A stretch of 64,000 nt of DNA from Candidatus Moraniibacteriota bacterium (lineage in GTDB: Bacteria; Patescibacteriota; Minisyncoccia; Moranbacterales; UBA1568): the NCBI GenBank assembly GCA_016182385.1, contig JACPGV010000002.1:189190-253189 (forward strand). Direction: 5' to 3'. The notes under the pieces are model-generated. The model saw only the letters and a list, made by a program, of their open reading frames with translations. It searched no databases and was not told the origin of the DNA. The stretch's first letter is position 1, and each line of letters starts with the position of its first letter. Of the stretch, positions 1-64,000 are shown piece by piece. The position numbers and the translations under genes were made by a program.

Positions 1-11
1 TGTTTGTCATC

Positions 12-1541
12 GTGTTTGATATTTATTGGATTCACAAAGCGTTTTATATCTCTCTTTTTTCTTTGGCGGGGAATCGGGATGTTGAAGAAGGTAAGCGTAT
101 TGATTGGTGGGATCGTTGTCAGAATATTACTCATCCGGAAGCTTATAGCGAGCTCCTCAAAACCCGTATCAAAAATCTTTACGACGGGATGCGCGAGATG
201 TCATTGTTTGCTTTTCGTGATCGTCGCACCGTGAGAAAAGAAATTCGTCGTTTGAAAAAGATTCGTCGAGAAACCCGAACGCTTATTCCGCTTAAAGAGG
301 AGATATTGGATTGGCGTGAGATTATTCACGTAGTGCTTTTGCCGACAGCGGGAGAACCGGCTGAGGTGATCGAGCCGGCTATCCAGTCGCTCGCGGAAAA
401 TAATTTTCCCAAAGAGCAGATGATTATTCTTCTTGCTACCGAGGAGCGGGAAAGTGAGGCGACGCGTTTGCCAAAAGTGGAATATTTGAAGAAAAAGTTT
501 GATGGGGTATTTCGTGATTTTCTTGTGACGACGCACATCGTCCAAACGGGAGAGATGAAGTGCAAGGCATCAAACGCGGGGTTCGCGGCGCGTGAATTGA
601 TGAAATATCTGGATGAGCGACATATTGATTACAAACGAGTGCTTTTTTCCAATTTTGATTGTGACAGCGTGGCGCACCGTGAATATTTTGCGGCCCTCAC
701 GTATCATTACATTACCGATCCCAAACGTCTGCAACGCGCCTATCAACCCCTTCCGATGTACCACAATAATTTGTGGGATACCAATGCCTTCGTGCGGCTC
801 GTGGTGACGGGATCGTCTTTTTGGCACTTGTATCAATCGACGCGGCAGGAGATGGTGACGTTTTCATCACATTCAGAACCTTTTGACACATTGGTGAAAG
901 TCGGTTTTTGGCCGGTCAATATGATTAGTGAGGACAGTATCATTTACTGGAAATGCCTTTCTTATTTTCACGGGGACTATCGGGTACAACCTATCCATTT
1001 GCCGATTTCACTCGACGCGGTGCTCGCCGAGACGTATTGGAAAACGGTAAAGAATCAGTACAAGCAGAAGCGTCGTTGGGCATACGGGATCGAGAATTTT
1101 CCCGTGACGATGCGTGCCATCTGGCCGGATACATTGATTCCTCTTTGGACCAAGATGCGCGTGACATTTGAGATGCTCGAAGGACATTATTCATGGGCAA
1201 CCACTTCTTTTATTTTGACATTTCTTGGTTGGTTGCCGCTCATTTTGGGCGGGGCGGCGTTTCGTGAGAGCGTGCTCGCGCACAATTTGCCCTTTGTCAC
1301 CAAAACGCTTATGACTCTCGGGATGATGGGGTTGTTTATTTCCATTCCACTTTCTCTTCTCTCGCTTCCACCGCGTCCCAAGAAGTATCATTGGAGTCGG
1401 CATTTTTTGATGTTTTTTCAGTGGATACTTATTCCGGTTGTAGGTTTCCTTTCAGCATTTCCGGCAATCGATTCGCAGACACGATTGCTTTTTGGTCGTT
1501 ATTTCGGTGAGTTTTGGGTGACAGAAAAAATGCGGAAATAA
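12..1541 (+). CDS. Family 2 glycosyltransferase, membrane-bound (cellulose-synthase-like). GTG start; probably 5'-truncated at the window edge.
   Basis: Q(Q/R)xRW-like motif QYKQKRRWAYG. Acidic DxD-like region SNFDCDS. C-terminal TM helices. No in-frame stop upstream of position 12. Confidence 0.6.
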   Translation: MFDIYWIHKAFYISLFSLAGNRDVEEGKRIDWWDRCQNITHPEAYSELLKTRIKNLYDGMREMSLFAFRDRRTVRKEIRRLKKIRRETRTLIPLKEEILDWREIIHVVLLPTAGEPAEVIEPAIQSLAENNFPKEQMIILLATEERESEATRLPKVEYLKKKFDGVFRDFLVTTHIVQTGEMKCKASNAGFAARELMKYLDERHIDYKRVLFSNFDCDSVAHREYFAALTYHYITDPKRLQRAYQPLPMYHNNLWDTNAFVRLVVTGSSFWHLYQSTRQEMVTFSSHSEPFDTLVKVGFWPVNMISEDSIIYWKCLSYFHGDYRVQPIHLPISLDAVLAETYWKTVKNQYKQKRRWAYGIENFPVTMRAIWPDTLIPLWTKMRVTFEMLEGHYSWATTSFILTFLGWLPLILGGAAFRESVLAHNLPFVTKTLMTLGMMGLFISIPLSLLSLPPRPKKYHWSRHFLMFFQWILIPVVGFLSAFPAIDSQTRLLFGRYFGEFWVTEKMRK

Positions 1542-1557
1542 AGGAAATATCTGACCC

Positions 1558-1586
1558 TTGCCAGGGTGTATTTTTTGTGCTATAAT
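1558..1586 (+). promoter_or_regulatory. Near-consensus sigma70 promoter: TTGCCA, 17-nt spacer, TGc-TATAAT (extended -10).
   Basis: -35 TTGCCA at 1558-1563. -10 TATAAT at 1581-1586 with TG at -15/-14. Followed by GAGGAGG SD and ATG at 1649. Confidence 0.5.
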
Positions 1587-1648
1587 ACACGGTTGTTCTT
1601 TTGTATCTTTTCGTCAATGGTGACGGAAAGTTTTTTGAGGAGGAGTGT

Positions 1649-1921
1649 ATGTGTTATTCGGTTAAGCCCGGACAAAACGGGCGTATTTCTGGCACCATCA
1701 AAACCTCATCGCCCGTCAAGGTGCCGGCACCACAACAAATCGTGGCTGAGCCGCCACCGCAGTACGTGCCGACGCAAATGATGAGCTCGGCGAAGGGAGG
1801 GCGAGACGCCTCCATGATGTCGCAGAAGTCGGCACGTGCGAACACTCGTCCGTCTCGTCCGGACAACAAGCGGCGACACAAGCCTGACTGGCGCGCCACC
1901 GATATTTTTCGTTCGGCATAA
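1649..1921 (+). CDS. Small (90 aa) basic, Pro/Ser-rich hypothetical protein. Strong promoter and SD.
   Basis: ORF 1601..1921 with internal ATG at 1649 placed 7 nt after GAGGAGG. No TM segment and no known motif. Confidence 0.45.
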   Translation: MCYSVKPGQNGRISGTIKTSSPVKVPAPQQIVAEPPPQYVPTQMMSSAKGGRDASMMSQKSARANTRPSRPDNKRRHKPDWRATDIFRSA

Positions 1922-1942
1922 AGCGCCAAGCGGATTCCAAGA

Positions 1943-1970
1943 GGGTAAGACTGCGGTCTTGCCCTTTTTT
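1943..1970 (+). terminator. Rho-independent terminator between the convergent small ORF and recG.
   Basis: Stem GGGTAAGAC/GTCTTGCCC with loop TGCG, followed by TTTTTT. Confidence 0.5.
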
Positions 1971-1984
1971 CATTGTCAAAAATA

Positions 1985-4144
1985 TCATTCCAAGTGAATT
2001 CGTTCCTCGAATCTTTTGAGAGCATCGAGGAGGAGCGGGTGTTTTTTGAGAGCGGAGTCTGATTTGAGAATATTTTTTGCTTCGTTTCGTGAGATTTCGA
2101 CGAGTTTAAGATTGGCGAGATTTTCCATGGCGATGTCGGGAAGACCAGATTGGCGCGTTCCGAGGAAAGCTCCTGGTCCACGGAAGGCGAGATCAGCTTC
2201 GGCAATTTCGAATCCGTTGTGTTTGGTGGCGAGAACTTTCAAGCGTTCGTTTTCGCGTGAGCTTTCTCTGTTTTGTCCCTCGTGACTTTCTGAGGAAGGG
2301 GACTGTTGGTGAGGAAAGAGAAAACAGCATGATTGGTATTCGCCCCGACCCACTCGACCACGGAATTGATGGAGTTGGGCGAGACCAAAGCGTTCGGCTT
2401 CCTCAATGATCATACAGCTTGCGTTCGGTACATCGACACCGACTTCCACGACGGCGGTCGCCACGAGAATATCGTATTTTTTATTTTTGAAATCTTCCAT
2501 CGCCTGTTCTTTTTCTTGGGACTTCATTTTTCCATGGACGAGACCGATGCGAAAATCGGGGAAAATGTGTTCGGCGAGGCGCGTGTGTTCCACGACAGCC
2601 GCCTTCACTTCTTTGAGCGCGAGTGATTCTTCGATGAGTGGAAAGATAATGAACGCTTGCCGGCCTTTTTTTATTTCTTCACGGATGAATTGGTAGACAC
2701 GTTCTTTTTCGCGGTCGTTGAGAGCGACACTCGTGATGATCGGTTTGCGGTTTTTGGGGAGCTCGTCAATGATGGAAACATCGAGATTGCCAAAAAAAGC
2801 GAGCGTGAGCGTGCGTGGTATAGGGGTGGCAGTCATAGTGAGGAAGTGTGGAATGGTGGCGGGACTACCGTCATGACTGTCGAAACTTGTTTCTTGGAGT
2901 TTGGCACGTTGAGCGACACCGAAGCGGTGTTGTTCATCGACGACGACCAAAGCGAGATCACGAAAAATGACATCGTCCTGAAGGAGCGCGTGCGTGCCGA
3001 TGACAATTTTGGGAATGCCGGCGGCAAGGGCCTTGAGGAGGGTGGTACGCGTGACACTGCGTCCATCAAGGATTCGGTAGCTTTTGGTAAGAAGGGCGAT
3101 GCTTTGGCCGCTTTTGCCGAAAAAGCGGGTGATGCTTTCTAAGTGTTGACGGGCGAGAATTTCGGTCGGCGCGAGAAAGGCGGTTTGCAGTCCGTTTTCG
3201 GCGACGGAAAAAGCGGCGAGTGCGGCAACGAGCGTCTTGCCCGAACCGACATCACCGTTTAAAAGGCGATTCATCGATCGGGGACGTTCCAAGTCACGAA
3301 GAATCTCGTAGCTTGTTTTGCGTTGGGCGTCGGTAAGAGAAAAAGGGAGAGAGGCTACAAGGCTCTTGATACGTTCCTCGTCAAAAGGAATGGGTGTTGC
3401 TGCCGATTTTTCGTAGAGCGTGCGTATCTGGAGGGCTTTGAGTTGAACGAAAAACATTTCCTCGAAGGCGAAGCGTTTGCGAGCGAGAAGTTCATGTTTT
3501 TTACTTTCGGGAAAATGGATGTAGTAAAGGGCGGCTTTGAGCGAGGGGAGATGGAGGCGTTTCAAAATATCTTCAGGAATGGGATCGGGGAAGTCTTTGA
3601 GATTTTTGAAAGCATTGACTAGTTGCCATCGGAAAAAACGTGAAGTAAGTCCGCGAGTTTCCGGATAGATGGGAACAAGACGACCGGTATGTGTGGCATC
3701 ACGTTCGGCGCGTTCATAGGCCGGATTGGTCATAGAGAGACCCTGTTTGTCACGCGATACTTTGCCGCTGAGACGTACATGCATTCCCTCGCGAAGGGTT
3801 TGGGCGACAAAACGTTGATTGAACCAGAGAGCGCGCAACGTTCCCGATCCATCGGACACGGTGATATCAGTCAGGAACATTTTTTTCTTCCATGTCCGAC
3901 CGGCTTGAAGACTGGTTATTTTTCCTTCGACGGTATATTTGCCGTCGGGGACGAGATCGCTTATTGGTGAGAGATCCGCGTAGTCTTCATAGCGATGAGG
4001 GAAATGATGAAGAAGATCATGCACGGAAAAAATGTCCAAGTGTGCAAGTTTGGACAGTGTTGGTTTCTTGATAGACCCGATGGAGGAAAGCGGAGTATCA
4101 AAGGTGAGCATAGTTGAGGCATGAAAGAGTCCGTCTTTTTTCAT
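1985..4144 (-). CDS. recG: ATP-dependent DNA helicase RecG.
   Basis: 719 aa. Walker A GSGKT, DEQHRFG (DEAH-like box), wedge/OB N-terminal region, helicase C-terminal motifs. Confidence 0.9.
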   Translation of the reverse strand: MKKDGLFHASTMLTFDTPLSSIGSIKKPTLSKLAHLDIFSVHDLLHHFPHRYEDYADLSPISDLVPDGKYTVEGKITSLQAGRTWKKKMFLTDITVSDGSGTLRALWFNQRFVAQTLREGMHVRLSGKVSRDKQGLSMTNPAYERAERDATHTGRLVPIYPETRGLTSRFFRWQLVNAFKNLKDFPDPIPEDILKRLHLPSLKAALYYIHFPESKKHELLARKRFAFEEMFFVQLKALQIRTLYEKSAATPIPFDEERIKSLVASLPFSLTDAQRKTSYEILRDLERPRSMNRLLNGDVGSGKTLVAALAAFSVAENGLQTAFLAPTEILARQHLESITRFFGKSGQSIALLTKSYRILDGRSVTRTTLLKALAAGIPKIVIGTHALLQDDVIFRDLALVVVDEQHRFGVAQRAKLQETSFDSHDGSPATIPHFLTMTATPIPRTLTLAFFGNLDVSIIDELPKNRKPIITSVALNDREKERVYQFIREEIKKGRQAFIIFPLIEESLALKEVKAAVVEHTRLAEHIFPDFRIGLVHGKMKSQEKEQAMEDFKNKKYDILVATAVVEVGVDVPNASCMIIEEAERFGLAQLHQFRGRVGRGEYQSCCFLFPHQQSPSSESHEGQNRESSRENERLKVLATKHNGFEIAEADLAFRGPGAFLGTRQSGLPDIAMENLANLKLVEISRNEAKNILKSDSALKKHPLLLDALKRFEERIHLE

Positions 4145-4200
4145 TATAATCCATTATAACGTAAAACCTCCCTTTGCGTTGCAAGGGGAGGCTGAAGAAG

Positions 4201-4635
4201 CTAGATGGATCGAGGGAGTGACTTCTCCGACATTGGTCGGTCGAATTTCACAGGCGGACATTTTCCTTTCCGGAGGGAGATATTATCAACCTGTAATTGA
4301 TGTTCGAGGATGATACCGCCCCGGAATCCCAAAACGTATCCACAAACGAGACTGCGGACTTGTTCGAACTTTTCGTTCATTTTCGATCCGCATGACATTT
4401 TGTCATTATTTATAAGGACGTGAACGTCCCTCGATCCGGCACTTGCGTGATAACGAACTTTCATGTTCAGCTTATTTTCTCCTCTTCGGAGAAAGTTCTG
4501 AATTCTTTCGATCAGATTTGACCGCTCCCTTTCCGTGAGCGGTTTGTTTGTTCTGACGCTGAAGACAATCACGTCTTCAGTTTGGTCATGCACTGCCGAC
4601 ATCTCTTCGGCATAGAGTGACGGTATGAACGTCAT
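4201..4635 (-). CDS. Hypothetical protein (144 aa).
   Basis: ORF with AAAGGAGA SD 7 nt upstream of ATG. No recognisable motif. Confidence 0.45.
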   Translation of the reverse strand: MTFIPSLYAEEMSAVHDQTEDVIVFSVRTNKPLTERERSNLIERIQNFLRRGENKLNMKVRYHASAGSRDVHVLINNDKMSCGSKMNEKFEQVRSLVCGYVLGFRGGIILEHQLQVDNISLRKGKCPPVKFDRPMSEKSLPRSI

Positions 4636-4809
4636 TCTTTTTTCTCCTTTGTCTGTTAAAAAAACACCCTTAAAAACAACAGGATGATGGTAAAAACCAC
4701 AAGAAAACTATAAAGGAGGCCACTTCTTTCGTCAAGGGCACGTGCTTCTTTCACAAATTTTTTTTGTCGGATATAATGAAAAGAAGTTTGGAGCTGTTGT
4801 GATAAAAAT

Positions 4810-5655
4810 ATGGAAGAAGTGTCTTCATTTATTTGTTTTTCAGGAAAAGAATTTGTGCCTTTTCACACGCTTTCTCTCCACCCGTATGATATCGGATTGC
4901 TTCGGGGATACACGGTGTTTGATGTGATGCCGACGGAGCATGGCCGGCCTTTTCTTTGGGAGCGACATTATGAGAGACTGGTTCGTTCGGCGGAATCGTT
5001 GGGATTGTCTCTCCCTGTTGATGCCGAAGCGTATCATCATATTCTCGCCGAGCTCATCGCTCGAAATCATCCGAAAAAGATTTCTTTGCGAACAGTGTTG
5101 TCGGGAGGATTGAGTTTTGATACGTTTACTCCTGTATCCGGGGAGGAGAGTTTTTTTGTTTTTGCTGAACCAGCACATGTATATGCGGATGAAGTATATA
5201 CTCATGGCGTGAAGGTGATAACGCTTGAATATGAGCGACCATTGCCTCAAGTAAAGCTTGCCAATCATGTAATGGCGATTCAGGACCTGCCAAGGCGGCG
5301 TGAGGCAAAAGCATTTGAAGTGGTGTATGTGAATAAAGGCGAGGTGTCGGAGGCATCGCAGAGTAATATTTTTGTCATGCGAAATGGGACTCTTGTAACG
5401 ACGTGGGACAATGTGTTGTGGGGGATTACGCAGGGGTTGGTGCTTGAGCTTGCGGAGGCGCTTGGAGTGATAACAGAAAAACGAGCAATAACGATTGAAG
5501 AATTGTTATCAGCGGACGAGATTTTTATTACCGGCTCAAGCAAGCGGATCATTCCGGTCGTACAAGTAGATGAGACTATAATCGGAGAGGGTACTCCTGG
5601 ACCAGTGACGCGGCGGTTGATGAACGTTTTTGATGAATTCGTGAAGAAACATTGA
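4810..5655 (+). CDS. Class IV PLP-dependent aminotransferase (branched-chain/D-amino-acid aminotransferase or aminodeoxychorismate lyase family).
   Basis: 281 aa. N-terminal pattern F.P......G.LRGYTVFDV. Length and overall pattern typical of the IlvE/Dat/PabC fold. Confidence 0.65.
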   Translation: MEEVSSFICFSGKEFVPFHTLSLHPYDIGLLRGYTVFDVMPTEHGRPFLWERHYERLVRSAESLGLSLPVDAEAYHHILAELIARNHPKKISLRTVLSGGLSFDTFTPVSGEESFFVFAEPAHVYADEVYTHGVKVITLEYERPLPQVKLANHVMAIQDLPRRREAKAFEVVYVNKGEVSEASQSNIFVMRNGTLVTTWDNVLWGITQGLVLELAEALGVITEKRAITIEELLSADEIFITGSSKRIIPVVQVDETIIGEGTPGPVTRRLMNVFDEFVKKH

Positions 5656-5927
5656 AAGTAAAATAAAACCCCTCGTTCGAAGTGTTCCTCGAACGGGGGA
5701 AAGCGATTGAGTCTCTTCCGACGGAATGAACTTCAGCAGCGTCCGGCGCTAACATTCCGCAAATCTTTCCCAGAGAAATCTTTTGATGCTGGAAAGACGA
5801 GAGACCTAGCCTTTTGGCTTACCCCTATAGAGGAGAAGAGAGGGGAAGGCGGTTCGCGGGGACCGTCTTTTGATGCGGCGCCGGGAGTAAGGCAGTTGTA
5901 TCAAAAAACAAGAGTGACGTCAATGTG

Positions 5928-5993
5928 ACCTGACGCATACCAAATAGTTGGCATGCTCCGAGAAGAAAAGAGGGTGCGCTCGGCAGGAATCTC
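5928..5993 (-). repeat. About 65-bp partial duplicate of the tRNA-Arg(CCG) 3' end (last ~19 nt) plus its ~45-bp downstream flank.
   Basis: 5928-5993 is nearly identical to 6084-6148, which contains the true tRNA 3' end. The shared sequence includes GATTCCTGCCGAGCGCACC. Confidence 0.7.
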
Positions 5994-6128
5994 CCTCGAC
6001 TAAACTTTTGTCGTCACAAAAGTTTGTCTGGGCACCGTCTCGCGGTTTCGTATGCTTGCGAAACAACGCTCCGACGTCCGATTCCTGACGCATACCAAGC
6101 AGTTGGTATACTCCGAAAAGAAAAGAGG

Positions 6129-6201
6129 GTGCGCTCGGCAGGAATCGGACCTGCGGCCTTCTGGACCGGAACCAGACGCTCTATCCACTGAGCTACAAGC
6201 G
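6129..6201 (-). tRNA. tRNA-Arg (anticodon CCG).
   Basis: Manual cloverleaf fold. Acceptor GCGCTTG/CGAGCGC, D-arm GCTCAGTGGATAGAGC, anticodon stem TCTGG/CCAGA with loop TTCCGGT, T-arm GCAGG-TCCGATT-CCTGC. No encoded CCA. Confidence 0.8.
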
Positions 6202-6273
6202 CGTTTATTGTTTGAGTGAAAAAACAACGCAATCAAATCATAACGGAAAATACAAGCCATCGCAATTTTTCTT

Positions 6274-6323
6274 GAGAAAAAAAACGCCCCGCGAAATTCG
6301 ATGAGACGAATTGATTCGCGGGG
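6274..6323 (-). terminator. Rho-independent terminator downstream of the Nudix gene.
   Basis: On the minus strand: CCCCGCGAA...TTCGCGGGG hairpin followed by an 8-T run. Confidence 0.55.
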
Positions 6324-6343
6324 CATTAAGTGTGGCTAGTTTT

Positions 6344-6919
6344 TTAGCCGCCGGGGTGTATCCCCGCAAAGGACTTGGAGAGGGCATCGTTGGCGACATC
6401 AAGAGCCATGCGATGCAGGCCGACGAGGAGTTTTTCTTTTGTTTCACCTCGTGGCGATAGTTGAGAACCAAGAATGGTTTCAGCTTCTTCCGGAGTTGGT
6501 GTACCGCCGTTTTTGACTCCGGTCACGACCACGACGAAATGCTTTTCCGTCGATTTGTCGGGGGAGTTGAAAAACGGGCCAAAGACACGGCAGTTGCCTT
6601 CTTCTCCGACGCAACCCGTTTCCTCGCGAAGTTCGCGAAGAGCCGCTGCCTGAGGTGTTTCGTCTTTCTTCTTTCCGCCAGCCGGTAAACAGAGGAGTAC
6701 CTGTTCCACGGCCTGCTTGTACTCGCGGATGAGAACGACTTGGTCATCCTCGGTCACCGGAACCACGAGAACAAACTCACCTCGTTTCCAGATGACTCGA
6801 TCGTCTTCGCGATTGTCGACGCGAACTCGCCAATGTTCGAGCCTGAAAAATCCTTCCATTCCCGAACAGGGCGCAGCGAACGCTACGGGCGTTTTGCCCA
6901 AGATTCCGACCTCCATCAT
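6344..6919 (-). CDS. Nudix hydrolase (ADP-ribose pyrophosphatase-like).
   Basis: Nudix box G(x5)E(x7)REUxEExGU present as PAGGKKKDETPQAAALRELREETG. AAGGAGGA SD upstream. Confidence 0.8.
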   Translation of the reverse strand: MMEVGILGKTPVAFAAPCSGMEGFFRLEHWRVRVDNREDDRVIWKRGEFVLVVPVTEDDQVVLIREYKQAVEQVLLCLPAGGKKKDETPQAAALRELREETGCVGEEGNCRVFGPFFNSPDKSTEKHFVVVVTGVKNGGTPTPEEAETILGSQLSPRGETKEKLLVGLHRMALDVANDALSKSFAGIHPGG

Positions 6920-6960
6920 TTCCTCCTTTTAAAGAGCATCAAGCGGAATGCTTGACTGTG

Positions 6961-6989
6961 TATTGTATCATAATTTAATGTTTAAGTCA
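6961..6989 (-). promoter_or_regulatory. Sigma70-like promoter for the Nudix gene: TTGACT, 17 nt, TACAAT.
   Basis: Reverse complement of 6961-6989 reads TTGACTtaaacattaaattatgaTACAAT. Located 40-70 nt upstream of the ATG at 6919. Confidence 0.45.
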
Positions 6990-7057
6990 AGCCTAAAAAA
7001 TTGACAAAAAAAGAAGGGTCGCAAGATTTCTCTCACAACCCTTATGAACAACTCTTA

Positions 7058-7366
7058 CTAGTCAGTGTAGACGCGATTTATGCTGCGGGTTCGGCCGCAG
7101 CAGAGGCAAAGAGCGAGGCAGTCATGTGTGATGTTATCTTCCTGTCTGCCACATTTCTTGCACCGTTTTGTTTGTACTTCTTTGTATCGCGCCATCGGTG
7201 TACCGCAACAGCGAGTAGACCAGTAGGTCTTTTTGCCGAAGACTCCTGGATTTGGCTCGCGCCGCTCGTTGCCGGTGTTTTCCCACTCCGGCCCGTGGTT
7301 CAGGCACATGCCGTGGCGACACTGACTGTGTGTGCACTTCTGGCCTGCAAGATTGCTATGGTCCAT
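7058..7366 (-). CDS. Small (102 aa) Cys/His-rich protein, putative metal-binding. Function unknown.
   Basis: 11 Cys, including a CC pair and CxxC (CKKCGRQ). Strong SD AAAGGAGA 6 nt upstream. Preferred over the overlapping plus-strand ORF 7001..7495. Confidence 0.5.
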   Translation of the reverse strand: MDHSNLAGQKCTHSQCRHGMCLNHGPEWENTGNERREPNPGVFGKKTYWSTRCCGTPMARYKEVQTKRCKKCGRQEDNITHDCLALCLCCGRTRSINRVYTD

Positions 7367-7588
7367 AGCAGTTCTCCTTTCTGGCTACCTGTTTTCTTAG
7401 GTACCAACTACATATATACACAAAATCGCAGAAAGGTCAATAGTTTTGCGGTGAAAGTAAAAAAATCAGCTCGTTCTTGCTTATTGAAGAAGTAAATTTT
7501 TTTAATGGGGTTTGAAGTTAAAATCTATTTGACCCGGCTGCTCGGTACAGGCAGATACCGGTTTTGCAGATGTTGAAGTGCTGAATTG

Positions 7589-7661
7589 TGCGCTCGGCAG
7601 GAATCGAACCTACGACCCTCTGGACCGCAACCAGATGCTCTATCCACTGAGCTACGAGCGC
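7589..7661 (-). tRNA. tRNA-Arg (anticodon GCG), paralog of the CCG copy.
   Basis: Manual fold. Acceptor GCGCTCG/CGAGCGC, same D-arm as the CCG copy, anticodon loop TTGCGGT, T-arm GTAGG-TTCGATT-CCTGC. Confidence 0.75.
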
Positions 7662-7705
7662 AAAATAAAAAATGTTTTCTAATGTGGATTACGAAGAAAA
7701 CATCT

Positions 7706-8212
7706 TTAAATATGCAGTAATTTTTCCAAAGTGTCAATGAGCCCGGGACTATGCTCTTCTTCCGGTATAAATTGCGAGAGGACATCGCGTAATTCGTTGT
7801 TATCAATAGTGGGAACAGGGATATGCGCGTGGGAAAAAAGTTTTCCTTCAGTATGAAGACTGAGAATATTTTGGAATGGCGGTTCGGTATAAATAAAGAA
7901 TGATTGCACGGATTCGAAAGAGTAGAGCTCATTGCCGGCGACGACGCCTTTTGGGGTAACAGAAAAACGTATGATTCGTGGTTCTCGATACAAAGAAAGA
8001 TAGCCGATAATACCGATGAGAATAAAAGTAATGGCCATTAAGGGGCTATTTGTGTAGAGTGCCCAGACAACAATAAGAACGAGGAGTACGGTGACGATGA
8101 CGCGTGATCGCGGGCCGAGCTCAAGGGGCTCGTGTTCTGGGGCCTCCCATTGAAGTAAAATAGTGTTGGGGGAAAGAGGGGAGGTGCTTTGTTGTTCAAA
8201 AGAATCTTGCAT
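7706..8212 (-). CDS. Hypothetical membrane protein with two TM helices, possibly a bacterial PH-like domain.
   Basis: 168 aa. Hydrophobic segments VIVTVLLVLIVVWALY and AITFILIGIIGYLSLY followed by a soluble domain. Confidence 0.45.
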   Translation of the reverse strand: MQDSFEQQSTSPLSPNTILLQWEAPEHEPLELGPRSRVIVTVLLVLIVVWALYTNSPLMAITFILIGIIGYLSLYREPRIIRFSVTPKGVVAGNELYSFESVQSFFIYTEPPFQNILSLHTEGKLFSHAHIPVPTIDNNELRDVLSQFIPEEEHSPGLIDTLEKLLHI

Positions 8213-8333
8213 AAAGAGTTGATGTTTTTATCCTTGTTCACTATAGCACATTTTTTCTTTTGGTGATTTGATTGGATGGAAAAATCTTGCTAGAGTTGTT
8301 GGAGGGGAATTTGTTTTGTTTGTCAAAAAATAG

Positions 8334-8423
8334 GGAGGAGTGGCCGAGTGGTTGAAGGCAACAGTCTTGAAAACTGTCGTACCCGAAAGGGTATCGTGAG
8401 TTCGAATCTCACCTCCTCCGCCA
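8334..8423 (+). tRNA. tRNA-Ser (anticodon TGA), type II with long variable arm and encoded CCA.
   Basis: GGAGGAG acceptor, GCC/GGC D-stem, anticodon loop CTTGAAA, variable arm CGTACCCGAAAGGGTATC, T-arm GTGAG-TTCGAAT-CTCAC, CTCCTCC-G-CCA. Confidence 0.85.
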
Positions 8424-8496
8424 AGTTTTACATTCAGCGAAATTGAAAGATGTTGCCTCGGCGCAAAGCGCCTCGGCATGGTATTTTTCCGCAATT

Positions 8497-8660
8497 TTAA
8501 AGGCATTTTTGAAATCCAAAAACAAAGTGCGGTCGGCAATGCGGAAGTTCGAACCAATCTTTTTGAGAAAATCCCGAAAGGATTCGGGAATTTTTGGCGG
8601 GAACGCGTTTGTGTCGGCGCGAAGCTCGGTGAGGGAATGGTGTTTTAACCACAGTGTCTT
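8497..8660 (+). repeat. Dispersed repeat family R1, copy 1. It contains imperfect palindromes and T-arm-like GTTCGAAC motifs, and its 3' end carries the 33-bp islet direct repeat.
   Basis: 8524-8620 aligns with the reverse complement of 15158-15290. Core GGATTCGGGAATTtTTGGCGGGAAcGCgTTTGTGTCGGCGC is about 90% identical. ORFs 8409..8672(-) and 8443..8700(+) lie within the repeat. Confidence 0.6.
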
Positions 8661-8735
8661 AACCACAGACAATGGACAGAACGCAATTTTTAGTGTATAA
8701 TTTATTAGATTTTCAACTGTTAAAATCTAATAAAA

Positions 8736-9347
8736 ATGTCATTTGAAGGTTATAAAAAAGATTCCAGGGACATACATTTGAATCCTAAAGAAGGCAAAGA
8801 ACAGGCCGGGACTCTGGAATCATTGTTGGAAAAGTACAAGGACCAAAGAGTATTGGTTCTTGCGCCACCGAGTGTTGGAAAAAGTACCATCTTGCAACAT
8901 ATCAAAGATGGCGTTGACTTAGATGTAGTATTTGATGATATGCCAGAAGAGTTTAAAAGACACGTTTTACATCATGAGTGGCCATTCATGTTTGTTGATG
9001 GTGATAGGAAGGCCATAAAATACACTGAAAAGGAATTTGACCCAAATAATATTGAGCACCAAGATTATTTAAGAGAGACGACTGAATTGCTGACGGATTA
9101 TGTTCAAAGCAAGATGAATATCGAAGCGGGACATCCAGGCTTTGGAAGTACTCTTGTAGATTCTGATGTGGTGATATATTTAAAAATTTCTGAAGAGGAG
9201 CTTGAAAAAAGGATTGAGTCTCGTAATAAGAATACTCACAGACTCGTACAGATTGAAAGAGTTAAGGCGATAAAGAAAAATTTAGAAGTAGATTTAGTTA
9301 GGTTTAAATCTGAAGGTGGAGTAGTGGAAGAGATAACTATTGATTAA
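8736..9347 (+). CDS. P-loop NTPase / putative nucleotide or polynucleotide kinase (203 aa).
   Basis: Walker A-like LAPPSVGKST. AT-rich gene inside the putative islet. Immediately followed by a HAD phosphatase gene. Confidence 0.55.
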   Translation: MSFEGYKKDSRDIHLNPKEGKEQAGTLESLLEKYKDQRVLVLAPPSVGKSTILQHIKDGVDLDVVFDDMPEEFKRHVLHHEWPFMFVDGDRKAIKYTEKEFDPNNIEHQDYLRETTELLTDYVQSKMNIEAGHPGFGSTLVDSDVVIYLKISEEELEKRIESRNKNTHRLVQIERVKAIKKNLEVDLVRFKSEGGVVEEITID

Positions 9348-9909
9348 CCATATAACTGAGAAAAATATGAAAATGAAGAAAAAAATAGTTTTCTTAGACG
9401 GAGATGGAACGCTTTGGTATCCAAGTGCTACAAAGCGAACACAAAAACCTCACTGGATTTATCATGACCCCGAAACTAAAGATAACTATCTTGAACATTT
9501 AGAATTAACCCCAAAGACTAAGGAAACTCTAGAATATTTGAATAAGCAAGGTTTACTCCTTGTAGTTCTTTCAGCGAATCCCTATGCAGAAGATATTGCT
9601 ATTAAAGAAATCAAAGAAAGACTAGATCATTTTCAGTTGATTAGTCTTTTCTATACGTATAGATCTTCAGAGGGCAGCGATCCAAATGGTAAAGCATCAA
9701 TTATTCTGGAAATATTATCATCTTTAGGACTCGAGAAGCAGGACGCGCTGATGGTCGGAGATAGTTATTTTTATGATTACCTCGCAGCTAAAGATATTGG
9801 CGTGGATGCTCTCTTTGTAGAGAATAGTGTTTCAAAAATGCCAGATGAAATCCCTCAAGATTTACAGTCAATTAAAGAGATTCACGAATTAGTTGATATA
9901 CTTACCTGA
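9340..9909 (+). CDS. HAD-superfamily phosphatase (DxDGT class, PNK 3'-phosphatase-like).
   Basis: Motif I FLDGDGTLW, motif IV MVGDSYFYDY, intervening motif II/III-like S/K. 189 aa. Confidence 0.7.
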   Translation: MINHITEKNMKMKKKIVFLDGDGTLWYPSATKRTQKPHWIYHDPETKDNYLEHLELTPKTKETLEYLNKQGLLLVVLSANPYAEDIAIKEIKERLDHFQLISLFYTYRSSEGSDPNGKASIILEILSSLGLEKQDALMVGDSYFYDYLAAKDIGVDALFVENSVSKMPDEIPQDLQSIKEIHELVDILT

Positions 9910-9918
9910 TTTCTTCTT

Positions 9919-12900
9919 ATGGATGTGGATGAGAAATCTGTAAGAACAAAAATCTCGAAGTTCAATCAAGAAAGCAACGTGAGCGAATTACTCAGTTTAC
10001 TGAGTGTCACTGATTCTGACTTGGAGAAAATAATATCCTTTATCAATAAATTTATTGATAAAGGATATTTGAAATCGTTTACATTTCTTCCTCTTAAAGT
10101 TACCGATGAATATTTAGTATTTATTAATTCCTCAAATGAGGTTGAGGTGATTGATACGGATACTGTAAGCTTGAGAAAGGCGCTGAATCATATTAAGGCA
10201 TACGATAATAGCAATTTTCAATCTGAAACTGCTAGTTTAGTTTTGCGAAGCGTCCTTCTTGCCGTATCAAAATCAGAGCTCAAGTCTTATGATGTATTTA
10301 CCAGATTTAATACGGAGGTCTCGGATAAGAATACACTGAGACAACTATTGAAGGATGAAAATAATTGGATCGCTGAAAGAAGAGAAATTCAGAAAAATCT
10401 TACAGATTATTTTTATACAAGTGTAGAATCTCTATCACGAAAGATTGCTCATTCAAAACGGATAGAGAAAGGTCTCTACTGTGTTAGGGGACCTATAGCC
10501 TCAGGAAAGTCCTCATTTATTAAGAGCTTGTTAGATCAAAATATAAAGGACATTGAAGGTTTTGATGGTGTACTAAATACTGACGCTGTAAAAAGAAGGT
10601 TTGTATTAAACGCTTCAAATTACACAGGACAGATGCTTTCTGGTTATGTATTTCATGAGGAAGCATCCATTATCGGTGAAAAACTACTTGAAAAAGTTAA
10701 AGAGGCTAATTTTATTTACGTCCTCGATAGGAGAATGCAATCGGTCGATGACCTTGATGAACTTCTGCTTGATGCAGAACGAAGAAACTTGCCAGTTAAT
10801 ATTTTTGATCTAAAAGTTGATTTTATAACATCCGCATTGAGAGTTCTAGAGAGAACAGGTGTGTACCCAAGTGATCCTACACCTGATTTTTTATCACTAT
10901 ACAAAAGTTATAAAAATATAGAGGATTGCAGATTGATTTTCTTAGAGAAATCTTTAGCTTCAAAATTTGTAAAAAATTATTCCACAGTATCCGTTAATAC
11001 TAATGGTGACCCAGTAATCCTCAATCTTAAAAAGAACTATATAGTTAATAAGCAGAACTTAGTTCATGAATCAGAAGCTCGGTATATGTCGAGTATTGAA
11101 AGTTTGAAAAACCTCATTCTTTCAAATGATAAGACGCTTCAAATTACTCTAGACGAGCATTCGCGAAAGGGGCACATTCCTCGGTTATCAAGAAATGAGT
11201 ATCAAGAGGGTCTATTGCGAAATATTAAATGTACAAGTAGGACATTTGATGGAGAGTTAGATGTTTCGGCATCTAAAGATAAGCATAAGATTCTCAACAC
11301 ATCTATTTCAAAGAATGATCTGATAAAGATCACGAAAAATAATATAACAAAAGCTTTTGATTTTGTATATGATAATAAAAACATACCTATATTATCGCCA
11401 CAAGTGCTTAAAGACTTTATTGATCAAATTGCAAGAATTGTAAATCAAGAGATTATAAATGATGAAAAGCTAATAGTAAGAAGCGGAAGTAATTCCCATA
11501 AGTATTTTTATGTAGATACAAAATACGTAGAAAAGTTTTATAAATCATTTGTAAGTCAGTTGTACTATAAGCTTAGTAATCCAGCAGTTAACCCCATAGA
11601 TTTAGCGGCGTGGATTGAATGGAATATAGATTTTTGTGGACATATTTTTAGTGATGGTTGCGGGAGAATTTCAAAAATTTTGAGTACGTGGCTACTGACG
11701 AGATATAATGTTACTTTGCCAAATTATGAAAATGGACAAGATGGATTTGCAACTATTCGAGAATCATACAGAAAGAGATTCGCTATTAAATCGATTATAA
11801 ATCTTCAAATTCCCACTAATACAAAAAGCTTTTACGCTTTCGCAACCTACTATAAGAGATTGTTTGAGCCTAAGAAGACTTATAAGATTCTTGCTTCAGG
11901 CGGGTTAATTTATAATTCAGCGGGTCAGTTCTTAATACTTCAGACTAGTAAGGGTAAGGACTGCGGGAAGTGGGTTGTTCCTGGAGGTAAGCTGGATATC
12001 AATGAAGCTCCAATGGAAGCGTTTGTTCGGGAGGTCTTTGAGGAAACTGGACTTGAGATCAACAATATTCGTTTATTAGGAGTACGTGATTACACAGCAA
12101 AAAGTGGAAACCATTATCATTTTTATGACTATACCTCTTCTGTAATTGATGAAAAAAGAATAAAGATTAACGAGGAGTCCCTCGCTTTTAAGTGGATTAC
12201 GAAAGATCAGATATTAAACTTTACTTTTACGGATTCAATCACAAATTTTATTCATAAATATTTTATTTTTGAATATCTAGATATTTATCAAAAAGTAGTT
12301 AAGATTCCAGATCATAACTTCGACACACCTCATTTAATCGACCATACGATGACAACTTCGCTAGAGAATTATATCAAAAATAAACTACCGATAGATTTGA
12401 TTGATAGTAATCTAAGGATGATAGATAGTTTTGAAATACATGGTATATATCCAGATCTCAATATTTTGAATGAACTGAATCTAGACTTTACTATCACCGA
12501 GGTGCTTCATTCGAGTAAGTTAAAAAAAGACAATAGCAATAGCTTGAGACCGATGTTTTTATTAGGTGAGAGAAATTCAAAGAAGATTTTGATCTGTTGT
12601 GTAACTCCAGGGAGAGACTTACTCATACACTATGCTTCTATGATTAAGTATCATTTAAGAAATTTTCAGATTTCGATAAATGTCTATGCTTATCCTTTGG
12701 CTGAAAAAGATATCGATAAATGGACTGGTCTAGACGAAAAAATGATTATCAAGAATGATATTGTTATTCTTGGCTACAGCACTTTTTTTAAAGATCACTT
12801 TGAAAAAGATTCTGATTTTTCGGTATTAAGTACGTACCAAAACAAGTTTTATTCAGCTACTAGATTTATTTCAAAAAACGGAAAGGTAATAAATTGTCTG

Positions 12901-13455
12901 GAGGCAAACTATGGTCATTGGGGTGATATTAGTGATTTTCTAGCGCAGAAAGTATGTCAGTTGAAAGCACAGGAGATTTTGCATGTAGGAAAAGTGGGTA
13001 CCTTAAAATCTGTAAGTGAAGTATATAAAAGAATATACATACCAAAGTCATTTGTTATAGGTAGAAGAAATGAAATTATGAGCTTAGGCTTAAAGTTAAG
13101 TAATTCTATGGAGTATATAAAAGAGCATTCTTCTTTAGCTCATATTTCTGTAACTACAACAATGGAAGAAACCTTTACTCAGCGTGAACATTTTTCTAAG
13201 CAAAAAGTTCATACGATAGATATCGAATCATCAAAAATTGCTCGTGCAGTTGCTCTATATAATATTACTAACAAGACTAAGATAAAATTTGGAGCAATAC
13301 ATTTCTCTTCAGATTATTTGAAAAAATTAGAGGAGTCAGAGCAGAATGTAGGTATAGATTTATCAACCAATAGAGAGGATTTGAAATATAGAAAGCAAAA
13401 TATACTTAATGAAATCTTTTATATTATTAAGAGGCATATCATTGATAATGGGTAG
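9919..13455 (+). CDS. Multidomain 1178-aa protein: N-terminal unknown domain, zeta-toxin/PNK-like P-loop kinase, Fic/Doc-like domain, Nudix hydrolase domain, and a C-terminal ~380-aa domain possibly nucleosidase-like.
   Basis: Walker A GPIASGKSS (~aa 181). Fic-like HIFSDGCGRISK (~aa 573), close to the Fic core consensus HxFx(D/E)GNGRxxR. Nudix box GGKLDINEAPMEAFVREVFEETGLE (~aa 690). C-terminal ...ILHVGKVGTL... weakly PNP/MTAN-like. About 33% GC. Confidence 0.7.
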   Translation: MDVDEKSVRTKISKFNQESNVSELLSLLSVTDSDLEKIISFINKFIDKGYLKSFTFLPLKVTDEYLVFINSSNEVEVIDTDTVSLRKALNHIKAYDNSNFQSETASLVLRSVLLAVSKSELKSYDVFTRFNTEVSDKNTLRQLLKDENNWIAERREIQKNLTDYFYTSVESLSRKIAHSKRIEKGLYCVRGPIASGKSSFIKSLLDQNIKDIEGFDGVLNTDAVKRRFVLNASNYTGQMLSGYVFHEEASIIGEKLLEKVKEANFIYVLDRRMQSVDDLDELLLDAERRNLPVNIFDLKVDFITSALRVLERTGVYPSDPTPDFLSLYKSYKNIEDCRLIFLEKSLASKFVKNYSTVSVNTNGDPVILNLKKNYIVNKQNLVHESEARYMSSIESLKNLILSNDKTLQITLDEHSRKGHIPRLSRNEYQEGLLRNIKCTSRTFDGELDVSASKDKHKILNTSISKNDLIKITKNNITKAFDFVYDNKNIPILSPQVLKDFIDQIARIVNQEIINDEKLIVRSGSNSHKYFYVDTKYVEKFYKSFVSQLYYKLSNPAVNPIDLAAWIEWNIDFCGHIFSDGCGRISKILSTWLLTRYNVTLPNYENGQDGFATIRESYRKRFAIKSIINLQIPTNTKSFYAFATYYKRLFEPKKTYKILASGGLIYNSAGQFLILQTSKGKDCGKWVVPGGKLDINEAPMEAFVREVFEETGLEINNIRLLGVRDYTAKSGNHYHFYDYTSSVIDEKRIKINEESLAFKWITKDQILNFTFTDSITNFIHKYFIFEYLDIYQKVVKIPDHNFDTPHLIDHTMTTSLENYIKNKLPIDLIDSNLRMIDSFEIHGIYPDLNILNELNLDFTITEVLHSSKLKKDNSNSLRPMFLLGERNSKKILICCVTPGRDLLIHYASMIKYHLRNFQISINVYAYPLAEKDIDKWTGLDEKMIIKNDIVILGYSTFFKDHFEKDSDFSVLSTYQNKFYSATRFISKNGKVINCLEANYGHWGDISDFLAQKVCQLKAQEILHVGKVGTLKSVSEVYKRIYIPKSFVIGRRNEIMSLGLKLSNSMEYIKEHSSLAHISVTTTMEETFTQREHFSKQKVHTIDIESSKIARAVALYNITNKTKIKFGAIHFSSDYLKKLEESEQNVGIDLSTNREDLKYRKQNILNEIFYIIKRHIIDNG

Positions 13456-13477
13456 TTTCTAAGCCTCGCTTTTATGC

Positions 13478-13500
13478 AGATTTTTGAGACACTAGCGTGT
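13478..13500 (+). terminator. Possible hairpin terminator after the 1178-aa ORF.
   Basis: AGACAC-tagc-GTGTCT stem-loop followed by TATTTCCTT. A second hairpin ATGAGACA...TGTCTCAT lies at 13515-13542. Confidence 0.3.
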
Positions 13501-13675
13501 CTTATTTCCTTAATATGAGACATAGCCTGTATTGTGTCTCATTTGTCTCAAAAGCCTGACCCGGACACCTCAATTTGCTATACTCCAAGTACCTCCAAGA
13601 AACCCCTCAACAGCCCTATACTTCAAAGTTCTAGACCGATGTAGCCCGCAATTTTTCGAAAAGGGTTTCAGAACC

Positions 13676-13720
13676 AAAAATATGGTCGGCGTGAAGCTCG
13701 GTGAGGGAATGTGGTTTGAG
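13676..13720 (+). repeat. Partial R1 repeat copy carrying the second 33-bp direct repeat, the putative right boundary of the islet.
   Basis: 13685-13717 GTCGGCGtGAAGCTCGGTGAGGGAATGtgGTTT versus 8613-8646 GTCGGCGcGAAGCTCGGTGAGGGAATGgtGTTTT. Confidence 0.55.
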
Positions 13721-14003
13721 CTATTTCTAAAGTACGCTGTCTTTATAGGAAACCAGCCAATCAAATGTTTCCGACGGGTAATTCTCCTTTCGTTTACTGG
13801 CCGATGGGAAATTCTTTCTTTCTGTTTTTTCGCAGAATGGCCACTTGCTTTTTTTGTCGTTCCGTGCTATGATGGTTATGTTGTAAGTTTTTCTCTCTGG
13901 AGTAACTCGACATAAGGCTCAGGTTGCCAAATCTCGAATCTTCGTCAAGTAGGACCAGAAAAGGGAAGGTCACCTTACACAGTAATCAAGTGAGTAGTTC
14001 GAT

Positions 14004-14330
14004 ATGGCAACCAAATTGTATGTCGGCGGCGTTTCCTACGGTACAACCGAGGACGGTTTGCGCGATGCATTCGCACAGGCTGGTAACGTTGCTTCTGCCA
14101 AAATCATCATCGACAAAATGACTGGTCGCTCACGCGGCTTTGCTTTTGTTGAGATGGCTACCGAAGAAGAAGCCAAAAAGGCTATCGATCTTTGGAATGG
14201 TAAGGAGCTCGATGGACGCACGCTTACTGTCAACGAAGCTCGTCCTATGGAAGAGCGCGCCCCTCGCACTGGTGGATTTCGCGGCAATCGCGATTTCAAC
14301 GGTGGGAATCAAGGCGATAACCGTTGGTAA
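14004..14330 (+). CDS. RRM-type glycine-rich RNA-binding protein.
   Basis: RNP-2 LYVGGV and RNP-1 RGFAFVEM. C-terminal RGG/G-rich tail. 108 aa. Confidence 0.85.
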   Translation: MATKLYVGGVSYGTTEDGLRDAFAQAGNVASAKIIIDKMTGRSRGFAFVEMATEEEAKKAIDLWNGKELDGRTLTVNEARPMEERAPRTGGFRGNRDFNGGNQGDNRW

Positions 14331-14341
14331 GTAGAAAGGAC

Positions 14342-14368
14342 ACCCCGAGTAATCGGGGTGTTTTTTTA
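14342..14368 (+). terminator. Rho-independent terminator.
   Basis: ACCCCGAGTAATCGGGGTG hairpin followed by TTTTTTT. Confidence 0.7.
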
Positions 14369-14516
14369 TTTCCAAAACTTGACAAAAGAAAAAATATTTT
14401 TCTCAAAAGGTGTATACTTGTTGGTAGAAGAGAATCTTTTTTTGCACTTTGATATACGGCAGGGGAAAATGGTCGATACTGTCGCGTTCCTTCATTTTAT
14501 TTTTTATAAATAGAGT

Positions 14517-14888
14517 ATGGAAAAAAATATCATTACCATTCTTGGAGTCGTGTTTCTTGTTGTCGGTGTTCTTGGATTTTTCAATGATCCGTTGTTGGGT
14601 GTTTTTGACGTTGATACGGTTCATAATATCATTCATCTTCTCTCCGGAGCGCTCGCGCTTGTTGTTGTTGGTATGGGAGCGGAAGCTTTGCGCATGTACG
14701 CCAAAATCTTCGGGGCGGTGTATGGTGTGGTGGGAGCAGTCGGCTTCCTTACGTCGGGTGATATGATTTTGGGTCTTTTTATGTCCAATACGGCTGGAGA
14801 TGTCTTGCATCTCGCGTTGGCAGTTGTTTTGTTGTATGTCGGATTCGGTCGACCGTCACATCGTGATCCGATAGTGACTTCTATGTAG
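14517..14888 (+). CDS. Small integral membrane protein (DUF4383-like, 4 TM).
   Basis: 123 aa, four hydrophobic helices, Gly-rich. Confidence 0.55.
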   Translation: MEKNIITILGVVFLVVGVLGFFNDPLLGVFDVDTVHNIIHLLSGALALVVVGMGAEALRMYAKIFGAVYGVVGAVGFLTSGDMILGLFMSNTAGDVLHLALAVVLLYVGFGRPSHRDPIVTSM

Positions 14889-15026
14889 TTGATTCTTGGG
14901 GGAGAATCGGTGATATTTTTGGAAGAATTTGGTTTTGTTTTTCTTGTTTTCACAAGGAATTATTTTGGCTTGATTCAAAAGAAAAAAATTGCTAGGCTAA
15001 AGAATATCAAATCATGAAAAGAATAA

Positions 15027-15117
15027 GGAAAGGTGGCCGAGCTGGCTGAAGGCACCACACTGCTAACGTGGCAGGGGATAAAACCCCTCGAGGGTTCGAA
15101 TCCCTCCCTTTCCGCCA
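15027..15117 (+). tRNA. tRNA-Ser (anticodon GCT), type II with encoded CCA.
   Basis: GGAAAGG acceptor, GCC/GGC D-stem, anticodon stem CCACA/CGTGG with loop CTGCTAA, long variable arm AGGGGATAAAACCCCTC, T-arm GAGGG-TTCGAAT-CCCTC, CCTTTCC-G-CCA. Confidence 0.8.
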
Positions 15118-15300
15118 AAATTGAAAATCGGAATCGGAAGCCGAAATGGGGTCGGCGCGAAGCGCCGACACAAAAGCATTCCCGCCAAGAATTCCCGAAT
15201 CCAAAAGGTTTTTCCACGCTCCGCGTGGCTCAAAAAAGACGGTTCGATCCTTAATTTGAAAGTTCGAACCGACTTTTTTGAACAAATGAAGTTTTGCTTC
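15112..15300 (-). repeat. tRNA-Ser(GCT) 3'-flank repeat (att-like, 15112-15149) followed by an inverted copy of repeat family R1 (15158-15290).
   Basis: 15112-15149 recurs at 19472-19509 (33/38 identical). 15158-15290 is the reverse complement of 8524-8620. Internal imperfect palindrome AAAAAGTCGGTTCGAAC...GATCGAACCGTCTTTTTT. Confidence 0.6.
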
Positions 15301-15587
15301 ATTTGTTCCCTCGTTTGCCAATTCCATATTGTATTTCAAAAACTTTTCCGTAAGTTCGAACCGATTATTCGCTTTTTGCTCAAAAGCCGATAATTTCTCT
15401 TTGAGAAGCTGTTTTTCGTTCATTAACTTATTTTTCATATCTCGATATTCTTCAAGCGACAAGGCGTTTTCGAGATAAGCGCTATGATGTAAGCTCCTAT
15501 CTGGACAAGGAGGGCTTTGAGAAAATGAATAGTAAGCTGAAGTAGTCTGAAATTGGAGAGAAGTCCTCTTTATGCTAAAATGGAACT

Positions 15588-17426
15588 ATGTTTGAAAAAC
15601 ACCCCCTCCACATCAAAAACCCAGAACTGCAGAAATCTGCCGATGTTCAGCATGCCGTTGTTCGTGACCAGCGCCACACCGGCGAGAAAATTCCAAATGA
15701 TCCTAAAGATCGTATTGAGGCATATACTGACCGATTGGAAAATATCTTTCTCAACCCTGATAGCCGAGTACGAGAGCGCAATATTGACCTTCTTCGTCCC
15801 AAGATTTACGACAGCCTCATCATCAAGCGAGGGAATTTTCCCGATTCCTACTTTGAACTCCAAAAAAGAGTGGCCAGAGAACAGGGTCACGGTGACATTG
15901 AAATTTCTCAAGAGATGCGAGAGCAGATGATTGATACGGCTATCGCTGATCAAAGGCACTCTCTTGATGCTTGGATTGACTACCTGTCATCCGAAGATGC
16001 TGTCTATCCAGCCTGGTTTAAGTACTACGCGTGGAATCAAATTACCAAGCTTTCCCAGTTTGATAAAGAGCGCGGCGAATTCAAGAAACGCACCGAAAGC
16101 ACGGTCGCTCCTTTTCCAGATATCTACCGCGAACCACTAGCGCAAATGGCCGACCTGTACGAGCGAGTCAAGCAAGATAATAAGGATCCAGAAGCTAGAG
16201 CTGAATTTGATAAAAAATTCCCTAATCTCTACGCTGAACTCATTGTTAAATCCTTAGAGGCCGGAGTGGGGGGTGGGGAAACCATAGAGGGGGCCTGGGT
16301 AAAGTTTGAACAAGGGGAGGAAGGCGCCGCGGAGAAACTTTTTCAGTCGCTTGATGGCCGAGGGACGGGCTGGTGTACCGCTGGGTATTCAACCGCCCAA
16401 ACCCAAATTGAATCCGGAGATTTCTATGTCTATTACACGAATGATAAAGACGGAAACCCAATACAACCAAGACTCGCCATTCGCATGAATGGTGATACTC
16501 AAATCGGAGAAGTAAGAGGAGTGCTCCCGCAACAAAATGTAGAGCCTTTGATGCAAGAAGTATTAGAGGAAAAACTCCAAGCTTTTGGGAAAGAGGCTGA
16601 TGCGTATCATAAGAGGAGTAGCGATATGAAAATGCTGACCGTTCTGGAAAACAAAAAAAAGCAGGGAATACCTTTTGCTAAAGAAGATCTCACTTTCCTA
16701 TACGAAATCAATTCCACCATTGAAGGCTTTGGCTATCAGGAAGATCCACGCATCGCTGAATTACGGGCTGATCGCAATACCGAAAGAGACATGTTAGTAA
16801 TCTTTGATTGTACCCAGGCAGATATTGCCAGAACCCCAAGTGAAATTCGGCCTACAACCAAAGCCTATGTGGGTCAATTAGAGCCAGGCATCTTCCAAAA
16901 ACTCCCAGCTACTCTAGAACACGTCTATACTGCTTTCCCAGAAGGAAAAGTACGAAGGATAGAATCCAAAGTGGGAGGCAAATCTGCTGGTACTCTTCAA
17001 GAAGAATTGGAAGCTGCTCAAATCAATATTGGGGGCTATGCTGAGAGTATGCTCAAAAACAAAAAGGAATTTATTGCTACTCCAGAATTAGAAGAGATGA
17101 CCCTGATTCGTCTTACGGTAGCTGACCTTGGTTTTAAGTCCTCTGCTACTACTGATCAAATTTACAAACGAGCTGAAGAATTAGGACTTGAACTCTGTCC
17201 AAGCGATGTCGGTCCCACGCTCCGTTTACAATACCAAAATCAACCTCTTGGAGAATGGCTGTATATAGGAATGAAACAAATTGCTGACTCTGACGGCAAT
17301 CCCGGCGTTTTCATGCTGGCGCGCGACGGTGGCGGTTTGTGGTTGGACAGCAGTTGGGCGAGGCCTAGCAGCGGGTGGAATCCGGACGGCGGGTTCGTGT
17401 TCCGTCTCCGCAAATCTGAATCTTAG
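15588..17426 (+). CDS. DGR target (variable) protein, 612 aa. C-terminal ~45 aa is encoded by the VR (C-type-lectin/FGE-like ligand-binding fold inferred). N-terminal ~560 aa of unknown function.
   Basis: 3' end 17283-17410 is an adenine-mismatched copy of the TR. C-terminal motif ...GWNPDGGFVFRLR is typical of DGR variable proteins. Confidence 0.8.
   Translation: MFEKHPLHIKNPELQKSADVQHAVVRDQRHTGEKIPNDPKDRIEAYTDRLENIFLNPDSRVRERNIDLLRPKIYDSLIIKRGNFPDSYFELQKRVAREQGHGDIEISQEMREQMIDTAIADQRHSLDAWIDYLSSEDAVYPAWFKYYAWNQITKLSQFDKERGEFKKRTESTVAPFPDIYREPLAQMADLYERVKQDNKDPEARAEFDKKFPNLYAELIVKSLEAGVGGGETIEGAWVKFEQGEEGAAEKLFQSLDGRGTGWCTAGYSTAQTQIESGDFYVYYTNDKDGNPIQPRLAIRMNGDTQIGEVRGVLPQQNVEPLMQEVLEEKLQAFGKEADAYHKRSSDMKMLTVLENKKKQGIPFAKEDLTFLYEINSTIEGFGYQEDPRIAELRADRNTERDMLVIFDCTQADIARTPSEIRPTTKAYVGQLEPGIFQKLPATLEHVYTAFPEGKVRRIESKVGGKSAGTLQEELEAAQINIGGYAESMLKNKKEFIATPELEEMTLIRLTVADLGFKSSATTDQIYKRAEELGLELCPSDVGPTLRLQYQNQPLGEWLYIGMKQIADSDGNPGVFMLARDGGGLWLDSSWARPSSGWNPDGGFVFRLRKSES
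17283..17410 (+). repeat. DGR variable repeat (VR).
   Basis: 128 bp, about 83% identical to the TR. All ~22 mismatches fall at TR adenines. Shared 3' GC-rich IMH-like end CGTGTTCCGTCTCCG. Confidence 0.85.
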
Positions 17427-17769
17427 AAACTTTGTTTCTTTGTCTTAATTTTTCTTTTGACCCTTGGACTCTTTGATACTTTGGACTTTAGTCTTTTAGC
17501 GGCGTAGCCGCTTGGCGCGATTTTTTTGCTATACTGATTGCAAGCTGGTTACATTGAACGGTTACGGCTTTTCGAGACCAGCCCGGCTCATGTGGATTGA
17601 GAGCGTGGACGGCTACGGTTTTCCACGGAGGATACGCATGCAGTCAACAAAAAAGAAACACTTGGTGCGACACACTGGCTGATTTTCGATCAGAGTTAAA
17701 ATACAGCACGACCTCTGGCATTTCATGCGCTTAGGTCGGCAGTGATCTAGATGGCGTGCCGCACAAAAA

Positions 17770-17897
17770 GCTGACTCTGACGGCAATCCCAACGTTTTCA
17801 AGCTGGAACGCAACGATGACGGTTTGTGGTTGAACAACAATTGGGCGAAGCCTAACAACGAGTGGAATCCGAACAACAAGTTCGTGTTCCGTCTCCG
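17770..17897 (+). repeat. DGR template repeat (TR).
   Basis: Contains 10 AAC (Asn) codons in the target frame. The corresponding VR codons are GGC/GAC/AGC/CGC etc. Confidence 0.85.
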
Positions 17898-17917
17898 AAA
17901 CTGCTTTCTTTCCGCAG

Positions 17918-18241
17918 CTATGTGTTGCGGTTTTTCTTTTCAGGGTTGTCGAGATTCTTCTTCCAGCCACCGAACATGCGGCCAATCTCTTCAAGTTTTG
18001 AGGAAACATTCTCACAGTGGGCGTTTGAAATGAGCTTGCCTTCCCAGGCAACTGAAACGAGAAACTTCAGCGTATCAAGAAGGAGGATACATTCAGAAAT
18101 CTTTTCAGCCTTTTTCTCTTTTTCGGTAAAGTAGGCAGCGTAGGAAAGTTCGAGTAAATCAAGAAACCTATTTTCAATGCGAGAGCCTATCGTATATCTC
18201 GCCCCTTTAGAAATATGCGGAACAATATTCACCCAAATCAA
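17918..18241 (-). CDS. Avd-like accessory variability determinant (four-helix-bundle, 23S rRNA IVS protein family). Antisense to TR and RT.
   Basis: 107 aa. C-terminal ...KFLVSVAWEGKLISNAHCENVSSKLEEIGRMFGGWKKNL resembles the IVS/Avd consensus (...EIGKML.GLIK.L). Basic. Confidence 0.5.
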   Translation of the reverse strand: MIWVNIVPHISKGARYTIGSRIENRFLDLLELSYAAYFTEKEKKAEKISECILLLDTLKFLVSVAWEGKLISNAHCENVSSKLEEIGRMFGGWKKNLDNPEKKNRNT

Positions 18242-18267
18242 ATAGCCCTCTTTGATACGAGCGAGGA

Positions 18268-19326
18268 TTGTGGCCTTCGTATTTCCGAGCGAAGCTCGGG
18301 GGGGGGGGTGAAAACAGGTGCAGTCATATCTACCATGATATCATTTCTGTGGATAACTTGCTCTCGGCCTGGCGCGAGTTTCTCAAAGATAAACGCCGTC
18401 GTAAGGATATTGAACGGTTTGCGCTTCACCTGACCGATAATGTCCTTTCGCTTCACAAGGATCTTACCGACAAAACCTATAAGCATGGCTCGTATCGAGC
18501 TTTTCGGATTAACGACCCGAAGCCACGAGATATTCATAAGGCATCGGTTCGAGACCGACTTCTGCACCATGCGATCTATCGGGTCTTGTATCCCTACTTC
18601 GATCCCAAGTTTATTTTCGACTCCTATTCCTGCCGCCGTGCTAAAGGCACACACCGGGCTATCAATCGCTTTCGGGACTATGCTCGCAAGGTTTCACAAA
18701 ATCATACACGCACCGCTTGGGTTCTCAAGTGTGACATTAGGAAGTTTTTTGCTAACATCGATCACAAAATTCTGGAAGATATCCTGAGGCACCGCATCGG
18801 AGATGGAGAGGTAGTATCGCTTCTGGGCGAAGTAGTAGGAAGCTTTCATACGAAAGACAATCCCGCTGTCGGGCTGCCCCTTGGCAACCTTACGAGCCAG
18901 CTTCTGGTGAACATCTATATGAATGAGTTCGATCACTTTGTGAAGCGGGAATTGAAAGCCGCCTACTACATTAGGTATGCAGATGACTTCGTAATCTTGC
19001 ATGAAGACAAGGAGTATTTGGAAAAGCTTTTGCCCAAGATAGCAGCGTATCTGGCAGCCCGGCTTAGGCTGTCGCTCCACCCGAACAAGGTATTCATAAA
19101 GACGATTGCCTCGGGCGTTGATTTCTTAGGCTGGGTGCATTTTCCGTATCATCGGGTACCAAGAACCTCCACCAAAAAAAGAATGTTCAGAAACCTCAAT
19201 CAGAAGCAGACGGAAGCCACCGTGGCCTCATATCTCGGCCTCCTGAGCCATGGGAACACCTATGGCCTAGCTGAGAAGGTAAAGAGAAGTCTTCCCGAAA
19301 ATTCGAGCGAAAAGGCTACCTTTTGA
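18268..19326 (+). CDS. DGR reverse transcriptase.
   Basis: RT domains with YADD (IRYADDFVIL) and DGR-specific motif LPLGNLTSQ, which replaces QGxxxSP. About 350 aa, no maturase/endonuclease domain. Start uncertain: TTG at 18268 or GTG at 18349. Confidence 0.85.
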   Translation: MWPSYFRAKLGGGGENRCSHIYHDIISVDNLLSAWREFLKDKRRRKDIERFALHLTDNVLSLHKDLTDKTYKHGSYRAFRINDPKPRDIHKASVRDRLLHHAIYRVLYPYFDPKFIFDSYSCRRAKGTHRAINRFRDYARKVSQNHTRTAWVLKCDIRKFFANIDHKILEDILRHRIGDGEVVSLLGEVVGSFHTKDNPAVGLPLGNLTSQLLVNIYMNEFDHFVKRELKAAYYIRYADDFVILHEDKEYLEKLLPKIAAYLAARLRLSLHPNKVFIKTIASGVDFLGWVHFPYHRVPRTSTKKRMFRNLNQKQTEATVASYLGLLSHGNTYGLAEKVKRSLPENSSEKATF

Positions 19327-19471
19327 GACAGTCCCAAAAACGCCCATAACCGTCCCATTAGTCTCATTTGCCAAAAAGCCAAGCCTAGACTCAGGTACCT
19401 CAGTAAAACCCGAGAAACCATGCTAAAATATCCCTTAATAGCCCTATCCCTGGGTACTTAACTCAGGTGGC

Positions 19472-19509
19472 CCGCCAAAATTGGAAATCGGAATCAGAAG
19501 TCGAGATGA
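19472..19509 (+). repeat. Distal direct repeat of the tRNA-Ser(GCT) 3' end plus flank (attR-like).
   Basis: 33/38 identity with 15112-15149, including CCGCCA (acceptor end, discriminator, CCA). Confidence 0.55.
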
Positions 19510-19627
19510 TTTTTACTTAGATATTAAAATAACGCACCAATGATATTGGCGCGTTTTCAAATTCATCGAGAAAATCTATTGCGAGCTAAGACAACAAGTT
19601 TCTGACAGAAGCGTTGGGCATCATGCT

Positions 19628-19936
19628 TTAGTTGCCCGTAAAAAACAATATTGAAACAATAAGCAATACTATCCCTGTGGGAGGCAGAATCGTGCATATC
19701 AGCGCTACACGGTTCTTTGTTGGCGAATCTTCACCCCGCGACGCCCACGTCATTCCAAGCAAAGAAATCAGGGATGCCGTGAAGAGCCCGACGAGCGAAA
19801 TAAATGGTGGATTGACCAGTGATCTGCTACCAGAAAACGCGTCATGTAGCCCGACAAGAGTGAGAATGAGAAATCCGGATATTACTGTTATGATTCCCCA
19901 GAGTATCGCAAACAGCACGCGTTTATTTTTTGACAT
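19628..19936 (-). CDS. Small membrane protein (3 TM), hypothetical.
   Basis: 102 aa with three hydrophobic helices. Overlapping plus-strand ORF 19632..19967 judged less likely. Confidence 0.4.
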   Translation of the reverse strand: MSKNKRVLFAILWGIITVISGFLILTLVGLHDAFSGSRSLVNPPFISLVGLFTASLISLLGMTWASRGEDSPTKNRVALICTILPPTGIVLLIVSILFFTGN

Positions 19937-20150
19937 ATTGTTAATAATGAAGATTTTTCATATATAACAAAAGCATATCAATTAAGAGAATAAGAAACAA
20001 GTTATGAAAACTTGTTTGAAAAAGCTATCAATTCGAGAAAAATGATTCTATCGGATAAGGAGACGATATCTATGGTATTTTTTTTATTTTGTAGTAGAGT
20101 AGAGACAAAGGAAAAATGGAAATCCTTGGTTTAATTGTAATAAAATTAAA

Positions 20151-21542
20151 ATGAACGGATTTTTAAAGTACGGAATCGTTTCTCTCGTTTTTATCTTTGG
20201 AATCTCGTTTTCTTTTTTGACAATATCTTTCGTTTCGGCCGCGAATGGCCCGGTCAAGCGCGTGCTTCTTATCAATTCTTATGATCAGAGCTACAAATGG
20301 ACCGCGCAGATAACGCAGTCGGTAAAGGAAAAACTCGACGTAAGCGGTATCGCGTATGATCTCCAAGTGGAGAATATGGACACCAAACGGGTGAATGACG
20401 AGACATCGCGACAGCTCCTTTTCGAACAATTCAAGTACAAGTTCGGAAAATTCAAATACGATATCGTGCTCACTTCGGATGACGACGCGTTCAATTTCAC
20501 GCTGAAACATCGGGGAGAGCTTTTTCCGGATACCCCGGTGGTTTTTTGCGGGACGAATTTTATACAGAATCGTTTGGATATAATCAAAGATCAGAAACTC
20601 ATAAGCGGTATCAATGAGGACAGTGATATCGAAGCGAGTGTCGATATCGCCCTCAAGCTCCAATCGGGCGTCAGAAATATCTTTTTCATTCGCGACAGTA
20701 CCACGACGGGAAAGATTGTCGGTGACTATATAGACAAGCTCATACCGAAATATGAGAAAGATTACGCGGTTACCGTGTACGATGGGAGCTTGTCCGGTGA
20801 TGAGATTTTAAATGCCGTGAGGCAGATGCCGGAAAACAGCCTGATTTATGTGACGATTTTCAATGCTTCGGATAAGACGGGGAGATATTATGGTTATAGC
20901 GAGCTTTTGAAAGAAATTCGTGCCGAGACGGATGTTCCGATCTATGGAACATGGGATTTCAACTTGGGAGATGGCATCGTCGGCGGAAAACTGACGTCGA
21001 GCAAGGCTCAGGGCGGGGCGATGGCAGATATTGCTGTGCGGGTGCTGAATGGAGAGAATATAGAGAATATCCCGATCGTATTGCAAAGCCCGAACGTTTA
21101 CGCTTTCGATTATCGGGAATTGATCGCTCATAAGAGTGATAGAGCGAATATTCCGCCCGGGAGTGTCATCATAAATCAGCCGGAAAGTTTTTACGCGAAA
21201 TATCGCGAATACGTGTGGGTTGGCGTGGCGGTATTTATCCTTCTCATCGCGTTGGTTGTGGCACTTTTCGTTCGGAACAGGTTTCACGCGCTCAAACTTG
21301 CCCAATCGGTTATTGATCAGGAACAGTTGGAGAAAGTCGTGTCCGAGAGGACGGCCGCATTGCAGACCGCGAACAAGGCTATGCAGGTGGAGATGGAACA
21401 CAGAAAAAGAATTGAAAAAGAGTTGCTTTCGAAAAATGAGGAATTGGAGTCATTCAATACGATAGCGGTCAATCGAGAATTGGAAATGATAAAACTGAAG
21501 AAAAAAGTGCAAGAGTTGGAAAATCAAATCACGAAACCTTGA
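20151..21542 (+). CDS. Membrane-anchored protein with an extracytoplasmic ABC-substrate-binding-like sensor domain, one TM helix and a cytoplasmic coiled coil. No output domain.
   Basis: Signal/anchor segment, ~330-aa periplasmic domain, TM segment VWVGVAVFILLIALVVALFV, then ERTAALQ...coiled coil of the kind that precedes HK/GGDEF domains but ends after ~90 aa. Confidence 0.55.
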   Translation: MNGFLKYGIVSLVFIFGISFSFLTISFVSAANGPVKRVLLINSYDQSYKWTAQITQSVKEKLDVSGIAYDLQVENMDTKRVNDETSRQLLFEQFKYKFGKFKYDIVLTSDDDAFNFTLKHRGELFPDTPVVFCGTNFIQNRLDIIKDQKLISGINEDSDIEASVDIALKLQSGVRNIFFIRDSTTTGKIVGDYIDKLIPKYEKDYAVTVYDGSLSGDEILNAVRQMPENSLIYVTIFNASDKTGRYYGYSELLKEIRAETDVPIYGTWDFNLGDGIVGGKLTSSKAQGGAMADIAVRVLNGENIENIPIVLQSPNVYAFDYRELIAHKSDRANIPPGSVIINQPESFYAKYREYVWVGVAVFILLIALVVALFVRNRFHALKLAQSVIDQEQLEKVVSERTAALQTANKAMQVEMEHRKRIEKELLSKNEELESFNTIAVNRELEMIKLKKKVQELENQITKP

Positions 21543-21572
21543 TTGTGTTTATAAAAAATCGTGAGTAATTTT

Positions 21573-22325
21573 TTATCTCGCGATGACGATGCCGAAGACT
21601 TTGGTGGCGCCGGCACGCTTCAGAATCGTGGCGCATTCCGTGAGAGTAGCTCCAGTGGTAGCGACGTCGTCGATAAGCCAGATATATTTCCCCAAAAGCT
21701 CGTTGCGTCGGGAGTCGTTTATTATGAAGGCGTTTTTAAGATTTTTGAGCCGTTCTTCACGGGAATCGGTTTTTATTTGTGGCTTGGTGTAGTTGATACG
21801 AAGAAGAGCATCGGAAAGAACGGGGAGATGAAGATGTGGAGCAACATGCTGCGCGAGAGCATTTGCAAGAAGCTCGGACTGATTGAATCCACGAAAACGA
21901 AGGCGACGCTTGTGAAGTGGTACGGGAATGACATAATCGGGAAGAGGAAGATCTGTTTTGATCATTTGTTGCGCGAGCCAGAAACCGAGCGGCTCGGCGA
22001 GGAGCGAGATGAAGCGGTATTTATAGGTATGGATAAGTAGCGAGACAAATGGAGAACGATAGAGAGCTGGAGCAAACAATCCATCAAGCGCGGGGGCAAT
22101 ATCACAACAGGCAAAACAGAGCTCGCCATGAGGCGTGGTTGTTTTGTGGCAATGGGGGCAACGTTGTTTGGTGTGAAGAGGGAGTTTTTCGGCGCAGAGA
22201 GAACAAAGGTAGGTATCGGGAGTGCCGCATCCGAAACAAGAGAGAGGAAAAAGAGTATCAAGGAAAAAGGTACTGAGTGTTTCAAGAAATGGAAATCGAC
22301 GAAAAAGTATTTTTGTCAGAGACAC
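21573..22325 (-). CDS. comF: ComF-family competence protein (double zinc ribbon plus phosphoribosyltransferase domain).
   Basis: N-terminal CxxC...CxxC pairs. C-terminal PRTase motif IWLIDDVATTGATL. Confidence 0.75.
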   Translation of the reverse strand: MSLTKILFRRFPFLETLSTFFLDTLFPLSCFGCGTPDTYLCSLCAEKLPLHTKQRCPHCHKTTTPHGELCFACCDIAPALDGLFAPALYRSPFVSLLIHTYKYRFISLLAEPLGFWLAQQMIKTDLPLPDYVIPVPLHKRRLRFRGFNQSELLANALAQHVAPHLHLPVLSDALLRINYTKPQIKTDSREERLKNLKNAFIINDSRRNELLGKYIWLIDDVATTGATLTECATILKRAGATKVFGIVIAR

Positions 22326-24796
22326 AAGAGAGAATTATTTTTAAGAGAAAGTCGCAGGGATTTTTTTTCTGGTGAGTCGAGAAGTTTTTCGGCGATGCTT
22401 TTTTCCACGAGAGTTTGGATGTTTTTTCGTACGAGACGAGCCCCTTGCTCCGGAGTGAAACTTTTTTGCGCGATGAAACGAATGAGAGAAAGCGGATATT
22501 TAAGAGAATATCCTTGGGTTTTCAGTCGGTCGGCAAGGCGAGTGAGTTCAAGTTGGACAATTTTTTCGATAGCTTTTTCATCGAGAGCATCAAAAACAAT
22601 GGTATGGTCGAGTCGTGCAAGAAGTTCGGGGCGTAATTCCTTTTTTAATTCTTGGAGAACACCATGTTTGACGGTCGCGAAACGCGCGCGGAGATCATTT
22701 TCGTTTAAGTGTTTATCGAATCCGATATGAGCCGCTCCCGTGAAGGCAGTCGTGCCGATATTTGAGGTAAGGATAATAAGCGTGTTGCGAAAATTCACTT
22801 TATATCCCTCGGCATCAGTAAGCGTGCCGTCATCGAGGATTTGAAGGAGGATATTGAAAATATCGGGGTGTGCTTTTTCAATTTCATCAAAAAGAATGAC
22901 GGAATAGGGTCGTCGTCGCACGGATTCTGTTAGTTTGCCACCTTCGCCATAGCCGATGTAGCCTGCTGGCGCGCCAAGAATTTGGGCAACGCTGTGACGC
23001 TCCATAAATTCACTCATATCAAGACGAATAAGAGCATCTTTGTCGCCAAAGAATTCTTCCGCGATAATTTTGGCCGCAAGTGTCTTGCCGACGCCGGTTG
23101 GTCCGAGGAAAAGAAATGAGCCAAGTGGTCGGTTGGGATCGTTTATATTGCTCAGCGAGCGAGCGAGCGTTTGCTCGAGCGTTTGGGCAACTTCTTTTTG
23201 TCCGATGAAGAGGCGGTCAAGGGCCTGCCTGAGACGCATGAGCTTTTCGCGAGGTTGTTCTTTAGAGAGCTTGGCAAACGGAACGCGCGCCATGTGTGAG
23301 ACAGTTTTGAGAATATGTTCCGGCGTGACCGCGAGACGTTTTTCTTCGGATGTGATTGTTTGACGAGTTTTGAGGTCGGCTATTTTTTCTAAGAGAATTT
23401 TTTCCTGTTGATGGTATTTGGCGGCGTCGTCGTAACGCTCATTTTTGATAAGAGACTCTTTGTGTTCGTGAGTGGAGCGATACTCTTCTTCAAGATGAAT
23501 GAGTTTTTTTGATGTTTCGGAAATCAAGTGCCCTTGTTTGGCGAGTGCTGAAGCTTCATCGATGATATCGAGCGCCTTATCGGGAAGAAAACGATCCGGG
23601 ATATAGCGTACGGAAAGATCCACGGCCATATCAAGAACATCTTTGGAAAGAGTGATGCGATGAAAATCCTCATAGCTTTTTTTGATGTGTTCGAGAACTT
23701 CTTTGGCTTCCTCAATGCTTGGTTCGGTGATGATGACTGATTGAAAACGTCGCTCGAGAGCGGAATCTTTTTCGATATGGCGTTTGTATTCAGAAAGGGT
23801 TGTCGCGCCTACGCACTGTATTTCACCGCGAGAAAGAGCGGGTTTTAAGATATTGGCTGCATCAAGTCCGCCACTTGTGTTGCCGGCACCGACGATAGTA
23901 TGGATCTCGTCAATAAAAAGGATAACATTTTTGTCACGAATGGCTTCATGAATAATTTCTTTGAGACGTGTTTCGAATTCGCCGCGGAAATTTGTGCCGG
24001 CGACAACGAGGGCAAGATCAAGCGAAAGGACGCGTTTATGGAGAAGAGTGTGTGGAGCGGTGCCGTTCGTGATTGACTTGGCCAAAGCGGCGATAAGGGC
24101 GGTTTTTCCGACACCCGGTTCGCCGATAAGGAGAGGGTTATTTTTTTGTTTCCGCGTGAGTATTTGAATGATGCGATCGAGCTCTTTTTCTCTCCCGATG
24201 AGCATATCGTCTCGATAAGCCTCTGAACGAGCGATGTCGATAGTGTATTGATCAAGGAAGGGGGTGTTGTTTGAGGAGGTCGGCTTATGTTTTGTAAGAA
24301 AGTTTTCCGGTAAATCGAGCATTTTTGACAGTTGGGAAAAATTATCAAAATTGAGATGAGATTCGAGGGTTGATTGTATCTTTTTTTCGTCAATTTTGAG
24401 AGTGTGAAAAATGTCTTCAAGAGTAATCGCTTGTGATTCAAAGAGAGCGTAGAGGAGGTGTTCAGTGCCAACATAGGGGTAATGAAATCGGTTGGCGAGA
24501 AAGAAGGCTCGTCGCAAGATATTTTTTAAAGTATCAGAAAGGGGAATGGTGTGAGAGAGGGGAAGTGCTTTCCCTTTTGTTTTTTTCTTGAGACAAGATT
24601 TGGCGAGCGTTTCCCTTTCAAAACCGATATTTTCCAAGAGAATACTTCCCAAGCTGGATTCTTCGAGAAAAATGGCCATGAGTAAGTGTTCGGGTTCGAT
24701 GTGCTGATGGCGAGTATATCGAGCCATATCTCGCGCCTCTTTGAGGCTGTGACGAGCGTGAAGGGAAAGTTTTTTGCTGAATTCGGTTTCTAACAT
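22316..24796 (-). CDS. Clp/Hsp100 AAA+ chaperone (ClpC/ClpB family).
   Basis: Two AAA+ modules (GEPGVGKTA and GPTGVGKT Walker A). Clp N-domain repeats. 826 aa. Confidence 0.85.
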
Positions 24797-24965
24797 AGAA
24801 AGAAAAAGTATACTAATAGAGTACCATATATCTTATTTTTTCTTTGGTGGTATGTCAACCCCGAACAATGTTTTTTAAGAGTGTTTTTTTAGGTTATATT
24901 TCTTTGTTTTTTTTCTGTGATGTGATAAAATATCATTGAAATGAGACAAAGACAAAAGTGAACAT

Positions 24966-26093
24966 ATGTTTGGTTTTGGAAAATCGTATTTTCTTGGTGT
25001 TGATTTTGGTACGGCTTCTATCAAGGCGGTAGAGTTGAGCGTGAAGGGGAATCGTCCGGTTTTGGAGAATTATGCTTACGTGAGTTTGGCTGACCTTGAA
25101 AAAGGTATTCCTTCGCAAAGTCGTTCGTATGACGAAGAAATCGTTCTTCACTTGAAGGCGCTTCTTGAGCAGATGAGACCAAAAAGTAAAACGGCTCGGG
25201 TGGCAATGCCTGCTTTTAGCGGACTGGTTTCTTTGGCGGAGTTTCCTCTCATGGATGAGGCGGAACTGCAGGAGGCGGTGCGTTTTGAGGCACATAAGTA
25301 TATTCCTTCCCCTCTTGATGAAGTGGCACTCAGTTGGGAAGTGGTCGGCACTCATGATGGTGGAAATGGAGAGAAAAAAATGGAAGTGCTTTTGGTTGCC
25401 GCCCTTAACAAGGAAGTGGTTCGGTATGAGGGATTTGTTCGTGCTGTTGATTTGAAACTTGATTTTTTGGAATTGGAGACATTTTCCATCGCACGTTCGA
25501 TTATTGGCAATACTTTCGGCTTATCGCTTCTTATTGATATCGGATCACGGGCAACCAACTTGGTGTTGATAGAAAATGGATTGGTGAAAGTCAGTCGTAA
25601 TTTGGATGTTGGCGGAAGAGACGTCACTCGTGTTTTGGCTGAAGGATTAAATATTACTCTCGAACGCGCCAAGATGATAAAAAAAGGAACAAAGGATTAT
25701 CTCAACGATAGAGAGTCATCGCTTGTCTTTCCATCTTTGCAGAGAATAGCGAGTGAGGCGGAGCGTATATTGACTACTTATCAAACAAAACATTCTGGTG
25801 TACAATGTAATCAAGTGGTACTCTCGGGTGGAACGGCGCATTTTGTTGGTTTGCTTGAGTATTATGAAAAGATATTGAAACTTCCTGTTGTGCTTGCGGC
25901 GCCGTGGAAAAATATCGAATATGATCCGAAGCTGGAAAAGAAAATACAGTCATTTGACACATCATTTTCTGTCGCCTTGGGATTGGCATTGAGTGGGGCG
26001 GAGAGTGTTTTGAAAAAAGAGAAAAACGAAGCAGTCGTAGCCGTGTCCGAGAAAGAAAATTCTTCTTTCAAAGGATTTTTTTCAAAAAAATAA
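24966..26093 (+). CDS. pilM: Type IV pilus assembly protein PilM (actin-like ATPase).
   Basis: N-terminal FLGVDFGTASIKAVEL actin-fold phosphate-1 motif. 375 aa. Followed by pilN/pilO-like genes. Confidence 0.8.
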   Translation: MFGFGKSYFLGVDFGTASIKAVELSVKGNRPVLENYAYVSLADLEKGIPSQSRSYDEEIVLHLKALLEQMRPKSKTARVAMPAFSGLVSLAEFPLMDEAELQEAVRFEAHKYIPSPLDEVALSWEVVGTHDGGNGEKKMEVLLVAALNKEVVRYEGFVRAVDLKLDFLELETFSIARSIIGNTFGLSLLIDIGSRATNLVLIENGLVKVSRNLDVGGRDVTRVLAEGLNITLERAKMIKKGTKDYLNDRESSLVFPSLQRIASEAERILTTYQTKHSGVQCNQVVLSGGTAHFVGLLEYYEKILKLPVVLAAPWKNIEYDPKLEKKIQSFDTSFSVALGLALSGAESVLKKEKNEAVVAVSEKENSSFKGFFSKK

Positions 26094-26111
26094 ATAATAA
26101 AATAAAAAACA

Positions 26112-26642
26112 ATGGCTGGGATCAATCTTTCTTCATCATCAGTCGGAGAAAAAAAAGTCAAACCTGTCGGTTCCTCGAATGGTTTTCTTGTTGGCGCGAT
26201 AATTCTTTTGGTGCTTCTTTTGGGTGGATGGGGGGGCACTTATGGGTATAAAAAAACCTTAGAAAAAAAACTGGCAACGTATGATGAGATTCTTGAGAAA
26301 AATAGTGTTTTTTTGCGTGGCGAAAAGGTAAATCGAGTAGCTGACTTCGATGCTCGTTTACGTTTGATGGGGGAACAAGCGCAGAAAGGAGAGCTTGTTG
26401 ATAGCCGTACTCTTCTCACGGCGCTTGAGGGACTCATTCTTCAGGAGGTTACATTGAGCAAGTACGAGTACAAGAGAGAAAACAAGTCGGTCACTCTGGA
26501 AGGAAAAACCGATAGTTTCAAGCAGGTAGCACGGCAAATCATTTCTTTGAAAACGGACGCGATGTTTTCCGAAGTGCGTGTATTGTCGCTCGGGTATGAT
26601 GATAACGGAAAAGTTATTTTTACCTTTCAAGCCAAATTTTAA
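26112..26642 (+). CDS. pilN: PilN-like pilus assembly protein (single TM).
   Basis: 176 aa. N-terminal TM FLVGAIILLVLLLGGW. Position after pilM. Confidence 0.55.
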   Translation: MAGINLSSSSVGEKKVKPVGSSNGFLVGAIILLVLLLGGWGGTYGYKKTLEKKLATYDEILEKNSVFLRGEKVNRVADFDARLRLMGEQAQKGELVDSRTLLTALEGLILQEVTLSKYEYKRENKSVTLEGKTDSFKQVARQIISLKTDAMFSEVRVLSLGYDDNGKVIFTFQAKF

Positions 26643-26658
26643 TTTTCTCAATATTATT

Positions 26659-27393
26659 ATGGGATTGAAAATACTTATTGTTCCTCTCCTTCTTGTTGTT
26701 ACGCTTTTCTTGGCTATTGTGAATGTGAAGCCGCTTGTGGAGGAGGTTTTCACAAAAAAAAGTGAAATCAAATTAAAGGAGGCACAGGTAACCAACATCG
26801 ATACTATTGTTTCTAATGTGGAAAAACTTGTTGACGTTCTTGATACGGAGCGTTCTACCGAGGATTTTTCTTATCGATACTTGCCGAAAAGTATCGACCA
26901 AGATCGAACGATTGATTCCTTTAATTATTTGGCTTCTCAATCCGGTCTTTTTATTTCCGCTATGGAACTTAAGGAGGTGCCGGAAGTTGTTCGTGAAGAG
27001 GTGTCGGTGGCTGGTAATGCTAATATTCCCAAGGGAGAAAAAGCCGCCTCAGTTAAAGCGTTTGTTTTTAAAGGGAGTGTTATTGGATCGTATGATAGCA
27101 TCAAGAGCTTTTATGATCGTTTGTCTCATACGGAGCGCTTCCAGAGACTACACTTTTTTTCTTTGGAAAGTAATGAGTCGGCGGAAAAACTTGGTCAAGG
27201 AAGCCTCGAAGGGATATTTGAAGTGGAATATGGGTATTTGCCAGCTCAGTCGGTTCTTTCCGCTCTCAATCTTCCAGTTTTTTCTCGATCAACGATTGAT
27301 CTTTTATCTTCGGAGAATATGATGAAGTGGATGACAAGCGCCGTGCCGCCACTGGAAAGAGGAGTGACGGGGAAACCAAGCCCTTTCCAATGA
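26659..27393 (+). CDS. PilO-like pilus assembly protein (single TM).
   Basis: In-frame ATG at 26659 (MGLKILIVPLLLVVTLFLAIV) just after the pilN stop. The ORF 26578 start overlaps pilN. Confidence 0.5.
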   Translation: MGLKILIVPLLLVVTLFLAIVNVKPLVEEVFTKKSEIKLKEAQVTNIDTIVSNVEKLVDVLDTERSTEDFSYRYLPKSIDQDRTIDSFNYLASQSGLFISAMELKEVPEVVREEVSVAGNANIPKGEKAASVKAFVFKGSVIGSYDSIKSFYDRLSHTERFQRLHFFSLESNESAEKLGQGSLEGIFEVEYGYLPAQSVLSALNLPVFSRSTIDLLSSENMMKWMTSAVPPLERGVTGKPSPFQ

Positions 27394-27421
27394 GATTTTT
27401 GGTGATGAAGGTATTTTTTCT

Positions 27422-29107
27422 TTGATGGGTATGCCAAAGGAAGTAGCACAAAAAAACAAAGGAACATTACAAAGAGCTGATGATATATCAGCTCTTTCGG
27501 CGCGTGCCAAAAGCCTTGGTATTTCTTTGCTTTCCGAAGCGCCAGCAGAAATAGACAAAACGCTTTTTTCTATTATTTCCGAGGATATGGCCAAGCGGTA
27601 TGGTATGGTGCCATTTCGTAGGGTGGATAACGTCTTGTCTATTGCGATGATAAATCCGCAAGATTTTGAAGCATTGAATGCTCTGAGATTTCTTGCCGAA
27701 AAGGAACGGTTAACTATTGATATTTATCTTGTTTCAGAAAAAGTTTTTTTGGATATAGTGAAGCATTATACGGGAACAGATACCGTTTTAAAAGAGGCTA
27801 TTTTTTCTTTGAAAAAAGATTCTGAAGAAGTTACTGAAGTAAAAGAAAAAAAGAGAAGCACGGAAACCGATATTTTTCAGGATGCGCCAATAGCAAAATT
27901 GGTGGAAGTGGTGATCAAACATGCTCTCGATGGACGAGCGAGTGATATTCATATCGAACCGATTGAAGAGAGTTTTCGAGTACGTTTTCGTGTAGATGGT
28001 ATTTTGCGTTCGCAGCTCGTATTTCCGCTTGAGGTGGGGAGGGCCGTTATCTCCCGTATAAAAATTCTTTCTAATTTGAAAATTGATGAAAAGCGTAAAC
28101 CGCAGGACGGGCGTTTCCGTTTTGAAATGGAAAGCGGAAAGTCAGTGGACTTGCGTGTTTCCAGTCTGCCGGTTATTGATGGTGAGAAAATCGTCATGCG
28201 TGTTTTGGACAAAACTTCGAATACTATTGATTTGGAAAAACTAGGATTGTGGGGGCATAATCGTGAAATTTTAGAGAGTCGTATCAGACAACCATTTGGT
28301 ATTATTCTTATTACCGGCCCGACCGGTTCGGGAAAATCAACGACACTGTATTCTTTTTTGCAAATTTTGAATAAAGAAGAACGTAATATTATTACGCTTG
28401 AAGACCCGGTGGAATATTATGTGGAAGGTGTCAATCAAAGTCAGGTAAAACCGGAGATAGGGTATACATTCGCCAGTGGTTTGCGGTCTATTTTGCGTCA
28501 AGATCCGAACGTTATTATGGTAGGAGAGATTCGTGATAGTGAGACAGCCGAACTCGCCATTCACGCGGCGCTCACGGGGCATCTTGTGCTTTCCACGCTC
28601 CATACTAATAGCGCTATTGGGGCTATTCCGCGCTTGATTGATATGAACGTAGAGCCCTTTCTTTTGGCGTCGTCTTTTCAGGCAGTGGCGGCACAGCGTT
28701 TGGTTCGTTGTATTTGTGAAAACTGTCGGGAAGAATTCGTTTTGACTGAAGGGCAGCAATCATCTATTCGTGGGCTCTTTGAAAGTATTCCCGATCAAGA
28801 GAAAAAGGCATACAATTTGTCATCTTCGCAACCGATGAAATTTTATCAAGGAAAGGGCTGTGAAAAGTGTGGTCAATCTGGATTTCGTGGACGCATCGCT
28901 CTTTATGAAGCATTGGAAATCAGCGAAGAAATTCGCGCTATTATTACTGATAAACGAGGAAATGAAGTGGAAGTAAAAGAAGCGGCTTTGCGCCAAGGAA
29001 TGATGAGCATGAAGCAAGACGGTATTCTCAAAGCGCTTAAGGGTATTACGACTCTTTCTGAGATTGAACGTGTAACGGAAGGAAAGGTTCTTACTGATGA
29101 AGGATAG
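27422..29107 (+). CDS. pilB: Type IV pilus assembly ATPase PilB (GspE family).
   Basis: Walker A GPTGSGKSTT, Asp and His boxes, C-terminal tetracysteine CENC...CEKC. 561 aa. Confidence 0.9.
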   Translation: MMGMPKEVAQKNKGTLQRADDISALSARAKSLGISLLSEAPAEIDKTLFSIISEDMAKRYGMVPFRRVDNVLSIAMINPQDFEALNALRFLAEKERLTIDIYLVSEKVFLDIVKHYTGTDTVLKEAIFSLKKDSEEVTEVKEKKRSTETDIFQDAPIAKLVEVVIKHALDGRASDIHIEPIEESFRVRFRVDGILRSQLVFPLEVGRAVISRIKILSNLKIDEKRKPQDGRFRFEMESGKSVDLRVSSLPVIDGEKIVMRVLDKTSNTIDLEKLGLWGHNREILESRIRQPFGIILITGPTGSGKSTTLYSFLQILNKEERNIITLEDPVEYYVEGVNQSQVKPEIGYTFASGLRSILRQDPNVIMVGEIRDSETAELAIHAALTGHLVLSTLHTNSAIGAIPRLIDMNVEPFLLASSFQAVAAQRLVRCICENCREEFVLTEGQQSSIRGLFESIPDQEKKAYNLSSSQPMKFYQGKGCEKCGQSGFRGRIALYEALEISEEIRAIITDKRGNEVEVKEAALRQGMMSMKQDGILKALKGITTLSEIERVTEGKVLTDEG

Positions 29108-29158
29108 GATTTTTGTGATATACTGATAACAAAGAGCATCATATAAAATACAAAAAAA

Positions 29159-30238
29159 ATGGAGGTACTGCACGCTGAACAACGTTTAAAAAATCTTCTT
29201 CTTTTGGTCGGGCAACAAGGTGCCTCCGATCTTCATTTGGTGGTGGGGAGGTATCCGACGCTTCGTATTGATGGAAAACTACATCCTATTACTCAGGAGA
29301 AACTTTTGACACCGGCAGACACAAAGGCGCTTTCTGACGCGCTTCTTACGGAAGATAAGAAGCAGGAGCTCATAGCTGTTGGTCATGCCGATTTTTCTTA
29401 TAACTTTGAAGATCGAGTTCGTTTTCGTACCAATGTTTTTTTTCAGAAAGGATATGTCAGTGTCACGATGCGTTTCGTAATGGATCGTTTGCGTAATTTG
29501 GATGAACTCTCTATTCCCAACTCGCTGTACGGGTTTGCTAATTATTCTCAAGGATTGGTGCTTATTACCGGTCCCGTTGGTCATGGAAAGTCGACGACGC
29601 TTGCGGCAATTATTGATTACATCAATCATAATTTGGAAAAACACATTATTACTATTGAGGATCCGATTGAGTTTATTTATAATCAAGATCGTTGTATTAT
29701 CAATCAACGTGAGATTGGTCGTGATGCCAAGAATTTTCCTGACGCGCTTCGGGCGGTGTTTCGCGAAGATGCAAACGTTGTACTTCTGGGAGAGCTTCGC
29801 GATTTGGAAACGATTAGTACCGCTATGACGGCCGCCGAGACAGGACATCTTATTTTTGCCACACTCCATACCAACGATAGCGCTCAAACTATTGACCGTA
29901 TTATTGATGTTTTTCCGGCACACCAGCAAAATCAGATTCGTTCACAATTGGCGAGCGTTCTTTTGGGGGTTATTTCACAACGTTTACTTCCGAAGACTGG
30001 TGGTGGACGAGTACCAGCGGTGGAGATTATGTTTAAGAATCATGCAGTGGAGAATCTTATTCGTGAAAATAAGATTCATCAGCTTGATTCTGTTATTGAG
30101 ACCGGCATGAAAGAGGGGATGATTTCTCTGGATAGATCACTGGTTGATTTGGTTCGTAGAGGACAAATTTCCGTCAATGATGCTTTTGTATACGCGAAAA
30201 ATCGTGATTATTTGCAAATGCTCATGAGTAAGACTTAA
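29159..30238 (+). CDS. pilT: Twitching motility / pilus retraction ATPase PilT.
   Basis: Walker A GPVGHGKSTT, 359 aa, PilT signature region AIRENLIREN-like (AVENLIRENKIHQ). Confidence 0.9.
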   Translation: MEVLHAEQRLKNLLLLVGQQGASDLHLVVGRYPTLRIDGKLHPITQEKLLTPADTKALSDALLTEDKKQELIAVGHADFSYNFEDRVRFRTNVFFQKGYVSVTMRFVMDRLRNLDELSIPNSLYGFANYSQGLVLITGPVGHGKSTTLAAIIDYINHNLEKHIITIEDPIEFIYNQDRCIINQREIGRDAKNFPDALRAVFREDANVVLLGELRDLETISTAMTAAETGHLIFATLHTNDSAQTIDRIIDVFPAHQQNQIRSQLASVLLGVISQRLLPKTGGGRVPAVEIMFKNHAVENLIRENKIHQLDSVIETGMKEGMISLDRSLVDLVRRGQISVNDAFVYAKNRDYLQMLMSKT

Positions 30239-30264
30239 AAGGGGATTTGAAAGAGAAGTAATAT

Positions 30265-31488
30265 TTGATTGGAAGAAGTATGAAATTTTTATTTAAAGCG
30301 AAAAATAATGCTGGTCAAGAACAGGAAGGCTTGGTGGAAGCGCTTCATTGGGAGGCGGCGGTACAGATCCTTGAGCGAAATGGTTTGACTCCCATTACCG
30401 TAAAAGAGCAACGAAATGAAAATGCTCTTGTTCGAGAGCTTCAAAGAATTTTTGAAGGTGTTGGTCAGAAGGATCTCATGATATTTTTTCATCAATTGGC
30501 GATTCTTATCGAAGCGCGTATGCCTATCGTGACGTCGCTTCGTACTATTGCCGATGATACGGAAAACAAGTATTTAGGTCTTGTTATAAGAGAAATGTCT
30601 GATGATATAGAAGACGGTATGCCGTTTTCCGAAGCTATCGAAAAACATTCGAACGTTTTTTCCTCTCTCACAATTAGCATGATTCGTGCCGGTGAAATAT
30701 CAGGCGGTTTACAGAAATCAATCGGTTTTGTGGCGGAAAGTATCGAGAAAAATTATCAGTTAACGAGCAAGATCAAAGGGGCGCTTTACTATCCTGTTTT
30801 TGTTTTGACCATCGCTTCCATTGTTGGATTTTTGGTGGTTACTTTTATTTTGCCAAAAATTACAGTCATTATCAAAGACATGAATATTCCTATTCCCTGG
30901 TATACGAAAGGACTTATTTTTTTGGGAGATTTTATGAGTGTGTATTGGTGGGCGGTGCTTCTCGTGTTTTTTTCCTTTTTTGGACTTATTATTTATTATT
31001 TTCGTACTGAAGAAGGGCGTCAGGAGTGGGAGATTATAGTATTGAAAATTCCTGTTCTTGGTGGTTTGGCGCGAAGTATTTACATCACTCGTTTTGCAGA
31101 GAATTTAAGTACGCTTTTGATAAGTGGGATTCCGGTAGTACGAGCGCTTACCATAGTGAGTGATGTTATCAACAATCATATTTTTCGCAAGATTATTTTG
31201 CGCGCGGCTGAAGAGGTAAAGTCAGGTGGTGTAATGAGCGCTGTGTTTTTGCGCGCGAATGAAATGCCGCCGATTGTTTCTCAAATTGTTCGTATCGGTG
31301 AAGAAACGGGAACACTTTCGGAGGTTTTGAAAAGTGTAGCGCGTTTTTATAATCAAGAAGTAGAAACAACGACAAAAAACTTGACGACACTTTTGGAACC
31401 AGCTCTTATTGTTCTCTTGGGTATTGGCGTGGCGATTTTGGTTGTGGGGATACTCATGCCTATTTACAATATTGCCGGGCAATTGTAA
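30265..31488 (+). CDS. pilC: Type IV pilus platform protein PilC (GspF family).
   Basis: 407 aa, two GspF repeats, three TM regions. Confidence 0.85.
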
Positions 31489-31564
31489 AATAAAGATGTG
31501 TTTTGGATGTTTTCCAAGATGCACGGAAAGAAATAAAAATAAAAACAGAAAGGAGGTGAGAAGT

Positions 31565-31957
31565 ATGAAAAAAACTCTTCAGGGATTTACTCTCATCGAA
31601 CTTTTGATCGTTATTGCGATCATTGGTATTTTGGCCTCTATCGTGTTAGTGAGCTTAAACAGTGCCCGTACGCGCGCTAACTATGCCGCGTTCAAGGCGA
31701 GTATGCAATCGACAGCCCCAGCCGCTCTCACCTGTCGTGATGCAGGGGGAACAGTAACCGCCGGTGCGGCAGCAGCAGAAATTTGTTCTATTGCTGGATA
31801 TGGTACATGGCCGACATTGCCAACTGGTTGTACTAACGCTGGAAACTACACAGTAGCTAACGGTGGTGCGGATACATGGACTGTTGGTAATACTTGTATT
31901 ACTGGTTCTTGTACAGCATCTTGTTCAGCTACCGGTTGTACATGGACTGGATGTTAG
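31565..31957 (+). CDS. Type IV major pilin (prepilin with class III signal [10 protein letters not shown]).
   Basis: Strong SD AAGGAGGTGA 8 nt upstream of ATG at 31565. N-terminal [24 protein letters not shown]. Cys/Thr/Gly-rich C-terminus. Confidence 0.8.
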
Positions 31958-32012
31958 AGACAAAGTTGCAGATTTCTTTTCCTGCCGATTTTTATCGGCG
32001 GGAAGTTGAAGT

Positions 32013-32444
32013 GTGAAACAGATGAACTATAAAAAAAATTATCTCTCATTAAAGAGGCGTGGATTTACTTTAATTGAGCTCCTTATCGTTATTGCTATCA
32101 TTGGTATTCTGGTTTCGGTAGTAATGGTGAGTTTGAGTTCGGCACGTACAAGGGCCCGGGATGGGTCTTTTAAGATGACCGCACGAAGTATTTTTGGTGC
32201 GTCAACAATTTGCTGTGATCAGTATACGGGAAGCCTTAATGTTACTTTGAGTGCCGATGTTTGTACGCCGGCAGTGGAGAGTCTTTATCCTGATGCTACC
32301 AAAATAGGAACGGTTACCATTGATCAGGATTGTGCCGGTGACGGGTCATTTCAAATGACGATAACACCAGGAACGGAAAATACTGGTAATTGTACTGATG
32401 CCGTATTAAATCAAAATGGTGTTGTTAGCTTTGGTGGTTGTTAG
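32013..32444 (+). CDS. Type IV pilin (second paralog).
   Basis: Prepilin leader [20 protein letters not shown]. Confidence 0.75.
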   Translation: MKQMNYKKNYLSLKRRGFTLIELLIVIAIIGILVSVVMVSLSSARTRARDGSFKMTARSIFGASTICCDQYTGSLNVTLSADVCTPAVESLYPDATKIGTVTIDQDCAGDGSFQMTITPGTENTGNCTDAVLNQNGVVSFGGC

Positions 32445-33268
32445 ACAAAAAAACACTTGATATGATTCTTTCTTTTTCTTTTTTCTTGCTCGGTATTATT
32501 ATTGGGAGTTTTTTGAACGTGCTCGTATGTCGTCTCCACGAAGAAGAAACGCTTTTGGGACGATCATTTTGTCGAGTATGTAAACATCAGATACGTTGGT
32601 ATGATAATATTCCGCTGGTAAGTTTTATTTTTTTGAAAGGAAAATGTCGAGATTGTAAAGGAGGAATCTCTTGGCAATATCCGATACTTGAGTTTTTTAG
32701 TGGCGTTTTTTTTCTTTTAGTAGGGAAGTATTTTTTTTCTTTTGAAGAGAATTTTTCGTGGGGAGAAACTTCCTGGCTTCTTTTTGTCGGGAGCATTTTT
32801 CTTGTTATTGCGGCATATGATATGCGTCATATGGAGATTCCTCTCGTTCTTCTTCTCATTGCTTTTATTGCTACCGGAATCTTTTTGATTTTTTGTTTAT
32901 TGTTTACCACCGAATCATTTTTTGTTTCTCGTCTTTGGCAGAGTTTGTTGGGCGGGACAATAGTAGCTTCTTTTTTCTTTTTTCTTGTTTTTGTATCACG
33001 GGAAACGTGGATGGGCTGGGGGGATGTTTGGTTGGGCATGGTAGGGGGCATGGTGGTTGGCTTGCCATTGGCGCTTCCGATGCTCACGCTCTCTTTCGGT
33101 TCTGGCGCCCTGGTTGGTATTTTTGCTCTGTTGTATAAAAAGAAAGATTTACGCAGTCAGATACCTTTTGCCCCCTTTCTTGTTTTTGGTATTTTGTCTG
33201 TTCTTTTTTTGGCGCGCGCGTTCCCTTTCTTCTTTGATTTCTTCTTCCCGTATTTTTTGGTAGAATAA
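32438..33268 (+). CDS. pilD: Prepilin peptidase PilD (A24 family).
   Basis: N-terminal tetracysteine CRLH...CRVC...CRDC zinc motif. Multiple TM helices. 276 aa. Confidence 0.8.
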   Translation: MLDKKTLDMILSFSFFLLGIIIGSFLNVLVCRLHEEETLLGRSFCRVCKHQIRWYDNIPLVSFIFLKGKCRDCKGGISWQYPILEFFSGVFFLLVGKYFFSFEENFSWGETSWLLFVGSIFLVIAAYDMRHMEIPLVLLLIAFIATGIFLIFCLLFTTESFFVSRLWQSLLGGTIVASFFFFLVFVSRETWMGWGDVWLGMVGGMVVGLPLALPMLTLSFGSGALVGIFALLYKKKDLRSQIPFAPFLVFGILSVLFLARAFPFFFDFFFPYFLVE

Positions 33269-33289
33269 AGAGAGAGTATACAATACTTT

Positions 33290-33841
33290 ATGATGTTTTC
33301 GAAAACAAAAAAAGGCGTAACAATGGTAGAAATTATGATTGTTGTTGCTATCATCAGTATCGTAACGACGATTTCCATTTCTCTTCTTGGCAATGGCCGT
33401 ACATTGAGAGAGCTTGAAACAAATGCTCGTGAATTTGCCGGTGTTGTGCGAGAAGCACAAAATTATGCTTTGACCGGGAAAGCGGTCACGGGAAGCGGCA
33501 TCCCCGCAACGGCTGTGCCATGTTTTTATGTTCTGAGCTGGTCTGGTAGCACGTATACGCTGACACATGTTTATAAAAATAGTGTGAGCGTGCCTTGTGA
33601 TATTGGCGGTCCATCCGCTTCGGTAGGAGTGTACACTCTCAAAAATGGCGTAACGTTTAACAGTGCCAGCTCTTTTTATTTTTCCTTACCGCACGCAAAG
33701 TTGTCTTTTAATAGTGGGAGCGTGGCAGCCCCTTTGGGAAAAGGAGGATTTTCTCACACGGTGTGCGTGTATGCTACCGATTCGGCAAGTGTTTTGGTAA
33801 ATGATTACCCCAGTACAGCGGTGTGTCCGGTGACACCGTAA
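33290..33841 (+). CDS. Minor pilin / pseudopilin with prepilin-type N-terminal domain.
   Basis: N-terminal KKG-VTMVEIMIVVAIISIV. Confidence 0.55.
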   Translation: MMFSKTKKGVTMVEIMIVVAIISIVTTISISLLGNGRTLRELETNAREFAGVVREAQNYALTGKAVTGSGIPATAVPCFYVLSWSGSTYTLTHVYKNSVSVPCDIGGPSASVGVYTLKNGVTFNSASSFYFSLPHAKLSFNSGSVAAPLGKGGFSHTVCVYATDSASVLVNDYPSTAVCPVTP

Positions 33842-33848
33842 ACGTATT

Positions 33849-34400
33849 ATGAAAATGCAAAAATATATTCAGAAAGGTTTTTCTTTAGGCGAGGTACTTC
33901 TCTCCGGTTTTGTGTTGACGACTGGTTTGGTGGCGGTTGCCGCACTTATTTCGAGTAGTATGCAGGAATCTTTTCGGAGTCGGGATGTTATTGCTGCCAC
34001 GCAGTTGTCTCAGGAAGGAGTGGAACTTGTGCGAAACGTGCGGGACAATAATTTTGCTTCCGGAGGAAATGGTTTTGGAGTTGGTTTTAGCACAAATCAT
34101 CACTGTCGGGTTGATTATAGTCCGACAGCTTTTAGTTGTGGTAATCAAGACCCGACCAACAATAGTTCTCGGTATACGTTGCAATATGTAAGCGGATTTT
34201 ATCGTCATAATAATACTTCGGGTGAGAAATTCTCTCGTTACATTTACGTTGACTTTAATGGGAGTGATGCCGCTACAGTGAAAAGTTTTGTGTATTGGGG
34301 AAGCGCGTCGCCTTCGGGTATCGATAGTGGTACCACGACGAATTGCGTTACTTCCAATAAATGCGTATACACGGAAGTATCTTTGACTTCTTGGCTATAA
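33849..34400 (+). CDS. Pseudopilin (prepilin-type N-terminal methylation domain).
   Basis: N-terminal QKG-FSLGEVLLSGFVLTTGL. Confidence 0.55.
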   Translation: MKMQKYIQKGFSLGEVLLSGFVLTTGLVAVAALISSSMQESFRSRDVIAATQLSQEGVELVRNVRDNNFASGGNGFGVGFSTNHHCRVDYSPTAFSCGNQDPTNNSSRYTLQYVSGFYRHNNTSGEKFSRYIYVDFNGSDAATVKSFVYWGSASPSGIDSGTTTNCVTSNKCVYTEVSLTSWL

Positions 34401-34407
34401 GATTTTT

Positions 34408-34947
34408 ATGAAAATGAAAAAAGGTTTTACATTGGTGGAGGTAACGGTGGCGCTGGCTGTTTTTACTATTCTTATGTCGGCGGTTGCTGGTATTTTTTCT
34501 TCAGCCTTTTCCGGTTATCGTTTTGCGCGTGGCACACAGAAAGATCTTGAAGCGGCGCAATTTGCCATAAATACGCTTGCCAAGGAATTGCGTACCAGCA
34601 CTATTGTTGCTAGTAGCGCCAGTCACGTGAAATTCTTTGATTATTCACGAGGGAAATGCGTGCGGTACGAATTTGTTGGCAGTGGTTTGTATACCAGGCA
34701 GATGACATCGCCTGATGTTACCACTTGCGCGGCTACGGGTATTCCTTCGGCATCGACGATGGTTGTGACGACAGGTACCGTATCGGGGAGTTTCTCTGTA
34801 GTGATGTCGACACAATCCCCGAAAGGTATTGGAAAGGTGACTGTCTCTATGGATATTTGTGATCATGATTGTGGTAATCCGACGGCTCATCACGCTCGTA
34901 TTCAGAGCACTTCTTCATTGCGTGATTACGAATATGTCGGTTTGTAG
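34408..34947 (+). CDS. Pseudopilin (prepilin-type N-terminal methylation domain).
   Basis: N-terminal KKG-FTLVEVTVALAVFTIL. Confidence 0.55.
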   Translation: MKMKKGFTLVEVTVALAVFTILMSAVAGIFSSAFSGYRFARGTQKDLEAAQFAINTLAKELRTSTIVASSASHVKFFDYSRGKCVRYEFVGSGLYTRQMTSPDVTTCAATGIPSASTMVVTTGTVSGSFSVVMSTQSPKGIGKVTVSMDICDHDCGNPTAHHARIQSTSSLRDYEYVGL

Positions 34948-35031
34948 GGGAAGAAAAAATTATTGAGGTTTTTGTGAAATTTGTTGCTAAAACAAATTTC
35001 TTTTATTGTAGGAAAACATGCGGTATAATAG

Positions 35032-37188
<2,157 letters not shown>

Positions 37189-37191
37189 AGT

Positions 37192-37479
37192 ATGCTTTCT
37201 CAAGATGAGGTAAAACATATTGCTTTGCTTGCTCGTGTCGGCGTAAGGGATGAAGAAGTCGAGAAATATCAAAAGGATCTTTCGGCGGTTTTGGATTTTT
37301 TTCGAGAACTTGAAGAGCTTGATACGGAGAATGTCGCGCTGATTGACCACAGCGCTGAAGCAACGAACGTTGCTCGCACGGACATGATGGCAAACGATAC
37401 AAAGGTTACGAAAGAGGCTCTTCTTTCCAATGTTCCGGAGACACGAAATGGTTTTGTGAAGGTAAAGTCTGTTTTTTGA
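37192..37479 (+). CDS. gatC: Glu/Asp-tRNA amidotransferase subunit C.
   Basis: 95 aa. GatC-like VKHIALLARVGV...E. Immediately precedes gatA. Confidence 0.8.
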   Translation: MLSQDEVKHIALLARVGVRDEEVEKYQKDLSAVLDFFRELEELDTENVALIDHSAEATNVARTDMMANDTKVTKEALLSNVPETRNGFVKVKSVF

Positions 37480-38954
37480 TTTCAGATGTTTTTATGATTC
37501 GAGAATTACATCAAAAATTAGTGACCGGTGAAACAACGGCAACGGCTCTTGCGGAAGAATATTTGCGACGTATAGAAGAGAACGACGGATCCATTGGCGC
37601 TTATTTGACAGTGATGCGTGAGGATGCCCTTTCGAATGCTCGTCTTGTTGATGAACAGTTGAAACGTGGTGAAACCATTGATATACTTGCCGGAATTCCG
37701 GGGGCGCTTAAGGATAATATTTGTGTGGCGGGTGTGCGCGCCACCGCGGGTTCGAAGATCCTTGACAATTATATCGCGCCGTATGATGCGACCGTCGTGG
37801 AAAAATTACGCGCTTTACGAGGAACGATACTCGGGAAAACGAATATGGATGAATTTGCGATGGGATCATCCACGGAATCGAGCGCTTATCAGAAAACAAA
37901 GAATCCTTTTGATGGAGAGCGGGTACCAGGTGGATCTTCCGGTGGATCGGCAGCGGCGGTGGCTGCTTTGGAGGCCGTGTGGGCTCTCGGATCAGATACC
38001 GGAGGGTCGATTAGGCAGCCAGCGGCATTTTGTGGATTGGTTGGACTGAAACCGACGTATGGACGCGTATCGCGCTATGGGTTGATGGCGATGGCGTCAA
38101 GTTTGGATCAGATTGGTCCTTTCGGAACTAGCGTAGAAGATGTGGCGATTGTTTTTTCGCGTATTGCTGGGCATGACACGATGGATGCGACGACGGCTGA
38201 AGGTGGTTTCGGTAAACGGTTTGAAGAATATTTGACTGGTGATATCAGGGGAGTAAAAATTGGTGTGCCAAAAGAATATTTTTCTGAAAATCTTGATTCT
38301 CAAGTACGCGACTTTGCCAATGAGGCTCTCAAGCGTTTTCAAGAACTTGGCGCGGAAGTGGTGGAGATTTCCTTACCACATAGTCGATACGCGCTTCCTG
38401 TGTATTATATTTTGATGCCTGCGGAGGTAAGCTCCAATTTGGCGCGCTTTGATGGTATCAAATATGGTTTGCGAATAAATGACGATAAGGACTCTCTTTC
38501 TCAAACAAACTCTCTTTTGGAAACGTATCTCGATACGCGAAGAATCGGTTTTGGTAATGAGGTGAAGCGACGAATTATGCTTGGGACCTACGCGCTTTCG
38601 GCGGGATATTATGATGCTTATTATCGCAAGGCGCAGAAGGTGCGAGCGCTTATAAGAAAGGATTTTGAAGAAGCCTTTGAGAAGGTGGATGTTATTTTTT
38701 CACCGACGACACCTGGACCGGCGTTTCGTTTTGGTGAAAAAAGTGAAGACCCTTTGGAGATGTATCTTTCTGACATATATACCGTAACGGCTAACTTAGC
38801 GGGTATACCGGCGATTTCTTTTCCGATAGGAACGATGAAGGAAGGCAGTGCATCATTGCCGCTTGGTGGACAGCTTCAGGGAAAATGGTTCGACGAAGAG
38901 ACACTTCTTCGCGTAGCAGATGCTTATGAGCGTAAAACCGCGAGCGCCGGGTAA
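37476..38954 (+). CDS. gatA: Glu/Asp-tRNA amidotransferase subunit A.
   Basis: Amidase signature GGSSGGSAAAVA. 492 aa. Confidence 0.9.
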   Translation: MISDVFMIRELHQKLVTGETTATALAEEYLRRIEENDGSIGAYLTVMREDALSNARLVDEQLKRGETIDILAGIPGALKDNICVAGVRATAGSKILDNYIAPYDATVVEKLRALRGTILGKTNMDEFAMGSSTESSAYQKTKNPFDGERVPGGSSGGSAAAVAALEAVWALGSDTGGSIRQPAAFCGLVGLKPTYGRVSRYGLMAMASSLDQIGPFGTSVEDVAIVFSRIAGHDTMDATTAEGGFGKRFEEYLTGDIRGVKIGVPKEYFSENLDSQVRDFANEALKRFQELGAEVVEISLPHSRYALPVYYILMPAEVSSNLARFDGIKYGLRINDDKDSLSQTNSLLETYLDTRRIGFGNEVKRRIMLGTYALSAGYYDAYYRKAQKVRALIRKDFEEAFEKVDVIFSPTTPGPAFRFGEKSEDPLEMYLSDIYTVTANLAGIPAISFPIGTMKEGSASLPLGGQLQGKWFDEETLLRVADAYERKTASAG

Positions 38955-38973
38955 AGATTTTATTTTTTGAAAT

Positions 38974-39504
38974 ATGAATGTTGATATCTTTTTTCTTCTT
39001 TCAGAGTTTGGCGAGCGGGCTGTTTCGTTTTTTTCAAATTCTTTTTTCATAACAGCGATCAAGTTTTTTCTTTTTGTTTATGTGATGATCCTTCTTGCTG
39101 ATATTGTCATGTTATTTTTATTACGTGGATTTTCTTCTGATTTAAAGCAAGCGTTATTCGCCGCCAATCGACCTCTTTTGTTGCGTTCCACAGTGATTAC
39201 TCGTTGGGAAAAAATACGCACTCGTTTGCACAGCGACAATCCGTCCCAGTATAAAGTAGCTCTTTTGGAAGCGGACGCTTTTGCTGACGAAGTTCTTGCC
39301 GGTATCGGATATATTGGCGCAACGATGGGGGAAAAAATTGAAAATATCGTTGATGGACAATTGGAAACAAAAGCCATGCTTGTGGAAGCGCATCAGATTC
39401 GCAATCGTATAGTGCGTGAACCCGATTTTTCTCCTTCAAAGGAAGAGGTGGAAAAATGGTTGGAGCAGTATAAGAAATTTTTTGATGAATTGGAACTTTT
39501 TTAA
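38974..39504 (+). CDS. Hypothetical membrane protein.
   Basis: 176 aa. N-terminal hydrophobic helices. No motif recognised. Confidence 0.4.
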   Translation: MNVDIFFLLSEFGERAVSFFSNSFFITAIKFFLFVYVMILLADIVMLFLLRGFSSDLKQALFAANRPLLLRSTVITRWEKIRTRLHSDNPSQYKVALLEADAFADEVLAGIGYIGATMGEKIENIVDGQLETKAMLVEAHQIRNRIVREPDFSPSKEEVEKWLEQYKKFFDELELF

Positions 39505-39645
39505 AAGAAGTATCTTTTTGTGAAGAGGGATTGCACATCCATTATTTTTTTTGAGAAAATCATTTTTTATCGATTGACAGAAAAGATATTCCCTGTTATT
39601 ATCGTTTCATAAAGCCCTCGGGGCTTTTTTTAAGAGGGAAAATTT

Positions 39646-39855
39646 TTGAGTGTTTACTTTGTTTATTCTATGAACAATCCCTTTTCCTTTTTAACAGAAG
39701 TGAGAGCCGAGCTCACTCGTGTCAATTGGCCTACTCGGAAATTACTGGTCCGTTATACGGTACTGGTTATCGGTATTAGTATCGCGGTAGCTGTTTTTTT
39801 GGGAAGTTTGGATTTTTTGTTTAGTTTTTTGGTAGAAAATTTTCTTTTGAAATAA
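39646..39855 (+). CDS. secE: Preprotein translocase subunit SecE.
   Basis: ELTRVNWPTRK motif followed by a single TM helix. Immediately upstream of nusG. The true start may be at 39670. Confidence 0.6.
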   Translation: MSVYFVYSMNNPFSFLTEVRAELTRVNWPTRKLLVRYTVLVIGISIAVAVFLGSLDFLFSFLVENFLLK

Positions 39856-39874
39856 TTTTTCCTAACGCATATTT

Positions 39875-40420
39875 ATGGCGAAACAAAGTCAACATCACGG
39901 TCGCGCTTGGTACGTGCTTCATACATATTCCGGTTATGAGGACAATGTGGCAAGAAACCTCAAACAACGTATCGAATCAATGGACATGCAAGAGCTTATT
40001 TTTGATGTGCTTGTACCGAAAGAGAAAAAGATAAAGATCAAGGGCGGTAAACGTGTCGTTGTGGAAGAACGTATTTACCCGGGATATGTACTTGTTGATA
40101 TGATGGTGACGGATGCGTCGTGGTATGTGGTGCGTAATACGCCCAACGTGACTGGTTTTATTGGTCTGGGTACGACGCCGACCCCGATTGATCCGAAAGA
40201 GATCGAGTCACTCAAGAAACGTATGGGCGTGGCCGAACCGAAATATAAAATTGATGTGCACGTGGGTGACGCGGTAAAGATCGTTGATGGCCCGTTCAAA
40301 GAATTTGATGGCAAAGTGCAGGAAGTTGACGAAGAAAAGGGTAAGCTCAAAGTGTTTGTGTCTATTTTTGGACGTGAAACGCCGGTGGAGCTTGATTTTT
40401 TGCAAGTAAAGAAAGTATAA
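39875..40420 (+). CDS. nusG: Transcription termination/antitermination factor NusG.
   Basis: NGN domain start WYVLHTYSGYE. C-terminal KOW motif. Confidence 0.85.
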   Translation: MAKQSQHHGRAWYVLHTYSGYEDNVARNLKQRIESMDMQELIFDVLVPKEKKIKIKGGKRVVVEERIYPGYVLVDMMVTDASWYVVRNTPNVTGFIGLGTTPTPIDPKEIESLKKRMGVAEPKYKIDVHVGDAVKIVDGPFKEFDGKVQEVDEEKGKLKVFVSIFGRETPVELDFLQVKKV

Positions 40421-40485
40421 AGGTAAATTTTTCAAATTATCAATTTTCAGATGCGCTTCTCATTTGAATATTGATCACATAATGT

Positions 40486-40911
40486 ATGGCTAAAGCAGTA
40501 AAAACCGTTATTAAATTGCAGATTGCCGCTGGGAAAGCCAATCCGGCTCCTCCGGTTGGTCCGGCGCTTGGACAACACGGTCTTAATATTCAGGATTTTT
40601 GTACGAAGTTCAATGAGGCATCCAAAGATCGAATGGGTGAGATTGTTCCGGCGGAAATTACTGTATATGAAGATCGTACGTTTTCTTTTGTACTCAAAAC
40701 TTCTCCGGCTTCCGATCTCTTGAAAAAGGCGGCAAAAATTGAGAAGGGCGCTGGTAATCCGTTGAAAGACAAGGCGGGCACGGTAACCAAAGCACAGGTA
40801 CGAGAGATTGCCGAAAAGAAAATGGCCGATCTTAATGCGAATGATGTGGAGATGGCTATGCGGATTATTGAAGGTTCAGCGCGTTCGATGGGAATTAAAG
40901 TGGTGGAATAA
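40486..40911 (+). CDS. rplK: 50S ribosomal protein L11.
   Basis: [32 protein letters not shown] consensus. Confidence 0.9.
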
Positions 40912-40988
40912 TTTTATTTAATAATTATTGTGGGAGTTTGTTGTTTACGAGGAGGCAAAGAACAGGCGTTTGTACCACGAACAAGAGT

Positions 40989-41678
40989 ATGAAATACGGT
41001 AAAAAATATCGGGGCGTTATTGCTAAAGTTGAAGAGAAAAAGGAATACAGTCCGGAAGAGACTTTCGCGTTTCTTTTGGAGAACAAAACGGCAAAATTTG
41101 ATGAGTCTGTTGAGGTGCATATTCGTTTGGGTATCAATACCAAGAAATCTGATGAGATGGTGCGTGCGACTGTTATTTTGCCCCATGGCACCGGCCGAGC
41201 TCAGAAAGTAGCCGTAGTAACGATGACAAAGGAAAAGGAAGCGGCGGAAGCGCAAGCGGATCTTGTTGGCGGTGAGGAGCTTATAGCTGATATCAAAAAT
41301 GGCAAGGTGGTTCCTGGTGTCGGGTTTAGCGTGCTTTTGGCAACGCCGGAAATGATGCCGAAACTTGCGGTTATCGCGAAGATTTTGGGTCCGAAGGGTA
41401 TGATGCCTTCTCCGAAAACAGAAACGGTAACACCGAAAATCAAAGAGGCCGTCGAAATGCTCAAGAAAGGAAAAAAAGTAAGTTTTAAAAATGATGATAC
41501 GGGTAATGTGCATCAGGTAATCGGCAAACTTTCTTTTTCCTCCGAAGCATTACACGAAAATTATAAGACCTTTCGTGAGGCCTTGGATAAGGCTAGACCG
41601 GAAAATATGAAGGGGAAGTTTATCAAATCTATCACTGTATGCTCAACGATGGGCCCGGGTCTTTCCGTGAAAATCTAA
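40989..41678 (+). CDS. rplA: 50S ribosomal protein L1.
   Basis: L1 fold signature. Probable start MKYGKKYRG at 40989, within the longer ORF 40938..41678. Confidence 0.8.
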   Translation: MKYGKKYRGVIAKVEEKKEYSPEETFAFLLENKTAKFDESVEVHIRLGINTKKSDEMVRATVILPHGTGRAQKVAVVTMTKEKEAAEAQADLVGGEELIADIKNGKVVPGVGFSVLLATPEMMPKLAVIAKILGPKGMMPSPKTETVTPKIKEAVEMLKKGKKVSFKNDDTGNVHQVIGKLSFSSEALHENYKTFREALDKARPENMKGKFIKSITVCSTMGPGLSVKI

Positions 41679-41733
41679 TTATGAAAACAGGCCTTTTGGT
41701 CTGTTTTTCTCACGCGCTTTTCTATTTAGGTTT

Positions 41734-42294
41734 ATGATTCTCTCAGATCGTGACATTAAGAAAGAAATAAGAAACGGCGAAATAACGCTCAAGCCATTTA
41801 AGCCGGAATATGTACAGCCGGCAAGCATTGATCTTCATCTTGATAAACATTTTCTCATTTTTGACACAACGAGAAACTTTGTTATTGATCCGAAGAGTCC
41901 TACAAAGAACCTCATGAAGGCCGTGGAAATAAGAAAAGATGAACCATTTATTCTTCATCCGAATGAGTTCGCGCTCGGTCTTATTTATGAAGAGACGGGT
42001 GTATCCGACAAAGTCGTTGGTCGACTCGAGGGAAAAAGTTCGCTTGGCCGTCTCGGTCTTATTATCCATACGACTGCGGGGTATCTTGATCCGGGGAATT
42101 CGCTCAAGATGACACTCGAGCTTTATAATGCTGGTAAGCTTCCTATTAAGCTTTATTACAAAATGCCCATTGGACAGATGGCGTTTGAATATCTTTCTTC
42201 GCGTTGCGAGCGCCCGTACGGCTCTAAAGGCCTCAACAGTAAGTATCTCGGCGATAAAAAGCCAGAGGCTTCCAAGATGCATTTGAATTTTTAG
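41734..42294 (+). CDS. dcd: dCTP deaminase.
   Basis: MILSDRDIKK...PASIDLHLD matches the dCTP deaminase/dUTPase-fold N-terminus. 186 aa. Confidence 0.8.
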   Translation: MILSDRDIKKEIRNGEITLKPFKPEYVQPASIDLHLDKHFLIFDTTRNFVIDPKSPTKNLMKAVEIRKDEPFILHPNEFALGLIYEETGVSDKVVGRLEGKSSLGRLGLIIHTTAGYLDPGNSLKMTLELYNAGKLPIKLYYKMPIGQMAFEYLSSRCERPYGSKGLNSKYLGDKKPEASKMHLNF

Positions 42295-43269
42295 TTGGGA
42301 TATGAGAAAATGCCCTATACGGAGGATTTTCGTTCTTTTAAGGAGAAAGATATGCGACAGTATTTGGATCTTTTGAAACACATTATGGATACCGGCGCGG
42401 TGAAAACCGATCGGACCGGTGTAGGAACGAAGAGCGTGTTTGGCTATCAGATGCGTTTTGATCTTTCGGAAGGATTTCCGCTTCTGACGACTAAGAAGAT
42501 GTTTGTTCGTGGCATTATTGAGGAGCTTATTTGGTTCTTGAATGGTGATACGAATTTGAAGTATCTTGCCGATCGCGATGTGCACATCTGGGATTCATGG
42601 CCATATAAGGCGTATTTACAAAAAATCGGACAACCAGTGCCGTCGAACGACTCTGAAGAATGGAATACGGGAATGATAGCATTTCTCGGAAAGATTAAAT
42701 CAGATGAGGCGTTTGCTCGTGAGTACGGTAATTTGGGACCGATCTATGGCTATCAGTGGCGCAGTTGGCCAGCGCCGGACGGACGACACATCGATCAAAT
42801 AACGGATGTGATTGAACAACTTCGGAAATCGCCCGATTCGCGGCGAATGGTTGTGTCGGCGTGGAATGTGGCTGACATTGGTGAGATGGCCAAAGCAGGT
42901 CTGCCGCCGTGTCATTGTCTTTTTCAGTTTTACGTGGCGAATGGGAAATTATCGTGTCAGCTTTATCAGCGGAGCTGTGATACGTTCCTTGGTGTGCCGT
43001 TCAATATCGCGTCCTACGCGCTTCTTACGATGATGATGGCACAGGTATGCGATCTGGAGCTTGGCGAATTTGTTTGGACGGGCGGTGATGTACATGTTTA
43101 CGGCAACCACTTTGAACAAACGAAACTCCAACTTTCGCGCGAGCCATTGCCACTTCCGAAGATGAGACTCAATCCGGAAGTGAAGGATATTTTCGCATTT
43201 ACCATCGATGATTTTACGCTCGAAGGCTACCAGTCGCACGACGCTATAAAAGCCACTGTCGCGGTATGA
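42295..43269 (+). CDS. thyA: Thymidylate synthase (ThyA).
   Basis: Active-site region [12 protein letters not shown] with catalytic Cys. 324 aa. Confidence 0.9.
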
Positions 43270-43503
43270 ACGCATCAGTTTTTACTCCCAAGAAAACCTT
43301 GGGAGTTTTTATACTCGTTTGTTCTCTCGGGAAGACGAACCAATTGCCCTCGCGTCAGTGACAGATCTGGCTAGGACCATGATGGTACCTGAGACAGGTT
43401 GGGCGGGAATCATATTTTGAGTATGTATCAGGATGTTTATAATAGCTGAGATCAATAAAATATTGTTTGAACGAATATGGAAAAGAGGCTACAATAAAAA
43501 AGT

Positions 43504-44001
43504 ATGGATACGTCACAACCTCGCATCAGTCTTATTTCCGCCATCGCTAAAAAGAATCGTGCTATTGGTAAGAGTAACGCGCTTTTGTGGCATATTCCGG
43601 AAGATTTTAAGCATTTTAAAGATCTTACAAGCGGACACACGGTTGTAATGGGGGAGAATACGTATTATTCTATCGGTCGACCGCTCCCCAATCGTATGAA
43701 CATTGTCTTGTCGCTCGATGACGGTTTCGCTCCGGAAGGGTGCGTGGTGGTTCGTTCTATTCAGGAAGCGCTTGATGTGGCAAAAAAATACGAAAGAGAA
43801 GAGATTTTTATTATTGGTGGCGCGAGTATTTATAAACAATTTATTCCGTTTGCTAATCGTTTGTATTTGACGCTTGTGGATGGAGAATATGAGGCGGACA
43901 CATTTTTTCCCGAATATGAAGAGTTTACGAAAATACTGGATAAAAAAGAATGTGATAATGGAAAATATCAATTTACTTTTGTAACGTTGGAACGGAAATG
44001 A
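43504..44001 (+). CDS. folA: Dihydrofolate reductase.
   Basis: ISLISAIAKNRAIGK...LLWHIPEDFKHFK...VVMGENTY. 165 aa. Confidence 0.85.
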   Translation: MDTSQPRISLISAIAKKNRAIGKSNALLWHIPEDFKHFKDLTSGHTVVMGENTYYSIGRPLPNRMNIVLSLDDGFAPEGCVVVRSIQEALDVAKKYEREEIFIIGGASIYKQFIPFANRLYLTLVDGEYEADTFFPEYEEFTKILDKKECDNGKYQFTFVTLERK

Positions 44002-44564
44002 AGACCGATAAAAAAATTATTATAGGAATAACTGGCGAGATGGCCTCGGGCAAGGATACGGTAACGAAATATCTGGTAGAGAAATATAATGCCAGACAAT
44101 ATCGTTTTTCTGATTCTTTGCGCGATATTCTCGATCGACTGCATCTTCCTCAAATACGAAAACATTTGTCATCTCTTTCATATGCTTTACGTCAGGTTTT
44201 TGGTGAAGATATTCTCGCATATGTTATTGAGAACGATGCTCAAAAAGGGAAACATTCTCTTGTGGTTATCGACGGTATTCGTCGAGCGTTTGATATTGAA
44301 CGAATCAAAAAGATGTCAGAATTTACTCTAGTATACGTTGAAGCTGATATGGAGCGACGATACGAGAGATTGATTAAGCGTCGACAAAATGCGGATGATT
44401 CCACAAAGACTTTTGATGAATTTAAACAGGATCATTTGTTGGAAACGGAGGTCGCTGTGCCGTCCCTTCGTGTTGATGCTCAATATATTCTCAATAATGA
44501 TGGCACACTCAAACAATTGCATGAAAAAATAGATAAGATGATGGAAGAACTCAAAACCAAGTAA
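43998..44564 (+). CDS. P-loop nucleoside/nucleotide kinase (dNMP-kinase or dephospho-CoA-kinase-like).
   Basis: Walker A GITGEMASGKDT. 188 aa. Overlaps the folA stop. Confidence 0.5.
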   Translation: MKTDKKIIIGITGEMASGKDTVTKYLVEKYNARQYRFSDSLRDILDRLHLPQIRKHLSSLSYALRQVFGEDILAYVIENDAQKGKHSLVVIDGIRRAFDIERIKKMSEFTLVYVEADMERRYERLIKRRQNADDSTKTFDEFKQDHLLETEVAVPSLRVDAQYILNNDGTLKQLHEKIDKMMEELKTK

Positions 44565-44575
44565 ACAATTTTTTT

Positions 44576-45169
44576 ATGACGGGGAAGATGATCGCATTTT
44601 ACGGTATCAACGGTATCGGCAAGACAACGCAGACGGAGCTTTTGGTGGAATATCTTCGTTCGCGGGGCATATCGGCGAGTCGGCTGAAATATCCGGTATA
44701 TGATCTTGAACCGGAGGGGCCGTTCATCTATAAGTATCTGCGCGATGCGGAATTTCGGTTGAAAAATGAGCTCTCGACGGAAGATTTGCAGAAAAAATAT
44801 GCCGATAACCGCAAGCGGTACGAGCCGGAGCTCCTAAAGCGTTTGGAAACGGGGGAATGGATTGTGGCGGAAGATTATACCGGCACCGGTATCGCGTGGG
44901 GGCTCTCGTGGGGAGCGGACCTTTCGTATCTTGAGGATATCAATAAGAATCTTCATCGGCCGGATCTCGATATTCTTATGGACGGAGAGCGTTTCGATAC
45001 CGCAATCGAGGTTGGACACAGAAATGAGACGAATGATGAGCGTATCCGGATTTGTCGGAATTTTCATCTGTTGCTCGGCGCACGATACGGTTGGAAGCGG
45101 GCGGATGCCAATCAAAGTATTGAACAAGTAAAAGAAGATATTTTAATTCTTATAAAGGAAGTTTTATGA
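44576..45169 (+). CDS. Thymidylate kinase-like P-loop kinase.
   Basis: Walker A FYGINGIGKTTQ. DRY-like EDYTGTGIAW. 197 aa. Confidence 0.6.
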   Translation: MTGKMIAFYGINGIGKTTQTELLVEYLRSRGISASRLKYPVYDLEPEGPFIYKYLRDAEFRLKNELSTEDLQKKYADNRKRYEPELLKRLETGEWIVAEDYTGTGIAWGLSWGADLSYLEDINKNLHRPDLDILMDGERFDTAIEVGHRNETNDERIRICRNFHLLLGARYGWKRADANQSIEQVKEDILILIKEVL

Positions 45170-45495
45170 ATTTTAACGAATATCAGGAACAATCGCGTGT
45201 GACGGCAAAGTATCCTCAAGTAGGAAACAATTTTGTTTATCCGACATTAGGATTATCCGGTGAAGCTGGTGAAGTGGCGGAAAAAATTAAAAAAGTTATT
45301 CGTGATAAAAACGGTATTGTCGACGATAATACAAAGGAAGAAATAAAAAAAGAATTGGGCGATGTGTTGTGGTATGTCGCGCAATTGTCTGCCGAGCTTC
45401 AGATATCTCTTGATGATGTCGCGCAGAGTAATCTCAAAAAGTTGTATGATAGAATGGAAAGAGATGTTCTTCATGGGGAGGGCGATAATCGATAA
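45166..45495 (+). CDS. MazG-like nucleoside triphosphate pyrophosphohydrolase.
   Basis: EAGEVAE...ELGDVLWYV (MazG EExxE/EExGD motifs). 109 aa. Confidence 0.7.
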   Translation: MNFNEYQEQSRVTAKYPQVGNNFVYPTLGLSGEAGEVAEKIKKVIRDKNGIVDDNTKEEIKKELGDVLWYVAQLSAELQISLDDVAQSNLKKLYDRMERDVLHGEGDNR

Positions 45496-45498
45496 AGT

Positions 45499-46983
45499 GT
45501 GTTTATGAAATACGGTGTTACCATAGGCATGGAAGTGCACGCGGAGTTGAAAACCGACTCCAAGATGTTTTGCGCGTGTAAGAATGGATTGGGATTGGAG
45601 GCGGAGCCAAATACGCATATTTGTCCAGTGTGTACCGCTCAACCGGGAACTTTGCCGGTGCCTAATCGTCAAGCGATCGAATCGGTTCAACGAGTGGGAC
45701 TTGCTTTGGAATGCACGCTTCGGTTGCACTCGAAGTTTGATCGCAAGAATTATTTTTATCCAGATATTCCCAAAGGATATCAGATTTCTCAGTACGATGA
45801 ACCGTTTTGCGAGAAAGGAAAAATGAAAATAGACGGAAAGACCTTTGGTATTACACGCATTCATCTTGAGGAAGATACGGGAAAATCGATGCATCCCTCC
45901 GACGCAGATTATACGCTTGTTGATTTCAATCGTGCCGGTGTACCGCTTATGGAACTGGTGACAGAACCAGATTTCTCTACCGGTCGAGACGCGAGTCTCT
46001 TCTGTCAGAAATTGCGTCAGATATTGCGATATCTTGATGTATCGGATGCTGATATGGAAAAGGGGCAAATGCGTTGCGAGGTGAATATCTCATTATATTC
46101 TGAAGGAACTGATCGGCTTTCCGGTACAAAGGTGGAGATAAAAAATTTGAACTCTTTTCGAAGCGTGGAGCGGGCGATTGAGTATGAGATTACGCGACAA
46201 ACGGAAGTGCTTGAAAAAGGAGAAAAAGTTATTCAAGAAACACGTGGTTGGGACGAAGGAAAAAACGAAACCGTTTCTCAACGAAAAAAAGAATCGGCTC
46301 ATGATTATCGATATTTTCCAGAACCGGATATTCCGCCATTTACTTTTATTGAAGATGATATTGCCAAACTCCGACTTTCGCTTCCCGAATTACCTGATGT
46401 AAAATGTGATCGTTTTGTTCAAGAATACGCGTTGCCCGAAGCGGATATCATCATATTGACGGAAGAGAGGCTTTTGGCGGAGTATTTTGAAGCGGTGATG
46501 AGCGAGCTTGGAAATAAGGTGCAGGCCAAAGAAATTGCCACGCCTTTTGAACGTGTCGCCAAACTCGCCGCTAACTATATGTTGACGGAGTTGCGCAAAT
46601 ATCTTGCCGATAAGAATCAATCAATCGCGCACGTTCCAATTACGGCGGAAAACTACGCGGAATTTATCGGCATTGTGGCGGACGGGAAGATTAATTCGAG
46701 TGCGGCACAAATCGTGCTTGCGGAAATGTACAAGGGTGGTGATAATGACCCATCGCACATTGTGGAGAGATTGAATCTCGCACAAGTTTCAGATACCAAA
46801 ATATTGGAACAGGTTGTTGATCGAGTCCTTGCAATGAACACTCAATCCGTTGTTGATTATAAAGCGGGTAAACAAAACGCTTTGCAATATCTTATGGGAC
46901 AAGTAATGAAGGAGACAAAAGGAAAAGCGAACCCTCCCATGGTTATGGAATTGTTACGAGAAAAAATGAAAAACGGATCTTAG
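45499..46983 (+). CDS. gatB: Glu/Asp-tRNA amidotransferase subunit B.
   Basis: N-terminal GMEVHAEL...CAC...CPVC. 494 aa. C-terminal YqeY-like tail. Confidence 0.9.
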   Translation: MFMKYGVTIGMEVHAELKTDSKMFCACKNGLGLEAEPNTHICPVCTAQPGTLPVPNRQAIESVQRVGLALECTLRLHSKFDRKNYFYPDIPKGYQISQYDEPFCEKGKMKIDGKTFGITRIHLEEDTGKSMHPSDADYTLVDFNRAGVPLMELVTEPDFSTGRDASLFCQKLRQILRYLDVSDADMEKGQMRCEVNISLYSEGTDRLSGTKVEIKNLNSFRSVERAIEYEITRQTEVLEKGEKVIQETRGWDEGKNETVSQRKKESAHDYRYFPEPDIPPFTFIEDDIAKLRLSLPELPDVKCDRFVQEYALPEADIIILTEERLLAEYFEAVMSELGNKVQAKEIATPFERVAKLAANYMLTELRKYLADKNQSIAHVPITAENYAEFIGIVADGKINSSAAQIVLAEMYKGGDNDPSHIVERLNLAQVSDTKILEQVVDRVLAMNTQSVVDYKAGKQNALQYLMGQVMKETKGKANPPMVMELLREKMKNGS

Positions 46984-47031
46984 ATATCGCCGTCTCTATA
47001 CAAAAAGTGTTTTTTGGTATAGAATGTAACG

Positions 47032-47562
47032 TTGTTCTTTTATTTCATTTACATGGGGGTAAATATGACAATACGCATAAGCGCTATTGTGGTTGTGGAT
47101 TCAGAGAGAAGATTGGTTCGGGGACAAGATGGATTTCCTGGACAATCACCGAAAGAAAGACGACGGGTGAAAAAGCTTGTTAGCGGGCACGCTGTTCTTG
47201 TGGGTAAGGCTACCTACGAAAAGATGGCACTTGGAAACTTTTCTTTGCCAAAAGGTACCTTGCTTGTTGTTCTTACGAGTGATCGGAAGTTTAAGGCCCC
47301 GGGATGTGCGGTGGTTCGCTCTATTGGTGAGGCAGGTCTTTTTCTGCGGTCACGGAAAGGGATCAAAGAGATTTTTGTTATCGGAGGGAATTCGGTTTAT
47401 AGGCAGTTGTGGAAACATTTTGACCGTCTGTATCTTACTGTGACTTCCGATAAAGCGATATTTGACCAGCCATTGTTTCCGGAGTACGATGGCGATTTTC
47501 CAAAGGTAACAAAAAAGAAAAAAGAAAAAAATGGAACATTTTTTGTTCTGGAAAGGAAATGA
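47032..47562 (+). CDS. DHFR-family reductase (RibD C-terminal domain-like), second folate-type reductase paralog.
   Basis: ISAIVVVD...LVSGHAVLVGKATYE...VIGG pattern of PF01872. Start may be at 47053 or 47065. Confidence 0.55.
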   Translation: MFFYFIYMGVNMTIRISAIVVVDSERRLVRGQDGFPGQSPKERRRVKKLVSGHAVLVGKATYEKMALGNFSLPKGTLLVVLTSDRKFKAPGCAVVRSIGEAGLFLRSRKGIKEIFVIGGNSVYRQLWKHFDRLYLTVTSDKAIFDQPLFPEYDGDFPKVTKKKKEKNGTFFVLERK

Positions 47563-47670
47563 TCGGATGTCGTGTAAAAGGGTTCAGGCTGAAAATAAGC
47601 ATGAACCTTTTATTTTTTGTGATTTTTTTGAAAATAAAACGTAATCCGAAATGATGGTTGTTGGCTCGGG

Positions 47671-48579
47671 TTACATTTTGGAAATGAGGCTCTCGGCTTT
47701 TTTTGGGTCGGAGATCCAGTGAATTGCAAGACCGGAGCGTTCCAAGCGACGGAGGAAGGTGAGCTGGCGTTTGGCGTATCGGCGAATTTCCATTTCCAGC
47801 TGTTTTTTCATTTCTTCGAGGGCTAACCTTTTTTGTAAAAAAAGTGAAACGAATCTATATTCTAATCCGAAACTTTCCAGACGTTTAAAACTCACGCCGT
47901 TTTTGCGAAGCGTTTCGACCTCCTCGATCATTCCCTGCGCGAATCTTTTGTCCAGACGGAGGTTGATATTTTTGTGCAGTGTTTCTTGTGGCGGTACAAG
48001 CGCGATAACGAGGCATTCTTTGTTGATCGTTGATCGTTGATTACTGGTAAGTGGGGGAACTTTTCCAAGAAATTCAATTATTTCGAGAGCTCGTATGAGG
48101 CGCACTTTATTGTACTGGTCGATGGTTGCGGCACGCGCTGGATCTTCTTGTTTAAGCATCAAGAAAAGTTTTTCCGTCGAGAGTTTCTCGAGTTTTTTTC
48201 GAAGAGCGGGAATCGGCTTTACTTTGGGAAAATTTTTTTCAAAAAGCAGAGCCTCAACCCAGAATCCCGTACCGCCACAAATAATTGCAAGTTTTCTTCT
48301 TTTTTGTATATGAGCAATTATTTTTTTGGCATCGCGAATAAAATGAGTGACATTATAGCTTCGTTTTGGACTGGCGACGTCAAGAAGCCAATGACGAACA
48401 AGCTCTTGTTCGTTTTTTGTTACTTTTCCTGTGCCGATATCCATTCCGCGATATACCTGCCGACTGTCAGCGGAGATGATTTCACCGTCATATTTTTGTG
48501 CCAGAGCAATGGCTAAATCCGACTTTCCCGAAGCCGTCGGCCCGACAATAACGATGGTTTTCCGAAGAGGTTGCTTCAT
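47671..48579 (-). CDS. miaA: tRNA dimethylallyltransferase MiaA.
   Basis: VIVGPTASGKS P-loop, DSRQVYRGMDIGTGK. 302 aa. Confidence 0.9.
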   Translation of the reverse strand: MKQPLRKTIVIVGPTASGKSDLAIALAQKYDGEIISADSRQVYRGMDIGTGKVTKNEQELVRHWLLDVASPKRSYNVTHFIRDAKKIIAHIQKRRKLAIICGGTGFWVEALLFEKNFPKVKPIPALRKKLEKLSTEKLFLMLKQEDPARAATIDQYNKVRLIRALEIIEFLGKVPPLTSNQRSTINKECLVIALVPPQETLHKNINLRLDKRFAQGMIEEVETLRKNGVSFKRLESFGLEYRFVSLFLQKRLALEEMKKQLEMEIRRYAKRQLTFLRRLERSGLAIHWISDPKKAESLISKM

Positions 48580-48582
48580 AAA

Positions 48583-49404
48583 TCAATCTAACGGACTCTT
48601 GATTCTTTTTAGATTCGGATGAGTCACTTTTGTGTAGAGTTGTGTGGTTCGTATATTGCTGTGTCCGAGGAGCTCTTGCACATAGCGTACGTCGACGCCG
48701 TTTTCGAGCAGGTGAGTGGCGAAACTATGTCGTAGAGAATGGAAAGTCGCGTCTTTTTTGATCTCTGCGGCCTCGAGCGCTTTTTCAAAGACGATCTGTG
48801 CTGTTCGTTCAGTCAATTTCCCACCCCGAGCGCTTTCAAAAATATAGTCATCTTTTTCACGAAGTACTATAATTTCAGCGAGGGCCAACTTCAATTTTTC
48901 AGGGAAAACAGTGATTCTATCCTTCTTTCCTTTGGCGTCTTTGATATGGATGGTGAGTTCTTCCAGATTGATATCTTTGATTTTGAGATTGATTGCTTCG
49001 CTCACTCGTAGACCGGCACCATAAGACAGAGAAATAATCAGTTGATGTTTTTTATTATTTATAACATCGATAATTTTTTCAATTTCTGTTCGTGACAGCA
49101 CCACTGGCAACTTGTTGGATGTTTTAGCGAATTTCAAATCAACAAGGACACTACTTTTGAAAATTTCACGATAGAAATATTTGATGGCATTGAGGTAGAG
49201 ATTGATAGTTTGAGGGGATTGTCCGCGCGCTTGTTTTTCCAGCAGATATGTTTTGATGCGCGATATATCCGGATTTCTCTTGACATCCTTGATATATCGA
49301 AAATAATCAGACAGGCAAACCAGATAACCTTTCACGGTTTTTTGGCTGTAGTTTTTGAGCTTCAGTTCGCCTTCTATCCGCTGTAAAAGTTCTTGAAGAT
49401 TCAT
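48583..49404 (-). CDS. Tyrosine site-specific recombinase XerC/XerD family.
   Basis: C-terminal HSLRHSFATHLLENGVDVRYVQELLGH...LYT with catalytic R-H-R-Y residues. 273 aa. Confidence 0.85.
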   Translation of the reverse strand: MNLQELLQRIEGELKLKNYSQKTVKGYLVCLSDYFRYIKDVKRNPDISRIKTYLLEKQARGQSPQTINLYLNAIKYFYREIFKSSVLVDLKFAKTSNKLPVVLSRTEIEKIIDVINNKKHQLIISLSYGAGLRVSEAINLKIKDINLEELTIHIKDAKGKKDRITVFPEKLKLALAEIIVLREKDDYIFESARGGKLTERTAQIVFEKALEAAEIKKDATFHSLRHSFATHLLENGVDVRYVQELLGHSNIRTTQLYTKVTHPNLKRIKSPLD

Positions 49405-49504
49405 AAATAGAGTGCTAACATGCGAGTGTACTCACGAAGATAAGTGTAGTATATGTTCGCACAATAGACAAGATAATGATGTTTATAAGTAAACATTACG
49501 CATA

Positions 49505-49600
49505 AAACCGAGTTCTGCGACATCGCTTCGCTCGTCGCAGAATGGGCGGCGGCTTCGCCTCGTTCCGCTCGTCGCTTCGCGACATCGCAGAACTCGGTAT
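49505..49600. repeat. GC-rich nested palindromic element upstream of xerC.
   Basis: CCGAGTTCTGCG...CGCAGAACTCGG outer arms enclose rotated units GCGACATCGC/CTCGTCGC around TTCG. A further GTATATCC...GGATATAC inverted repeat follows at 49601-49650. Confidence 0.4.
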
Positions 49601-49848
49601 ATCCAAAATGTCTGTCGCCGAGCAAGGCTCGACTCCACCCACTTCGGATATACGCAATTCAAAAAATATTTTTCTAACGGAGAATAAGGAATGATAGGCT
49701 TTCAAAGGAGAATAAATTTGATTTTTTCTTTATTTAAAGAGGGGGATAATAATGTGTTTTCTCCACTCCGTTCCGAAAACGATTTATTTATAAATCAATT
49801 TGAATAGTATAAAATAAATGAGCTTTATTAAATTAAATTTGGTGAAAT

Positions 49849-50649
49849 ATGTATAAAAGTATTTTTATAGTGAAAAAGATGGACTGTCCATCTGAAAAAA
49901 GTCTGATTGAAATAAGACTTGGTTCAATTCAAACAATTAAAAAACTTGATTTTGACCTTGATAAAAGAAAACTCACTGTTTTTCATTTAGAAAAAGATGA
50001 AAAAATTGGAAAGTATTTAGATGAGCTGAAATTAGATTCTAAACTTGAGAAAACTATTAAACTTCAAGATAAAAATAATGAATTTGTAGACGATTCTCAA
50101 AGTCAGAAAAAACTTCTAAAAACCGTTCTTTATATTAATTTCGGATTTTTTCTCTTTGAAATAGTTGCTGGGATTATCGCAAATTCGATGGGGCTTGTTG
50201 CAGATAGCTTGGACATGCTTTCAGACTCAATAGTTTATTCAATTAGCCTTTTTGCTGTCGGTGGGAGCATTCTTCTTAAAAAGAAAGTTACAAAACTCGC
50301 GGGATCTTTTCAAATGCTTCTTGCAGTAATTGGATTTATTGAAGTATTAAGGAGATTTTTGGGATTTGAAAAAATGCCTGATTTTATCTCAATGATTGGT
50401 GTAGCAAGTCTTGCGTTTATTGCAAATATGTATTGCTTATATTTATTTAATAAATCAAAAAGTGAAGACGCTCATATGAAAGCAAGCTGGATTTTTACAT
50501 CAAACGATTTAATAGTAAACATAGGAGTCATAATTTCAGGATTTTTAGTTTATCTTTTTAACTCAAGTAAACCAGACTTAATAATTGGAGGTATTGTATT
50601 TATTGTAGTGATTAATGGTGCAATAAAGATTTTAAAATTATCCAAATAA
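49849..50649 (+). CDS. Cation diffusion facilitator (CDF) family metal efflux transporter with an N-terminal ~75-aa HMA-like extension.
   Basis: CDF signature VADSLDMLSDS in TM2, several TM helices, 266 aa. Located in an AT-rich (~30% GC) segment. Confidence 0.55.
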   Translation: MYKSIFIVKKMDCPSEKSLIEIRLGSIQTIKKLDFDLDKRKLTVFHLEKDEKIGKYLDELKLDSKLEKTIKLQDKNNEFVDDSQSQKKLLKTVLYINFGFFLFEIVAGIIANSMGLVADSLDMLSDSIVYSISLFAVGGSILLKKKVTKLAGSFQMLLAVIGFIEVLRRFLGFEKMPDFISMIGVASLAFIANMYCLYLFNKSKSEDAHMKASWIFTSNDLIVNIGVIISGFLVYLFNSSKPDLIIGGIVFIVVINGAIKILKLSK

Positions 50650-50946
50650 GGAGTTTTGAAAAATGAAATTCACCCCTAACCCCTCTTTCATTTTTCAAAA
50701 CGGAAAAAATCAAATTTATAATTAATGAGGAAAGCCTATCTGATAAATGAAGACGAAAAATATTTTTTGAACTCACTCCGCTTCGCTCCGTGCCACGCTG
50801 CGCTCTCCTCCTTTCAGTCGTCGGGGCGTATAACAGCGGATATGAGGTTCGCCCCTCGGCTCGGGGCTCACCCAAATTGCTCCCTACGGTCGCAACTTCT
50901 CATATCCGCAAACGTTATATGAAATAAATTTTTTTACTACAACCAT

Positions 50947-51228
50947 ATGGAATTCAAAGAAAAACCGTTTGAGCAAAAATCAACATTTGAAGCAGATAAA
51001 GACGGCTTCGTTAAATTTGGCGATGTATCAAGGAAGCTTCTTAATAAACAGTGCCAATATGGCGTTACTTACGCCTTTGGTGATGAAAGCTGTGACTGCC
51101 CAAATTTAGGAGAAGGTCTTCGTATTACGGGAAATCCAGGTAATTATCATGATGTTAAAATTCACAAAGATGATATAGATGAATTTGTCAGGAGATACGA
51201 AGCCTATAAGAACGAACAAAAATTTTAA
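50947..51228 (+). CDS. Hypothetical small protein (93 aa) with a CDCP motif.
   Basis: ORF in the AT-rich segment. No recognised motif. Confidence 0.35.
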   Translation: MEFKEKPFEQKSTFEADKDGFVKFGDVSRKLLNKQCQYGVTYAFGDESCDCPNLGEGLRITGNPGNYHDVKIHKDDIDEFVRRYEAYKNEQKF

Positions 51229-51376
51229 AATTATTTTTTACATCCGATAACACGGCACATGCGGTTAAAAAATTTTGCTCAATTATACGATAGCGGAATG
51301 CAAAATTTTTTAACCCAAATTTCGCTTTTATTATGATAAAATTTTTCTACCCTAACAGTGTACGGCATATCTGAAT

Positions 51377-54300
51377 CTATTTTACGGATTCTACTCCTTC
51401 TATCATTCGTATTTGCGTCAGAGATTCTTCGGTCGGGGCGATTGAAAATGTGGTCTCGATCGTCGCGCCCTGGATTTTTACGGCAACTTTTTTTGATCCG
51501 GCAGGGAAGGTCTTGAGAAGATGTGAGAGGTGTTCGATAATTTTTGGTGGAGCGTCATTTTTGATTATAAGAATAAGACGATCATTTGAGGGATTCTGAG
51601 GGGGCGTAGGAGGGGAAGTTGGACGAGAGAGTTTGGCACGGGTGGCTTCAGCACGGGCAAATTGTTGAACGTCATTATTTGAGATGCGACGGACGCCTTC
51701 AGCAATAGAACGCACTTGGCCGTCTTTGTGCGAAATACGTGCATCGATAATGACGACTTCGTCTTCGACCCATGATTCTCCCGTGCGTTCGGCAGTTTTT
51801 CCAAAAACAAGAAGTTCGGTACGACCAGTCATATCTTCGAGACCAACGAAATACATCGTGCTCCCATTTTTGGTGAGAACTTTTCGAACAGCGGTGATAA
51901 CGCCTCCAACATTGATACGGCTACCGTCTGGTTTTTTTTCGATATCGCTCAGCGGTGTTATTGTTTTATTAAAGTATTCTTGGTAGTCAGAAACGGGATG
52001 GTCGCTCACGTAAAGACCGAGGAGTTCTTTTTCCCAGTCGAGACGCATTTTTTTGGTGGCGGGGAGAGCGTGGGAAAGTTGGATTGTACTTTCGGGCATT
52101 GCCATTTCACCGAAGAGGCTATTTTGGTGAGTATCGGCGAGTGTTTTGAGATTTTTTGCGTGACGCAAAATGTCATCGAGACTGACGACAAGTCTGTTTC
52201 GTTCATCGAAATCTTCGAGAGCGCCTACTTTAATGAGTGCTTCGAGTGAACGTTTATTTAAATCTTTGGTTTGGACACGTTCGACGAAATTTTCGATTGT
52301 TTTAAATGTCCCATCTTTTTTACGTGCCTTGACGATTTCTTCCGCGCAGATTGAGCCGACGTTTTTGATGGCGCTTAGTCCGAAGCGGATTCTTTCTTTT
52401 TTATCATCGCCTACAATAACGGCAAAATCTTCAAAACTTTCGTTTACAGACGGCGGAAGAACTTCAAGGCCGATTTCACGAGCTTCGCGAACTTCGATGG
52501 CGACGCGGTCGGTGTCGTGTTGGTCGCTCGTGAGAAGGGCGGCCATGAATTCGGCTGGGTAGTGTGCTTTGAGGTAAGCCGTTTGGTAACCAATGAGCGC
52601 GTAACAAGCGGCATGAGAACGATTGAAACCGTAGCCGGCGAATGGTTCGATGAACGCGAAGATTTTTTCACCGATAGTTTTTCCTACACCCGTTTTTACA
52701 CATCCTTCAATGAATTTTTCACGTTGTTCGGCGACAAGTTCTTTAATTTTTTTTCCGACTGCTTTACGAAGCACGTCTGCTTCACCGAGGGAAAATCCGG
52801 CAAGATCACGCGCGATTTGCATGAGTTGTTCTTGATAAACAGCGACGCCGTAAGTGTTCTTGAGAATCGGTTCGAGTTTTGGGTGAAGGTATTTGACTTG
52901 TTTGGTGCCGTGTTTGCCGCCGATGAAATCAGGAATGTATTCCATCGGACCCGGTCGGTAGAGGGCGACCATCGCGATAATGTCTTCGAAGACGGAAGGT
53001 TTGAGTTGTTTCAGGTAACGTTTCATTCCAGTTGATTCAAGTTGAAAAACACCGGTAGTGTGGGCATCTTGCAGGAGTCTGTAGGTCATTTCATCATCAA
53101 GCGGGAGTCGACTCATGATATCGGCGACAGTAGCCGTTTCGGGATTTAATTTTAATTTTTCCAGAAGCGGTGGCAATTTTCCCAAGGCGCGAACAATACG
53201 GAGGGTGTTTTGAATGATAGTAAGGTTTTTGAGTCCCAAGAAATCCATTTTAAGAAGACCGATTTTTTCTACGGCGTTGGCTTTTGTGCTGGCGGCGTAT
53301 TGAGTAACAACACCTTCACGACTTCCCGCGACGCGTTGGAGCGGAGTATATTCAGTGACGGGATCTTTGGTAATGACGACACCGCAGGCGTGCATCGAGG
53401 CATGACGAGCCAAACCCTCGATAGTTTGAGCGGCATCGATTAGGCGTTTGGCGTCAGGGTTTTTTTCATAGTGTTGTTTGAATTCCGGTACTTCCTCGAG
53501 CGCTTTCTTGATCGAAGTGAACATGGGGATCATTTTGGCGGTTTGATCGCAAAGCGGAAGAGGAATACCAAGCGCGCGACCGACGTCACGAATGGCTCCG
53601 CGGGCGGCCATCGTTCCAAACGTGATGATTTGAGCGACGTGATCGTTACCGTATTTTTGTCTGACGTATTCCAGTACTGCTTCACGGCGGTCATCAGCGA
53701 AATCCATATCGACATCGGGCATGGAGATACGCTCAGGATTGAGGAATCGTTCAAAGAGGAGATCGTATGCGATCGGATCGAGATCGGTAATACCAGTAAG
53801 GTAGGCGACAAATGATCCGGCAGCCGAACCACGACCGGGTCCGACAATGACGCCGTTTTGTTTTGCCCAATTGACGAAGTCTTGCACGATCAAGAAGTAA
53901 GAAGCAAAGCCCGTTTTTTCAATGACGGACAATTCATAACGAAGACGCTCTTTTTGTTCATTGGTGGGCATCTGTCCGGGGAAACGCTTGGTAAGTCCCA
54001 CGACACAGAGCTCATGAAGGTATTCGTCGGCGGTTTTCTCGTTGGGAAGAGGGAAGGCGGGAAGGTGATTCTCACCCATTTGGATTGTCAGTGTGCAGGC
54101 TTGGGCGATTTTTTGCGTGTTTTCGATGGCCTCAGGAACATCTTTGAAAATTGTTTTCATCTCTTCCGCTGAGCGGAGGGAAAGGTCGAGTCCTTTCATG
54201 CTGAATCGTTCAGTGTCGGTCACTTTTTTGTTATCACGAATACAGAGGAGAATGTCTTGTATTTCGGCATCTTCTTTTTTGAGGTAGTGAACATCGACCG

Positions 54301-54907
54301 CGGCGACGAGCGGGATATCGGTCTCGCGAGAAATGGCAACAAGTCCTTGGTTTATTGTTACTTGATTTTCGTTATCTAGGTGAGGGCCAAGCTCAAGATA
54401 AAAATTTTCTTTACCGAAAATGTTTTGGTATTCGAGAGCGGTTGCTTTGGCGCGTTCATAGTTGCCATAGATAATTTCTGAGGGAACTTCTCCTTGCATT
54501 GAGCCAGAGAGAGCGATGAGTCCTTCGGCATATTGACGGAGAAGTTTTTTGTCGGCACGTGCTTTGTAATAAAAACCTTCAAGTTGAGCGATAGAGATAA
54601 TTTTCATCAGATTTTTATAACCAGTCTCATTTTTGGCGAGGAGCACGAGTTGAGAACGGCGTCTGTCTTCGGCAGTATTATTTTTACTGTGGAGATCTTT
54701 ACAGACGAAAATTTCCGCGCCGATGATTGGCTTGATGCCATATTCTTTGGCCTTACTATAAAATTCAATCGCGCCATAAAGTGCGGAAGTATCGGTGATT
54801 GCCAGTGAAGTCATTCCGAGTTCTTGCGCACGTTTCAAAAGCTCCTCGGTTTTTGGGAGTGCTGTAAGAAGAGAGTAGTGTGAGTGAACGTGAAGATGAG
54901 TGAACAT
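51377..54907 (-). CDS. dnaE: DNA polymerase III alpha subunit DnaE.
   Basis: N-terminal PHP domain FTHLHVHSHYSLL. 1176 aa. Palm/fingers motifs and OB C-terminus. Confidence 0.95.
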   Translation of the reverse strand: MFTHLHVHSHYSLLTALPKTEELLKRAQELGMTSLAITDTSALYGAIEFYSKAKEYGIKPIIGAEIFVCKDLHSKNNTAEDRRRSQLVLLAKNETGYKNLMKIISIAQLEGFYYKARADKKLLRQYAEGLIALSGSMQGEVPSEIIYGNYERAKATALEYQNIFGKENFYLELGPHLDNENQVTINQGLVAISRETDIPLVAAVDVHYLKKEDAEIQDILLCIRDNKKVTDTERFSMKGLDLSLRSAEEMKTIFKDVPEAIENTQKIAQACTLTIQMGENHLPAFPLPNEKTADEYLHELCVVGLTKRFPGQMPTNEQKERLRYELSVIEKTGFASYFLIVQDFVNWAKQNGVIVGPGRGSAAGSFVAYLTGITDLDPIAYDLLFERFLNPERISMPDVDMDFADDRREAVLEYVRQKYGNDHVAQIITFGTMAARGAIRDVGRALGIPLPLCDQTAKMIPMFTSIKKALEEVPEFKQHYEKNPDAKRLIDAAQTIEGLARHASMHACGVVITKDPVTEYTPLQRVAGSREGVVTQYAASTKANAVEKIGLLKMDFLGLKNLTIIQNTLRIVRALGKLPPLLEKLKLNPETATVADIMSRLPLDDEMTYRLLQDAHTTGVFQLESTGMKRYLKQLKPSVFEDIIAMVALYRPGPMEYIPDFIGGKHGTKQVKYLHPKLEPILKNTYGVAVYQEQLMQIARDLAGFSLGEADVLRKAVGKKIKELVAEQREKFIEGCVKTGVGKTIGEKIFAFIEPFAGYGFNRSHAACYALIGYQTAYLKAHYPAEFMAALLTSDQHDTDRVAIEVREAREIGLEVLPPSVNESFEDFAVIVGDDKKERIRFGLSAIKNVGSICAEEIVKARKKDGTFKTIENFVERVQTKDLNKRSLEALIKVGALEDFDERNRLVVSLDDILRHAKNLKTLADTHQNSLFGEMAMPESTIQLSHALPATKKMRLDWEKELLGLYVSDHPVSDYQEYFNKTITPLSDIEKKPDGSRINVGGVITAVRKVLTKNGSTMYFVGLEDMTGRTELLVFGKTAERTGESWVEDEVVIIDARISHKDGQVRSIAEGVRRISNNDVQQFARAEATRAKLSRPTSPPTPPQNPSNDRLILIIKNDAPPKIIEHLSHLLKTFPAGSKKVAVKIQGATIETTFSIAPTEESLTQIRMIEGVESVK

Positions 54908-55292
54908 AGAGTGTTGAACAGAGAATATCGAATGTTGAATTTTGAAAATTCTCCATTCAACATTCTTTCAAAATAAAAAACGCCAATCAGAATGAAAGGC
55001 GGGATGTTTGAAAAAATGAAAACGTGGTCATAGATTTAAGTTCCCTCATAGCCCGGAATCAATCCTTGGGTTTTGCAGGGAAAATTAGTACACGTTTAGT
55101 ATACTCGGCAGCACGATTTTGAACAAGTTTTAGGTGTTTTTTATTGTTTTTTATGCGCATTATATAATTTCTGACCGCAGAGAATAGTTCGCGTGATGGA
55201 AAAATGAGGGCGGAAAAAATAAAAAAAAGAACAAAGTAGAAGATAAAAAAAGACCCGCTGGCGCAGCACGCAAGCGGGGAATGAGGTGGATC

Positions 55293-55988
55293 TTACATCC
55301 AGCTGTGAAACCGGTGGTGGATTCGGGCGAGCATTTCGTAGGGGAGCCAGTAGCTTGGACTCCTGGTCCATTTTTGGACCGAGGCCTTATCGAACCACTC
55401 GCTGTCCGAGGCGTGAGCCACGTCTATCGCGACCGGTTTTCCGAAGATTTTCCGAGCGATGAAGAAACAGCGTTGGATGTGTTCGGGATGGGCGATGAGG
55501 AGTGGTTTTTTGAGGCCGTGTCCGTCAGCGATGTCCTTGGCGATCCGAAACACGCCGTGAGTGGTTAGGTAATCGATGATTGGCGGCCAAATGGGAGTGA
55601 GCAGATTCTGATGCTTCGCGTACCAGTCCGGTTCATAGAGCCACATGGCATAGAGCACTTCCCATTGGCCGATGACGGGGCGGATGGTATCAGTGTTATC
55701 AAAAAACGGGTGGATGAGTTTTGCAAATCGGATAGAGCGAAGTGCGAGGATCTTGTTCGGATGACCAGGGTCGAAGCCCCGTGCCCCGAGCCGCACGAAC
55801 CTATCGACGACGTTGTCACTGAGGTCGATGATCGAATTGACAACTGTCCCGACCTCTTTGTCGGAATAGGTGTTACGGCCGAAGGCTTGCGGACAGATGA
55901 AATCGGCTTCGCTCGCGTAGGCGCGATGGGTTTTCCAGAACGATTCCGGCAGGAACCACGAGTTGATTAGGTCGTTACGGATGGACAT
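55293..55988 (-). CDS. Conserved hypothetical protein (232 aa).
   Basis: Start chosen at the internal ATG (MSIRNDL) preceded by AAAAGGAGGT SD. The longer ORF to 56297 lacks an SD and has a low-complexity N-terminus. Confidence 0.45.
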   Translation of the reverse strand: MSIRNDLINSWFLPESFWKTHRAYASEADFICPQAFGRNTYSDKEVGTVVNSIIDLSDNVVDRFVRLGARGFDPGHPNKILALRSIRFAKLIHPFFDNTDTIRPVIGQWEVLYAMWLYEPDWYAKHQNLLTPIWPPIIDYLTTHGVFRIAKDIADGHGLKKPLLIAHPEHIQRCFFIARKIFGKPVAIDVAHASDSEWFDKASVQKWTRSPSYWLPYEMLARIHHRFHSWM

Positions 55989-56094
55989 AATAAACCTCCT
56001 TTTTGGCTGGTTGTTCGGTGTTGTTAAAGAATATAGCATTATGTCAGATAAGCGAAAAAAAGTAAATTTTTTGGTGTGATGGTATACTGAAGCT

Positions 56095-56817
56095 ATGCAA
56101 AAAACAACTTTTGAAAAAGAGCGGGAACGAATAATACTTGGACATCGGTATGTGATCGGGATAGATGAGGTAGGACGCGGACCGCTTGCTGGTCCGGTCG
56201 TCGCATGCGCGGCGATGTTGAAGAATATCGAATACAGAATATCGAATATTGAAAAAGAGGAAGAAGACAAGAGATGGGATCTGATCCGGGATTCCAAGAA
56301 GCTTTCAGAGAAACAACGAGAAAAAATATGCGAGTTTATTCAGGAACATTTTGAAGTTGGCATTGGTATTATTGCGGCCGAGACGATCGATCGGGTGAAT
56401 ATTCTTGAGGCAACGTTTCTCGCGATGAAGAGTGCTCTTTCACAGCTTTTGAAAAAACTTCCACGCGAAGCGGCGGAGCAGTGTTATATTCTTATTGATG
56501 GCAATCAAAAGATTCCGAACTGTTCCTATCATCAGGAATGTTTGATCGGTGGCGATGGGATCGTGAAGTCAATCGCGGCGGCATCGATTGTCGCCAAAGT
56601 GACGCGGGACCGGATGATGGATGAATACGAAAAACAGTATGGAGGATATGGGCTCGGCAAGCACAAGGGCTACGGGACGAAGGTGCATATGGACGCGCTC
56701 CGGCGCCTCGGCCCGTGTCCGATCCATCGAATGTCGTTTCGGCCGGTTTTTCTGTCTCTTCCTGAAAACGCCAATAAGCGATTTGCGAATGTGCTGAAAC
56801 CAAAAAAGGCTAAGTGA
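56095..56817 (+). CDS. rnhB: Ribonuclease HII.
   Basis: GIDEVGRGPLAGPVV catalytic motif. 240 aa with a ~25-aa Glu/Lys-rich insertion. Confidence 0.85.
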   Translation: MQKTTFEKERERIILGHRYVIGIDEVGRGPLAGPVVACAAMLKNIEYRISNIEKEEEDKRWDLIRDSKKLSEKQREKICEFIQEHFEVGIGIIAAETIDRVNILEATFLAMKSALSQLLKKLPREAAEQCYILIDGNQKIPNCSYHQECLIGGDGIVKSIAAASIVAKVTRDRMMDEYEKQYGGYGLGKHKGYGTKVHMDALRRLGPCPIHRMSFRPVFLSLPENANKRFANVLKPKKAK

Positions 56818-56947
56818 AAATAGGGGATGTGAAAAAGAAGAGGTTTTCGATAGGGAATGCTTGTTGTCTTTTAATTGATGCTTGTCAAAATAAAAAAGAA
56901 CTGATATAGTGGCTTCATTGAGTAATTCTTGCTAATCGTACGAAATT

Positions 56948-57151
56948 ATGGCATTGCCCAAACAAAGACATACTCGTCACCGTCGCGACCGTGCTCGCAA
57001 ACAATATGATGTGAAATTGGTAACCATGAAGGAATGCCCGCAGTGTAAGGCACCGGTTTTACCGCATCGCATCTGTAAAAAATGTGGGACATATAAAGGA
57101 AGAGAAATAAAGGGAGTTGTGAAAACAGCAAAAACCCCAAAAAAGAAATAA
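56948..57151 (+). CDS. rpmF: 50S ribosomal protein L32.
   Basis: MALPKQRHTRHRRDRAR start typical of bL32. CxxC...CxxC zinc ribbon. 67 aa. Confidence 0.7.
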   Translation: MALPKQRHTRHRRDRARKQYDVKLVTMKECPQCKAPVLPHRICKKCGTYKGREIKGVVKTAKTPKKK

Positions 57152-57217
57152 CCTACCAAGAGGTATCAGGAACAACGGATTTTTTCATACATCGGTTGTT
57201 TTTGAATAAAAAACAAA

Positions 57218-57763
57218 ATGGCAAATCGGCACCTTCAGAGATCAGTAGCGATGCAATCACTCTTCGAGTGGGATTTTCAGGGTAGGAATGATGAGCATTC
57301 ACGAGAGATTTTGAAGCGTAATATTGCGGAGTTTGCTCCCGGTCTTGAAGATACGATTTTTGCCGAACATTTGATGGAGGGTACACTTCGTGAGCGTGGA
57401 ACAATTGATAAGCTTATTGAGAAATGCGCGCCAGAGTGGCCGCTTGAACAAGTGACGGTGATGGACAGAAACATCTTGCGTTTGGGTATTTATGAGCTTA
57501 TGTTCGGAAATTATGATGAAGTACCACCAAAAGTGGCCATCAATGAAGCGATTGAACTTGCTAAAACGTTTGGAAGTGATAGTAGTCCACGATTTGTTAA
57601 TGGGGTTTTGGGAACGATTTATCGTGAGATGGGTGAACCGATGAAAGATGATATATCCGAAAATCATAAGTATAACTTGGAAAAACAGGAAAAAAAGACG
57701 GGAGAGGAAAAAGAAAAAAAGGTTCAGAAGGCGGTAAAAAAAAGCACGAAAAAAGGCGCATAG
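57218..57763 (+). CDS. nusB: Transcription antitermination factor NusB (Lys-rich C-terminal tail).
   Basis: NusB fold motifs ([19 protein letters not shown]). Confidence 0.8.
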
Positions 57764-57774
57764 AGCGCTTTTTC

Positions 57775-58500
57775 TTGAGTTGTTGTTCTCGATGCATTAT
57801 GAAAGATGAATTTGATAGAAAGAAATTGCAATCAACGTTTGATATCGCTATTACCGATGCCAATCTTTTTCAAGAGGCGTTGACACATCGCTCCTATTTG
57901 AATGAACATCGAGGATATCCGTATTCGCATAACGAGCGATTGGAGTTTCTGGGTGACGCGGTGCTCGAACTTGTAGTAACACGGTATCTTTTTGATCATT
58001 TTTCTGAAAAACCAGAAGGTGAACTGACAAGTTTTCGTGCGGCGCTTGTGAATGGCGATATGTTGGGAAAAATTGGTTGTGATCTTGGTGTGCAAGAATT
58101 TCTTCTTATGAGTCGTGGCGAGGCTAAGGATACCGGTCGGGCACGCAGCTATCTTATTGCCAATGCCATGGAAGCAATCATCGGGGCTATTTATCTTGAT
58201 CAGGGATATGAAGCCGCTGGGCATTTTATCGAACAACACGTTCTTTCTCATCTTGATGAAGTGATTGCCGAAGGTCTCCATACTGATCCCAAGAGTCGTT
58301 TTCAGGAACTTGCTCAAGAAAAAACGTCTATTACGCCAGGGTATCGTATTTTGAAGGAATGGGGTCCGGATCATGACCGCCATTTTATTGCCGGTGTATT
58401 TCTCGGTGAAGAACTTGTCGCTGAGGGCGAGGGGATATCCAAACAGGATGCTCAACGTGAAGCTGCCAAGAATGCCTTAGGGAAGAAGGGTTGGCAGTAA
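57775..58500 (+). CDS. rnc: Ribonuclease III.
   Basis: RNase III signature ERLEFLGDAVL. C-terminal dsRBD. 241 aa. Confidence 0.85.
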   Translation: MSCCSRCIMKDEFDRKKLQSTFDIAITDANLFQEALTHRSYLNEHRGYPYSHNERLEFLGDAVLELVVTRYLFDHFSEKPEGELTSFRAALVNGDMLGKIGCDLGVQEFLLMSRGEAKDTGRARSYLIANAMEAIIGAIYLDQGYEAAGHFIEQHVLSHLDEVIAEGLHTDPKSRFQELAQEKTSITPGYRILKEWGPDHDRHFIAGVFLGEELVAEGEGISKQDAQREAAKNALGKKGWQ

Positions 58501-58715
58501 ACCGTTGGAGATTTTGATGCTTTGTATCAACACAAGGAAAACTTCTTTGTGTTTTTTGATGTGTTTAATAGTTTGCATGAGAATAGGGAGGATAGAGGGG
58601 ATTTTTTTCTTTTGGTTTAGAATAGGGTATACTTGGCTTAGAGGAAGAAAACCATTTTTTCTGTTTTTGTTTATTGTAAAGTAGAGGATTTTCGTGGTTG
58701 TTTGTTGATTGACCT

Positions 58716-61028
58716 ATGTATTTGAAAAAATTGGAAATGAGCGGATTTAAATCTTTCGCCAATAAAATGGTGTTGGATTTTTTGCCGGATTGTGATATCG
58801 CGAATGGTGGGCGTTGCGGAATCACAGCAATTGTCGGACCGAATGGTTCCGGTAAGTCAAACGTGGCTGACGCTATTCGTTTTGCTATTGGTGAACAATC
58901 TTCTAAAAATTTACGCGGTAAAAAATCAGAGGATGTTATTTTTGCCGGTACGGACAAGAAAACACGCTTGGGTGTGGCGTCGGTAACGCTTCATTTTGAC
59001 AATAGCGATAAACGTATTCCTATCGAATTTGCCGAAGTTTTGATAACTCGCAAAGTGTATCGGAGCGGAGAGAGTGAGTATCTTATCAATGGCGCGCATG
59101 TACGCTTGATGGATATTGTCGATCTCCTTGCCCAAGCAGGTATTGGCAAAGATAGTTATTGTGTCATTACGCAGGGTATGAGTGACGCCGTACTCAATGC
59201 TTCGCCTGTGGAACGCCGCTCTATTTTTGAAGATGCGGCCGGCGTGAAGCAGTACCAAATTGAAAAAGAGCGCGCTTTGCGCAAACTGGAAAGTACGCGT
59301 GAAAACGTGGAGCGGGCCGATGGATTGATCGCGGAAATTGAACCGCATTTGAAAAATTTACGTCGGCAAGCAGAAAAGGCATCGCAAGGAAAAGATGTTG
59401 CGCAAAAGCTTCGTGAGAAGCAACTTTTACTGTATGGATTTTTATGGAACAGTTTTCAGGGCGAAAGAGGGGCGCTCGTTACAGAGCGTGACGGTATGCA
59501 AAAAGAAGTTTTTGATCTTGAGGTGGAAACCAATACGCTTTCACGTGAAGTAACGGAGGTGTCAAAAATGATGGAGGATCAGAGTGGGGAAGAGATTGCC
59601 AACCATGAGCTTATGAAATTACGTGAAGAGGCGAATACTTTTTTGCGTGACCGGAGTATTATTGAGGGAAAGATAGAAATTGAGAAAGAAAAACAAAAAG
59701 AACAGGAGGTTGTGCGGGTGATTCCGGTGGATCTGGAGTACGTACGCAAGGCGCTTGAAGAAATTCGTGCCAATCAACAAGAGCTCATTGAACGTATTCG
59801 TAGCGTGGAGAAACTTGAGGATTTGCAGGATATTCGTGAATTTGCCCAAGTGATCAAACAAAAACTTCATGATCTTGATGAAAAAGCAAGCGAAGGAAGT
59901 GTTAAGGAAAAAAGAATTATTGCTCTTCCGGATGAAGAAAAAAAAGAAAGTGATAAGCGTTTGACCGCTTTAACGGAAGAGAGGGAGCGTCTTAATAAAC
60001 ATTTGGAGGTTCTGCAAAAAACTCTTACAGAAAAGGAAGCCTCTCTGGTTGCTTTGCGTGAAGCAGGTCGTAAAAGTCGAGAGATGTTTTTTGTGAAGGA
60101 AAAGGAATGGCGAGAGAAAGAGTTTCGTTTGACGAAGCTTAAGGATGCGCTTAATGAGGTGCGGGTGCGTTTGGCACGTGTCGAGGTACGCGAAGAGGAT
60201 TTGGTGACACTGGTACGCGAAGAGCTTGCGATGGATGCGAGTGAGCTTACGTATAAGGAAGCGCCTGTTCACGAGACAACACAACCGATCGAGCGAGAGC
60301 GACTGGAGCGAGAGATTGCGCGATTGAAAGTAGAGGTGGAGCATATCGGTACGATTGATCCGCTTGTGGTGGAAGAGTATCAGGAAACAGAAAAACGTTT
60401 TGTCTTTCTTACGCATGAGTCGACGGATTTGAAACAGGCGATGGAGTCGCTTCGGACAGTCGTGAAGGAAATGGATCAAAAAATAGACGAAGCTTTTGAT
60501 GAGGCTTTTAAGGAGATTCGTACAAAGTTTTCTGAATATTTTAAAATTATTTTTGGTGGTGGAAAAGCAGAATTGGAGATAGTGAAAATAAAAAGACGTG
60601 TTCGTTTGTCTCAAGATACCGATGAGAACGAAGAAGACGGGGAAGACGATAAAGAACAAGAGGGAGAGACGGAGCTGGGAATTGAGATTTTTGCTTGTCC
60701 GCCCGGAAAAAAAATCACCCATCTTTCAATGCTTTCTGGTGGTGAGCGTTCGCTTACCTCGTTGGCACTTCTTTTTGCTATTATTTCCCATAATCCGCCG
60801 CCGTTTGCCATACTTGATGAGGTGGAGGCTGCTTTGGATGAAGCTAATTCGCGTCGTTTTTCCAAGATGCTTCAGGAACTTTCGACACATACGCAATTCA
60901 TTGCCATCACGCATAATCGTGAGACGATGTCACAGGCCGGACTTCTCTACGGTGTCACGATGGGTGCTGACGGCGTTTCTCAACTTCTTTCTATTCGTCT
61001 TGATCAGGCTGAAAAATTGAAATCCTAG
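58716..61028 (+). CDS. smc: SMC-family chromosome segregation ATPase, unusually short (770 aa).
   Basis: N-terminal Walker A IVGPNGSGKSNVADA. Coiled coils. C-terminal signature LSGGERSLTSLALLFA and Walker B AILDEVEAALD. Confidence 0.75.
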   Translation: MYLKKLEMSGFKSFANKMVLDFLPDCDIANGGRCGITAIVGPNGSGKSNVADAIRFAIGEQSSKNLRGKKSEDVIFAGTDKKTRLGVASVTLHFDNSDKRIPIEFAEVLITRKVYRSGESEYLINGAHVRLMDIVDLLAQAGIGKDSYCVITQGMSDAVLNASPVERRSIFEDAAGVKQYQIEKERALRKLESTRENVERADGLIAEIEPHLKNLRRQAEKASQGKDVAQKLREKQLLLYGFLWNSFQGERGALVTERDGMQKEVFDLEVETNTLSREVTEVSKMMEDQSGEEIANHELMKLREEANTFLRDRSIIEGKIEIEKEKQKEQEVVRVIPVDLEYVRKALEEIRANQQELIERIRSVEKLEDLQDIREFAQVIKQKLHDLDEKASEGSVKEKRIIALPDEEKKESDKRLTALTEERERLNKHLEVLQKTLTEKEASLVALREAGRKSREMFFVKEKEWREKEFRLTKLKDALNEVRVRLARVEVREEDLVTLVREELAMDASELTYKEAPVHETTQPIERERLEREIARLKVEVEHIGTIDPLVVEEYQETEKRFVFLTHESTDLKQAMESLRTVVKEMDQKIDEAFDEAFKEIRTKFSEYFKIIFGGGKAELEIVKIKRRVRLSQDTDENEEDGEDDKEQEGETELGIEIFACPPGKKITHLSMLSGGERSLTSLALLFAIISHNPPPFAILDEVEAALDEANSRRFSKMLQELSTHTQFIAITHNRETMSQAGLLYGVTMGADGVSQLLSIRLDQAEKLKS

Positions 61029-61092
61029 TTGACAGGGATAAGAAAACGGGATAGACTGGGTTTTGTATATATGTAAAGTTGTCTATTTGAAT

Positions 61093-61497
61093 ATGTTGAT
61101 TATCCGTCTCAATCGCACAGGTAAAAGGAATCGCGCGCATTTTCGTGTTGTTTTGCAGGAGCACACGAAGGCTCCGGGCAAGCGTCACGTGGAGATATTG
61201 GGAAGTGTTGATCCCCACAAAAAGACGACTATTTTGAAAAAAGACCGAATTTTGTATTGGATTGGACAAGGGGTACAAACCTCTGATACGGTGCACAATA
61301 TTTTTGTTCGAGAAGGAGTTATCGATGGGAAAAAGATTGTTAAAAAGATGCCGCGCCCCGCTTCATCTCAGAATGAACAGGGAGAACCAGTAAAAGAGTC
61401 GGAAGCAAAACAAGAAGAATCAAAATCCGAAGTGGTTACCGAAAAACCGACAGAAGAAGTAAAAAAGGAAGAGAAAAAGGAAGAGGTGGCCGCGTAG
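61093..61497 (+). CDS. rpsP: 30S ribosomal protein S16 with Lys/Glu-rich C-terminal extension.
   Basis: MLIIRLNRTGKRNRAHFRVV consensus start. Internal start of ORF 61063..61497. Confidence 0.75.
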   Translation: MLIIRLNRTGKRNRAHFRVVLQEHTKAPGKRHVEILGSVDPHKKTTILKKDRILYWIGQGVQTSDTVHNIFVREGVIDGKKIVKKMPRPASSQNEQGEPVKESEAKQEESKSEVVTEKPTEEVKKEEKKEEVAA

Positions 61498-61697
61498 GTG
61501 TTGACGGAAGTCTTTTTTTTCGGTAGTATTGAAGTACAACTAAATATTCCGCAGATATGAGGCTTTTTTTAGAAAAACTGTAAGTCCTCACGAGGAAGAA
61601 TCATTTGATGGTAGTCGCAAAAGATAGCGTCGAGTGGTTTTTAAAGAGTATTCTTATCTGCGTTTTTACGCAGATTTTTTGTTTAATATATACGTGT

Positions 61698-62219
61698 ATG
61701 CAAACAAGACAGCAAAAAGAAACGTTGGTCACTAGTGTAACGACGAAGATTAAGAATTCAAAAGCGCTTGTTTTTGCCAATTTCAAGGGAGTATCCGTGA
61801 AGGATGTTACAACAGTACGAAAGGAGCTTGGTAAAAATGGTTCTGGATGGCAAGTGTTGAAGAAAACGCTTCTTAATATTGCCCTCAAAGAGGCTGGCGT
61901 CTTGGTTGACGTGAGGAAATTTGACGGACAGGTTGGCGTAGCATTTTCTTATGACGAAGTGACTGCCGCCAAAGTGCTTTCCAATTTTGTTAAGGCTAAC
62001 AAAGAAGTACCGCTTACCATTGAAGGAGGAGCGCTTGGTGTCAAAGAGCTTTCCGTTCAAGAGGTGACCGCTCTTGCGAAGTTGCCGAGCCGGGATGAGT
62101 TGCGTGCCACATTGGCGGGAACTCTGCAGGCGCCGATTTCTGGATTTGTTCGCGCTTTGAGTGGCAATTTGAGTGGTTTGGTGCGAGTGCTTAAGGCGAT
62201 AGAGGGAAAGAAGGTGTAA
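61698..62219 (+). CDS. rplJ: 50S ribosomal protein L10.
   Basis: L10 fold. Precedes rplL. Probable start MQTRQQKETLV within ORF 61605..62219. Confidence 0.75.
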   Translation: MQTRQQKETLVTSVTTKIKNSKALVFANFKGVSVKDVTTVRKELGKNGSGWQVLKKTLLNIALKEAGVLVDVRKFDGQVGVAFSYDEVTAAKVLSNFVKANKEVPLTIEGGALGVKELSVQEVTALAKLPSRDELRATLAGTLQAPISGFVRALSGNLSGLVRVLKAIEGKKV

Positions 62220-62323
62220 TTTTTATTCCATCGCTTTACCGCTTAATGATTGAAAAATTTTGATTGTTAAGCGGTCAAGCGATGAAGTTTATTAATACTG
62301 TAATTATTTAATTATATAATGTT

Positions 62324-62731
62324 ATGACAGAGGAAAAGAAAGAAGTTGTCGTGCCAGAGAAATTCGAAAAACTCGTGGCCGAAATCGAAAAGATGAGCGT
62401 ACTCGACCTTTCCGAGCTCGTGAAAGTGCTTGAGGATAAGTTTGGTGTTTCAGCCGCCGCGCCGATGATGATGGGTGCGATGCCAGCAGCCGCCGGTGCC
62501 GCGGAAGTCGCGGAAGAGAAGACTGATTTTGATGTTGAGCTTACTGCCGCCGGTGCGCAGAAAATCAACGCCATTAAGGCTGTTCGTGAGGTGACTGGCT
62601 TGGGTCTTAAAGAAGCCAAAGATCTCGTCGATGGTGCTCCGAAGGTGATCAAGGAAAAGGTGGCTAAGGCTGATGCTGAGGCGATGAAAAAGAAACTTGA
62701 GGAAGCTGGTGCAACGGTTACGTTGAAGTAA
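62324..62731 (+). CDS. rplL: 50S ribosomal protein L7/L12.
   Basis: Ala-rich hinge plus C-terminal domain [28 protein letters not shown]. Confidence 0.9.
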
Positions 62732-62744
62732 TTTTTGTGGCAGT

Positions 62745-62779
62745 ATATCACCCGCTTTAAAGCGGGTGATATTTTTTTT
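62745..62779 (+). terminator. Rho-independent terminator after rplL.
   Basis: ATATCACCCGC-TTTAA-AGCGGGTGATAT hairpin followed by TTTTTTTT. Confidence 0.7.
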
Positions 62780-62892
62780 GACAAAAAGAAGAGATGGGTT
62801 CATACTATTTTCGTTGTTTATTCTTGTAATAAAAAATAGATAATTTTCCGAACCCTGAGTGCGGAAACTTTGTTTTATTGAGAAAAAATATT

Positions 62893-64000
62893 ATGTCGCT
62901 TGAAACGGTACTTTCTTTTTTCGTTCTTATTTTTATTTCTTTGGGAATATATTTTATCGCGCAACGTTTTCGTTTGCCGTATACGGTACTTTTGGTTTTG
63001 ACGGGATCGTTGCTTGTGCCGCTGACCGCATTGCCATTTCTTTCTTTTCTTCCGGCTTTCCAGTTGACTCCTGAGCTCTTATTTTATCTTTTTTTGCCAA
63101 TACTTATTTTCGAATCGGCGTATAATATGCGGGTGAGAGATCTGATGGAAAACGTCCGTGCTGTAACGTGGTTTTCCGTCGGAAGTCTTCTTATTTCGAT
63201 GTTTTTTATTGCTGGAGTTCTTTTTTTTGTTTTGGATGCTATTGGTATGCCGGTGCCTTTCTTGGTAACGCTTCTTTTTGGTGCTCTTATTTCTGCTACC
63301 GATCCAGTGGCGGTTTTGGCGCTTTTCAAAGAATTTGGCGTACCGCGCCGATTGACGTTTCTTTTTGAAGGGGAAAGTCTTTTTAATGATGGTACCGCCC
63401 TGGCGGCTTTTTTGGTGATTCTGGAAATTATTATGCACGGTTTTTCAGGAATAAGCACCGTGCTTGAGGGATTGTTTATTTTTTTCACAATGGTTTTTGG
63501 CGGAATCGTTTTTGGTATTTTTATGGGATTTCTTTTCGCTAAAATCATTGAAAAAGTACAAGAAAACGAGCACGTTGAGGTTACTCTAACGATGCTTGCG
63601 GCACATTTGACGTTTATTTTTTCTGAAGTTTTTTCCCATCACGTCGTTTTATTCGGTGAACATATTCGACTTTCTTCGATCATCGCGACGGTTATGGCGG
63701 CGATGGTTATTGGAAATTACGGTCGTTCCAAACTTTCTTCATCGAGTTATCATTTTATGGAAGGCTTTTGGGGATATTTTGCTTTTTTGGCGAATTCTCT
63801 TGTTTTTATTACGATGGGTTTTTTGTTCGCCAGTTTGCCGATTGAACTCCAGTATTTTTTTGTCCCGATTCTTTTGACAGTACTTGTCGTTATGATAGCA
63901 AGAGCGTGTTCTATTTACCCGATTGCTTGGTGGCTCAACATCGGAAAAAAGGAAAAAAACATCCCCATGACATGGCAACACCTTCTTTCTTGGGGGAGTT
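62893..64000 (+). CDS. Na+/H+ antiporter, CPA1 (NhaP) family, 3'-partial. Runs off the window end and is not in the supplied ORF track.
   Basis: Open frame from ATG 62893 to the window end. Multiple TM helices. CPA1 motif ISATDPVAVLALFKEFGVPRRL. Confidence 0.7.
   Translation, partial: MSLETVLSFFVLIFISLGIYFIAQRFRLPYTVLLVLTGSLLVPLTALPFLSFLPAFQLTPELLFYLFLPILIFESAYNMRVRDLMENVRAVTWFSVGSLLISMFFIAGVLFFVLDAIGMPVPFLVTLLFGALISATDPVAVLALFKEFGVPRRLTFLFEGESLFNDGTALAAFLVILEIIMHGFSGISTVLEGLFIFFTMVFGGIVFGIFMGFLFAKIIEKVQENEHVEVTLTMLAAHLTFIFSEVFSHHVVLFGEHIRLSSIIATVMAAMVIGNYGRSKLSSSSYHFMEGFWGYFAFLANSLVFITMGFLFASLPIELQYFFVPILLTVLVVMIARACSIYPIAWWLNIGKKEKNIPMTWQHLLSWGS

Follow-up and report, generated by a model that had tools for sequence, protein, structure and literature searches.

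The 4.36-kb segment that begins at the tRNA-Ser(GCT) gene in the window (the whole 64-kb stretch of DNA analysed) is probably a decayed, non-autonomous (CIME-like) island at a tRNA-Ser(GCT) 3'-end hotspot, with a DGR as its cargo. The agents would be Patescibacteria integrative elements with a gene for a large serine recombinase (LSR) of about 500 amino acids; their insertion point would be the CCGCCA end of tRNA-Ser genes, with crossover presumably at CCGCCA itself. The recombinase gene faces the tRNA, so that its last codons (the '38-mer') lie directly after CCGCCA (attL), and at the far end a pseudo-tRNA arm carried by the element would precede CCGCCA (attR). The left 38-mer of the island is part of an LSR gene shortened by about 75%, and the right 38-mer would be the relic of another LSR copy situated just beyond the right arm. 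Serial integration (accretion) followed by deletion may have produced this arrangement, in which the integration gene would have been lost and the att-like ends kept. The DGR is a self-contained 3.76-kb module, which would be carried as cargo and not act as the mobility agent.

tRNA-Ser(GCT), the recombinase relic and the direct repeat

The tRNA-Ser(GCT) gene (15027-15117, plus strand; ARAGORN; Rfam tRNA 51.8 bits) is intact, possesses an encoded CCA and would be the integration target on the attL side. The sequence-only reading of this DNA had stated that no integrase is present, which proved incorrect: the tRNA gene is abutted by a truncated LSR gene of 'C-type' (15118-15518, minus strand), identified from its homologues and by breakpoint alignment, of which the last ~120 to 133 codons are left. 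Homology is strong up to about 15475 and fades by about 15518 in the breakpoint alignment. The relic has 231 homologues with 65-95% identity, among them P0096, which has a Zn-ribbon domain; it is 92% identical to L001 at the nucleotide level over 446 nt and 95.7% identical at the amino acid level over 116 amino acids, and its C-terminal coiled-coil region shows 42% identity to the intact L091 protein. The frame is still open. Resolvase, Recombinase and Zn-ribbon sequences are found nowhere in the 64-kb window but are present in the homologous genes, and since this is so, the window copy is, on sequence grounds, a pseudogene fragment of a member of this family. Within the relic, in the part coding for SALRAD, a perfect palindrome, GTCGGCGC-GAA-GCGCCGAC (15151-15169), is a candidate recombination or structural site.

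The two copies of the direct repeat, 15112-15148 and 19472-19508, were identical at 33 of 37 positions in a repeat search of the window, ungapped and 4360 nt apart. Extension by one nucleotide (15112-15149 and 19472-19509) adds one mismatch, which gives the 38-nt repeat with 33/38 identity described earlier and confirmed here. The first copy (15112-15149, plus strand) consists of the CCGCCA of the tRNA 3' end and 31-32 further nucleotides, the minus strand of which forms the last codons of the recombinase relic, ..PISASDSDFQFWR. The second copy (19472-19509, plus strand) consists of CCGCCA and 31 nt left over from the 3' end of a second recombinase gene; its reverse complement reads ISTSDSDFQFWRA, and homology stops right after the 38-mer. 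Only the first 6 nt of the 38-mer (CCGCCA) are shared with the tRNA, while 31 of the 37 repeat nucleotides are the 3' coding end of the recombinase gene, so that the repeat cannot be described as a duplicated tRNA 3' end, as had been proposed. More diverged copies, absent from the sequence-only reading, are located at 13645-13720 and, with another variant, downstream of tRNA-Ser(TGA) at 8424-8575. What that reading called an 'inverted R1 repeat' probably corresponds to 15162-15202, with 93% complementarity to 8580-8620.

The 38-mer encodes the conserved C-terminus of the recombinase. Beyond it, homologues run on either into an antisense tRNA (24 of 57) or into a pseudo-tRNA arm that is conserved. 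The sequence adjoins tRNA-Ser genes in many Patescibacteria that have no DGR. Within the 64-kb window the 37-mer has no further copy at up to 3 mismatches, and 100 shuffles gave no match. It is extremely improbable that the repeat arose by chance, is a short repeat of the dispersed kind or serves as a tRNA trailer or terminator, with no mobile element involved: its AT-rich, intergenic-looking sequence and the restriction to two good copies in the window would suit such an origin, but no chance matches are expected, it lies in frame within the recombinase ORF with protein-level conservation in more than 200 sequences, and it is present at several tRNA-Ser isoacceptors along with recombinase domains.

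The recombinase family in other Patescibacteria

Resolvase, Recombinase and Zn_ribbon domains were identified in full-length homologues of L001, L089, L090 and L094 (split, 2-3 ORFs per assembly), and all three are also present in the L091 homologous gene. An intact LSR homologue of 504 amino acids, which matches phrog_95 'integrase', comes from a phage-like contig of IMG/VR. All nine recombinase genes or relics with an identified neighbouring tRNA adjoin tRNA-Ser, in four isoacceptors: GCT (one of two such loci in the window, and L090), TGA (the other window locus, L089, L093 and L094), CGA (L001 and L095) and GGA (L002). L001, L090 and L094 share 96-97% identity in their N-terminal domains, and the family has spread very recently. 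In five loci the LSR gene is flanked by inverted repeats of ~120-160 bp. Some short contigs show an 'attP' configuration; these could be assembly chimeras formed via the ~120-nt inverted repeat. The autonomous relatives that share the ends of the island are L001, L089, L090 and L094.

On the long contigs L001, L002 and L095 the canonical far end, ATACATTCGAACTTTGT..ACACCGCC with unrelated DNA beyond it, lies in direct orientation 4.1-4.3 kb from the tRNA. No 38-mer follows CCGCC at these three ends, which argues against a single integration having produced both 38-mers of the window as a duplicated att core (Campbell model) that later diverged. That origin would agree with the direct orientation, with the position of one copy at the end of the tRNA and with a size near that of the canonical islands, and is nevertheless very unlikely, as the 38-mer codes for a protein of the element and is not target sequence, and as the 446 nt of the neighbouring relic match L001 at 92% while the 38-mer copies differ by 11%. 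The right copy, moreover, is matched better by the foreign L001 copy (35/37) than by the left copy (33/37), so the two copies are probably not the products of one insertion, and the second looks like the relic of a separate integration.

The right arm and neighbouring loci in the window

Both ends of the island have the same orientation and carry CCGCCA followed by 31 nt, at 87-89% identity, and its integration gene is truncated. The right arm, 'X' (19327-19471, plus strand), shows weak but significant homology to 13456-13644, which is the right arm of a neighbouring island, and has no match in other loci. It terminates in a T-arm-like hairpin (19449-19467) followed by CCGCCA, with an acceptor strand that mismatches tRNA-Ser(GCT), and ARAGORN finds no tRNA fragment in it, even with relaxed settings. 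Arm X differs from the canonical pseudo-tRNA arm that pairs with C-type recombinases. As it is non-canonical and no tRNA fragment is found in it, the left LSR relic and the right arm may have separate source elements, which would imply a multi-step history.

A sister locus (8334-8645, plus strand) comprises tRNA-Ser(TGA) (8334-8423), a 'D-type' recombinase relic on the minus strand (8424-8575) and then a mosaic, in which an inverted C-type piece (8580-8612) and an A-type piece (8613-8645) are fused where the palindrome lies; this other relic thus changes strand at 8613, exactly at the palindrome. The right end of the neighbouring island (13536-13720, plus strand) has an X-like arm, then CCCGCA and then a recombinase relic of 'A-type', the reverse complement of which reads ..ELHADHIFGSETLFEKLRA. 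The neighbouring island (8424 to ~13720) has a low GC content and is missing from L007. The GC content of the DGR island (0.41-0.50) is no different from that of its flanks, which weighs against the proposed island.

The DGR cassette

The presence of a DGR between the repeat copies was corroborated by an RT, an Avd and a TR/VR pair with adenine-only mismatches. The module as kept in relatives (15569-19326, plus strand, delimited by nucleotide homology) contains the target gene, a structured RNA, TR, avd and RT, and nucleotide homology to ~70 related loci runs from 15569 to 19295. The target gene (15588-17426, plus strand) encodes 612 amino acids with no Pfam match and has homologues of 40-70% identity in related DGR loci. 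VR (17276-17413, plus strand) forms the 3' end of the target ORF, and TR is located at 17763-17900 on the same strand. Comparison of the 138-nt repeats places all 23 mismatches at TR adenines, of which there are 44, and none at the 94 non-A positions. The accessory gene avd (17918-18241, minus strand; PF22296, E = 2.6e-13) is followed by the reverse transcriptase gene (18268-19326, plus strand; PF00078, E = 5.6e-23), whose product is 64-80% identical to 80 metagenomic RTs, all of them within TR/avd/target cassettes. The RT start codon is uncertain, and a run of 11 G is found at 18298-18308.

Directly 5' of TR lies a conserved, strongly covarying structured RNA of ~220 nt (17543-17764, plus strand), identified by alignment and RNAalifold, with 55 pairs, 39 of them compensatory; 97.2% of cells are paired, versus ~40% in slid controls. 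A -10-like sequence, TGCTATACT, lies ahead of it at 17527-17535, and Rfam gives no match for it. It probably forms the 5' part of the DGR template RNA, and as a covarying domain fused to TR it is a concrete candidate for the recruitment of RT-Avd in DGRs of this clade.

Occupancy of the slot and contexts of related DGRs

The nearest genome found, L007 (Ca. Moraniibacteriota), has a flanking gene with 89% amino acid identity and retains the order RRM-DUF4383-tRNA-Ser(GCT)...468-aa gene. Its slot contains 3.3 kb of methylase/HNH (restriction-modification-type) cargo, not a DGR, with D-type relics on the flanks of that cargo; as other cargo is carried in the same slot, the tRNA-Ser(GCT) slot is a hotspot.

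DGRs of relatives at other loci without repeats had been regarded as contrary to an island. Such is the situation for 29 of the 33 complete related DGR loci, which occupy other positions with no flanking repeat longer than 13 nt, but three others, L028, L040 and L041, are bracketed in the same manner as the window DGR. The three belong to one DGR subclade, with DGR units 78-87% identical at the nucleotide level. On one side these units have TTGGCGG and a pseudo-tRNA arm, and on the other a recombinase relic, TGGCGG and tRNA-Ser or tRNA fragments. Their flanks show no mutual similarity by blastn or tblastx, so the contexts of the three units are unrelated, and in each of them the breakpoints fall precisely on the att-like CCGCCA. 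The flanking repeats of L028, 68 nt in length, are 98.5% identical. Compared with these three, the window DGR is inverted relative to its flanks, which also weighs against the proposed reading. With different cargo in the L007 slot and related DGR units bracketed alike in unrelated contexts, 'integrase-less, tRNA-targeted DGR island' is a fair name for a recurring arrangement.

It is rather unlikely that the 38-mers are functional attL/attR-type sites at which an LSR from elsewhere in the genome, or from an incoming element, excises and reintegrates the DGR as a 4.36-kb circle, in essence the mobile DGR island of the sequence-only reading. Such activity would be in keeping with the retention of CCGCCA and the following 31 nt, similarly oriented, in both copies, with the open frame and high L001 identity of the relic, with the near-identical repeats of L028, with the edges of the related DGR unit at CCGCCA in three unrelated contexts and with the very recent spread of the LSR family. 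Against it, the 38-mer copies show 4 mismatches in 31 nt, the right copy stops right after the 38-mer so that the palindrome is missing, the 64-kb window contains no LSR, and arm X is unlike the canonical arm paired with C-type recombinases. Neither an empty site, a circular junction nor an intact LSR of this organism was seen, and Logan contigs of the same organism break at the tRNA/38-mer. The decayed island is probably fixed now, and an LSR supplied in trans could in principle excise it.

A wider proposal, offered tentatively, is that a recently spreading LSR family of Patescibacteria, using the CCGCCA end of all tRNA-Ser isoacceptors, carries integrase-less DGR units of the CPR clade that are mobilised in trans. 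The LSR family would then be an undescribed one that leaves tRNA-Ser undisrupted, and the window island might be one satellite-like or CIME-like unit. If true, this would be the first concrete vehicle for the spread of DGRs in CPR bacteria. DGRs are strongly enriched in CPR/Patescibacteria, and an integrase-dead LSR island hints at how they spread there. With a CPR DGR in a tRNA-Ser hotspot and a related unit in three contexts, the question of DGR movement becomes directly testable.

Comparison with known systems

The large serine integrases of phages and ICEs (phiC31, Bxb1, TnpX/TndX type) have the order Resolvase-Recombinase-Zn ribbon-coiled coil in about 500 amino acids. The present family resembles them in domain order and size and in having one homologue on a phage-like contig, and differs in its putative target, the 3' end of tRNA-Ser with the gene undisrupted, and in that the 3' end of its own gene forms half of the putative attachment region. 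Targeting of tRNA 3' ends would set the family apart as unusual among serine integrases. It counts against the proposed reading that characterised serine integrases leave behind only very short repeats and mostly insert inside genes; IMEs with serine recombinases likewise insert within genes and not at tRNA 3' ends (PMC5704250).

In Islander islands the integrases are of the tyrosine type, and a substantial piece of the tRNA 3' end is duplicated (PMC4383910). The window island shares with them an intact tRNA at one end, an adjoining integrase gene, a far-end repeat and variable cargo. In terms of the Islander criteria, it has an intact tRNA boundary and a cargo that differs in a relative, and contains no functional integrase. 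It is unlike them in its LSR and in that CCGCCA alone is common to the tRNA, the remaining repeat being recombinase coding sequence of a second copy.

Accretion, decayed integrases and partial tRNAs have been described for CIMEs (PMC5704250). Unlike the streptococcal examples, the present island has no conjugation context, a Patescibacteria host and a DGR cargo, and its mobilisation is hypothetical. Tycheposon islands of Prochlorococcus also show accretion, decayed integrases and partial tRNAs (10.1101/2020.12.28.424599). Similarities to them are the tRNA-proximal position, successive integrations that push older elements inward, small cargo modules, and fragmented integrases and partial tRNAs scattered through the island. 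Tycheposons, however, mostly possess tyrosine recombinases and their own replication modules, whereas here there is a minimal LSR + HTH of ~2 kb, 2-4 kb of cargo and tRNA-Ser specificity.

DGRs on mobile elements include that of Bordetella phage BPP-1 and an ICE-borne DGR in Legionella (PMC4010831, citing Arambula 2013), a precedent on a tRNA-integrated element that removes the novelty earlier attached to a tRNA-targeted mobile DGR. The DGR cassette evolves as one unit (PMC5758913), with horizontally moving DNA as its carrier. For the Patescibacteria DGR clade 2 of Roux et al., a mobile-element origin of DGRs is hypothesised only (PMC8144416). CPR DGRs have been regarded as cellular, and 'essentially no information' is available about mobile-element association (Wu et al., PMC5758913). 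The present DGR is like those of mobile elements in its RT, Avd, TR/VR and adenine mutagenesis, and unlike them in its carrier, which would be an integrase-dead LSR island.

The repeat pair and the DGR between its copies

The sequence-only reading had placed a complete diversity-generating retroelement (DGR) between two copies of a 38-nt direct repeat, 33/38 identical and 4.36 kb apart, and this arrangement is confirmed. The tRNA-Ser(GCT) gene lies at 15027-15117 on the plus strand with CCA encoded, and only the first six bases of the repeat (CCGCCA) belong to it. The copies, at 15112-15149 and 19472-19509, agree at 33/37 positions when one extra base is left off each (15112-15148 and 19472-19508; spacing 4360 nt). 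No further copy with up to three mismatches is found in the 64-kb window or in 100 shuffles, and a chance or functional non-mobile repeat fits poorly and is hardly credible. The DGR consists of a target ORF (15588-17426) with its VR at 17276-17413, a TR (17763-17900), avd (17918-18241, minus strand, PF22296) and RT (18268-19326, PF00078). All 23 TR/VR mismatches fall on TR adenines and none on the other 94 positions. The RT frame opens at TTG 18268, with no ATG in frame close by; an 11-G run at 18298-18308, which separates the start of avd from the conserved N-terminus of RT, may be prone to slippage or reflect an uncertain assembly.

A structured RNA of about 220 nt (17543-17764), conserved in at least 60 related loci, ends at the first base of TR. 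Its fold, from a 32-sequence alignment of DGR loci, has 7 helices and 55 pairs, 39 of them with compensatory changes; 97.2% of cells are paired as against about 40% with slid partners, and 0/500 shuffles reach any measure. A conserved -10-like box, TGCTATACT (TG-N-TATACT), starts at 17527, just before the RNA domain. Only tRNAs reach the Rfam threshold in the region, this RNA being without match, and no description of an RNA upstream of TR was found in the searchable literature. It probably forms the 5' domain of the template RNA in this DGR clade of Patescibacteria.

A recombinase relic behind the repeat

On the minus strand, 15118-15591 is an open frame, translated as ...SLEEYRDMKNKL...KKVGSNFQIKDRTVFFEPRGAWKNLLDSGILGGNAFVSALRADPISASDSDFQFWR, that extends antisense into tRNA-Ser(GCT). 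A protein search with a 104-residue query gave 231 matches at 65-95% identity from Moraniibacteriota, Pacebacteria, Azambacteria, Nomurabacteria and other Patescibacteria. Among the matches listed (120 of 231), all have at most 182 aa, many are on short contigs, and one carries a Zn_ribbon_recom domain. Long contigs identify these fragments as the C-terminal portion of a roughly 500-aa large serine recombinase (LSR). Resolvase, Recombinase and Zn-ribbon ORFs lie directly upstream of the fragment in four comparison contigs (L001, L089, L090, L094), where the LSR genes are split into 2-3 ORFs and some other genes of the same assemblies are fragmented too. A phage-like contig from IMG/VR, which also has endolysin and tail genes, encodes an intact 504-aa homologue (63% identity, with a match to phrog_95 'integrase').

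The last 120-133 or so LSR codons are all that remains in the window, and no N-terminal recombinase sequence occurs anywhere in its 64 kb. The relic is 92% identical to L001 over 446 nt (95.7% in amino acids over 116 aa), and homology is lost between 15475 and 15518. The 38-mer is therefore made up of CCGCCA and the final 10-11 codons (PISASDSDFQFWR) of the LSR gene. The reverse reading of the second copy is ISTSDSDFQFWRA, after which the similarity stops. No match to the 38-mer was found in viral contigs.

Association with tRNA-Ser and the canonical element

Every LSR gene or relic with an identified neighbouring tRNA adjoins a tRNA-Ser 3' end: GCT and TGA in the window, CGA in L001 and L095, GGA in L002, TGA in L089, L093 and L094, and GCT in L090. 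The antisense tRNA continues the frame in 24 of the 57 homologues that cover the LSR C-terminus, and in about 12 of the 57 it goes on as CVLNEV/CLLDKV, a conserved sequence that is not tRNA and is antisense to ATACATTCGAACTTTGT..ACA (the pseudo-tRNA arm). This arm, with CCGC(C) and unrelated DNA after it, is found in direct orientation 4.1-4.3 kb from the tRNA in L001 (4984-5016), L002 (5360-5392) and L095 (6170-6202). An HTH_3 gene is divergent from the LSR gene in L001, L089, L090, L094 and L095. These contigs define a canonical layout: tRNA-Ser and CCGCCA; the 38-mer, the LSR gene facing the tRNA, the HTH gene and 2-3 kb of cargo; the pseudo-tRNA arm; CCGCC and host DNA. This layout implies that recombination would take place at or near CCGCCA.

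In five loci the LSR gene is located between inverted repeats of about 120-160 bp (L001 7624-7783 versus 9174-9293; L089 8817-8963; L090 8758-8904; L093 3795-3920; L094 6552-6715), and an inverted, internally deleted LSR 3' end with pseudo-tRNA arm and CCGCCA stands directly upstream of the LSR ATG. The deletion junction (..LANE joined to EPRGAW..) is identical in all five, and the arrangement might serve as a promoter module or as a switch that inverts. Contigs in which the LSR 3' end is joined to the pseudo-tRNA arm ('attP' contigs, e.g. protein homologue P0001) were rejected as firm evidence of excised circles, because the inverted repeat of about 120 nt could produce such joins as assembly chimeras. 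LAGLIDADG-domain ORFs lie directly 5' of tRNA-Ser genes with LSR islands or relics at two unrelated loci (L007 5408-6418, L094 8324-9022).

Related DGR loci and their flanks

The module common to about 70 related DGR loci covers 15569-19295 only. The 38-mer, which the sequence-only reading had proposed to look for at other DGR loci, is absent from 80 related ones, as are the window's relic variant (C-type) and the right arm of its DGR island before copy 2 (arm X); the window flanking genes are in none of the related loci. The closest DGR relatives have housekeeping genes on either side, mnmA, yceG, obg and efp among them. A DGR at another locus without repeats, which the same reading had set against a mobile island, is the common case, no flanking direct repeat longer than 13 nt being found in 29/33 loci with complete cassette and flanks, but one subclade repeats the window architecture. 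Given the prevalence of other contexts without repeats, the DGR as such does not target tRNA genes.

In two loci of this subclade, L041 and L042, about 100 nt of LSR relic come after the RT stop, then TGCGG and an intact tRNA-Ser(CGA) in reverse complement. The opposite flank has a displaced tRNA fragment, GGTTCGAATCCCTCCCTCACCGCCA, some 60 nt before the target ATG, and after this fragment a second relic copy. The L028 cassette lies between 68-nt direct repeats (98.5% identity), each composed of relic, TGGCGG and pseudo-tRNA sequence. L040 has a clean left junction, its host terminator running straight into a TTGGCGG-pseudo-tRNA arm, and on its right a D-type relic with an array of tRNA-Ser fragments. 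At L040 11040-11450, two displaced tRNA-Ser 3' fragments (TGGCGGAGAGGGTGGGG.., TGCGGAGAGGGTGGGATTC..) and a canonical pseudo-tRNA arm are found within 400 nt downstream of the DGR, a textbook accretion array, and the contig ends 93 nt further on. The L035 contig terminates in the same kind of relic as the L028/L040/L041 subclade. The DGR units of the subclade share 78-87% nucleotide identity, homology stops at CCGCCA motifs, and their 7-kb flanks have nothing in common by blastn or tblastx. Such similar units in unrelated flanks indicate that integrase-less DGR units with att-like ends have evidently moved. Two more related DGRs (L029, L043) adjoin a full-length-looking LSR gene.

The window DGR has the opposite orientation relative to its flanks, which are of other variants, and this makes it an independent instance rather than a copy of the subclade unit. 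In the closest DGR relatives (L011, L012, L019, L073 and others) a 613-aa target is divergent from TR-avd-RT, so that some 2 kb separate VR and TR; the window and L058/L040 have a co-oriented target, and there the VR lies beside the RNA domain. The difference among relatives means that the target gene was flipped within the cassette during evolution.

The tRNA-Ser(GCT) slot and the neighbouring island

A single scan of genome contigs recovered one close genome, L007 (Ca. Moraniibacteriota MAG_644; 89% aa identity for a 463-aa flanking gene). The order RRM protein, DUF4383, tRNA-Ser(GCT) ... 468-aa gene is kept there, and the slot between the tRNA and the 468-aa gene is taken up by 3.3 kb that carry two HNH genes and a truncated C5-methylase but no DGR. 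The tRNA-Ser(GCT) slot is a hotspot; no unoccupied site was seen in this sole relative recovered, whose slot is filled by other cargo. The L007 island is bracketed by short D-type relics (alignment scores 51 and 46 versus a background of 16.7 +/- 4.1), the same variant as after the window tRNA-Ser(TGA). Exact-protein look-up of both flanking genes returned same-organism Logan contigs only, with the DGR junction or ending at the tRNA/38-mer, and none with a strain-level empty site.

A second island (8424 to about 13720), which L007 lacks, follows tRNA-Ser(TGA) (8334-8423) in the window. Its products are a dNK-like kinase, a HAD hydrolase and a NUDIX/zeta-toxin-like protein of 1178 aa. A D-type relic forms its left boundary, while the right boundary consists of an X-like arm, CCCGCA and an A-type relic. 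The island has a GC content of 0.30-0.35 versus about 0.45 in the flanks; GC as a sign of foreign origin is clear for this island and was rejected for the DGR island. In a mosaic relic at 8580-8645, an inverted C-type piece, whose complementarity to 15162-15202 is 93%, is fused to an A-type piece that shares 91% identity with 13685-13717. The fusion point is exactly the palindrome GTCGGCGC-GAA-GC, so that the mosaic looks like a product of recombination at this palindrome, which may be a recombinase site.

Another tRNA 3'-end duplication scar is the 63-nt direct repeat 5929-5991/6084-6146 (92% identity, 155 nt apart), made of the last 19 nt of tRNA-Arg(CCG) and 44 nt downstream. The tRNA-Arg(CCG)/tRNA-Arg(GCG)/tRNA-Ser(TGA) block (window 6128-8423) is inverted relative to L007 3273-4305, and the window has an extra 1.4 kb or so between both tRNA-Arg genes, with a NUDIX gene and a 164-aa ORF.

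Origin of the DGR island

The right arms of both window islands (13536-13644 and 19361-19471) show weak but significant likeness and share a 21-nt motif at equal spacing (109-111 nt) to CCGCCA. The 88 nt between motif and CCGCCA outscore all 647 real-sequence controls and exceed the shuffle mean by about 3 SD; support for a long conserved 'right end' common to both arms is only modest, and other loci gave no match to it. The reading of arm X as a tRNA pseudogene was rejected, since ARAGORN stayed negative even at -ps80; an L027 11-mer resembling the arm looks like chance. Since arm X differs from the canonical arm accompanying C-type recombinases and contains no recognisable tRNA fragment, it and the left relic may come from different elements, with deletions between.

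Copy 2 of the 38-mer is closer to the L001 LSR end (35/37) than to copy 1 (33/37), and a 38-mer is lacking at the canonical far ends of L001, L002 and L095. The repeat right of the island arm is therefore best explained as a remnant of an older element already beside the tRNA when a later one entered. A single-event att duplication giving rise to both 38-mers is a poor fit and very unlikely.

The window DGR is probably cargo in an integrase-dead LSR island at tRNA-Ser that resembles a CIME, an integrative element which has lost its integration gene and kept att-like ends. LSR elements would integrate at the CCGCCA end of tRNA-Ser with regeneration of the tRNA end, and repeated integrations and deletions would leave arrays of LSR 3' ends and pseudo-tRNA arms, the DGR being carried in such an island, whose integrase is dead. 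Mobilisation in trans by a resident or incoming LSR is rather unlikely, as the repeat copies are 11% diverged, copy 2 is cut directly after the 38-mer, and the window has no LSR; for the same reasons the island is probably fixed.

Comparison with known systems

No description of CPR serine integrases at tRNA-Ser was found in the searchable literature, and the mobile context of CPR DGRs is stated to be essentially without information (PMC5758913). In reviews, serine-recombinase elements insert within genes and tRNA ends are the targets of tyrosine integrases (PMC5704250, PMC4383910). Islands linked to tRNA genes, accretion and CIMEs are already known, and so are DGRs carried by ICEs or phages (PMC4383910, PMC5704250, PMC4010831). 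What seems new relative to the searchable literature is a putative serine-integrase family targeting tRNA-Ser 3' ends across Patescibacteria, together with CPR DGRs that appear to ride in integrase-less derivatives of this family.

Follow-up and report, generated by a model that had tools for sequence, protein, structure and literature searches.

The prototype diversity-generating retroelement (DGR), that of BPP-1, comprises mtd with its VR, avd, the TR, and brt, and the TR is followed on its 3′ side by a 140-nt Sp region (Handa et al., 10.1101/2023.10.23.563531). A different arrangement, designated architecture B3, has the order TR-(avd)-RT with avd on the reverse strand and belongs to the CPR set, according to the accessible text of Wu et al. 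(2018, PMC5758913). In addition, DGR clade 2 has been described as restricted to the CPR (Roux et al. 2021, PMC8144416).

The locus examined herein (Table 1) lies in a 64-kb stretch of DNA, which is called the window. We regard it, with a probability of about 0.85, as a genuine CPR-specific TR-(avd)-RT DGR in a Candidatus Moranbacteria genome. Its identity as a DGR, proposed in an earlier note on the same DNA, is favored because the repeats differ at TR adenines only, the nearest relative of the RT among solved structures is that of the Bordetella phage, an Avd is present, and the target protein has a predicted C-type-lectin (CLec) C-terminus. Other resemblances to BPP-1 include adenine-specific transfer from TR to VR, placement of the VR at the C-terminus of a predicted CLec fold, a TR embedded in a longer structured RNA, and repeats that end in a common GC-rich IMH-like sequence with differing downstream flanks. 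In contrast to BPP-1, avd has the reverse orientation and shares an overlap of 5′ coding ends with the RT gene, the large RNA domain (220 nt, five covarying helices) is located 5′ of the TR, and an array of motifs with an 8-nt period takes the place of a GC hairpin after the IMH. In the BPP-1 RNA, which runs from the avd 3′ end through the TR into Sp, a long structured spacer on the 3′ side of the TR binds RT and Avd and provides the primer. Such a spacer is absent here, where about 45 nt lead from the TR to a hairpin and T-run and then to antisense avd. Furthermore, the host is cellular, the target lacks a signal peptide or known domain, and a simple-sequence (SSR) tract lies within the enzyme genes.

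Likenesses to B3 elements extend to gene order (TR, reverse-strand avd, RT), a Patescibacteria host, a target in which no conserved or transmembrane domain is recognizable, and a cellular element. Because nothing differs at the level described in CPR and DGR surveys, we regard the element as a B3 member. A possible membership in clade 2, a group defined by position in the global RT tree, is consistent with the host taxonomy (Moranbacteria/Patescibacteria annotations) and the cellular context. Wu et al. (2018, PMC5758913) do not use the word “promoter” in the accessible main text, nor do they mention an SSR, a 5′ leader RNA, or a periodic array there. Likewise, we did not find the ~400-nt TR RNA, the junction SSR, the 8-nt array, or tRNA-integrating islets described in the accessible part of the DGR literature.

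Table 1. Features of the locus, in window coordinates.
Feature	Position	Strand	Remarks
Left 37-nt direct repeat	15112..15148	+	Overlaps 3′ end of tRNA-Ser(GCT), 15027-15117
DGR target gene, 612 aa	15588..17426	+	ORF; without Pfam domain
VR	17276..17410	+	22 differences from TR, all at TR adenines
IMH-like VR 3′ end	17396..17410	+	A-free, GC-rich; same 15-mer closes TR (17883-17897)
CTT(T)RG motif array, 8-nt period	17422..17492	+	Directly 3′ of VR and stop codon
Extended -10 promoter of TR RNA, TTTTTTTGCTATACT	17521..17535	+	Assigned by conservation
Structured conserved 5′ leader of TR RNA	17541..17762	+	Covariation
Leader helix P1	17547-17579	+	Covariation
Leader helix P2	17589-17640	+	Covariation
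A-rich strand of leader	17648-17659	+	
Leader helix P3	17665-17676 with 17750-17764	+	Covariation
Leader helix P4	17679-17693	+	Covariation
Leader helix P5	17704-17742	+	Covariation
TR	17763..17897	+	5′ end adjoins base of helix P3
TR RNA 3′ trailer	17898..17940	+	Overlaps avd 3′ end
Trailer, U-rich tract	17898-17911		
Trailer, GC hairpin	17912-17930		CCGCAGC..GTTGCGG
Trailer, T-run	17931-17940		
avd (accessory variability determinant)	17918..18268	-	116-codon body and stop; between TR and RT
Distal ATG, putative RT start	18215..18217	+	Antisense of avd His18; in RT frame only at G12 or G9
Poly-G(11) simple-sequence tract	18298..18308	.	In the antisense overlap between the avd and RT 5′ coding ends
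Putative avd promoter and start	18325..18343	-	Extended -10 TGATATCAT, 18343->18335; ATG, 18327->18325
RT body, His20 to stop codon	18325..19326	+	Pfam RVT_1 5.6e-23; PHROG RT 5e-111
LGNLTSQ motif of RT	18880-18900	+	
YADD motif of RT	18976-18987	+	
Right 37-nt direct repeat	19472-19508		89% identical to left copy

Ungapped comparison of VR 17283-17410 with TR 17770-17897 (128 bp, offset 487) yields 20 mismatches and 84.4% identity. All 20 fall on TR adenines (A>G at 18 sites, A>T at one, and A>C at one), of which there are 35 among the 128 bases of the TR core (hypergeometric p=2.7e-14). Extension of the repeat on its 5′ side to 17276/17763 adds two A>T differences for a total of 22 of 22 at TR adenines, and a repeat finder independently delimited 17276-17413 and 17763-17900 at 83% identity. 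These results bear out earlier claims of ~83% identity and of mismatches only at TR adenines, while the claimed ~22 mismatches hold for the extended repeat and not for the 128-bp limits given with them. Ten AAC codons had also been reported in the TR, but we count eight, every one of which is altered in the VR. Seventeen codons differ between the repeats, all nonsynonymously, and affect target residues 565-602 of 612; TR adenines number 15, 22, and 3 at codon positions 1, 2, and 3, respectively. The window holds no further VR. Because no non-adenine difference occurs in 135 bp, the last homing event was probably recent. In 40 related TR/VR pairs, each 90 nt or longer, there are 811 differences, in runs of up to 140 nt, whose adenine-only status follows by construction from the wildcard match used to find them.

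As the earlier note stated, both repeats end in the same GC-rich sequence, an identical A-free 15-mer (CGTGTTCCGTCTCCG). Directly after it, the VR continues with C and the TR with A (CCGCAA vs. CCGAAA), and this distinction is fixed in most of 49 related TR/VR pairs. Thus, a putative IMH at the VR end appears to be matched by a non-identical IMH* at the TR end.

The best PDB match for the RT is the Bordetella phage DGR RT (bRT; 8ub7_A, E=9e-40, 140 bits), and the best group II or retron-type RT in the same search reaches 79 bits, 60 below bRT. In the alignment, LGNLTSQ corresponds to IGSLTSQ and YADD to YMDD of bRT. The two motifs, both reported previously, conform to [I/L/V]GxxxSQ and YxDD and, together with the PDB match, indicate that the enzyme probably belongs to the DGR clade rather than with the group II or retron RTs. 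The body of 333 codons contains zero internal stops.

These data leave it highly implausible that the repeats are an ordinary segmental duplication or gene-conversion tract with a chance adenine bias beside a group II intron or retron RT. The top NCBIfam RT model by score is group_II_RT_mat, which speaks for such an origin, although its 155.6 bits are well under the 300-bit cut-off. We reject this reading given the hypergeometric probability, the superiority of bRT over every group II or retron RT, the presence of Avd, and the lack of any group II intron or retron RNA in an Rfam search; the same A-only pattern in the 40 related loci also disagrees with it, within the limit imposed by the wildcard match.

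The target protein has zero Pfam, PHROG, or PADLOC matches, and we found no signal peptide, recognizable transmembrane segment, or known or conserved domain. Judging by its homologues, of which there are at least 1438 and most share 66-72% identity along the full length, it is a member of a highly conserved Patescibacteria family, and a Candidatus Moranbacteria MAG has an annotated protein with 100% identity to it. Structure prediction gives a confident model of a CLec fold for the C-terminus, in agreement with the expectation of the earlier note that this region would be CLec/FGE-like. Being located at the 3′ end of this ORF, the VR is therefore predicted to reside in one of the variation-tolerant folds (C-type lectin or Ig). 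Unlike Treponema denticola TvpA and other FGE-type CLec targets, to which it is only ~13% identical in sequence, the protein has no Pfam FGE-sulfatase or DUF1566 match. The CTT(T)RG motifs beyond the stop codon occur at 3.9 per 100 nt compared to 0.54 in shuffles, and of the 133 intervals between them in 46 loci, 75 measure exactly 8 nt, irrespective of the sequence downstream. This array may be a cis element of the target site.

Conservation across related loci suggests that the TR resides in its own RNA of about 400 nt, lineage-wide, with a strongly covarying 220-nt 5′ leader. A two-hexamer sigma-70 scan revealed no promoter for this RNA, and so the assignment of the extended -10 element derives from conservation: TGnTAnnnT is present in 37 of 50 loci, and in 31 its distance to the conserved leader GGTT is constant at 11 nt. 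For the leader, RNAalifold and pair counts over 45 loci give 56 pairs with 96.5% of cells paired, whereas slide controls give ~40%; 41 of the pairs show changes on both sides. The many conserved G:U pairs indicate that the plus strand is the one that folds. No Rfam family matches the leader.

At the other end, the trailer looks like an intrinsic terminator. Its hairpin and T-run match a terminator scan, the hairpin is conserved with covarying arms, TTTTTCTTTT is invariant, and in 37 of 51 loci a T-run comes after a perfect stem of 5 bp or more. In BPP-1-type RNA, sequences on either side of the TR form a duplex (the “cPRT Stop” duplex) and a stem-loop lies just 3′ of the TR; of these, the stem-loop is present here. 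For the duplex, a helix between the A-rich strand of the leader and the U-rich strand of the trailer is predicted in one alignment and absent from another, and both strands are of low complexity, which speaks against this part of the RNA model. Their lengths correlate (rho 0.49), and duplex extension differs between cognate and non-cognate pairs (p=0.015).

The Avd-like gene said to lie downstream is indeed there, but on the minus strand and thus not co-oriented with its neighbors. It scores 50.1 bits against Pfam bAvd (cut-off 40), 61 bits against NCBIfam DivGenRetAVD (cut-off 80; profile positions 3-104), and 3e-17 against the PHROG family “Avd protein of DGR.” About 80 loci share the conserved TR-(avd)-RT module, and the minus-strand position of avd between TR and RT is kept in all related loci having that flank. 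An extended -10 motif for avd is present in 70 of 76 loci, with an ATG exactly 7 nt past it in 59 of those 70, which would give a leaderless mRNA from this putative promoter. In support of this promoter, RT codon I25 is ATC in 69 of 75 loci compared to 29% elsewhere in the RT gene. The 7-nt spacing, however, is forced by RT coding and so is not independent evidence. Codon 1 of the avd body (Ile1) is ATT, ATC, or ATA in 74 of 76 loci. Upstream of it, Ala-Ser/Thr is conserved with synonymous variation, which argues that avd coding reaches beyond Ile1.

The 37-nt direct repeats are presumed att sites of an islet that bears the cassette. DNA similarity to other loci is restricted to 15550-19313, and analogous repeats and tRNAs flank the cassette at three other loci (L002, L004, and L039). 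We propose that the cassette of this lineage travels on tRNA-integrating serine-recombinase islets; in the window, a recombinase fragment of ~115 codons without significant similarity is left. Close relatives number more than 565 in metagenome contigs compared to one in IMG/VR, from which we conclude that the element is cellular rather than viral.

The avd and RT genes run divergently from a junction of 56 nt, and across the G11 tract the two 5′ coding ends overlap in antisense. SSR contingency loci of Haemophilus, Neisseria, and Campylobacter likewise carry a homopolymer or dinucleotide tract in the 5′ coding region, where every third length keeps the frame, and tract length there also varies between otherwise identical sequences. 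They differ in that here one tract is common to two antisense-overlapping genes, the gated genes would form a mutagenesis machine rather than a surface antigen, and the arrangement is known from sequence alone. As assembled, G11 leaves both genes out of frame and neither has a canonical start in frame with its conserved body, so that the element, previously called complete, has all defining parts but not these starts. The mechanically called RT ORF begins at TTG 18268, the only start available in the assembly, with a poorly spaced SD, and the sole canonical ATG upstream of the uninterrupted avd body is out of frame. A length of G12 or G9 brings both genes back, and with one extra G in the window, avd encodes a complete protein of 136 aa beginning MTAPVF. 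The homopolymer may be misassembled.

We infer, with odds somewhat better than even, that tract length governs a joint on/off switch of avd and RT. All 81 homopurine SSRs, either poly-G or (GA)n, in 691 kb are at the avd/RT junction, and where the 400-nt flanks agree at 100%, the loci differ in nothing but the length of the tract. In four sets (L075/L077, L047/L049/L050, L027/L028, and L055/L064), flanks of 99.8-100% identity accompany unequal tract lengths. The tract appears to separate conserved ATGs from both gene bodies: avd His18 is CAT in 66 of 66 loci, which fixes the distal RT ATG, and RT His20 is CAT in 64 of 64, which fixes the avd ATG, each against a 60% background. Codons that would create antisense stops are avoided in avd (Leu TTA/CTA 1/153 vs. 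18.8% background; Ser TCA 2/118 vs. 24.9%), and in 65 of 68 loci the antisense ORF from the distal ATG reaches the SSR without a stop. Synonymous entropy in avd relative to expectation is 0.47 for codons 1-19 and 0.83 for codons 20-60, with the step at codon 18/19 coinciding with the antisense ATG. Moreover, ~60% of loci, the window included, lack any start codon in the stretch from the SSR to the RT body, and the frame is intact in L086, L093, and L100, loci that have no SSR. Against a switch, junction length modulo 3 is distributed 24:32:20 among 76 loci, such that the 24 in-frame cases show no enrichment over chance; no RT promoter was identified when one was sought; and in ~40% of loci an ATG, GTG, or TTG follows closely on the 3′ side of the tract. 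An RT begun at that proximal start would have 10 residues before the aligned IxxxxNLL stretch compared to about 8 in bRT, and therefore may not need the distal ATG.

Those last observations lend themselves to another explanation, which we consider the less likely one, wherein the tract is a purine-rich Shine-Dalgarno or 5′-UTR element for the RT, or forms H-DNA between divergent promoters, and drifts neutrally in length. RT would then be made from the proximal start and Avd from a non-canonical codon such as AUU or AUC at Ile1. This would account for tract purines always being on the RT sense strand and, in the loci with proximal starts, directly 5′ of them, for the bRT-like length of the N-terminus, for the near-invariant isoleucine codon of avd, and for junction lengths at chance. 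It does not accommodate the majority of loci that lack a post-tract start, the avd coding that extends past Ile1, or the fixed distal ATGs with their avoided antisense stops and a constraint that ends exactly at the antisense ATG; nor would a neutral UTR hold an ORF of 30-40 codons open in nearly every locus. It is improbable, in turn, that the element is a decaying relic, with a footprint of past activity and with avd and RT now frameshifted pseudogenes on an immobilized islet. The missing in-frame canonical avd start and the recombinase fragment would fit decay, as would a 1-nt difference that deprives the RT post-tract region of the TTG start seen in locus L001. Yet the repeats carry no non-adenine difference, the avd and RT bodies are free of internal stops, and slippage by a single G restores both genes. 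Because two thirds of otherwise intact relatives share out-of-frame states, the pattern fits reversible phase states better than independent decay.

In the mechanism that we propose, a non-coding RNA of about 400 nt would be transcribed from its own extended -10 element and consist of the 220-nt leader, the 135-nt TR, the U-rich trailer, and a terminator-like hairpin. By homology to the BPP-1 DGR, RT and Avd would bind this RNA, and RT would copy the TR from its A-free 3′ end, misincorporate opposite template adenines, and halt where P3 adjoins the TR 5′ end. The cDNA would then take the place of the VR at the target gene's 3′ end, with the common IMH-like 15-mer as guide. Under the switch model, RT would be translated from ATG 18215 and Avd from the leaderless ATG 18327. 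Since both are read through one slippage-prone tract, they would be switched together, with G11 as the OFF state for both genes and G12 or G9 as the ON state. The out-of-frame state of both genes at this unstable G tract suggests an undescribed on/off switch for hypermutation.

The 3′ end of the 612-aa target gene and a second copy downstream of it (17283-17410 versus 17770-17897) align ungapped with an offset of 487 nt throughout, and 20 of the 128 positions differ. All 20 differences are located at adenines of the downstream copy, the template repeat (TR), where the variable repeat (VR) carries G in 18 cases and T or C in one case each (hypergeometric probability 2.7e-14, given 35 adenines in 128 bases). 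The earlier note had described this 128-bp pair with about 22 mismatches, a number reached only when the homology is extended 5′ to positions 17276/17763, which adds two A>T changes; a repeat finder reports 17276-17413 and 17763-17900 at 83% identity. Both repeats end in the same A-free sequence, CGTGTTCCGTCTCCG, as that note had proposed for an IMH-like segment. When TR is read in frame, each of its eight AAC codons (ten had been counted) is changed in VR, and the 17 codons that differ between the repeats are all nonsynonymous. The TR adenines are distributed 15/22/3 over codon positions 1, 2, and 3, such that nearly all occupy the first two. An adenine-wildcard search of both strands found no further VR in the window.

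The adenine-only footprint recurs in 40 TR/VR pairs of relatives, which carry 466 A>G, 188 A>T, and 157 A>C changes. These pairs were matched with adenine wildcards instead of plain local alignments, which ran into the flanks and produced spurious mismatches at other bases. The spectrum of the window VR is A>G-heavy by comparison (18/20 versus 57%, or 466/811, in relatives; binomial p = 0.002). This skew could derive from a misincorporation preference of the reverse transcriptase (RT) or from selection for Gly, Asp, or Ser codons.

The ORF ending at 19326 codes for a reverse transcriptase (Pfam RVT_1) whose closest solved relative is bRT, the RT of the Bordetella phage BPP-1 diversity-generating retroelement (DGR) (8ub7_A; E = 8.8e-40, 140 bits), compared to 79 bits for the top-scoring RT of group II or retron type. 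The LGNLTSQ segment aligns with IGSLTSQ of bRT, the NCBIfam group II model scores far under its cut-off, and a search of Rfam returned no intron or retron RNA, with no match that reached the gathering threshold and nothing but noise among hits ranked by E-value. The DGR-type RT proposed previously is consistent with these results. The Avd homologue is likewise real (Pfam bAvd over its cut-off; NCBIfam, 61 bits; PHROG “Avd protein of DGR,” 3e-17), but its gene is encoded on the minus strand between TR and RT rather than being a co-oriented downstream gene. Inversion of an avd segment was considered and rejected, given that convincing flanking inverted repeats are lacking and avd is reversed in every locus. 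None of the outcomes that the earlier note had listed as arguing against a DGR, among them mismatches spread over all four TR bases, was found.

CPR genomes are rich in DGRs. Relatives of RT number more than 565; 19 loci from genomes and 80 from metagenomes formed our comparison set. In those comparison loci that include the flank, the TR(+)-avd(-)-RT(+) unit is always kept. Relative to the target, its placement and orientation differ between loci, and two targets are found in some. This order corresponds to architecture B3, “TR-(avd)-RT,” of Wu et al. (2018, PMC5758913), and CPR DGRs have been described as a cellular clade with targets that carry no recognizable domains (Roux et al. 2021, PMC8144416). 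Only one close relative was found among IMG/VR viral contigs. Because the order is already catalogued and CPR DGRs are already described, the element belongs, as a DGR, to a known kind and is ordinary in this respect; judging by its sequence, it is apparently a recently active DGR of the known CPR type. From evidence across the lineage, we infer three further features, namely a tract-gated RT/Avd pair, a family of 5′-leader RNAs, and a periodic target-site array.

Features of the DGR cassette (window positions)
Feature	Position	Strand	Remark
Direct repeat, 37 nt	15112-15148 and 19472-19508		Brackets cassette; left copy overlaps 3′ end of tRNA-Ser(GCT), 15027-15117
Target gene	15588-17426	plus	VR at 3′ end
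VR	17276-17410		
CTT(T)RG array	17422-17492		Directly after VR and stop codon; 8-nt period
Extended -10 of TR RNA	17521-17535		TGnTATACT
5′ leader	17541-17762		
TR	17763-17897		
Putative TR-RNA terminator	17912-17940		
avd	17918-18268	minus	Between TR and RT
Poly-G tract, G11	18298-18308		At avd/RT junction

The divergent avd and RT genes leave 36-90 nt between their first conserved codons, and about 70 of the 76 distinct loci have a poly-G (8-18) or (GA)n (4-18) tract in this junction. The 691 kb of window plus related loci contain 81 tracts of this type, each located at the avd/RT junction, and more distant DGRs have no tract there. Where loci share 100% identical 400-nt flanks, they differ solely in tract length. 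Opposite RT codons 23-26, the avd strand of 70/76 loci carries an extended -10 (TGATATYAT), and the RT Ile25 codon is ATC in 69/75, versus 29% elsewhere. An ATG antisense to RT His20 (CAT in 64/64) follows this -10 by exactly 7 nt in 59/70. This arrangement fits a leaderless avd mRNA in which the tract would encode (Leu-Ser)n or Pro-n. On the RT strand, for which no conserved -10 or promoter was found, an ATG antisense to avd His18 (CAT in 66/66, versus a 60% background) opens an ORF beginning MRNNIHPNQ, which 65/68 loci keep free of stops as far as the tract. In avd, codons that would place a stop on the RT strand are rare (Leu TTA/CTA, 1/153 versus 18.8%; Ser TCA, 2/118 versus 24.9%), and avd synonymous variability is 0.47 of expectation over codons 1-19 and normal from codon 20 (0.83; p = 3e-5). 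Each ATG is in register with the codons of the other gene, so the two ORFs connect with the gene bodies at identical tract lengths.

We infer that avd and RT may share a translational phase switch, wherein slippage in one tract within the antisense-overlapping 5′ coding regions would turn both genes on or off together, heritably and reversibly. Since this single tract is inside both 5′ coding regions, slippage would switch the whole hypermutation machine. Several observations weigh against such a switch. In-frame states (junction length mod 3 = 0) are not enriched, being present in 24/76 loci; a start codon is also present just past the tract in about 40% of loci; and no RT promoter was found. 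Homopolymer lengths in assemblies, including the G11 call in the window, are uncertain. Loci L086, L100, and L093, which have no tract, are in frame. With G11, avd and RT of the window are both out of frame, and one added G would yield a 136-aa Avd and fuse the ATG at 18215 to RT. The components of the “complete” DGR of the earlier note are all present, but an in-frame canonical start is missing from both enzyme genes as assembled. Overall, we assign a probability of roughly 0.55 to the reading that the RT/avd tract makes this machinery a phase-variable mutator of one protein and that the RNA domain organizing reverse transcription has been relocated from the 3′ side of TR to a 220-nt 5′ leader, which would constitute a new RNA family.

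The TR resides in an RNA of about 400 nt (17521-17940) with its own apparent promoter and terminator. Of 50 loci, 37 have the extended -10 upstream of TR, in 31 with a fixed spacing to downstream conserved sequence, and the region of about 220 nt that follows is conserved in every arrangement. A two-hexamer sigma-70 scan of 17300-18700 returned nothing, and the promoters called here are therefore solely conserved extended -10 motifs. Analysis of 45 loci by RNAalifold and explicit pair counts gave 56 pairs in eight helices, with 96.5% of cells paired and changes on both sides of 41 pairs; the covariation score is 0.57, versus 0.09-0.14 when partners are slid by one to three columns. The strand of the leader RNA is settled because conserved G:U pairs are abundant. 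The 220-nt leader has five helices (P1-P5), with the apical motif ACGG-YUAC-GGYUUU in both P1 and P2, and the 3′ strand of P3 stops exactly where TR/VR homology starts. A search of Rfam with the leader RNA found no matching family.

On the 3′ side of TR, a U-rich tract is followed by a GC hairpin with covarying arms and then by an invariant T-run. The hairpin and T-run have the form of an intrinsic terminator and overlap the final codons of avd (17918-17950), which is encoded on the opposite strand. There is no obvious avd terminator, and therefore avd transcripts may read antisense into TR. There is weak evidence that an A-rich leader strand pairs with the U-rich trailer, and in a second leader-to-hairpin helix cognate pairs are marginally better than noncognate ones (p = 0.015, a value not corrected for phylogeny). 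RT and Avd of the Bordetella element are enveloped by RNA located 3′ of TR (Handa et al., 10.1101/2023.10.23.563531). In contrast, the large structured RNA domain is 5′ of TR in the lineage examined herein.

Beyond VR, this lineage carries the CTT(T)RG array and has no conserved GC hairpin like that of the Bordetella DGR. In the 100 nt past VR there are 3.9 copies per locus, versus 0.54 in shuffles (46 loci), and 75 of 133 intervals are exactly 8 nt. The array, which was detected by counting motif spacings and was missed by Tandem Repeats Finder and a fixed-spacing pattern, is kept whatever follows downstream. It may serve in target-site recognition.

DNA similarity to other loci is limited to 15550-19313. 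Related cassettes adjoin tRNAs and have flanking direct repeats in loci L002, L004, and L039, adjoin intact large serine recombinases (Resolvase, Recombinase, and Zn-ribbon domains) in L013 and L086, and are accompanied by recombinase homologues or fragments in L004, L040, and L054. These observations suggest that the cassette is an integrative islet of roughly 4-5.5 kb whose recombinase was lost in the window. A minus-strand fragment at 15118-15462 is a weak lead for a recombinase remnant, as it has no Pfam or PHROG match and aligns with an intact islet recombinase by BLASTP only at E = 0.12. Elsewhere in the window, an ORF of 1178 aa (9919-13455) has markedly lower G+C (about 29-38% versus about 45% nearby), contains Zeta-toxin/AAA-like and NUDIX domains, and matches PADLOC candidate PDC-S07; the gene could be foreign or have a role in defense.

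The annotation of a Candidatus Moranbacteria MAG includes a protein identical to the target, and more than 1400 homologues, mostly 66-72% identical, are found in Patescibacteria. The target matches no family in Pfam, NCBIfam, PHROG, or PADLOC, and profile search found no PDB sequence relative. A resemblance to PcfJ-like domains was unsupported when checked, and the full-length model is poor (pLDDT 60), with weak GNAT-like matches only. Six loci (L005-L008, L011, and L012) carry full-length target homologues with an IMH-like end and the periodic array, and RT and avd are absent within 6 kb. These homologues may be diversified in trans or orphaned. The target family, which is cytoplasmic and about 70% conserved across CPR classes, offers an attractive entry to CPR biology.

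The covarying 5′ leader provides a second natural RNA scaffold beside the single solved Bordetella RNP, with functional elements on the other side of the template. If the tract gates RT and Avd, then most assembled genotypes are “off,” and such gating would be a simple and testable answer to the question of how DGR activity is controlled in cells for a lineage with hundreds of members.
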